Below are positions 1 through 32,101 of a DNA stretch of 32,101 bases, piece after piece. Source of the DNA: Candidatus Saccharimonadota bacterium (lineage in GTDB: Bacteria > Patescibacteriota > Saccharimonadia > Saccharimonadales > JAGQMS01). The stretch is from contig JAYSUL010000039.1 in assembly GCA_043719125.1 (NCBI GenBank), positions 1 to 32,101 on the forward strand, written 5' to 3'. Within the stretch, counting starts at the first letter, position 1; every line of letters starts with the position of its first letter. A program made the translations under genes and the position numbers. The notes under the pieces are model-generated. The model was not told where the DNA came from. It ran no database searches and saw only the letters and a list, made by a program, of their open reading frames with translations.

Positions 1-366
1 CGAGTCACCACAGGTGCTGGAAATGACCTGCAAAAGGCCGCCGAGCTCGCTCGTGATATGGTTACGAAGCAGGGTATGGGCAGCAAACGACTTCGGAACC
101 AGGTTTTTCATACTGATGACGGCATGATGTTTGATAAGATGATGCACGAAAAAGAATACTCAGACGAGACAGCAAAGGTTATCGACGATGAAGTTGAAAT
201 GCTCATCAACGAAGCGGCTGATAGGGCTAGAATAGTCATAAAGGCGAACCTGAAGTATCTAGATAAGCTCAAGGATGCACTCCTCAAAGACGAAACGGTC
301 GAGGCAGAGAATGTGCTCGAAATCCTCAAAGGTAGCTCGATGCCAAAAGAAGCGGCACTCTACTAA
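1..366 (+). CDS. ftsH: ATP-dependent zinc metalloprotease FtsH, C-terminal part (5' truncated by window)
   Basis: Frame is open from base 1: RVTTGAGNDLQKAAELARDMVTKQGM...YSDETAKVIDDEV...LLKDET, the peptidase M41 C-terminal signature. Confidence 0.93.
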   Translation, partial: RVTTGAGNDLQKAAELARDMVTKQGMGSKRLRNQVFHTDDGMMFDKMMHEKEYSDETAKVIDDEVEMLINEAADRARIVIKANLKYLDKLKDALLKDETVEAENVLEILKGSSMPKEAALY

Positions 367-412
367 CTATTTCTCTTCTATCTTCTCTGGCATCTCTGTA
401 TACTGGTAGATA

Positions 413-1996
413 GTGGCAAATATATTTCGTAGATCAAATAAAAGACTGTCTATCAGCTCAGCAGCGCTTCTTCTTGCTGGATTTGCACTCGCATCCACAC
501 TCCTTGGACTTCTACGTACTTCGCTGATCAACTCAGAGAATTTCAACGATTTCGGTAGGGATGCATACTTCGCGGCATTTAAGATCCCAGATTTTGTATT
601 TTTTGCACTATCCAGTGGCGCACTAACAGTCGCGTTTATGCCTATATTGAGCGACAAGCTAAACAAATCAGGTAAAGCTAGCGCGTGGAAACTAACGTCA
701 AGTGTACTCAATACCTTAGCTATAGGATCTTTACTGCTGTCGATCATTATCCTTATTTTTGCACCTCAAATAGTCAATATATTTCATTTCGAAGATGCAC
801 AAAAAGAACTATGTGCTTCCATAATGCGCATCATAGCGGTGAACCCTTTCCTCTTTTCTATCTCAACAGTACTCACATCTACTCAGCAGGCTGTGGGAAG
901 ATTCTTCTTTTTCGCGTCTGCTCCTCTGGTGTATAACGCCTCTATTATCTTTGGAATTTTAGTATTCCGCGACAATTTAGGCATTATTGCCCCTGCCGTC
1001 GGTGTGGCCATTGGTGCTATGTTACAGCTCATAGTAGCGGCTATCGGAATGCTTGGGTTAAACTTTCGGTACAGTTGGGGTATAGATACAAATAATACAG
1101 ATTATCGTGCGGTAATGAAGGCACTTCCAGCTCGATCAATCGATCAGGGAATCGACTATATCAATAGTATATTTGAAACACGTTTTGCTTCTAGCTTGGT
1201 AAGGTTTGGTCAATACGGAGCGGTGAGTAACTTTGAGAATGCAATGCTTCTGCATAATGCTCCGATTATGCTCATTGGTATTGCTATATCAAGCGCTGCC
1301 TTCCCAAGATTTACCGAACGCATATCGCAAGGTCGTCCAGACTTATTCCGTAAGGAATTCTTACAAGTTATCAGAGCTATGCTATGGTTGTCGTTACCCG
1401 TTGTAGTCATTACATTTTTTGGGTCTGAGTACTTAGCAAGGTTGATTGCCAAAAGGATAAATATTGAGATAGCCACGTTGCTCCAGTTCCTAGTGGTAGC
1501 CATATTGTTCCGTATTATGTATGCTGCCATTTCCCGCTGGTTTTATGCACAGAGAGATACTAAAACACCGCTATTTGTATCTCTATTCGCAATTGGCCTA
1601 AACGTTTTTCTCGCTTATAATCTATCTAAGTCGACCGCATACGGTGTTGTTGGTTTAGCAATATCGCAGTCAATAGTTGCGTTTATCGAAGTGGTTATTC
1701 TAGTTGCGATAATGGCGCGGAAAGACCCTAAGTTATTTCAACGAAGCTTCCTTTTGGCGGTACTTCGCATTCTCTCGACAACTGGCCTGACGATCATTGT
1801 CGCCTCGGTTATGGTAGCGATTTTACCGCTCGATGCATCAGATCGTGGTCTTACCTTAACTGCCAAACTGAGTATTATTAGTGCTGTGACTTTAAGTGCA
1901 CATATACTACTTTCATGGGCAATGCGGCTCGATGAAGTTAAGCCCGTCACCGATAAGATCAAGAAACTAGTACTACGTCCAGTAAAAATTCAGTAA
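413..1996 (+). CDS. murJ: Lipid II flippase MurJ (MviN)
   Basis: 527-aa polytopic protein with DAYFAAFKIPD, GALTVAFMP, AAFPR and FYAQRDTKTP motifs. GTG start lies 8 nt after TATACT (399-404). Confidence 0.92.
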   Translation: MANIFRRSNKRLSISSAALLLAGFALASTLLGLLRTSLINSENFNDFGRDAYFAAFKIPDFVFFALSSGALTVAFMPILSDKLNKSGKASAWKLTSSVLNTLAIGSLLLSIIILIFAPQIVNIFHFEDAQKELCASIMRIIAVNPFLFSISTVLTSTQQAVGRFFFFASAPLVYNASIIFGILVFRDNLGIIAPAVGVAIGAMLQLIVAAIGMLGLNFRYSWGIDTNNTDYRAVMKALPARSIDQGIDYINSIFETRFASSLVRFGQYGAVSNFENAMLLHNAPIMLIGIAISSAAFPRFTERISQGRPDLFRKEFLQVIRAMLWLSLPVVVITFFGSEYLARLIAKRINIEIATLLQFLVVAILFRIMYAAISRWFYAQRDTKTPLFVSLFAIGLNVFLAYNLSKSTAYGVVGLAISQSIVAFIEVVILVAIMARKDPKLFQRSFLLAVLRILSTTGLTIIVASVMVAILPLDASDRGLTLTAKLSIISAVTLSAHILLSWAMRLDEVKPVTDKIKKLVLRPVKIQ

Positions 1997-2033
1997 AAAC
2001 TTCTCTCACATCTGTTAGAATATAAAGCAACTC

Positions 2034-3812
2034 ATGAGTCAAATTCGAAATTTTTCAATCATCGCCCATATTGATCACGGCAAGTCTACACTTGCCGATC
2101 GTTTACTTGAGATCACTGGTACCGTCGATAAGCGCCAGATGAAAGCACAGATGCTCGACAAAATGGATCTAGAGCGCGAAAAGGGCATCACTATTAAGTT
2201 AGCTCCTGTTCGGATGCAGTATAAAGGCGCAGAGCTCAACCTAATAGATACTCCTGGTCACGTGGACTTTAGCTATGAAGTGTCAAGAAGTCTCGAGGCG
2301 TGTGAAGGTGCGATCCTTGTTGTTGATGCGTCGCAAGGTATTCAGGCTCAGACGCTTGCTAATGTATACCTCGCTCTTGGTGCGGACCTGACGATCATAC
2401 CCGTGTTAAATAAAATTGATCTTCCCGCAGCGGATGTTGATCGTGTTAGTGCTGAAGTAGTGAGTCTTCTGGGCTGTAAAAAGGAAGATATTCTGCACAT
2501 CTCTGCTAAAACGGGGCAGGGTGTTGAGGAGCTTTTAGAGAGAGTTATCGACCTCGTACCACCACCAAAACTAAATGGTAACCCAGAAGCAAGAGCGCTA
2601 ATATTTGATAGCTACTACGATGATTATCGGGGTGTTATCCTCTATGTCCGTGTATTTGATGGCCAGATTGCAAAGTCTGATCAGATACATATGATCGGTA
2701 CTGATAGTAATGGAATTGCCCTAGAAGTAGGGGCGCTCAGCCCTGAAATGTCTCCGCGTCCATTACTCATGACTGGCGAGATTGGTTATATTGTGACTAA
2801 CCTCAAGAGTACTCGTGAGGCTCGTGTTGGTGATACGGTTACGTTACAAAAGAATCCTTCAACTGTTCAGTTACCAGGCTATAAAGAAGTAAAACCATTT
2901 GTATATGCTGGGTTCTTTCCTGAGAGTAACGAGAGTTATTTACTACTAAAGGACGCAGTTGATAAGCTGGCCCTTAGTGACTCCGCACTCCAGTACGCGC
3001 CAGAGAATTCACCTGTGCTTGGCTTCGGTATTCGTATTGGCTTCTTGGGACTCCTGCATATGGATATTGTCAAAGAGCGACTTGAGCGTGAGTACAATTT
3101 AGAACTGATAGTCACAAATCCGTCCACTGACTATCATGTGCTTCTCAGTAACGGCGACAAGCTCGATATTAAAAGTGCGTCAGATCTGCCTGATGGCTCA
3201 GTTGTAGATGAAATTGCCGAGCCATGGATCAAGGGCGAAGTTGTTTGTCCGAAGGCATACGTTGGAGCAGTTATCCAATTGATAGTGAGTAAGCGCGGCA
3301 TTCAAAGCAATCTTAGTTTTGTAGATGCACAGCTTGCATTAATAAGCTTTGATGCACCACTTGCAAACCTATTAACTGATTTTTATGATCAGCTGAAAAG
3401 TGTCACAAGTGGCTATGGATCATTTAACTACGAACTTCATGATTACCGCGTTGAGGATCTTGTGAAAGTCGACTTTTATATTGCTGGCGATAGAGTCGAT
3501 GCACTTAGCGTCATGGCACATAGAAGCGAGTCGATCGCGCTAGGGCGTGAAACGGTCGAAAAGCTCAAGGAAGTGATACCACGGCAAAATTTCCAGGTAG
3601 CGCTCCAGGCGGCAATTGGTGGTAAATTTATAGCCCGCGAAGATTTATCTGCGTATCGTAAAGACGTGACTACTGGTCTGTATGGTGGTGATGTTTCAAG
3701 AAAAAAGAAAGTACTAGCAAAGCAGGCTAAAGGTAAAAAGCGTATGAAAAAGTTTGGTAAAGTGGAGATACCTTCTGAGGCCTTCACTATTATGTTGAAA
3801 CGAGATAATTAG
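2034..3812 (+). CDS. lepA: Elongation factor 4 (LepA)
   Basis: IRNFSIIAHIDHGKSTLADR, DTPGHVDFSYEVSRSL, NKID, GFLGLLHM and KQAKGKKRMK motifs. Confidence 0.98.
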   Translation: MSQIRNFSIIAHIDHGKSTLADRLLEITGTVDKRQMKAQMLDKMDLEREKGITIKLAPVRMQYKGAELNLIDTPGHVDFSYEVSRSLEACEGAILVVDASQGIQAQTLANVYLALGADLTIIPVLNKIDLPAADVDRVSAEVVSLLGCKKEDILHISAKTGQGVEELLERVIDLVPPPKLNGNPEARALIFDSYYDDYRGVILYVRVFDGQIAKSDQIHMIGTDSNGIALEVGALSPEMSPRPLLMTGEIGYIVTNLKSTREARVGDTVTLQKNPSTVQLPGYKEVKPFVYAGFFPESNESYLLLKDAVDKLALSDSALQYAPENSPVLGFGIRIGFLGLLHMDIVKERLEREYNLELIVTNPSTDYHVLLSNGDKLDIKSASDLPDGSVVDEIAEPWIKGEVVCPKAYVGAVIQLIVSKRGIQSNLSFVDAQLALISFDAPLANLLTDFYDQLKSVTSGYGSFNYELHDYRVEDLVKVDFYIAGDRVDALSVMAHRSESIALGRETVEKLKEVIPRQNFQVALQAAIGGKFIAREDLSAYRKDVTTGLYGGDVSRKKKVLAKQAKGKKRMKKFGKVEIPSEAFTIMLKRDN

Positions 3813-3814
3813 TG

Positions 3815-3918
3815 TGACTAATGGGAAGAGCAGTCGGAGTTGGCGGATTTACTCTATGGCCCCGCACGATGAGAAACCCCGAAAGGGTGTCTCATGGGTG
3901 ATTATGCTAAAGCGTGAT
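3815..3918 (+). other. Structured intergenic segment with several hairpins, function unknown
   Basis: Stems GACT/AGTC (3816-3835), GGAGT/ACTCT (3836-3855), CAC-ATGAGA-ACCC/GGGT-TCTCAT-GTG around a GAAA-containing loop (3865-3900) and ATTATGC/GCGTGAT (3901-3918). Confidence 0.45.
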
Positions 3919-3938
3919 AATTAAGCTATAATTTCAGT

Positions 3939-4205
3939 ATGAAAAAGAATAAACACGACCATCTACCCTTTACGGATATAGAAGAAAAGATTGCCCATGT
4001 ACTTGCTGATAGACGTGATAGAGCGGCCGTAAAGTTCCCGCTCATTTTTGGACTCGCAGCAAGTTTTGGCCTTGTATCGACATTCTATGGTTTTGAAGGA
4101 CTTATCAATAAAATCCCGATGCTACAAAATAACCCCTGGCTTGTTCTTGTAACGGGTGTGGTGGTTCTACTCGCTACCGGCACGGCTTACCGGAAACTAA
4201 ACTGA
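3939..4205 (+). CDS. Small membrane protein (2 predicted TM), hypothetical
   Basis: 88-aa ORF with two hydrophobic segments. ATG lies 6 nt after TATAAT (3927-3932). Confidence 0.75.
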   Translation: MKKNKHDHLPFTDIEEKIAHVLADRRDRAAVKFPLIFGLAASFGLVSTFYGFEGLINKIPMLQNNPWLVLVTGVVVLLATGTAYRKLN

Positions 4206-4649
4206 TAGTTGTCTGAAGTCTTCAGATATTTCTGCTATATGGGTTCTTGGATTTGCACCCTCATACTTTTTTACAATCTCTCCATCTGGATCGATGAGGT
4301 AACTATCGCGGCTTATCCCCATATATTCACGTCCCATGAACTTTTTGAGTTTCCATGACCCAAACGCTTGAATTGTCTCGGCAGACTCATCGCTAAGGAG
4401 CGTAAAGCTTATTTTATGTTTGACTGCAAACTTTTTATGAGATTTTACTGAATCCTTGGATATTCCAATGACTTTGATACCATAGCTTTCAAGCATATCT
4501 CTCCCGTCTCGAAAGCTGCAGGCTTCTGCCACGCACCCCGGTGTACCGTCTTTTGGGTAAAAATAGATAACTGCCCATGTGCCTTTGAGATTTTTATCTG
4601 TGACTGTATTCCCATCTTGGTCACTTAATTTAAACGAGGGTATTTTCGT
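4197..4649 (-). CDS. bcp: Peroxiredoxin BCP/PrxQ (thioredoxin-dependent thiol peroxidase), non-canonical ACG start
   Basis: The frame extends 39 codons upstream of the ORF-track start: (T/M)KIPSFKLSDQDGNTV...IYFYPKDGTPGCVAEACSFRD, containing the PxxxTxxC..C active site. It also has GIS.D, LLSD and R..YLIDPDG motifs. Confidence 0.9.
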   Translation of the reverse strand, partial: TKIPSFKLSDQDGNTVTDKNLKGTWAVIYFYPKDGTPGCVAEACSFRDGRDMLESYGIKVIGISKDSVKSHKKFAVKHKISFTLLSDESAETIQAFGSWKLKKFMGREYMGISRDSYLIDPDGEIVKKYEGANPRTHIAEISEDFRQLSV

Positions 4650-4709
4650 ATAGATTAGTATAACAGTAGCCTTGACGTGAGGTAGCCGAACCCTTTACCC
4701 TTAGAAGCA

Positions 4710-5444
4710 ATGGCACCACAAAATAAACTACTGCACCTAAAAGAATTTCAAAAGGTTTTGAAAGACTACAAACCTAGTATCGATGTGATCGATCTGCTAA
4801 ATCAATTAAAAGTTGTATTTCTTGTTGCTCCTGCTGCGTCCGGCCGGAATACTATCATCCGCAATATGATCATGACCGGGAAGTACTACTACCTTATATC
4901 GGATACCACCAGAAAGCCTCGTATCAATAACGGAGTGCCAGAGCGCAATGGAGCTGAGTATTGGTTCAAGACTGAAGAGCAAATGCTTGATGGGCTCCGT
5001 CGTGGTGAGTATATTGAAACATCTATTATTCATGAGCAGCAGGTTTCTGGCGCAAGTATCCAGGAGCTTCGAAATGCTCTTGAGAAAAACCTTATTGCTA
5101 TTACAGATATAGATATACAGGGTTGCGACTTTTTGCAGGACTATGCGCGCGGTGCTGAAAACATCTTTGTATTACCCCCAGACTTTGACGAGTGGATGCG
5201 CCGTATGGATGGACGAGGGGCAATGGAACCGAGTGAAAAAAAGCGTCGATTACAAAGCGCGGTAATGGAGATGCAGGAAGCACTCAAAAGGCCATACTTC
5301 AAATTTGTCGTAAACTGGGACCTGCGCTCAACATGCGAGCAACTACACGAAGAGATAGTAGACGGTATTTTTGACGAACAAAGGCAACAGGAGGCTAGAC
5401 ATCATGCGGTTGCACTACTAGCACGACTAGACTCTGAGCTCTAG
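4710..5444 (+). CDS. gmk: Guanylate kinase-like protein
   Basis: P-loop-like APAASGRNT, SDTTRKPR, NGAEYWF, IFVLPP and RRLQSA..E motifs. Upstream TTGACG(4672)-18-TACCCT(4696). Confidence 0.8.
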   Translation: MAPQNKLLHLKEFQKVLKDYKPSIDVIDLLNQLKVVFLVAPAASGRNTIIRNMIMTGKYYYLISDTTRKPRINNGVPERNGAEYWFKTEEQMLDGLRRGEYIETSIIHEQQVSGASIQELRNALEKNLIAITDIDIQGCDFLQDYARGAENIFVLPPDFDEWMRRMDGRGAMEPSEKKRRLQSAVMEMQEALKRPYFKFVVNWDLRSTCEQLHEEIVDGIFDEQRQQEARHHAVALLARLDSEL

Positions 5445-5468
5445 CAATCATACCCCCTAGAGTGCTAG
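5441..5468 (+). promoter_or_regulatory. CIRCE-like HrcA operator upstream of hrcA (10-nt spacer)
   Basis: CTAGCAATC-ATACCCCCTA-GAGTGCTAG versus consensus TTAGCACTC-N9-GAGTGCTAA, followed by an extended -10 TGgTATACT (5474-5482). Confidence 0.8.
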
Positions 5469-5487
5469 TTCTATGGTATACTGGGCG

Positions 5488-5650
5488 ATAGCTCCCATAG
5501 ATCGTAGCCTCGAGATTTTGGGTGTTACTGAGTGAGATAGAATTATATTTGTCTGATTGAGGCGAGTCGATTGATTCGTTGAAAGAAGAAAATATAATTA
5601 TAGCCACTCAGTTGTATTCAAAAATTGAGGATGTGATCTATGGGAGCTAT
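5488..5650 (+). promoter_or_regulatory. Long imperfect hairpin spanning the hrcA 5' leader (candidate cis-regulatory RNA or thermometer)
   Basis: Perfect 16-bp terminal IR ATAGCTCCCATAGATC (5488-5503) / GATCTATGGGAGCTAT (5635-5650), plus nested internal stems with many G-U pairs on the + strand. Confidence 0.8.
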
Positions 5651-5652
5651 TT

Positions 5653-6351
5653 ATGACTGAGAGACAAGCAAAGATTTTATCCACGATAATAGAGCAGTAT
5701 GCCGAGGTAGCAAGCCCGGTAGGTAGTGTTATGCTTGCCAAATTATTTGATGTGAGCAGTGCTACTATCCGCAATGATATGGCTGAGCTTGAACAAACGG
5801 GTTTTATCGCCCAACCGCACACTAGTGCGGGTCGAGTACCTACAGATAAAGGCTACAGATTCTACGTTAATAACATGACAGAGCAGCAATCAACTCCTGC
5901 CGAGCGTGGCGCCGAGCGTGCATTGACTGCCCGTGTCGGTGGCGGTGGTTCGAGTGAAAGAGTTATCAGAAATGCAGTTGATACGCTCGTAGAGCTTACG
6001 CACAATCTTGGCCTCGCAACACTTGGCGACCAACTTTATCTTAGTGGTTTATCAAATCTTTTTGGCCAACCAGAATTTATTCAACCAGGCCAGGTACAGG
6101 AAGTGGCCAGATTAATAGACAACCTTGAGCCATGGCTTAGGGAAGCATCGCCAAACGAGCCTCTCAATGTGTTTATCGGTAAAGAGAACCCGATTGGCCG
6201 TACAAGTGGCTGTAGCCTGATTATTTCGAAGTTCCGAAGTCCTTACTCCGATAGAAGTTATATTGGTGTTGTTGGCCCAACTCGTCAAAGCTATCGTAAC
6301 GTCATGGGGCTCGTAAGCCAGGCCGGTAGAATGCTAGAAGAGAGTCTATAA
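5653..6351 (+). CDS. hrcA: Heat-inducible transcription repressor HrcA (short form)
   Basis: MTERQ..IL, PVGS, SSATIRNDMAELE, QPHTSAGRVPTDKGYRFYV, IGVVGPTRQSY motifs. Located upstream of grpE and dnaK. Confidence 0.95.
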   Translation: MTERQAKILSTIIEQYAEVASPVGSVMLAKLFDVSSATIRNDMAELEQTGFIAQPHTSAGRVPTDKGYRFYVNNMTEQQSTPAERGAERALTARVGGGGSSERVIRNAVDTLVELTHNLGLATLGDQLYLSGLSNLFGQPEFIQPGQVQEVARLIDNLEPWLREASPNEPLNVFIGKENPIGRTSGCSLIISKFRSPYSDRSYIGVVGPTRQSYRNVMGLVSQAGRMLEESL

Positions 6352-6353
6352 TT

Positions 6354-6827
6354 ATGCCAAAAAAGAAACTAGATTTTGAAGAGCTAGCGAATAACCTGGC
6401 GCAGGAACTTGCTGATGCAAATGATGCGCTGCTCCGTGAACGAGCAGACGCCTCAAATGTACGAAGACGTGCCGATGAAGACCGTACTAAGCTGGGTAGT
6501 TTCTATAAAGCAAACGTAGTCAAAGAGCTGTTGCCGATACTAGATAATTTTGAACGCGCTCTCAAAGCGATACCAGCTGATATCGAGGAGCATGATTACG
6601 TCAAAGGTGTTCAAGGTGTGGTCAAACAGTTTGAACTGGCTCTTGAGAAAATAGGTGTTGAACGAATAAAGACAATTGGTGAGCACTTTGACCCCCACCT
6701 GCACGAAGCAGTGGCTATGGACGATGGCGAAGGCACCGATGAAATTGTCACCGAAGAGCTTCAGCCCGGCTTCAAGTTGGGTGACGAAGTAATTCGCCAT
6801 GCCATGGTTAGAGTTACTCGAAAGTAG
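6354..6827 (+). CDS. grpE: Nucleotide exchange factor GrpE
   Basis: RADASNVRRR, LLPILDNFERAL, FDPHLHEAV and VIRHAMVRV motifs. Confidence 0.96.
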   Translation: MPKKKLDFEELANNLAQELADANDALLRERADASNVRRRADEDRTKLGSFYKANVVKELLPILDNFERALKAIPADIEEHDYVKGVQGVVKQFELALEKIGVERIKTIGEHFDPHLHEAVAMDDGEGTDEIVTEELQPGFKLGDEVIRHAMVRVTRK

Positions 6828-6860
6828 CTAATAGATCAATAAACTTGTATAATATGTATT

Positions 6861-7304
6861 ATGAATAGTAATATCCGTAAGGCTAACATGCTTGGATTTG
6901 AAGTTGGCGGCAATATCTTCAGAGCCACGAAGCTAAATTGTGAGTCTACCCAGCCAAACGGTGGTTTTGCATGTGCTTTAGCCGAATTAGTATCCACAGA
7001 CGAAGGAGCTAGAAGTATAGGTGCCCAAATTCTAGAAGCATGGGAGCATGATGATTTAAGCCTGCTTCCCGGAGAAATACAGCTTGGTATCGGCTCAAAA
7101 GGGTATGCAGAGGGTACATGTACGCACCCAGGGCGAATGGCAGCACATACTCTTGGTATTTTGATGGACGAGCGATCGATAGATGTCGGGGTGGTAGTTG
7201 ATGTCATGGATTGGATGGTCACTCGCGGGTTGGCATCGGATAAGTCCGTCAATCAAAACACATCGGAGCAACTAGTCTACGTTAGACCCAGCAGACATAA
7301 TTAG
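6861..7304 (+). CDS. Hypothetical protein (147 aa) between grpE and dnaK
   Basis: The ORF fills the gap and its ATG lies 7 nt after a perfect TATAAT (6848-6853). No family recognised. Confidence 0.65.
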   Translation: MNSNIRKANMLGFEVGGNIFRATKLNCESTQPNGGFACALAELVSTDEGARSIGAQILEAWEHDDLSLLPGEIQLGIGSKGYAEGTCTHPGRMAAHTLGILMDERSIDVGVVVDVMDWMVTRGLASDKSVNQNTSEQLVYVRPSRHN

Positions 7305-7374
7305 CACTCATATGTATTGACTGCTAATTTTGTTATCTGCTATACTATTAGCAGTCTATTGATGACTCTGCTAA
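7301..7374 (+). promoter_or_regulatory. Tandem CIRCE operators and sigma70 promoter of dnaK
   Basis: TTAGCACTC-N9-GACTGCTAA (7301-7327) and TTAGCAGTC-N9-CTCTGCTAA (7348-7374) overlap or flank TTGACT(7317)-18-TATACT(7341). Confidence 0.88.
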
Positions 7375-7420
7375 CGAGCAGTAAACAATATCTCTACTAA
7401 AATATAAGGAGAACAACAAA

Positions 7421-9328
7421 ATGGGTAAAATCATCGGAATTGATCTAGGAACTACCAACTCAGCCATGGCTGTCATGCAGTCAGGTAAGGCTGAGATTGT
7501 CGCAAACAGCGAGGGCGCTCGTACAACACCGAGCGTAGTTGCGATAAACAAAAATGGCGAACGTCTCGTCGGGCAAGTTGCTCGTCGTCAGCAAGTTACT
7601 AACAGTAAAAATACTATCTATGAAGTAAAGCGCCTTATCGGACGTAACTTTAACGACAAAGAAGTCCAGCGAGACATCAAGCTCATGGGCTATGAAATGG
7701 TCAAGTCCGGTACATCAGTCAAAGTAAAAATGGGCGACAAAGAATACAGTGCCGAAGAAATAAGCGCTATGATTCTTGGCAAGCTCAAGAGCGACGCCGA
7801 ATCTTTCCTTGGCGAGCCAGTTACCGAGGCAGTCATCACTGTGCCTGCATATTTCGATGACTCACAAAGGCAGGCTACAAAAGACGCGGGTAAAATCGCA
7901 GGTCTAGAAGTAAAGAGAATTATTAATGAGCCTACAGCCGCTGCACTTGCATATGGTCTCGACAAAGAGGGCAAGGCCGACGAAAAGATCGTGGTCTACG
8001 ACCTAGGTGGTGGTACGTTTGACGTATCAATCCTCGAGCTTGGCGATGGTGTATTTGAAGTAAAATCTACAAATGGTGACACTCACCTAGGTGGAGCTGA
8101 CTTCGACCGAGTCATAGTTAACTTCCTAGCAGATGAATTCAAAAAAGAGCATGGTATCGACATCACGGAAGACAAGGCAGCGATGCAACGTCTCCGTGAC
8201 GAAGCCGAAAAAGCCAAGATTGAGTTATCCAATACCAGCGAAGTAGACATTAACCTTCCATTCCTCACAGCTGATGCCGATGGTCCGAAGCACTTCGAAA
8301 TGAAGATGAATAGAGCAAAGCTCGAGAGCCTTGTAGGTGAACTCATTGACCGAACTGCAGGCCCTTGCGAAAAAGCTCTCAAAGATGCAGGTCTTAAAAA
8401 TAGTGATATCGATGCAGTTGTACTCGTTGGTGGTATGACACGTATGCCAGCCGTACAAGCAAAGGTAAAAGCCATTTTTGGCAAAGAGCCAATGAAGGGG
8501 GTAAACCCTGATGAAGTTGTAGCCGTAGGTGCTGCTATCCAGGGCGGTGTACTCGCTGGTGATGTCAAAGACGTCCTACTACTAGACGTAACACCACTAT
8601 CGCTTGGCATTGAGACGATGGGGGGTATTGCGACTAAGCTCATTGAGCGAAACACAACTATCCCATCCAGTAAAAGCGAAGTATTTTCAACTGCAGCTGA
8701 TAATCAACCCCAGGTTGAAATTCACGTTGTGCAGGGTGAGCGAGATATGGTCGCTGACAACAAATCACTTGGTAGGTTCATCCTTGATGGAATCCCATCT
8801 GCACCACGTGGCGTACCACAAATTGAAGTTACCTTTAACATAGACGCCAATGGTATCTTGAACGTAACAGCTAAGGATAAGGGTTCTGGCAAAGAGCAGA
8901 GCATCACTATCCAAGGCAGCTCAGGACTTAGCAAAGAAGAAGTCGAAAAAATGGCCAAAGAAGCCGAAGCAAATGCCGATGAAGACAAGAAAAAGCGTGA
9001 AAAAGCCGAAGCAAAAGTAGGCCTCGATAACGCTATCTACTCAGCCGATAAAATGAAGTCAGAAAACGCAGATAAAATCAGCGAAGAAGATAAAAAAGTC
9101 ATCGATGACGCAGTAGAAGAAGCGAAAAAAACTGCTGGCAAAGAAGACGCTGACAAAGACGAGCTCGAAGCAGCCGGCAAAGCGCTAACAGATGCAATCA
9201 TGCCAATCGGTGCAAAAATGTACGAACAGACCCAAAAAGACGCACCAGCCGATGGCGCAGAATCAACTGATGAGAAGCCAAAAGAAGACGGAGCTGTAGA
9301 AGGCGAAGTCGTCGACGAAGAGAAATAG
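7421..9328 (+). CDS. dnaK: Chaperone DnaK (Hsp70)
   Basis: [53 protein letters not shown] and [11 protein letters not shown] motifs. Confidence 0.99.
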
Positions 9329-9333
9329 TAAAA

Positions 9334-9354
9334 AAGGAGCCGATATGGCTCCTT
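9334..9354 (+). terminator. Probable terminator hairpin after dnaK
   Basis: AAGGAGCC-GATAT-GGCTCCTT immediately after the stop. There is an A-run on the 5' side but only a short T tail. Confidence 0.55.
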
Positions 9355-9427
9355 ATCGCTAGCGAACCGAGACTCGTTGGAAATAGGTTTATGTACTTTG
9401 CTCCGCGCTAGTGTTTAAATACTATGT

Positions 9428-9697
9428 ATGGAAGACAGCCCACTCTTACCGGTAAAAAATAAGCACTCACTAATTGGGTACTATGTTTCTCTTGCTGGAT
9501 TCATACCTCTGATTGGCCTACCTGCATCTATAACGGCTTTTGTACTCGGGATACTCGCGCTTAGATATGAGAAAAAGACTCACGTACCTGGCGCCAAGGC
9601 TCACGCAATTATCGCTATAGTCCTGGGGGCAATACTGGGCTTAATCCACTTGCTCCTGACAGTTATATTTTTAGTAGCACTTATCGCTGAATCATAG
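9428..9697 (+). CDS. DUF4190-like small membrane protein
   Basis: N..SLIGYY...LG..AL......G..HAIIAIVLG two-TM pattern typical of DUF4190. Confidence 0.65.
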   Translation: MEDSPLLPVKNKHSLIGYYVSLAGFIPLIGLPASITAFVLGILALRYEKKTHVPGAKAHAIIAIVLGAILGLIHLLLTVIFLVALIAES

Positions 9698-9755
9698 TTT
9701 GGGCAGCCTGGAATTGACTTGCTTTTCCGCGTTATAAGCTTATGCTAGTGACAAG

Positions 9756-10559
9756 GTGCAAAAGCAAAAAGCTCCAGTTACGCGCGAACGATGCCCTATG
9801 GCAGATGGGCAGACTGGCTACTTTCTCGTAAAATCAGCAGAGGCAGACGGTAGAGTGTACTCACTTGCGACTGGTTTTGTGGCAGTCCCTCATCATTACT
9901 TTGGGTTAGCGGACGAGCTAGCCAGGGCAGGCTGGACCGTTATTATTCCGGAAATAACAGCACCATTAGCAGGTGAAGACCCGACAAAAACTATTGCATA
10001 TAAGTGTGATCGATTAAGAATGGGTCTAGAGGACCTTGGATTAAGTATGACAATTGAAGGATTCAGGAGCGGAGGACACTCACTGGGTGGAGTATGTCAG
10101 GCCGGTCTAATAGAGGATGCTCCATACGAGTTAATGGGGATGGACTTTATAAATACGTCAGGCTTTGGGGAGATAGATAATATAGCCCTCATGGCGTTAA
10201 AGCAAATGATCGGTTGTCAGCTTCATGAGGTCAAGACCTTACTATGGCATCCATCGCATTTTGTGAGTCCGGAAGCCATAAGAGCTGAACTAGGGGTATT
10301 GTTAGATAAGGATAATAGGCGCCACGAGCTAAATGAGATGGGGCAATTGTCCCATTATCTGCCACGCTATGTTGCATTGGCAAAATCACTCGAGATTCCT
10401 ATCCGGTTTCTTATATCTCTGCACGACAATGTTGTACGTCCCCGGGCTACAATAGAGGCACTGGGCAAAGAAAACGTAGTATCTATACATCCAAGCGCAG
10501 ATCACTTTGCGCCTAACACTCATGGTCCTAGAGTCGCTCGACTCCTAAACGCTGCATAA
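9756..10559 (+). CDS. Alpha/beta hydrolase fold protein
   Basis: GHSLGG nucleophile elbow, HDNVV (Asp) and ADHF (His) candidate triad, and LA..GWTVIIP. The start could be GTG 9756 or ATG 9798. Confidence 0.75.
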   Translation: MQKQKAPVTRERCPMADGQTGYFLVKSAEADGRVYSLATGFVAVPHHYFGLADELARAGWTVIIPEITAPLAGEDPTKTIAYKCDRLRMGLEDLGLSMTIEGFRSGGHSLGGVCQAGLIEDAPYELMGMDFINTSGFGEIDNIALMALKQMIGCQLHEVKTLLWHPSHFVSPEAIRAELGVLLDKDNRRHELNEMGQLSHYLPRYVALAKSLEIPIRFLISLHDNVVRPRATIEALGKENVVSIHPSADHFAPNTHGPRVARLLNAA

Positions 10560-10563
10560 AAGA

Positions 10564-10594
10564 CTAGCACTCATTGGGGGTAGAGTGCTAAAAT
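10564..10594 (+). promoter_or_regulatory. CIRCE-like operator (10-nt spacer) overlapping the extended -10 of the SemiSWEET-dnaJ unit
   Basis: CTAGCACTC-ATTGGGGGTA-GAGTGCTAA (10564-10591). TGcTAAAAT ends at 10594, 6 nt before ATG 10601. Confidence 0.82.
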
Positions 10595-10600
10595 GGGTTG

Positions 10601-10906
10601 ATGAGATTACCATTTATCAGAAGAAAAGTTTATAACGAACTTTTTAAAGAAAAAAAACGAATTGACTGGTTGATGTGGGTCGCCGGACTAGTAGGACCAA
10701 TCTCTACAATCCCGCAGGTAGTGATCATATTTGCAAACAAGAGCGCAACTGATGTGTCGATGCTGTCGTGGGCACTATATACAGCTACAACCGTGATTTT
10801 TTTGTTGTATTCTATCATTCATAGAGCCAAGCCTATGATAATAAATAGCTTACTTTGGTTGCTTGCGGATATTGCCGTGATAATAGGAGTTATACTATAT
10901 GGCTAA
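10601..10906 (+). CDS. SemiSWEET / PQ-loop family transporter
   Basis: Three TM segments with TIPQV (PQ motif), KSATDVS..SW, and P.IINS. Overlaps the dnaJ start by 8 nt. Confidence 0.8.
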   Translation: MRLPFIRRKVYNELFKEKKRIDWLMWVAGLVGPISTIPQVVIIFANKSATDVSMLSWALYTATTVIFLLYSIIHRAKPMIINSLLWLLADIAVIIGVILYG

Positions 10907-11996
10907 GCGTGATTACTATGAAGTATTAGGTGTAGCCAAAGGCGCATCAGATGATGAAATCAAAAAAGCTTTTCGCAGGAAAGCTATTGAGCTACACCCC
11001 GATAAAGAAGGTGGTGATGAAGCAAAATTCAAAGAAATCAATGAAGCGTATGAAGTTCTTAAAGATACTGGTAAACGTCAACGCTATGACCAATTTGGTC
11101 ACGCTGGTGTAGGTGGAAATGGTGGGGGAGGCGGTAACCCCTATGGTGGCTATGGAAATGGTCAGGAGATGCACTTTGATTTTGGTGACCTCGGACTTGG
11201 TGATATATTTGGCAGTTTTTTTGGCGGGCAACAGCAACAAAGGCAACGAGCTAGGCGCGGACGAGATGTTGAGACAACTATCGAGCTATCATTTGAGCAG
11301 GCAGTATTCGGTGTTGAGCATGAGTTAAACCTAGGACTTGATGATACCTGTAGCCACTGTGGTGGTACGACAAGTGAGCCAGGTCATGATCTAAAGACCT
11401 GCGAAACCTGTAAGGGGCACGGCCAAGTTACGACAGCAACCCGGACTATCTTTGGTAACATCCAACAGCAATCTATATGTCCAACTTGTGAAGGTCGTGG
11501 AAAGATCCCAGAGAAGATATGTACAGTCTGTAAGGGAAAGGGTACGGTGAAAAAGACCCAAAAAGTAACGCTCAAAGTACCGGCTGGGATTGATGATGGC
11601 GCCACTATACGGCTTAGGGAACATGGTGAAGCCATCGCAAACGGACCTAAAGGAGATCTCTATGTGCATGTTCGGGTCAAAGCACACAAAAACTTTACTC
11701 GAGAAGGTGACCTTGTGCTTTCTGCTCAGCATATCGATATGGTGAGTGCATCACTCGGTGCAGAGATAGACATAAGAACAGTTGACGGTGACATACGCAT
11801 GAAAGTGCCCGCTGGGACTCAAAGCGGTACAGATTTCAAGCTATCTGGGCACGGCGTTAAGCACCCGAGGGGTGATACACGGGGTGCGCATATTGTAACG
11901 ATCATCGTTGATACACCGACAAAGCTTTCCAAAAAACAACAGGATTTACTAAAGGAACTTGCAGGCACCGATAAAAAATCATTCTTCGGGCTATAG
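10899..11996 (+). CDS. dnaJ: Chaperone DnaJ
   Basis: J-domain with HPD, a G/F-rich region, four CxxCxGxG-type repeats and the C-terminal domain. Confidence 0.98.
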   Translation: MAKRDYYEVLGVAKGASDDEIKKAFRRKAIELHPDKEGGDEAKFKEINEAYEVLKDTGKRQRYDQFGHAGVGGNGGGGGNPYGGYGNGQEMHFDFGDLGLGDIFGSFFGGQQQQRQRARRGRDVETTIELSFEQAVFGVEHELNLGLDDTCSHCGGTTSEPGHDLKTCETCKGHGQVTTATRTIFGNIQQQSICPTCEGRGKIPEKICTVCKGKGTVKKTQKVTLKVPAGIDDGATIRLREHGEAIANGPKGDLYVHVRVKAHKNFTREGDLVLSAQHIDMVSASLGAEIDIRTVDGDIRMKVPAGTQSGTDFKLSGHGVKHPRGDTRGAHIVTIIVDTPTKLSKKQQDLLKELAGTDKKSFFGL

Positions 11997-12064
11997 ATTG
12001 CCTTTCGGTTTAATTTCAGCTGAACTATAGTAAGCATAATCAGTTTCTGATACTGTTAGGGGTA

Positions 12065-15000
12065 ATGGAAATACTATGGGGAATTATTTCGGGACTGTTC
12101 TGGCCAGTTTTAATAATTGTCGGCATAGTCTGGCTGGCGAAAAGACTATCTCGTGGCCCATCAACTGAGTATGTAGTACGTGAGCAGAATACCAGTTTTA
12201 CACTGTCGAAAGGTTTTGATGAGTCAAGTATTAGACGCAAAATAGCCGAAGAGATCCGAGCACAGCTAGATCAATACAAGACAATTGCTCAGAAAAAAGT
12301 CGTCGAGGATATGGCGCAGACGGTTGAGTACTTCGCAGATCATGGGTACGAAGAGGCTGGTACTGAACAGATCGCAGAGGCCATGCCAGCATATGATTTT
12401 ACGCCTGCTGAGAGTATATCCTCTGTACCAGTAGGAGTCTCGGCTAGTCAAATGGCTCAGCCTGAAACCTTCGTAGCCTCTCAGGAGCCGTATGAGACCC
12501 CATGGAAAAAACTGCAGTTGCTCGATGGAGCAACAATACTTCTCTATCTAGGGGCATTCTTTGTACTGGCATCAATTGGGTTGTACGTAGGACTCGGTCA
12601 GGGGGATGGGCTTAAGGCAGTATTAGTGACGCTAATTACGGCACTATTCTATGGAGCCGGTATTGCGCTTTTCAGAAACTCTACACGCCTAAAGCCAGCA
12701 GGACTAACATTTGTGGCTATCGGCATGGCTACGCTACCAATGGCGGGAGCCGCGATGTACTACTTTGCTTTCAATGAGCAGCATGGACCACTTATATGGC
12801 TCCTAACCTCAGCGCTTGCGATAGGACTTTATGCGCATGCTATGCACGTGCTTCGTTCTGCACTCGTATCATATATGGTCGTCTTCAGTACGGTCTCTGT
12901 AGTATTGGCGAGTATTTCATCACTTGGGGTCGCGCCGTATTACTTCATACAGGGTATTGGCTTTGCGGGACTAGCGTTTGCTATTGGTAGTAAGATATTT
13001 GGCTCAAAGGATAATGAACTTACTGATGCCTACGATAAAAGCGCTATGTTCATGGTGCCATTCAGTACAAGTTTAGCCGTATTATTCGCGGTCAAGATCG
13101 GTTGGTTACAGTTGGCGCTCTCAATGCTACTTGGCGCCACATACTACACCTACGCAGCAATGCAGTCGGCGAAGACTCGTTCGCTCTATGTGCTTCTAGC
13201 TCAAGTTATGGGTATCGCGGCGTTTATCACAGCAGGCTATGGCATATCTGAGCAAGCGGTCGTTGTTGCTAGTCTTTCAGGGTTGGTTGGCATGGTATAT
13301 ATTCTCACTTGGCTTCTCTGGGCTCGTATTCGCGTAGCAACGGACGTTTATCGCCAGCAGGTCAAGTTCCTTACCCTTGGACTCCCGCTCGTTGCGGTTA
13401 CCGCCCTACTGGGAAATGCGGACATTTTATGGCTTGCCTTTACGTTGGTACTCCTCGCGTCTATCGTTATCTATATATACGACCGTGATTGGCTTAGCGG
13501 GCTGGGATGGCTGTTTTCGATACTACTACTGCCACTTTTTGTCAGCTACTTTACGCTTGAAGTTACCCCGTCAACATCAACGGTTGGAATTGTTTATCTC
13601 GCGATCAGTGGCTTATCTGTGCTGATGAGATATGCTCTAGGAAATAGATCTTTGGGCATAGATAAAGTATTTCAGCAGTCTCTTTTGTATATATCACTGT
13701 CATTGGCAAGTTTGATGCAGTTCAGTGCCAACAACACCACACAGGTCATCATAATGGCAATAATTGTTTCACTACTTACCTTGCAGGCACTTCTCGGAAC
13801 AGAAAAGAAATATTTCCTTACGATACCTGCACTTGTTCAGCTCCTATGGGTCATGGCATTTGTCGATGATGTGCGGTACCTTTTTGGGGCAGTAGTTGGT
13901 GTCGCAGTATTTAATATAGTGCTTGCTCAGGCAAAAATATCGAGCTCACTCCATGATTGGCTAGTACTTGGCTCATTACTCGTATTGCCACTTATATGGG
14001 GTCTTGGTGTGGTCACGAATGATTGGGAAATTAAGTGGTTCTGGCTTTCGTATACGGGTCTATTTGCTACATTTCTGTTGTTTAGGTATATACGTAATGT
14101 ACTTGCATCATACGTTACGATTACTGGGTATGTAACGACTCTAAGTGTCTCTGTTATTCTTGGTTTTTATGTCGACATTTGGTTTGGGTTTGGCGTAGCT
14201 ATTGTTGCGTCTCTAGTACTTCTTGGACTTGAGAAACTAGAATCTAGCTCTATATTTGGGTACCTTACCCCTGTATTGCCTCTGGGGTTGTTGCTACATA
14301 GTGAGCGCTCTGTAAAGCAGGCTCTTGTATCACTCGTGACAGCTATGGCTATCGCAAAGCTGGTTACAATATGGAGAAAACGCCGCTATGAAGCATATAT
14401 TGCAGTAATCCTTTCGATTGTTTCATTATTCTTTGCAGGTACGGCAGTATATAGCTGGTCTGAGTCTGCCATGATGTGGCTATTTATGGGTATGTCGCTT
14501 GGCTACATATTGTTGAGGTTGGCGCTACAAAACAAAACGAAGAGTTTCTCGGATGTTTTAATGACCGGGTACAGTATCTCGCTCGGCATCTCACTCATCT
14601 ACTGTCTGACGACTGAATGGCAAATTATGTCAGCTGGTCTGTTTATAGTTGGGCTACTACTAACAGCTATCTCATATCTTGAGTTGGCACCACCAGTAGT
14701 TATCTTATCGTTCCTAGCAGGTTATGGCTCAATCCTTAGATATGCAGATGGAAATAATCTCAGTCTAAATGCTACGATAGGTCTCGTAATCGGCATAAGC
14801 CAAGGAGTCTACTGGATTTTGGTTGTTAGTAGGCTAGATACTCTGCGCGCAAAGTATGCACGCTATTTCCAGCTCACTGTCGGCGCGATAATCCCGATCA
14901 TTGGTCTGGGATACTTTGAGCGACCTATTTTCCCAGCGTCACTTACGTTCTTTAGCTTGATGCTGACCCGTGAAATTTGGTCTAAGGGTCAGTCTGCAAA

Positions 15001-15457
15001 AGAAACAGCCCTATTCATAGTGCATCTATCAGGCCTCTGGTGGCTCTATGCGCTCGGCGTGAGAGAGGTGCAGTTGTTTACCCAGTCTACGGCGCTTGTG
15101 ATAGCTGGATTTGCATACTGGCGACGAAAGATTCAGGGTAACCCAAGTGTAATCAACCAGTACCTATGGACAGCAGTTCTCATGTTCACGCTTCCTATGG
15201 TCTATCAAGCACTCGCCAGCAGTGATCCTAAGTATTCATATCTACTACTCGTAGAACATGTGATGCTGATCGTTGTGTCTATTGGTCTAAAGCGGGCTAC
15301 ATTTGCTTGGTGGGGCATCGCTGTGACGGTAGCGGCTGTACTGTACCAACTACGCAAACTACGCTATGTGGCGCTTGCGTTCCTGGGCGCATTCATCATC
15401 TCGCTGGCTGTTTATTTCTTACTTCGCTATAACAAACCTGAAGAACCTAAAAAGTAG
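12065..15457 (+). CDS. Large polytopic membrane protein (DUF2157/DUF2339-like)
   Basis: 1130 aa: N-terminal TM, an acidic/Pro linker, then many consecutive hydrophobic helices starting ILLYLGAFFVLAS. TGaTACTGT lies 8 nt before the ATG. Confidence 0.75.
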   Translation: MEILWGIISGLFWPVLIIVGIVWLAKRLSRGPSTEYVVREQNTSFTLSKGFDESSIRRKIAEEIRAQLDQYKTIAQKKVVEDMAQTVEYFADHGYEEAGTEQIAEAMPAYDFTPAESISSVPVGVSASQMAQPETFVASQEPYETPWKKLQLLDGATILLYLGAFFVLASIGLYVGLGQGDGLKAVLVTLITALFYGAGIALFRNSTRLKPAGLTFVAIGMATLPMAGAAMYYFAFNEQHGPLIWLLTSALAIGLYAHAMHVLRSALVSYMVVFSTVSVVLASISSLGVAPYYFIQGIGFAGLAFAIGSKIFGSKDNELTDAYDKSAMFMVPFSTSLAVLFAVKIGWLQLALSMLLGATYYTYAAMQSAKTRSLYVLLAQVMGIAAFITAGYGISEQAVVVASLSGLVGMVYILTWLLWARIRVATDVYRQQVKFLTLGLPLVAVTALLGNADILWLAFTLVLLASIVIYIYDRDWLSGLGWLFSILLLPLFVSYFTLEVTPSTSTVGIVYLAISGLSVLMRYALGNRSLGIDKVFQQSLLYISLSLASLMQFSANNTTQVIIMAIIVSLLTLQALLGTEKKYFLTIPALVQLLWVMAFVDDVRYLFGAVVGVAVFNIVLAQAKISSSLHDWLVLGSLLVLPLIWGLGVVTNDWEIKWFWLSYTGLFATFLLFRYIRNVLASYVTITGYVTTLSVSVILGFYVDIWFGFGVAIVASLVLLGLEKLESSSIFGYLTPVLPLGLLLHSERSVKQALVSLVTAMAIAKLVTIWRKRRYEAYIAVILSIVSLFFAGTAVYSWSESAMMWLFMGMSLGYILLRLALQNKTKSFSDVLMTGYSISLGISLIYCLTTEWQIMSAGLFIVGLLLTAISYLELAPPVVILSFLAGYGSILRYADGNNLSLNATIGLVIGISQGVYWILVVSRLDTLRAKYARYFQLTVGAIIPIIGLGYFERPIFPASLTFFSLMLTREIWSKGQSAKETALFIVHLSGLWWLYALGVREVQLFTQSTALVIAGFAYWRRKIQGNPSVINQYLWTAVLMFTLPMVYQALASSDPKYSYLLLVEHVMLIVVSIGLKRATFAWWGIAVTVAAVLYQLRKLRYVALAFLGAFIISLAVYFLLRYNKPEEPKK

Positions 15458-15473
15458 CGTACAATAAAACGTA

Positions 15474-15515
15474 ATGAAAACGATCTGCCCATATTACCTT
15501 ACGACTGACTTCTAA
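15474..15515 (+). CDS. Candidate leader peptide MKTICPYYLTTDF upstream of lysE
   Basis: ATG is 8 nt after TACAAT (15460-15465), the same geometry as leaderless genes in this window. Stop TAA at 15513-15515. Confidence 0.5.
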   Translation: MKTICPYYLTTDF

Positions 15516-15561
15516 GTTTACCCCACCCTTTTTATTAAAAAATAAGTGAGGATTGTTTCAT

Positions 15562-16176
15562 ATGAATGAATTTTTAATTGTTGCACTGGCACATCTTTTG
15601 GCAGTTATGAGCCCTGGGCCAGATCTTGCGGTAGTGATGAGCATTGCGTCTGGTAATGGTATAAAAGCAGGTATTAAAACAGCTGCCGGGGTTGCTCTGG
15701 GCATTGGCGTACATGTTAGCTACTGTTTGGTGGGGGTAGCCCTGCTTCTAAAGTCTAATCAGCTACTTTTTGATGGCGTAAGGATGATCGGATCACTGTA
15801 TCTTTTGTGGCTTGCATTCGGGCTGGCTAAAAGTGCACTAAACTCCAGGAAGTCGGTAAGTAACGTCTCGGCAAAGCCTACGGGATCAGGATTTAAAAAA
15901 GGCCTGGTTACGAATATATTAAATCCAAAAGCTACGCTGTTTTTCCTGGCACTATTTACGCAAGTTGTAAGTTCTCGTACATCGGGGACTATTAAAATTC
16001 TCTACGGGGTCGAGATGGTTTTGGCGACATTCATCTGGTTTTCTATAGTTAGCTTGCTTGTCGGCAATGCAACGGTTAGGAAATCGTACCAAAAAAGGTC
16101 TTGGATTGTAGAGATAGTTTTTTCAATAGTACTAGCAACACTCGGTCTTTACGTGCTCGTTGATATCTTAAACTAG
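15562..16176 (+). CDS. LysE/RhtB family amino-acid exporter
   Basis: SPGPD, G..YL.WLA, F..GL.TN.LNPKA.LFFLALF motifs. SD-like GAGG at 15548-15551. Confidence 0.92.
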   Translation: MNEFLIVALAHLLAVMSPGPDLAVVMSIASGNGIKAGIKTAAGVALGIGVHVSYCLVGVALLLKSNQLLFDGVRMIGSLYLLWLAFGLAKSALNSRKSVSNVSAKPTGSGFKKGLVTNILNPKATLFFLALFTQVVSSRTSGTIKILYGVEMVLATFIWFSIVSLLVGNATVRKSYQKRSWIVEIVFSIVLATLGLYVLVDILN

Positions 16177-16177
16177 C

Positions 16178-18076
16178 TTACTTAAGTAGCGGTACGCTAC
16201 CGTCCACGACAAGCCCGCCCCACTCAACCACCGTGAATCCTACTCTTGTCGTTCGTGTAAGTTTTTGTGTTGGCATTGCTCGGTACTCGTCTAGCCCCTC
16301 CATGTCGAGGAACACTCTGATACGCGTATCAGGTGCGGGTGACACGTAGAGTGGGGCTAGGAGTTCCATATCGCTTGTCTGTAGCCACGAGAGTCGTACG
16401 AATGGGCTATTTGGTATCTTTGTGATCCAAAATTCCATAAAGTCAGAAGATTCCTTGTCATTTAGACCGAGTTGAGACAGGTGCGACCTCATAGTTGCCT
16501 CTGCCTGGGTGTGCTCTACAACTGCACCTTTTGTGATCTCTGGATATGTTCCATGACCAAAACCTTCCCAAAATAGTGAGTCATACTGCTTACCATTGTA
16601 GCCAAGCATGCCGTTTGGCATGGCGAATACATTGCTCCAGCCGCTTGCCTCGTATAACGGATCAGAAACCGTTACGTCCGCTCCTACCGATACATCGATC
16701 AGTGTAGGGGAGGTTGGGTATGCGTAGATAACAGGTTTAGCGCACCCACCAGTAATCACGAGATCTTGTCTAGAGAACACAAGAAACCGTCCCATTCCGT
16801 CTTCTACGAGGTACAACGGCCTGAGTTTGACATAGTCGTTAATCGCTAATCCAAAGTTACCTTTTTTGTACTCACTGTCATCGCCGGTCATCCACACTTC
16901 GGCACCTTTTGAATCTTCGATATATTCTTCGTGATGTTTCAAAAGTAGTGCGTTGTTGCTGTCCTTGAAGCCATATATAATCTGGCCTTTTGTAGACTTA
17001 CCAATCTGCGCTAGCTGGTCTTTGCCGTACTTTGCGATCTCATTACCGTTTGCTCCACCACATCCACGCCCAGCTGATAGGTAGTTAACCGCATTTTGCG
17101 AGCCGTCGGACCATGTTATGGGGTCAATCTCTTGATCGCTAAGTTCACCCTTTAGATACAGCGTTAGATAAAGCGCAGGCTTAATTCGTACTTCGAAATG
17201 AGACACCTTATAGATAGGATCATCTTTTGATGTACTCTCGTATACTGTACCTTCGGCGATTTTACCAACCTCTTGGTAGTTTAAATACTCGGACACGGCT
17301 GGGATTTTATCCATAAATTTGAGGTAAGGCGATTCATCTGAGTTTAGGTACTTTGTGGAGAATTTCTGACCCCTATAGACTACTTCATCCGGTGCTTTCA
17401 TATCAGGAATACTTGACGAAGGGTCCACGCTAACACCGGCAAGTAACTCCGGCCCACTATATGTTTTCGCACCGCCAACTTGCTCAGCATAGAAGAACCC
17501 ACTGCTGTTGTTTTTGATGATGGAATACGCGTCACCCTTTTTGGTAACGATTATATAGGGCCGTCCACCAAAATCTTCCTGCCCGGCGACTACATATACA
17601 TCACTGCCATCAACACCTGAGCCTATCTGGTAATAGACGATACTATTAATAACGTCATTTTCGTAACTGTCCACGTCTACCGATGCTTTAAATAAAGGTA
17701 ATTTATCAATCTGCTTAGGGGTATCTAGCCATGCGTAGCTACCCGCCAGTGTACCTGCTTGCTCAAGTACGTCTTTCGAGCCAAGGTCAACTGATGAAGT
17801 AGCGTTGTCGTTATTCACAGCGACTTCATTGTTGTTTGAGTTTGATTTTTTAGTTAAAAAATACGTTGCACCGGCAGACGCGCCTCCAACTAGTAGCACA
17901 GTAGCAATAAGCAGTATCACTAACTTTTTGTGTCTAAACTTTTGCTTTGGGGGCTTACTATCCGGAACCTCAGCAATACCCGGAACTGTTGTATCCTGTG
18001 GAGTCTCTACTTGCTCAATTTCTTGCCGCAATGACTCCTCTGCCTGAACCTCATCACTATTCTGATTTTCGTCCAC
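16178..18076 (-). CDS. Membrane-anchored surface protein with a conserved C-terminal domain of unknown function
   Basis: Acidic N-terminus and a single TM. The C-terminus has CAKPVIYAYP...LFWEG...LGL..E..DF..FW...P.PDT.IRVF...R.GF.VVEWGG. SD AAGGGGG and TATACT lie upstream. Confidence 0.8.
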   Translation of the reverse strand: MDENQNSDEVQAEESLRQEIEQVETPQDTTVPGIAEVPDSKPPKQKFRHKKLVILLIATVLLVGGASAGATYFLTKKSNSNNNEVAVNNDNATSSVDLGSKDVLEQAGTLAGSYAWLDTPKQIDKLPLFKASVDVDSYENDVINSIVYYQIGSGVDGSDVYVVAGQEDFGGRPYIIVTKKGDAYSIIKNNSSGFFYAEQVGGAKTYSGPELLAGVSVDPSSSIPDMKAPDEVVYRGQKFSTKYLNSDESPYLKFMDKIPAVSEYLNYQEVGKIAEGTVYESTSKDDPIYKVSHFEVRIKPALYLTLYLKGELSDQEIDPITWSDGSQNAVNYLSAGRGCGGANGNEIAKYGKDQLAQIGKSTKGQIIYGFKDSNNALLLKHHEEYIEDSKGAEVWMTGDDSEYKKGNFGLAINDYVKLRPLYLVEDGMGRFLVFSRQDLVITGGCAKPVIYAYPTSPTLIDVSVGADVTVSDPLYEASGWSNVFAMPNGMLGYNGKQYDSLFWEGFGHGTYPEITKGAVVEHTQAEATMRSHLSQLGLNDKESSDFMEFWITKIPNSPFVRLSWLQTSDMELLAPLYVSPAPDTRIRVFLDMEGLDEYRAMPTQKLTRTTRVGFTVVEWGGLVVDGSVPLLK

Positions 18077-18156
18077 GGTATGCCCCCTTATTTACCCCAA
18101 GTATATGCCTATTAAAATGCTTGTGTAAAGCACTATTGATGGTAGATACTGATAGT

Positions 18157-18273
18157 GTGCAAAAAAGTAGTAACTCCCAAGATGGATTTATAACGATGAT
18201 CGTTGTAATCATCCTGGTTTTAGCCACTGTAATCTGGCTCTCCTATACCCGCGTCATGAATGCAAATCAGTAG
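18157..18273 (+). CDS. Mini prepilin-like protein (38 aa)
   Basis: GTG start gives MQKSSNSQDG|FITMIVVIILVLATVIWLSYTRVMNANQ: a class III signal-like QxGF plus a hydrophobic helix. GATACT lies 6 nt upstream. Confidence 0.6.
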   Translation: MQKSSNSQDGFITMIVVIILVLATVIWLSYTRVMNANQ

Positions 18274-18363
18274 TTCAAACCGCTTCGCTTAGCCTAAGTA
18301 GTCTTCTAATTTTTTACTCATGTAGATACAGCCAGGAAGCTTAATAATTGCACTACAACTAAG

Positions 18364-18392
18364 TTGACAAAAAGGCACTTTTAGAGTATTAT
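18364..18392 (+). promoter_or_regulatory. Sigma70 promoter of the amidohydrolase/ATP-grasp operon
   Basis: TTGACA(18364)-17-TATTAT(18387), 9 nt before ATG 18402. Confidence 0.75.
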
Positions 18393-18401
18393 AAATAGCA
18401 T

Positions 18402-19520
18402 ATGCCAGAGATAAATAATGAATTTATAGAACTAAGAAATATCCCTCCCGAAGATTCTTCGGTTTTTGAAGCATTGGCTCAAAAAAAGTTAGAATATATT
18501 GCAAAATTCCCTGGTGACGAGGAAGCAAGGGGCATAGAGTTCAACGAAGTTCTGTCGTATCTTAGGGATCTTAAGATTCGAAGGGACGAGCAAGCTACAA
18601 ACCCGAGCTACTACAATATTCCTACGAGACTAGTGGAGGCCGGCGAGCAAGAAAGGATTACGCATAGATTAAAAGTACTAGAGATGACCTATAGCCCCGA
18701 CGGTACAAAAGCTGGTTATTTGAACGGATCGGCTACAACGCCTGACGAGATTAGGGAACGTTCTTTTTCTGACCGACCACTATGGGTTACTACCGGAGAA
18801 CACGGGACTGACCATGCAACTGGTAATGGCGAGTTAAACTCTGGAAGAAAAATCGGTGGTGCTGATTGGGGTCTTGGTGGTTTGAGCGACCTAATGGCCG
18901 AAGAGCTCGGCGGTGTCAGTCTTACGATGACAGGCAGACAGACAGGCAACGGAAATGGAGACCCTGACCACCCGTTTGGTCAGAGGCTGAGCCATGTGAT
19001 AGCCCGCGATGATTCAATAAGAACTAGCCTGCAACTTCACGGTGCATCTCAGGGAAAGGTGGCTAAACTTGCAGATGAGCTGCCCCTGGACGTCTTAATT
19101 GGTATAGGTGCAACCCCAAACGAAGCATCCTTAAGAGCTGCTGAGATTATTCAAGAAATTGGTACCGAGTTCGGTTTGCGAGTGGTGATTAATCAGAGAT
19201 TTGTACGTTTTGTAGAAGTTAGACTACCAAGCGGCCTCGTAGTTACAAGTCCACGGCCCAGAGCCGACGGATCGGTTGGCATTGCCTATGACAACTTCAA
19301 AGCAGCAGGTGAGTATACGACTAGAAGCATAGCCGAAAGAGCCTTCTCATTTATCGGTATAGATGATGCGGTCACGATCCAGTTAGAGCTTGTATCACCT
19401 CTACGAACAATGCCCAATGATGTAGAGACGATCACGAAACGGACAAGAGCTATCGGTCCCTACATGACATACTTACTGCTCAAAACTTTTTACGAGGAGA
19501 CTGCACCCCATGGACGCTAA
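18402..19520 (+). CDS. Zn-dependent amidohydrolase, N-formylglutamate amidohydrolase / poly-gamma-glutamate hydrolase-like
   Basis: EHGTDH...ADWGLG..., LQLHG, DVLIG and IQLE...R match the metal-ligand and catalytic pattern of the Zn-exopeptidase fold (recognised by eye). Confidence 0.6.
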   Translation: MPEINNEFIELRNIPPEDSSVFEALAQKKLEYIAKFPGDEEARGIEFNEVLSYLRDLKIRRDEQATNPSYYNIPTRLVEAGEQERITHRLKVLEMTYSPDGTKAGYLNGSATTPDEIRERSFSDRPLWVTTGEHGTDHATGNGELNSGRKIGGADWGLGGLSDLMAEELGGVSLTMTGRQTGNGNGDPDHPFGQRLSHVIARDDSIRTSLQLHGASQGKVAKLADELPLDVLIGIGATPNEASLRAAEIIQEIGTEFGLRVVINQRFVRFVEVRLPSGLVVTSPRPRADGSVGIAYDNFKAAGEYTTRSIAERAFSFIGIDDAVTIQLELVSPLRTMPNDVETITKRTRAIGPYMTYLLLKTFYEETAPHGR

Positions 19521-20487
19521 ACCTCATATTTCAATGACCTATACGTTGTTTAAGGAAGAAGCTGAATCCAGGGGATGGACCTGCGATACTTTGCCAGGCG
19601 GCTGTTACCGAATTAGCATACCTGGTCAGTCGAAGCCCATTGTGACTCGTGGTGCGATCACAGAGGTAACATCTTCTCCATCGATGCGGTTAATGTCATC
19701 AAAGGCACTACTGGGTAGATTCCTTGAACAGTTAAGTTTCTCCCACCCAAAAACGGTATACTTCGGTCAGGACAACTTATCAATAGCTGAAGATTTTATG
19801 AAAGAACATAGGCGCATTGTAGTAAAGCCCGATAATGCTTCACAGGGTAGGGGTGCTACTATGGGCGTCGATACTATCGTAGATCTAAAAAAAGCAGCTC
19901 TACTAGCAAGTTTTGGTAAGTCTGGGACAACTATCATAGCTCAAGAAGACGTTTCTGATTTAGGCGAGTATCGAATAGGCGTTTTATTCGGTGAAGTAAA
20001 AGGTGCGCTTAAGGGCGGCGTAACTACACTAACCGGTGATGGAGTTAAGACAATCGGCGAGATTCTGGCCGAAAAGTTTGAAACAATAAAGCACAGGTAT
20101 CTTTCCAATTCTGATACAAGACGCAAATTGATTACCGATTCGTTCCAGAGTCTAATCGCAATGAATGATTCCGATAGAGTCATGGCGGTCGGGGAGCATC
20201 TGTCTATCAAGAATCCTATGGCATTTATAAAAGATGATAATATAAGGATAAGCGTAAAAGATATTCACCCGAGCATAAAGAATGAAATCATCAGACTATG
20301 CGATGAATTGAACGCTCCGATCAGTGGAATTGATATTTTTCTCGAAGACCATACCAAACCCATGGAGACACAAAGACACTATTTTATGGAAGCAAATCCG
20401 GCACCAGGGATTGGATCCTATGAAAACCCCAAGGAAGCAGTTACTTTAATCTTAGACAAAGTTATACAAAAGAGGGCCCAAAAATGA
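19510..20487 (+). CDS. ATP-grasp ligase, cyanophycin synthetase / GshAB-like domain
   Basis: VVKPDNASQGRG, AQED, EYRI, GDG.KTI.E, GIDI and MEANPAPG motifs. Overlaps both neighbours. Confidence 0.8.
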   Translation: MDAKPHISMTYTLFKEEAESRGWTCDTLPGGCYRISIPGQSKPIVTRGAITEVTSSPSMRLMSSKALLGRFLEQLSFSHPKTVYFGQDNLSIAEDFMKEHRRIVVKPDNASQGRGATMGVDTIVDLKKAALLASFGKSGTTIIAQEDVSDLGEYRIGVLFGEVKGALKGGVTTLTGDGVKTIGEILAEKFETIKHRYLSNSDTRRKLITDSFQSLIAMNDSDRVMAVGEHLSIKNPMAFIKDDNIRISVKDIHPSIKNEIIRLCDELNAPISGIDIFLEDHTKPMETQRHYFMEANPAPGIGSYENPKEAVTLILDKVIQKRAQK

Positions 20488-21836
20488 AGTTACCGATTAT
20501 CTACAATCAGGACATACAGCTAGGTACTGTCCATGATACCCCTTATAATTTTTTAGTTTACACGAGGCTTTTCAATAGCTTTCGGTTTATATCTGCTGAT
20601 CAAAAATGGTGGTTAAATGACCTTGGGCTTACTGAGAATGATATTGCCCTTGGCAATATGAACTCACCATCAAAGTTAAGGGACAAAAAATTCGTAAACT
20701 ACGCACTAAAGAACCCAAAACTAAAAGTAGTTTTGTATCAGCCAACAGATCCGCCGTATAAGGTAAACCCTTTAATGCTCCTGATGAATTCGCCAACTAT
20801 TGCACATGCATACGAAAATAAGCGTTACTTTAGAGATGAGTTTTCTGACCTCATAAAGATCCCAGAGTATGAAATCTATCACATTAATGAGTTAAACAAA
20901 GTTACGGTGTACCGTGAGCTTCGAAATGAATTTGGCGCATTTGTACTTCAGGATGAAGAGTCGACAGGATCTAAGGGTACATACATTATAGAGGACCATG
21001 AGGATTATATGGATGCGATCACAGATCTAAAGAGATTCTCTAGTGGACGCTCAATTGTTGTCTCAAAGTATATTGAAGGTGAGTCAGCGAGTGTTCAGGT
21101 CTGCGTGACAAAGTATGGTGTATTTTGCTCAGGTGTTCAGAAACAGCTCGTAAACAGTAAATATCTGTCCAATGGTAAAGCCGATGGTTCGACCAAATGG
21201 AATGGTGGCGAGATTGGCTGTGAGTGGCCAGAGATAGTAGAGATGCGTGCACGAGAAATTGCGACTGTTATTGGAGCAGAGCTTTCAAGTCACGGCTATC
21301 GAGGAATATTTGGTGTTGATCTGCTGATCACCAAGGAGAATGAAGTCTACACCATCGAGATAAATGCCAGGATGACAGGCTTTAGTCAACTGCTGTCAGA
21401 CGCACAAATGGCTAACGACAAGATACCGTTCATGTTGCTTCACGCACTTGAGCTTGGCAACTTTACCTATGAAGTCGAAGATCAGATCGCATTACCAAGT
21501 GGAAACGCCGTAAAGAAGCCGTATGGTCTTATGATTATGGTTAACCCTCTTAAGGAAGAATTTACACAAAAACACGATATCATAGCGGGTATCTATAGGT
21601 TCAAAAACGGTGTTTATCTGTACGAAAAGGCATCACTAACAGTAAGTGACCTTAAGTCCGAAGAACAAGTACTGATTATCTGTAATAGGCAAAAGGGTGA
21701 AACTGTTGGTCCTGGAAAGCGCATAATGAATATCCAGAAACTTGGTAAGATCATGTCAGGCACAAAGCTTAACTCAAAGACTATCAAGATGCTCTCTGCG
21801 CTTAACAAGCAATTTGACTTACCATTTGACTACTAA
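20484..21836 (+). CDS. ATP-grasp domain protein (peptide ligase-like)
   Basis: ENKRYFR, STGSKGT, SKYIEG, GYRGIFGVDLL and IEINARMTG motifs. Confidence 0.8.
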   Translation: MKLPIIYNQDIQLGTVHDTPYNFLVYTRLFNSFRFISADQKWWLNDLGLTENDIALGNMNSPSKLRDKKFVNYALKNPKLKVVLYQPTDPPYKVNPLMLLMNSPTIAHAYENKRYFRDEFSDLIKIPEYEIYHINELNKVTVYRELRNEFGAFVLQDEESTGSKGTYIIEDHEDYMDAITDLKRFSSGRSIVVSKYIEGESASVQVCVTKYGVFCSGVQKQLVNSKYLSNGKADGSTKWNGGEIGCEWPEIVEMRAREIATVIGAELSSHGYRGIFGVDLLITKENEVYTIEINARMTGFSQLLSDAQMANDKIPFMLLHALELGNFTYEVEDQIALPSGNAVKKPYGLMIMVNPLKEEFTQKHDIIAGIYRFKNGVYLYEKASLTVSDLKSEEQVLIICNRQKGETVGPGKRIMNIQKLGKIMSGTKLNSKTIKMLSALNKQFDLPFDY

Positions 21837-21880
21837 ATACTTTACTCAAGATCTAGCGTTTGGCGAGGTATCATTAGTGT

Positions 21881-22360
21881 ATGAAATTCATATCGTTCAA
21901 AAATAAGAACTCTGTTTCTGCACTCCTGATCACTACTATTCTCTTTAGTATCGTAGCCACTCTCACGGTAAGCCTCACCGAAACATGCAAACAGAACTAT
22001 AGAAGCGATAAAGTCGTAGACATTAGTGGTAGGCTAAATTTGCCCGTAGAGGTTGCTGATACTGCTGAGTCTCGCCAGATGGGTTTGAGTACTCGGGATT
22101 GTATTGATGACAACCATGCAATGCTCTTTGTATTTGATAATCCTGATTTACATGGATTTTGGATGAAAGACATGAAATTTAGTATTGATATTGTTTGGCT
22201 AGATCAAGATAAGAGGGTGGTAGATATCAAACAAGATGTCTCACCGGCGACATATCCGGAGGTATTTTACCCGTCAGGTACAGCAAAATATGTGCTGGAA
22301 ACAAACCCAGGGCTTCTCGAATCTGTCGACGTAACTATCGGTAGTCAGCTCAGCTGGTAA
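21881..22360 (+). CDS. DUF192 family protein
   Basis: N-terminal TM, VEVADT..R..GLS, MLFVF, FWMKDMKFSIDIVWLD and YVLE motifs. Confidence 0.92.
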   Translation: MKFISFKNKNSVSALLITTILFSIVATLTVSLTETCKQNYRSDKVVDISGRLNLPVEVADTAESRQMGLSTRDCIDDNHAMLFVFDNPDLHGFWMKDMKFSIDIVWLDQDKRVVDIKQDVSPATYPEVFYPSGTAKYVLETNPGLLESVDVTIGSQLSW

Positions 22361-22371
22361 AAACAGTAGTT

Positions 22372-22537
22372 TACTCGACCTACACAAGAATCCCTGCCAT
22401 CCCAGACTTAACGCCAGAGTGATCTACGAACTTTTCCTCAGAATATGTACCTATGGGTACGTATTCTTCTGATAAAGCTCGCATCTCATCACTGGTCAGT
22501 AACTCTGGAGATGTCGAGGTTCTATGCAAGTCGAGTA
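22372..22537 (-). ncRNA. Candidate rod-shaped ncRNA (166-nt imperfect hairpin)
   Basis: Nested inverted repeats from TACTCGAC/GTCGAGTA at the ends to AGAATATGTACC/GGTACGTATTCT at the apex. Most mismatches are C-A on +, which are G-U on -. Confidence 0.6.
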
Positions 22538-22548
22538 TAATACTAAGC

Positions 22549-23040
22549 ATGAACGCTATGGCAGTATTTTTATTTGTCTTTATCCTAGTAGGAATACTAC
22601 CTATACTTACACGCGCAAAGGGCGCGAGTGTCTTTATGATGCTTTGCGTCGGAAAGGCGCTAATGGAGATATCTTCGGATGAGGTAGGTCTTGCTGCTCG
22701 ATTGGTGTTAAATTCTAATCTGCCCGTAGACGACATTGCTAAAATATCTTTGATGTTACTGCCTGCACTTTTGGCATTATTTGCTACAAAAAAAGCAGCT
22801 AAAAAGAAGTTTGCTTACCATATTATACCCGCTATTGTGGCGGGGTTATTAGCTGGATTTTGGTCAGTTGGTATTATGGGAAATAACGACGGGTTTGAAA
22901 GCTCATCAACGTATACGTATGTGAATGCTAATATCACGGTTATTTTGCTTGTGGGAATTTTATCGACAATTTTCCTTATGTTTATCGAAAGACCCAAGCC
23001 GGTTAAGCCGGAGGATGGTGATAGCCATCATGGTAGGTAG
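22549..23040 (+). CDS. Hypothetical membrane protein (about 5 TM)
   Basis: ATG 22549 is 7 nt after TATAAT (22536-22541) and in frame with the tracked ORF 22453. Several hydrophobic helices. Confidence 0.75.
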   Translation: MNAMAVFLFVFILVGILPILTRAKGASVFMMLCVGKALMEISSDEVGLAARLVLNSNLPVDDIAKISLMLLPALLALFATKKAAKKKFAYHIIPAIVAGLLAGFWSVGIMGNNDGFESSSTYTYVNANITVILLVGILSTIFLMFIERPKPVKPEDGDSHHGR

Positions 23041-23048
23041 GATCCGTA

Positions 23049-23086
23049 AATAGAAAACAGCCACGGCGAGGTGGCTGTTTTCTATT
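23049..23086. terminator. Bidirectional intrinsic terminator
   Basis: Perfect 16-bp IR AATAGAAAACAGCCAC-GGCGAG-GTGGCTGTTTTCTATT between a convergent CDS and tRNA. Confidence 0.88.
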
Positions 23087-23162
23087 GGAGGGACCGATGG
23101 GACTTGAACCCATGACACCCTGCTTAAAAGGCAGGTGCTCTAACCAGCTGAGCTACGGTCCC
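23086..23162 (-). tRNA. tRNA-Lys (anticodon UUU)
   Basis: Reverse complement GGGACCGTAGCTCAGCTGGTTAGAGCACCTGCCTTTTAAGCAGGGTGTCATGGGTTCAAGTCCCATCGGTCCCTCCA folds as a cloverleaf with encoded CCA. Confidence 0.97.
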
Positions 23163-23188
23163 GAAAATTGATTAGAAAAACAGAGGTA

Positions 23189-23217
23189 ATTATACTGTTT
23201 GGGTATGATTTAGTCAA
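23189..23217 (-). promoter_or_regulatory. Sigma70 promoter of tRNA-Lys
   Basis: Minus strand TTGACT-17-TATAAT. Confidence 0.75.
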
Positions 23218-23252
23218 GATTCTAGGCGGGGTTAATCTATAATCACTAAATA

Positions 23253-24644
23253 GTGAAGAGAACGGATATTATCATCGCTTGTTCACTGGCATGCATGGCC
23301 GGTATTTATACTGGCCGTTATGTTGATATTGCCTTGATAGCATGTATTGTTGGCATATTCTTTTGTTTTGCTCTGCGAAAAAGATATATAGCTGTAGGAA
23401 TAATTATAATTTCTTGCGGTGTCGGAAATATCAGAGGGGTAGTACAAAACCATGGATTTGAAACACTTCGTAACGTATTTGAGACCAAGACTACGATAAC
23501 AGGGCGGTCAATAGAGGATGCTGAGTATGATAGTCGAGGGCAACTCGCGTTCTCGATGAATCACCTTGAGGTTCAGGGCAGAAATATCCCTGGGCAAATC
23601 GCGGCTGGGGGCTTCGGGGAGGTGAGCGTACTTCGAGGTGATACGGTAGAAGTAACTGGCAAAATATTCCAGGCGCGTGGATCTAACCAAGCAAGAATGA
23701 GCTTTGCAGATCTAAACGTCGTAGAAAAAGATAACAAATGGTATAACGCGTTAAGGCGAAAGCTCAATAAAAAACTTCGTGATAACCTACCGGAGCCCCA
23801 AAGTTCTTTTGCCAGTGGGCTACTTATCGGACAGCGCTCTACTATTCCTGACAATGTGGTTGATAACCTACGCACAACTGGACTTGCACACATCATCGCT
23901 GTCTCGGGCTACAATCTAACGATAATTATTAGGTTTGTAATGAGAGTGTTACGTAAGTTATCAAGGTATCAAAAACTGATCATTGCATCGTCTACGATAA
24001 TCACTTTTTTGCTAATCACCGGGTTTTCGGCATCGATTGTACGTGCCGCTATTGTCTGTGGTTTGTCACTGCTCGCGTGGTACTACGGTAGAGTATTTCG
24101 GCCGGGGGTTCTACTGAGCCTAACTGCAGTCGGAACGGCACTGTATAGGCCGGAATACATATGGGGAGATGCTGGGTGGTATTTATCTTTTCTGGCGTTT
24201 TTTGGAATTCTCATAGTTAGCCCAGTTATCGAATCAAGAATATATAAAGGCAAGAAACCAAAACTCATCGGCAAACTTCTAATTGAGACTTCATCAGTTT
24301 TGATTATGGTGACGCCATATAGTTTGCTTCTATTTGGTAATTTATCGATTATTGCTCTCCCCGCAAACTTGCTAGTCGTGCCACTCGTACCTGTCGCAAT
24401 GGGTTTGTCTGCGATATGTATTTTATTGCCACATACGCTCGCAGTTCTTGCCGTTCCTGCGTCTCTTGTGCTGGCACTAGTGCTCGAGTTGGCTCGAGTT
24501 CTCGCCAATGTGCCCTATGCATCTTCTGAGGTCCACATAACTGCGCTAGAGGCAGTTTTTGTATACTTTGTACTGCTGAGCATGCTCTATCTGGCATGGC
24601 GCAAGACAAGGATAAAGATAGATCGTAATATTTTGATATACTAG
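23253..24644 (+). CDS. comEC: ComEC/Rec2 competence protein (no C-terminal beta-lactamase domain)
   Basis: GLLIG, TGLAHIIAVSGYN, ASIVRA, GWYLSFLA and PANLLVVP motifs. OB-like region near the N-terminus. Confidence 0.93.
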   Translation: MKRTDIIIACSLACMAGIYTGRYVDIALIACIVGIFFCFALRKRYIAVGIIIISCGVGNIRGVVQNHGFETLRNVFETKTTITGRSIEDAEYDSRGQLAFSMNHLEVQGRNIPGQIAAGGFGEVSVLRGDTVEVTGKIFQARGSNQARMSFADLNVVEKDNKWYNALRRKLNKKLRDNLPEPQSSFASGLLIGQRSTIPDNVVDNLRTTGLAHIIAVSGYNLTIIIRFVMRVLRKLSRYQKLIIASSTIITFLLITGFSASIVRAAIVCGLSLLAWYYGRVFRPGVLLSLTAVGTALYRPEYIWGDAGWYLSFLAFFGILIVSPVIESRIYKGKKPKLIGKLLIETSSVLIMVTPYSLLLFGNLSIIALPANLLVVPLVPVAMGLSAICILLPHTLAVLAVPASLVLALVLELARVLANVPYASSEVHITALEAVFVYFVLLSMLYLAWRKTRIKIDRNILIY

Positions 24645-24649
24645 TCCAT

Positions 24650-25375
24650 ATGTCAGGACATTCTAAATGGGAAACGATTAAACGCGCAAAGGGCGCAAAC
24701 GATGCCAAACGCGGAGTAATTTTTACGCGGCTGGGAAACCAGATCGCGCTTGCGGCTAGGGGTGGGGCTAATCCAGACATGAACTTCGCTCTTCGCATAG
24801 CCATCGAGGCAGCTAAAGCACAAAACATGCCCATGGCTAATATTGAGCGTGCCATAAAGCGAGTCACGGATAAGGCCGCCGAGCAAGTTGAGGAAGTGGT
24901 CTATGAGGGCTATGGACCCGGCGGGACAGCGATACTTATCGAGTGTGCGACTAATAACCGTAATCGTACTTTCCCGGAAGTAAAAAGCACCTTTACAAAA
25001 TGTGGGGGTGCGGTGGCAGAGCCGGGGAGTGTGGCATTCCAGTTTACGAGAAAAGGTGTGATACGAGTACAGGAAACTGGAGATGATGCGCTATTACTGG
25101 CACTTGATGCGGGCGCTGACGATGCGGTTGAGTCTGACGGAGAGATGATTGTCTATTCCACACTTAAGGATTTAGCAAAGGTTAGAGATGGTCTTGTTGG
25201 TGCGGGTTTAACTATCCTTGAAGCCAAGCTAAGTTATGAGCCTAATGCGAAAATGGAAGTAACTGATCCGGAAGTAGCAAGAAAAGTCGTACGACTCCTC
25301 GACACGCTAGACGAACTTGGTGATACGGTGCAAACATATACCAATTTTGATATAGCCGATGGCGTCGAAATCTAA
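24650..25375 (+). CDS. yebC: YebC/PmpR family protein
   Basis: MSGHSKWETIKRAKG, YEGYGPGG and TNNRNRT motifs. Confidence 0.96.
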   Translation: MSGHSKWETIKRAKGANDAKRGVIFTRLGNQIALAARGGANPDMNFALRIAIEAAKAQNMPMANIERAIKRVTDKAAEQVEEVVYEGYGPGGTAILIECATNNRNRTFPEVKSTFTKCGGAVAEPGSVAFQFTRKGVIRVQETGDDALLLALDAGADDAVESDGEMIVYSTLKDLAKVRDGLVGAGLTILEAKLSYEPNAKMEVTDPEVARKVVRLLDTLDELGDTVQTYTNFDIADGVEI

Positions 25376-25853
25376 ACGCATTATCGGAATCGACCCAGGA
25401 ACTGGGCGTTTGGGGTTTGGTGTTATTGATATTATTGCCGGAAAGCCAACTCTTGTTGATGCTGGAGTGATTACTACCCCCCCACATACCGAGGAATCAG
25501 ATCGTTTAATAACTATCTTTGAAGAACTTAGTGGAATCATCAAAGATACCAATCCGGGTATCATGGCTGTCGAGAAAATATTTTTTGCGCAAAACGTGAC
25601 GACAGCCATAGCAGTAGCGCAGGCTAGAGGTGTAATACTACTTACGGGAAAACAAGCTGGCCTGGAGCTGCATGAATACACCCCACTGCAGATTAAAATG
25701 TCCCTTACCGGCTATGGGCGTGCGTCAAAGCAACAGATACAGGAGATGGTTAAGGTCCTTCTGAAACTGAGTGAAATACCGAAGCCTGACGATTGTGCGG
25801 ATGCTCTAGCAGTGGCGCTAGTTCACTCGCATGGTATTAAACTTAGCCTGTAG
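25359..25853 (+). CDS. ruvC: Holliday junction resolvase RuvC
   Basis: IIGIDPG, VEKIFF, QARGV, YTPLQIK, GYGRASK and DDCADALAVA motifs. Confidence 0.96.
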   Translation: MASKSKRIIGIDPGTGRLGFGVIDIIAGKPTLVDAGVITTPPHTEESDRLITIFEELSGIIKDTNPGIMAVEKIFFAQNVTTAIAVAQARGVILLTGKQAGLELHEYTPLQIKMSLTGYGRASKQQIQEMVKVLLKLSEIPKPDDCADALAVALVHSHGIKLSL

Positions 25854-25902
25854 CGAAAATTACGTACCCCACAATGATCTGCCCCGGGTTACAATAGTAC
25901 TT

Positions 25903-26478
25903 ATGATTGCAAGAATTACTGGTGAAGTGATCGAAAACGAGGATAACTCGGTAGTTATCGACTGCGGGGGCGTTGGCTACCAAGTAACTGTTTGCCAGGA
26001 TGATCAAGGTCACCTGAGTGTCGGTAGCCAGGCACAGTTATATATTGCAGAAAACATCAAGGAAGATAGTCATGATTTATATGGATTTAGGACTAAATCT
26101 AAAAAGGCTTTATATCTACAGCTTACAAGCGTAAATGGGGTGGGGCCAAAAGCTGCTATGTCTATACTGGCGGTTGATAGCGAAAACGAAATTCGACAGG
26201 CTATAGCTGAGGGGGATACGGCTTTACTGTCTCGTGCATCTGGTGTCGGCAAGAAAGTAGCGGAGCGAATTGTCGTGGACCTAAAGAGTAAAATGGGATT
26301 ACTGGCGAGTGATGATGCTACAGATTTTCTACGGGATGATTCGATCAGCGATAGAGACGAGGCAGTACAGGCGCTCGTAGCACTAGGCTACTCGTTGATA
26401 GATGCAAAATTCGCTCTTAGCTCTGTAGATGTTAATCTATCGACAGAAAAGCGCGTTAAAGAGGCTCTGAAAGGCTAA
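25903..26478 (+). CDS. ruvA: Holliday junction branch migration protein RuvA
   Basis: MIARITG, GVGY, LYGF, VNGVGPK, GVGKK.AERI and ALVALGY motifs. The true ATG 25903 is 7 nt after TACAAT. Confidence 0.96.
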
Positions 26479-26480
26479 TT

Positions 26481-27515
26481 ATGGCAATCGAGAGAATCGT
26501 AACGGCATCATCCTCGCAGGAAGACCCAAAAGAAGAAGTCTATGAATTATCGCTCAGGCCAAGAACTTTTTCGGAATATATTGGCCAAGATAGGATCGTT
26601 AAAAACTTAAAGCTAACGATTGAGGCTGCAAAAAAACGAGGCGAGCCGATTGATCACGTATTACTCTACGGCCCACCAGGACTTGGGAAAACTACATTAG
26701 CAACTGTTATCGCAAACGAAATGGGAGCACAAATACGTGTGACTAGTGGTCCTGCTATTGAGCGCGCTGCTGATCTGGCAAGCATGCTCACAAACCTCCA
26801 GGATGGCGACATACTTTTTATTGACGAAATCCATAGACTCAATCGTTCGGTAGAGGAAGTGTTGTACTCAGCTATGGAAGATTATGCTATTGATATCATG
26901 CTCGGTAAAGGACCAAGTGCAAAAAGTCTGCGTCTAGATATTCCTAAATTTACCCTGATAGGCGCTACTACGAGGACTGGTGCTCTCGCGGCACCACTTC
27001 GAGATAGATTCGGTATGCTCCATCGTCTAGAATTTTATGACCCAAAAGACATAGCAACGATTATCTCTCGATCTGCCTCAATTTTGGGCACAGAAATTGA
27101 CCAAGATGCCAGCATGACACTCTCAACCAGATCTCGGCTCACTCCACGTATCGCTAACAGACTGCTTAAACGCGTAAGAGATTACGCAGATATTAATGGT
27201 GACGGTATCATTGATGCCAAGATTACAAAAAGCGCCCTAGAGCTACTCGAAATAGATGAATTTGGTCTTGATCCGGCCGATCGACTGCTTTTAAATGCAA
27301 TAATCGAAAATCATTCTGGTGGACCGGTAGGGCTGAATACACTTGCGGCAATACTGGGAGACGAGGCAACAACTATTGAAGATTTCTACGAACCTTTCTT
27401 GCTTCAGATTGGTATGATAGAGCGTACTCCTAGAGGACGAAAAACTACTGTCAAAGCACATACTCATCTCAAGAAGAGCCCCACTAACTCATCCGACCAG
27501 GCATCCATTTTATAG
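26481..27515 (+). CDS. ruvB: Holliday junction helicase RuvB
   Basis: [29 protein letters not shown] and RTPRGR motifs. Confidence 0.98.
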
Positions 27516-27516
27516 A

Positions 27517-28947
27517 CTACTGGTAGACTCGCATATAGCCACGCTTAGCCCATGATACCGTCTGATTATTACTTCCAGGTACAGATGCAGTAAAGTTGAT
27601 GACTGCGTTGTTTCCCAGTAGGATTGATTGACCAGCAACTGCTCCAATTGCTCCATTGTTAGAGACGCTCGACCGGGACCAGCGGGCATATAGTATCGAT
27701 CCCGGGGCACTGCCATTGTTCGCAAGGTTAACGCGTACCTGATTTTGGCTATTTGCCAGATCGGTACCAGTTACGCTCGTGCAATCAGGCGAGCATGCTG
27801 CTGCGCTCCAGTAGGCGATAAAATATACTCCCGTTCCAATATTATTTACGGTAACTGTTCCGTTATTGCTAATGGTGATACCGGTAGAGCCGTCGACCAT
27901 AATTACAGGTGGTGTGGTGCCTGCTGAGTTAGGCACAACGATTCGGGCATTGTTACCGTATGTAAGATTTCCAGTTATCCACGCGTTACCTAAAAGATTT
28001 ATAACGCAGTTGTTGCCCATAGTTATATTACCGGTAATTTTGACGTTTGCTGGCCATGTGCGTGTTTGATTGTTGCCACATGCAATAGTCGAATGTGATG
28101 ATGTATATGGATTCCCACTACCGTCATTTAATACAGCAGCAGCTTTCTGAGCATTACGATCGTAGTCCGGTAATGATACGGGGCTAATAGCTGGCCCCGG
28201 GCATGAACTGTTTGGTGTACAGATGAGCCCAGGGTTTGACATATTTGTAGCTGTAGTTTGGTTGGTTGCACGAACATCTGCGTAGATCTGTCCATTATTT
28301 GTTATGGGCTGCCCATTTTCTCCATTGGCACATACTCTTGGATATGTAGCATCGACTGGAAAAGGACAGTTAGTGTGTGCGACACGTATATTCACCGCAT
28401 TGGCTAGTGGTGTTGTAGAGAGTCCAATCTGCGAGTTATTATTGAGGGTAATAGTACCGTTAACTACGACATCTCCACCAGTTATGCGAGAGTTATTATT
28501 GAGGATAAGTCCGCCAACGCCTGTGACTACAGACGATGGTCCGGTGCCAGAAGTAACCGCCTGCACGTCTAGTTCATAGCGTCTCGTGATCTTTGTGTCG
28601 TTATTTATTTTTGTTCGTGATATGACTGATAACACCTTTTTGTCTGTCGTTGCTCCATCTATGAGTGCGGTCTGATGCGTTGTGGTCAGGCTTCCTTGCG
28701 TAAGGAAAGTCTGCTCGGCACTCAACGTTGAGCTCAGTCCGGTAGTACCTACTGTGTTAAGGGTAGTCATTGCCAGGTCTAAGGCCGCATCGGCAGTCAT
28801 CTGAGCATTAGATTTGTAGATATCTCTAGTTGAGAGGTTGTATGCTGTGAGTGACAGGCTCGTAACATATACAATACTAAGTGATACGAATAGTACTGTC
28901 ACGAGTAGGATTGCGAGTGCGAAACCTTTTTGGTTGGGTGTCTTCAT
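27517..28947 (-). CDS. PilX-like minor pilin with a large Asn-rich C-terminal domain
   Basis: NQKG|FALAI (no Glu+5), A...ADAA helix, repeated hydrophobic-x-NN motifs. Last gene of the minor pilin operon. Confidence 0.75.
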   Translation of the reverse strand: MKTPNQKGFALAILLVTVLFVSLSIVYVTSLSLTAYNLSTRDIYKSNAQMTADAALDLAMTTLNTVGTTGLSSTLSAEQTFLTQGSLTTTHQTALIDGATTDKKVLSVISRTKINNDTKITRRYELDVQAVTSGTGPSSVVTGVGGLILNNNSRITGGDVVVNGTITLNNNSQIGLSTTPLANAVNIRVAHTNCPFPVDATYPRVCANGENGQPITNNGQIYADVRATNQTTATNMSNPGLICTPNSSCPGPAISPVSLPDYDRNAQKAAAVLNDGSGNPYTSSHSTIACGNNQTRTWPANVKITGNITMGNNCVINLLGNAWITGNLTYGNNARIVVPNSAGTTPPVIMVDGSTGITISNNGTVTVNNIGTGVYFIAYWSAAACSPDCTSVTGTDLANSQNQVRVNLANNGSAPGSILYARWSRSSVSNNGAIGAVAGQSILLGNNAVINFTASVPGSNNQTVSWAKRGYMRVYQ

Positions 28948-29604
28948 CTATCTATTCCTCAATGTTGTTCGTATTGTATTGTCGAACTTGACTGTTTTAC
29001 CTAGTATCTTTCGCTGTACCTTTACTGTTATCTGGACCGACCTAGCAAGTGTAGCGTCAGCAGTCGTATTGTTTGTGTCATCATAGAAAGTAAAGGTAAG
29101 GTCTGTAAGGTAGCTCGTAAATTTCTTATCTGCTGGACAGGTACTTGTCGCAAGTGCCGGAGGGCACGAAGTTTTTACGTTATTGCCTGTTGCTGCCGGA
29201 TCAACAATTGTTCGTCTATACATTGAGCTTCCTGAAGAGTAGTAAACAACCTCGTTATCGTAAGGGTAGCCTGTTGAGCTGTCATAAATAATGTCTCTAG
29301 AGGCGTTGATAGCGGGCAGGTCTATGATCAGGATATTCGATGGATCATTTGTCACCCAACCACCAACGGGAGCATTAGGATCAGTGTTTTGGTTCGTAGT
29401 TGATAGTGATCCAGCTAGCCTAGTATCCTCGACTATGGATCTGAGTAGGATCTGCGACTCTATGGCTAGCTCGGCGGTAATCCTGGCACGTGTTGTATCG
29501 CCGATCAGGTTGAGACTAATATAAAGAAGTACTCCCGATATAACTGTTGCAAGGCTGATGGAGATCATCAGCTCTACAATCGTAAAACCTTTTTGTATAC
29601 TCAC
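28948..29604 (-). CDS. PilW-like minor pilin (prepilin N-terminal cleavage/methylation motif)
   Basis: QKG|FTIVELMI, D.R.A and a C-terminal LRN motif. Confidence 0.85.
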   Translation of the reverse strand: MSIQKGFTIVELMISISLATVISGVLLYISLNLIGDTTRARITAELAIESQILLRSIVEDTRLAGSLSTTNQNTDPNAPVGGWVTNDPSNILIIDLPAINASRDIIYDSSTGYPYDNEVVYYSSGSSMYRRTIVDPAATGNNVKTSCPPALATSTCPADKKFTSYLTDLTFTFYDDTNNTTADATLARSVQITVKVQRKILGKTVKFDNTIRTTLRNR

Positions 29605-29987
29605 TGTCCGACTCCCGTTTCGCTGACTATAGACTTATAGGTGACGGTTTTTGTTTTCTTGTAGTCGGTGTAGCTTATTGACACGTCGATAGTTTTAATA
29701 CCCGTACCCTGAGCGACTACATATGTTGCTGTTTTAGGGCTAGCAAGCTCCGCAGGCAACTCTGAAGTAAACGTTGTCGTACCTACAGTTATCGAGTTGT
29801 ATCCTATACTCCTGAGGCTTTCTATTTTGTTCTCAGCAATAATGCTAATCAGCGTGAGATCGCGTGATCGGTTGTTTAGCTGGGTAAGTGTGGATACTCC
29901 TAGAGTTAATGTTGGGATGAGTATTGCAAACAGGGCTAGAGTTATTAACATCTCTACAACAGTAAACCCCTTTTGTTGACCATTCAT
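29601..29987 (-). CDS. PilV-like minor pilin
   Basis: QKG|FTVVEMLI and AENKIESLRS. TAGAAT lies 8 nt before the ATG. Confidence 0.85.
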   Translation of the reverse strand: MNGQQKGFTVVEMLITLALFAILIPTLTLGVSTLTQLNNRSRDLTLISIIAENKIESLRSIGYNSITVGTTTFTSELPAELASPKTATYVVAQGTGIKTIDVSISYTDYKKTKTVTYKSIVSETGVGQ

Positions 29988-30058
29988 TACTGTATATTCT
30001 ACATTTAGCTTACGCTAATATGCAAACTTCCGTAGAAAGGTATGAGATAATTGTTTTC

Positions 30059-30631
30059 ATGGAACACCAGACCACTGGAATAGATGGCAAGTATGCAAAT
30101 CTTATTGAGCTAGATCCGCAAGAGAAACTGATTTGTGTCATAAGGCGACACATCGTTGGTCTAATAAGCGTCTACTTAACGGGATTATTTATATCGATCA
30201 TGGTGCTTCTCGGTAGCGTATTGTTTGCTATATGGATTGATAGGCAACCGGATTTTGGCCAGGGAAGTAGGGTTGGTTTAATCGTAAGCATTTTAGGAAT
30301 TATACTCAGCGCCCTGGTACTCTTCTTCACCTATGTAGCTGGCTATGTTTTTAGAAATAGTGTGATAATTGTTACGACTGACAAGATTGCCCAAGTTCTC
30401 TATAAAAACCTAATCGACCGTAAAATATCACAGCTGTCACTCGGTGATCTACAGGATACTACTGTAGAGCAAAGAGGCCTACTACCTAGACTATTCAAGT
30501 ATGGCACGCTGATAATCGAAACAGCGGGAGAGCAGAACAACTTCATCTTTACATTCACGCCATTTCCGTATCAATGCGCTAAAGATATTGTTGGCGCTAG
30601 GGAAATGTCTATCAAGAAGTACGGGAACTAA
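30059..30631 (+). CDS. Bacterial PH (bPH) domain membrane protein
   Basis: E......RRH, two TM, IVTTDKI, LQD.TVEQ.G and YGTL.IETAGE. The probable ATG 30059 is 7 nt after GATAAT. Confidence 0.8.
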   Translation: MEHQTTGIDGKYANLIELDPQEKLICVIRRHIVGLISVYLTGLFISIMVLLGSVLFAIWIDRQPDFGQGSRVGLIVSILGIILSALVLFFTYVAGYVFRNSVIIVTTDKIAQVLYKNLIDRKISQLSLGDLQDTTVEQRGLLPRLFKYGTLIIETAGEQNNFIFTFTPFPYQCAKDIVGAREMSIKKYGN

Positions 30632-30918
30632 AAAGGATTTTGACGGGTGTTATCGAAGTTACTATTCAGATCAACATTCTGGGTATAGAGCTCATTGAAT
30701 GTAGATATCACACCCTTATCTGGAGACTTTATAGTTGTAATATCTGACGAAACAGTCTGATCTCCGTCAACCAAGGTATTGACCCGCATTACAAGATATC
30801 CGGCTAGACCTGCGAAAAGACACAGTAGAAGTAGGCGCATATTGCGGACAGCTGCGCTGATTACCCAACCATACTTTTCGCTAAACTGAGTGATCTGTTT
30901 TTGAATGGTTTCTTTCAT
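30628..30918 (-). CDS. Single-TM protein in the PilP position, ending R.NPF
   Basis: Overlaps the pilO-like stop, has one TM and a C-terminal RQNPF motif. The assignment rests on position. Confidence 0.6.
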   Translation of the reverse strand: MKETIQKQITQFSEKYGWVISAAVRNMRLLLLCLFAGLAGYLVMRVNTLVDGDQTVSSDITTIKSPDKGVISTFNELYTQNVDLNSNFDNTRQNPF

Positions 30919-31598
30919 GGTTGTATATATATTACGATAGATAGAGTTAGATTGTAGGTTGGATTGCCATTTATAGACTGGCTTTGACCAATACCAATGG
31001 ATCTGATTTGCATTGTTCGGCGATTTCTCTCGATTAGCCTAATAAGAGTCATCATTTCCTCATATCGTACACCTTTTATGGATGTATCTTTACTTGTAAT
31101 TGTGCCGATACTTAGTTCGATAGACTGTACACCCGGTATTTCTTTCACTGGTGTAGCCTGTGAAACTGTCTTTACGGGCTTTAGTGTATCTGTTGTCACC
31201 GTTGATGCAGCAGCTGTTGGATCAGTCGTTGTAGTTGTGGCAGGCTTTGGTGCGGCTGTAGAGCCCAGGGTAGAAGACGGAAAACCAACTGAGTCGATAC
31301 TAACGTTTGATTGACTGGCGATAGCATATATTTCTTGCACAACACGTGCCTGTTCTTTGTCTGCAGGTAGTACTTGTGAGGCGGTGGCTACATCGTCCGT
31401 TCTGTCGTTGAGTATTTTCTTAGCTTTCTCGAGCTCAGTTTGCTTGTTTTCTAGACCGATGACCTCAGTACGCAAAGAGGAAAGTTCCTTGCTACTTTCA
31501 GTAAGCCACCCAACTGCGTATTTGACGATAAAGAAAGAAAACGCAAACCCAGCTAGGAATAAAAGCTGTAAGTATCGGTGCAGTTTTTTTGCGGTCAT
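30915..31598 (-). CDS. PilO-like type IV pilus assembly protein
   Basis: N-terminal TM, coiled coil, LP..K.Q, IA..S.V.I and Y......IERNRR..QI..I pattern. Confidence 0.7.
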   Translation of the reverse strand: MTAKKLHRYLQLLFLAGFAFSFFIVKYAVGWLTESSKELSSLRTEVIGLENKQTELEKAKKILNDRTDDVATASQVLPADKEQARVVQEIYAIASQSNVSIDSVGFPSSTLGSTAAPKPATTTTTDPTAAASTVTTDTLKPVKTVSQATPVKEIPGVQSIELSIGTITSKDTSIKGVRYEEMMTLIRLIERNRRTMQIRSIGIGQSQSINGNPTYNLTLSIVIYIQP

Positions 31599-32101
31599 TT
31601 TGATGCTCCCGCTGGATTTATAAGATAGAATTTTGAGTCAGAGCTAAACTCAGCGCGCATTTCAACAGGACATGTTGTTGTGCCGTTAGTAACATCCTTT
31701 GTACACGTGGCAACACGGTTTATGTCTACATTGCTGAATAACTGACTGTAGCTTGCCTCTACGACATGAGTACAAGCTGACCCTGATTCGTTGCAGCTCT
31801 TTTTTTCCGAGTCGCTAGCTTGCTTGGCGGTAGCTGTAGTGTAGAGCTCATCGTAGTATGCGCGTACAACATACTGACAACCATTATTGCCACCCGATAC
31901 GCATAATTTTCCATTAACCGTGCAGGTCGACTTTTCAGTATATGCATCGATACACTTTTCTTTCGTCACGTAGCCAAGATCGTCGAATGTATACGTTTCT
32001 ATAAAAAGAGTGTTTTTGCTGTTCAACAAGACCTTCTCTATGGACTTTGCTTCCGCTATTGAGTCTGCCCGTACAGTAAAGTCGACGGCTTTTTGGTCGG
32101 T
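31595..32101 (-). CDS. PilN-like protein, C-terminal part with a Cys-rich region (5' truncated by window)
   Basis: The frame is open to the window end (TDQKAVDFTVRADSIAEAKSIEKVLLNSK...), contains FSNV and lies directly upstream of the pilO-like gene. Confidence 0.55.
   Translation of the reverse strand, partial: TDQKAVDFTVRADSIAEAKSIEKVLLNSKNTLFIETYTFDDLGYVTKEKCIDAYTEKSTCTVNGKLCVSGGNNGCQYVVRAYYDELYTTATAKQASDSEKKSCNESGSACTHVVEASYSQLFSNVDINRVATCTKDVTNGTTTCPVEMRAEFSSDSKFYLINPAGASK

Follow-up and report, generated by a model that had tools for sequence, protein, structure and literature searches.

A rod hairpin upstream of hrcA in a Candidatus Saccharimonadota bacterium as a copy of a dispersed MITE-like repeat

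The hrcA Locus and Its Hairpin Leader

The window, i. e., the whole 32,101-nt stretch of DNA that was analyzed (contig JAYSUL010000039.1 of a Candidatus Saccharimonadota bacterium), carries an intact hrcA gene between gmk and grpE (Table 1). The operator upstream of it overlaps the stop codon of gmk and had been recorded as a CIRCE in the first-pass annotation, which was made from the letters of the DNA; a CIRCE-like repeat is indeed present there, but it has one mismatch and a 10-nt spacer without a TTGAC −35 element. Judging from a second CIRCE-like site in the same window (10564–10591), which likewise has a 10-nt spacer, the sequence suggests that this spacing is tolerated in this genome. 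The extended −10 box TGgTATACT was found downstream of the operator as previously reported, as was the promoter-like site TTGATT-16-TATAAT further inside the leader.

Table 1. Features of the hrcA locus and the second repeat copy of the window (positions refer to the window).
Feature	Position	Strand	Remarks
gmk (guanylate kinase)	4710–5444	+	upstream neighbour of hrcA
CIRCE-like operator CTAGCAATC-N10-GAGTGCTAG	5441–5468	+	one arm mismatch, 10-nt spacer
Ancestral hrcA −10 box (TGgTATACT)	5474–5482	+	TG-extended; retained in empty-site relative up to 5482
Rod hairpin	5487–5651	+	RNAfold: 67 pairs, 10 of them G·U
5′ terminal inverted repeat	5488–5503	+	perfect 16-nt arm; anti-SD CTCCC inside at 5492–5496
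Inserted element core	5491–5647	+	157 nt, ends read as in B-type copies; covariance match 5490–5648
Mirror promoter-like site TCGACT-17-TATAAT	5542–5570	−	
Conserved directional apical core	5550–5592	+	TGTCTGA, short stem with 4-nt loop, GAAGAAA
Outward promoter-like site TTGATT-16-TATAAT	5571–5598	+	10/12 matches
3′ terminal inverted repeat	5635–5650	+	SD-like GGGAG inside at 5642–5646, 6 nt 5′ of ATG
hrcA	5653–6351	+	232 aa, intact; 57–78 % identity to 58 relatives with a match
grpE	6354–6827	+	
Second family copy, A-type ends TACTCGACTT...AAGTCGAGTA	22372–22537	−	162.6 bits

Between the −10 box and the ATG lies a single unbranched rod with the apical loop GATT (5569–5572). The two terminal arms are reverse-complementary at 16 of 16 positions, CTCCC pairs with the SD-like GGGAG, the stem ends 1–2 nt 5′ of the ATG, and the inner stems named in the first-pass annotation all nest within one 67-pair rod in RNAfold, whose basal stem comprises 20 bp (5487–5506 with 5632–5651). 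On the + strand, the hairpin folds at −80.2 kcal/mol with the SD fully paired, as compared to −38.2 ± 4.0 kcal/mol for 200 dinucleotide shuffles, none of which was as stable as the native sequence (z = −10.4). The − strand reaches −57.3 kcal/mol; the + strand is more stable because it has ten G·U pairs and not a single A·C mismatch. The asymmetric G-U content described previously is thus present, with a count of ten instead of about eight. Removal of 5488–5650 leaves TATACT-7 nt-ATG, as had been pointed out in support of an inserted element.

Transcription from the old −10 box would yield a leader that, in the folding model, consists entirely of one hairpin burying the SD. This layout had led to the proposal of an RNA thermometer as a second, post-transcriptional control on hrcA-grpE, reminiscent of ROSE and fourU elements, with which it shares the position in the 5′ leader of a heat-shock gene and a structure that pairs with the SD. 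The concern, voiced along with the proposal, that the basal stem is too stable for simple melting is borne out by calculation: freeing 5640–5658 costs 24.8 kcal/mol at 37 °C, 22.0 kcal/mol at 45 °C, and 18.6 kcal/mol at 55 °C, and the in silico pairing probability of the SD stays at or above 0.997 from 10 to 75 °C. Opening by simple melting is therefore predicted to be unlikely. In contrast to ROSE and fourU thermometers, the stem is far too stable and a search of Rfam gave no family match (best E 2.9, far below the gathering score); moreover, the hairpin is a mobile-repeat copy that is not kept in orthologous leaders, as detailed in the following sections.

Leaders of hrcA in Relatives and an Empty Site

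The hrcA loci of 32 relatives (29 loci and three same-family genomes) all show the same order of CIRCE with embedded −35 element, −10 box, spacer or leader, and ATG, and in all of them the CIRCE spacer is 9 nt long and holds TTGAC or a similar −35 element. The −10 box and the ATG are separated by 8–10 nt, by a second CIRCE, or by a short unstructured leader, and the pairing of the present hairpin was found in none of the 32 leaders. For the 28 relatives with enough upstream sequence, 183-nt upstream segments folded at −32 to −66 kcal/mol (−80.2 kcal/mol here), and none formed a single rod. The longer leaders that follow the CIRCE at two loci, L034 (84 nt) and L035 (126 nt), were considered as similar hairpins and rejected, as their folds are not rods.

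Contigs of a close relative (runs X3 and X4, from a study other than that of the likely source sample) contain an empty site at hrcA with flanks that are 92–97 % identical. They are colinear with the window up to 5482 (45 differences over the 583 nt of 4900–5482) and again over 5652–6400 (20 differences in 749 nt), with only TGCATCAA at the 5482–5652 junction, corresponding to TATACT-9 nt-ATG. The net extra DNA in the window amounts to 161 nt, i. e., the 157-nt core plus 4 nt. The comparison shows that a copy of an element was inserted into the 9 nt that separate the −10 box from the ATG. All five differences from this relative that are listed within hrcA fall on third codon positions, a result that covers the listed differences only, with 122 further differences over the whole stretch compared. 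A 4-bp duplication is not evident at the hrcA copy, the flanks of which are GATA and TATT (two of four positions identical), and its 9–13 flanking bases bear poor resemblance to the spacer of the empty-site relative.

A Dispersed Family of Rod-Shaped Repeats

BLAST, by which the first-pass annotation had expected further copies to be sought, as well as blastn-short, returned only the self match in this genome, and when 60 and 400 related genomes were searched with BLAST, the matches were 16–49 nt long and at chance level. By BLAST, neither the assembled genome nor 400 genomes of the order contain a close sibling that shares the ends of the hrcA copy, and the exact two-arm pattern has no match in the public collections genome_contigs and metagenome_contigs. 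These searches falsely implied a single-copy element because the copies are only about 50–76 % identical. That reading was overturned by scanning for inverted 8-mers 130–200 nt apart and folding the candidates, which uncovered the family. A covariance model (R1) trained on four other hairpins of the same genome, with the hrcA copy left out, matched the hrcA hairpin end to end on the + strand (64.4 bits, E 1.5e-13) and also recovered the untrained copies C21 (118.8 bits) and C62 (49.9 bits); a second model, R2, scored the hrcA copy at 120 bits.

In this 644-kb, 72 %-complete genome, the family comprises seven firm and two probable copies. One of the latter (C39:4689–4851) is a 163-nt rod with B-type ends that neither model matches at E ≤ 1, and the other (C50:7153–7312) is matched at E 0.36–0.41. 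The second copy of the window lies 11 nt past a DUF192 gene. Copies are 152–166 nt long and each forms one rod over its full length; the seven copies of this genome with neighbours read are all intergenic, and copies show neither an orientation bias nor fixed neighbour genes.

Among 60 related genomes, 16 contain matches at E ≤ 0.001, and none of the matched copies lies at hrcA according to its coordinates. The extreme case is G016, a genome of about 800 kb with at least 131 forward matches, a count obtained from 150 scored candidates out of 487. A phylum-wide sample of 150 other genomes yielded one with matches (G504, 18 matches from 19 scored candidates). Copies of a G016 subfamily are 98.6–100 % identical over 138–140 nt, and identical copies of the repeat occur at contig ends. 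A 139-nt derivative in G016 has lost its 3′ end and shows no target duplication, yet exists in many identical copies. A few G016 copies lie inside long open frames.

Ends, Target Duplications, and Covariation

Across genomes, two recurrent end types can be distinguished, namely (T/A)ACT(C/G)GACTTAC... and AG(C/T)...CCC.../AAAACAAAA. The hrcA copy has ends of the second type, the inner part of which is unique to it. The end pattern CTGGACTTACGCAAAATC occurs 112 times in G016 as compared to zero occurrences of the reversed control. Of the 20 best hits in G016, the 15 that belong to one subfamily, type (i), were assessed for target duplications, leaving out the five of type (ii): nine are flanked by identical 4-bp sequences and five more agree at three of four positions, while shuffled flank pairs gave a mean of 3.16 and not one of 5000 shuffles reached nine. 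The duplicated targets include TAAA, TTTA, TTAA, and TGTA. By eye, four of the five type-(ii) copies have TATA on both sides, which is indistinguishable from a longer palindrome.

In an alignment of 32 copies from 14 genomes, 61 of 68 pairs show compensatory changes, and 88.8 % of the cells are paired (about 40 % in slid controls). In paired columns of the family, G·T outnumbers A·C by 57 to 9. The apical core listed in Table 1 was delimited from columns that are at least 90 % conserved in these copies. A first MAFFT alignment of seven copies (A1), in which the two end types were misaligned, gave an RNAalifold consensus short of a full rod, and model-based alignments (A3 and A4) were used instead; as these were fitted to the model, their pair counts lean towards structure. 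A plain MAFFT alignment of four copies that was not fitted to a model (A2) has 94.1 % of its cells paired and 25 compensatory pairs. The homologous strand proved the more stable of the two in every copy tested. The G-U asymmetry characterizes the family as a whole, independent of the direction of the neighbouring genes, and is thus no pointer to selection on the hrcA mRNA.

Such conservation of a strand-specific fold, together with the near-invariant apical core and the −10-like TATAC(T/C) that is frequent at the 5′ junction of copies, would also be expected if the hairpins were genes for a structured cellular RNA of about 160 nt, one of which happens to lie upstream of hrcA. We regard this as very improbable, given the target-site duplications, the empty site at hrcA, a copy number that ranges from zero to more than 130 among related genomes, the identical copies at contig ends, and the lack of preferred orientation, fixed neighbours, and an Rfam family.

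The hairpin upstream of hrcA represents a recent insertion of a small element scattered through Saccharimonadia-type genomes; as far as its sequence features tell, this element is a MITE, closest in kind to the Correia elements of Neisseria. This agrees with the inserted element that the first-pass annotation had offered as an alternative, with an empty site in a close relative and dispersed copies of the family. The thermometer as a second control on hrcA-grpE is unsupported, because the two findings that its proponent had named as speaking against it are exactly what was observed: the pairing is not conserved (none of 32 leaders, plus the empty site), and there are many dispersed copies, with target-site duplications in one subfamily. 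Among the earlier ideas, the inserted element and either bypass by an internal promoter or a role as RNase III substrate fit best. Taken together, we consider it very probable that the hairpin is a mobile-element copy whose insertion was followed by hrcA expression from within the element.

The Possible Mover

Among the repeats shared by G016 loci, which extend over only 138–140 nt, no autonomous element with matching ends was found. DDE_Tnp_1 and rve proteins were examined as movers and rejected, with no credible transposase among the matches: DDE_Tnp_1 was detected in none of five element-bearing genomes, and rve matches in such genomes were confined to two short fragments in G016.

REPINs, with RAYTs as their likely movers, offer a different precedent. 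The present repeats share with REPIN/REP sequences and their Y1-type RAYTs the dispersal as intergenic hairpins and the strand specificity of the fold, and the element-rich genomes are enriched in Y1-type genes; unlike REPINs, the family members are much longer (about 160 nt), form single rods instead of REP doublets, and have 4-bp duplications, and none of the Y1 genes examined has elements at its flanks. A Y1 (HUH) tyrosine transposase, instead of a DDE enzyme, may mobilize the family in the form of single-stranded DNA, which would account for one particular strand keeping its fold. The greater stability of the homologous strand in all copies tested, the excess of G·T over A·C, the multiplied one-ended 139-nt derivative, and the lack of DDE_Tnp_1 in the five genomes are in line with this idea. 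Open frames matching Y1_Tnp (194–301 aa; profile about 30–121) were furthermore found in 20 of 60 relatives and in seven of the nine genomes with at least three matches to the family (G004, G005, G016, G017, G032, G043, and G504), groupings that were made after seeing the data and among related genomes. However, 12 of the 44 relatives without the element carry a Y1_Tnp gene as well, no Y1 match was found in G036 (100 % complete, four matches), G030, or G000, and no element lies within about 1.5 kb of the four Y1 genes examined. In addition, the 4-mers differ among copies and agree within a copy in 9 of 15 cases, which points to staggered-cut duplication, and IS200/IS605-type Y1 enzymes are not known to make staggered-cut target duplications. 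Movement by a Y1 enzyme hence appears unlikely.

A plain cut-and-paste MITE model leaves the multiplied one-ended derivative of G016 unexplained, and strong conservation of a strand-specific fold is unusual for a transposon of double-stranded DNA. On one strand, the rod and a purine-rich, almost invariant apical core are maintained while compensatory changes rewrite the stems, and a one-ended derivative multiplies; these observations form the basis for a more far-reaching reading, according to which the family lives as single-stranded nucleic acid, perhaps moved by the Y1/HUH proteins of roughly 205 aa in which element-rich genomes are enriched, along a route so far undescribed for bacterial repeats, and the hrcA copy has been domesticated so that CIRCE autoregulation is bypassed. 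We deem this combination unlikely; if it were true, a domesticated copy with a new promoter and SD would rewire the master heat-shock repressor of a minimal genome.

Expression of hrcA with the Insertion

A MITE-like, putatively non-coding repeat of about 157–166 bp that is scattered in some Saccharimonadia-type genomes thus landed upstream of hrcA, after the lineage had split from a still closely related one; hrcA was then a leaderless gene under CIRCE/HrcA control, and the repeat came to separate its −10 box from its start codon. On the reading preferred here, hrcA acquired a long leader in this way. Transcription from the original CIRCE-controlled promoter would yield messages that carry the element as a very stable hairpin with the start region locked, and such full-leader transcripts would probably be poorly translated unless the stem is cut by RNase III, which is encoded in the genome.

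Both SD-led and leaderless gene starts occur in this genome. Among the 32 aligned copies, only that at hrcA carries an SD-like word within the final 16 nt, and a strong TTGnnn-16-TATAAT is likewise confined to it, with nothing comparable in the other 31. A transcript from this outward promoter-like site is predicted to lack the 5′ arm, and for transcripts starting at 5604–5608 folding gives a pairing probability of the SD core of only 0.01–0.11. Because the hrcA copy alone combines an SD with a good outward promoter, expression of hrcA from within the element is the most likely arrangement in the model, presumably with a start near 5605 and use of the SD GGGAG supplied by the 3′ end of the element. 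As both features are confined to this copy, they may have been selected after insertion or may be the reason why this insertion survived. The hairpin shape and the G·U bias would then belong to the element's own biology instead of having been selected as a thermosensor for hrcA.

Alternatively, the inserted hairpin might by now control hrcA-grpE post-transcriptionally, either by melting or breathing upon heating or through cleavage by RNase III, in which case translation of CIRCE-promoter transcripts would be limited to the processed ones. Both the old −10 box and the CIRCE-like site are still there, the basal stem takes in the SD and reaches to within 2 nt of the AUG, and a 20-bp stem with 16 perfect pairs in a 67-pair rod is the kind of substrate that RNase III recognizes. 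A precedent exists in Neisseria, where a Correia element located between the native promoter and mtrCDE is transcribed with the genes and cleaved by RNase III (PMC2649163). Against such control stand the calculated cost of opening and persistent pairing of the SD, the absence of the hairpin from hrcA in 32 relatives and in the close relative, and the fact that family membership alone accounts for the hairpin shape, so that we consider it improbable. Expression from a promoter within the inserted copy remains our preferred explanation.

Relation to Known Repeats and Implications

We could not find an earlier description of the family, here defined by its covariance model, in Rfam or in a full-text literature search for such repeats in these bacteria. 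Rickettsia palindromic elements (RPE), palindromic repeats of about 100–150 bp in very small host-dependent genomes, are known for in-frame insertion into genes. The present repeats resemble them as palindromic repeats spread in very small genomes of host-dependent bacteria and differ in that seven of seven neighbour-read copies of this genome are intergenic.

The closest parallel is provided by the Correia repeat-enclosed elements (CREE, also NEMIS) of Neisseria. These measure 153–157 bp, with a shorter form of 104–108 bp, can create promoters, and, when transcribed, form hairpins that are bound or cut by RNase III; inserted between the native promoter and mtrCDE, a CREE takes these genes from their regulators (PMC2649163). 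The likeness extends to a putatively non-coding nature and similar size (157–166 bp with shorter forms of 110–139 nt in the hrcA family), inverted ends around a conserved directional core, duplication of an AT-rich target, dozens to more than 100 intergenic copies that often lie just 5′ of genes, and, for the mtrCDE copy, the same layout between native promoter and genes as at hrcA. The target, however, is described there as TA, as compared to the 4-bp duplication (TNWA-like) in the tested subfamily of the hrcA family. Sequence and host phylum differ as well, and the hrcA family is paired as a full-length rod with heavy covariation and strand bias.

Summed up, the conspicuous hairpin that buries the SD of this heat-shock regulator gene is a copy of a transposon, which removes a false thermosensor lead. 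The repeat family can exceed 130 copies in an 800-kb reduced, host-dependent Saccharimonadia-type genome. Repeats of this kind interrupt assemblies and lead to spurious "structured RNA" candidates; where intergenic spacers are very short and many genes are leaderless, they can also rewire promoters. The hrcA locus represents a dated natural experiment, in which 161 nt were inserted exactly between the −10 box and the ATG of a leaderless gene under operator control, and the gene stayed intact.

The hairpin upstream of hrcA

The hairpin that lies between the old −10 box and the ATG of hrcA is real, and it is a MITE. On the + strand, positions 5487–5651 fold into a single unbranched rod of 67 pairs, in which 5488–5503 is perfectly complementary to 5635–5650, the SD-like GGGAG (5642–5646) is paired with CTCCC, and the hrcA ATG stands directly beyond the stem end. 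The structural observation is thus confirmed: the first-pass annotation, which had described a rod with nested stems that buries the SD, was right in its anatomy, and every inner stem it named is present in the minimum-energy structure. The folding energy is −80.2 kcal/mol (z −10.4, equalled by 0 of 200 shuffles) as compared to −57.3 kcal/mol for the − strand, a gap that is due to 10 G·U pairs and the complete lack of A·C mismatches. A search of Rfam with the hairpin gave no family (top E 2.9, far under the gathering score).

Genes around the hairpin and further rod hairpins of the same genome (C33, the contig studied here; other C-numbers, further contigs)
Feature	Location	Strand	Remarks
gmk	4710–5444	+	
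hrcA	5653–6351	+	
grpE	6354–6827	+	
dnaK	7421–9328	+	
rod	C33:22372–22537	−	second copy within the window, A-type; 11 nt 3' of a DUF192 gene; −81.0 vs −58.2 kcal/mol (two strands)
rod	C53:3946–4111		8-mer scan and folding
rod	C17:7669–7832		8-mer scan and folding
rod	C39:4689–4851		8-mer scan and folding
rod	C6:281–446		8-mer scan and folding
rod	C62:5093–5257		8-mer scan and folding

A dispersed and structurally conserved family

BLAST with the hairpin found neither a second copy in its own 644-kb, 72 %-complete genome nor any copy in 400 genomes of the order (including G342), and the exact two-arm pattern had 0 matches in two public collections. Scanning the genome for inverted 8-mers 130–200 nt apart and folding the candidates revealed further single-loop rods of 152–166 nt, which BLAST had missed because their identity is merely ~50–76 % despite common motifs. 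In every rod one strand is the stabler, by 9–26 kcal/mol and in most by ~20. A plain MAFFT alignment of four rods retains the full structure (68 pairs; 94.1 % of cells paired vs 38–42 % with slid partners), with compensatory changes in 25 pairs (0 of 500 shuffles equal). R1, a covariance model of these four, matched three sequences on which it had not been trained, namely C21:8937–9101 (118.8 bits), C62 (49.9 bits), and the hrcA hairpin itself (5490–5648, + strand only, end to end, 64.4 bits, E 1.5e-13), which therefore belongs to a dispersed family. Dispersed copies with target duplications had been named at the outset as evidence against a thermometer; in all, the genome contains seven firm members of the family and two probable ones (C39 and C50).

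Apart from this family, another contig opens with a 245-nt palindrome (C7:10–254) whose 61-nt arms match perfectly and which may be either a genuine long inverted repeat or a fold-back of the assembly. Hairpins of 102–109 nt adjoin tRNA-like sequence at C8:524–625 and C57:6413–6521; as neither covariance model matched them, they were placed outside the family.

Across 32 copies from 14 genomes, in an alignment fitted to the model, 88.8 % of cells are paired (33–45 % in slid controls) and compensatory changes affect 61 of the 68 pairs. Conservation is highest in the apical core, where TTnTCTGA, a short stem capped by a 4-nt loop, and GAnGAAA follow one another. In the paired columns of a six-copy alignment, 57 G·T stand against 9 A·C. 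In the hrcA genome, 0–48 nt separate the copies from the start or end of a housekeeping gene (argS, yidC/rnpA, folD, a histidine kinase, a ClpB-like gene); some are sense and several antisense to their neighbors, and no orientation preference was found among the copies of the relative G016. The strand bias hence tracks the element and not the host genes. Since it is independent of neighbor-gene direction, the G-U richness at hrcA, once read as pointing to structure at the RNA level, is a family inheritance and gives no indication that the hrcA transcript was under selection.

hrcA leaders in relatives and the empty site

HrcA is present in 58 of 60 related genomes (57–78 % identity), and the DNA upstream of its gene was read in 32 relatives (29 loci plus three same-family genomes). 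All 32 leaders carry a CIRCE with a TTGAC-like −35 in its 9-nt spacer and, downstream, a −10 box (TATAAT, TATACT, or TAAACT), which lies 8–10 nt from the ATG or is separated from it by a second CIRCE; two have a longer, unstructured leader. The rod fold occurs in none of the 28 relatives with enough upstream sequence (−32 to −66 kcal/mol per 183 nt vs −80.2 for the window). Contigs of a close relative, from two public sequencing runs of a study other than that of the likely source sample, differ from the window by 45 in 583 nt over 4900–5482 and by 20 in 749 nt over 5652–6400, and link 5482 to 5652 by TGCATCAA alone. The arrangement in this relative is thus the ordinary leaderless one (TATACT-9 nt-ATG), and the window is longer by 161 nt. 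The empty site is decisive against a conserved hairpin leader, a pairing that none of the 32 relatives has at hrcA.

Several features of this heat-shock region were also recorded. The dnaK gene has its own CIRCE, TTAGCACTC-N9-GACTGCTAA, with TTGACT in the right arm, and the order upstream (7304–7420) is CIRCE, TATACT, a second CIRCE-like repeat, and an SD (AGGAG); a 147-aa ORF (6861–7304) without a Pfam match lies between grpE and dnaK. A further CIRCE-like site with a 10-nt spacer, CTAGCACTC-N10-GAGTGCTAA (10564–10591), is found just 5' of a small ORF and a 365-aa ORF, and its spacer ATTGGGGGTA approximates the reverse complement of that of the hrcA CIRCE-like site, ATACCCCCTA. HrcA comprises only ~232 aa, and in almost every one of the 58 relatives the open frames around the HrcA matches are of similar size (mostly 229–256 aa); the HrcA of model bacteria is ~100 aa longer. 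The Pfam match to the HrcA C-terminal domain covers profile positions 107–215 only.

Distribution and marks of mobility

In wider searches with a second covariance model from six copies (R2; strict filters, at most 47 candidates scored per genome), matches at E ≤ 0.001 occurred in 16 of the 60 relatives, nearly always at full length (~160–165 nt); this count and that of HrcA include the unpublished genome G037, and no other result depends on G037 or G342. G016 (~800 kb) has at least 131 forward matches from 150 of 487 candidates scored, and 112 occurrences of the end pattern vs 0 for a reversed control; the matches number 11 in G043 and 5 in each of G017, G030, and G032. Of 150 other genomes sampled across the phylum, only one has the element (G504, 18 matches among 19 scored candidates). 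By coordinates, none of the relatives' matches lies at hrcA.

Two end types recur across genomes: A-type, (T/A)ACT(C/G)GACTTAC..., and B-type, AG(C/T)..CCC../AAAACAAAA, to which the hrcA copy belongs. Target duplication was assessed on the best 20 G016 matches, of which 15 of type (i) were used and five of type (ii) left out. In 9 of the 15 the same 4 bases flank both inverted ends, and in 5 more the two flanks agree at three of the four positions (shuffled pairs, mean 3.16; 0 of 5000 shuffles reach 9), other widths giving no signal in these copies; the duplicated targets are TAAA, TTTA, TTAA, and TGTA. The 161 nt gained at hrcA correspond to a 157-nt core (5491–5647) plus 4, which brings the spacer back to the 9 nt of the relative; the 4-mers on either side are GATA vs TATT, and the spacer is poorly alike to that of the empty-site relative, so that no target duplication is visible at this copy.

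G016 also holds a 139-nt derivative without the 3' inverted end (e.g., L098:2973–3111, L099, L100, L101, and L102); at least 11 copies of it score identically, and several lie at contig ends. Six compared copies are 98.6–100 % identical over 138–140 nt, a near identity that points to recent activity, and no target duplication is visible at the derivative, which a cut-and-paste model leaves unexplained. At four other G016 loci (L123, L114, L117, and L126) a long open frame runs through the entire element copy; the element may have entered genes in frame there, as with Rickettsia palindromic elements, or the frames may be due to chance.

As to the moving enzyme, DDE_Tnp_1 was found in none of five element-bearing genomes, and rve only as two short fragments in G016. 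Open frames of ~205 aa that partially match Y1_Tnp (HUH transposase) were found in 20 of the 60 relatives (e.g., L103, L104, L105, L106, and L141), up to 9 per genome; G032 and G049 additionally have full-length IS200-like copies. Of the 9 genomes having at least three element matches, 7 carry such frames (G004, G005, G016, G017, G032, G043, and G504), as do 12 of 44 relatives without the element, and no element lies within ~1.5 kb of four examined Y1 genes. IS200/IS605-type Y1 enzymes are not known to make duplications. The Y1-like proteins are a lead only.

Probable expression of hrcA after the insertion

The hrcA gene is intact, and all five in-gene differences among those listed against the empty-site relative fall at third codon positions; there are 122 more differences over the whole compared stretch. 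Its old promoter consists of TGgTATACT without a −35 and a CIRCE-like site with a 10-nt spacer, and RNA made from it would start with the element's first bases. In such a full leader the SD is predicted to be paired at p ≥ 0.997 from 10 to 75 °C, and freeing 5640–5658 is predicted to cost 24.8, 22.0, and 18.6 kcal/mol at 37, 45, and 55 °C, which is too high for a melting switch. RNase III, which is encoded in the genome, could cut the stem of this transcript. The internal promoter-like TTGATT-16-TATAAT proposed earlier is present (5571–5598, 10 of 12 matches); its RNA would start near 5605 and leave the SD core free (predicted paired p 0.01–0.11). An SD-like word within the last 16 nt is peculiar to the hrcA copy among the 32 aligned, as is a strong outward promoter. 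Genome-wide, SD-like words precede 27.7 % of long ORFs (8–11 % in controls) and a −10-like hexamer lies within 20 nt upstream of 22.8 % (3–8 %), indicating a genome with both SD-led and leaderless starts.

Because hrcA is intact, the SD is predicted to stay paired in the full leader, and the element-borne promoter and SD are unique to this copy among those aligned, the most likely scenario, to which we give slightly better than even chances, is that the internal promoter would drive most hrcA expression and the element-borne SD would serve its translation. In that case CIRCE would control hrcA less strongly. Cleavage by RNase III would rank second after the internal promoter.

Comparison with known systems

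With ROSE and fourU thermometers the hairpin shares the pairing of the SD but neither the melting range nor the conservation, and it was placed outside both classes on its predicted melting range and its absence from the leaders of relatives. The thermometer reading is thus not supported, as the SD is predicted to stay paired to 75 °C and the non-conserved hairpin is a copy of a dispersed repeat, whereas the inserted element named as its alternative is borne out by the empty site and the family copies. The closest known kind is the Correia repeat-enclosed element of Neisseria, which is described as 153–157 bp long (plus a 104–108 bp form), with a directional core between inverted ends, a TA target site that is duplicated on insertion, and more than a hundred copies, often 5' of genes. 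These elements can create promoters, RNase III binds or cuts the hairpins they form in mRNA, and one copy between the native promoter and mtrCDE removes these genes from their regulators (PMC2649163). The Saccharimonadia family departs from the Correia element in sequence and host phylum; its target duplication spans 4 bp, and its copies pair along their whole length, with heavy covariation and a strand bias. A full-text literature search found no description of such repeats in these bacteria. The MITE has affected the promoter of hrcA, the gene of the heat-shock repressor, in a way that is interesting and can be dated.
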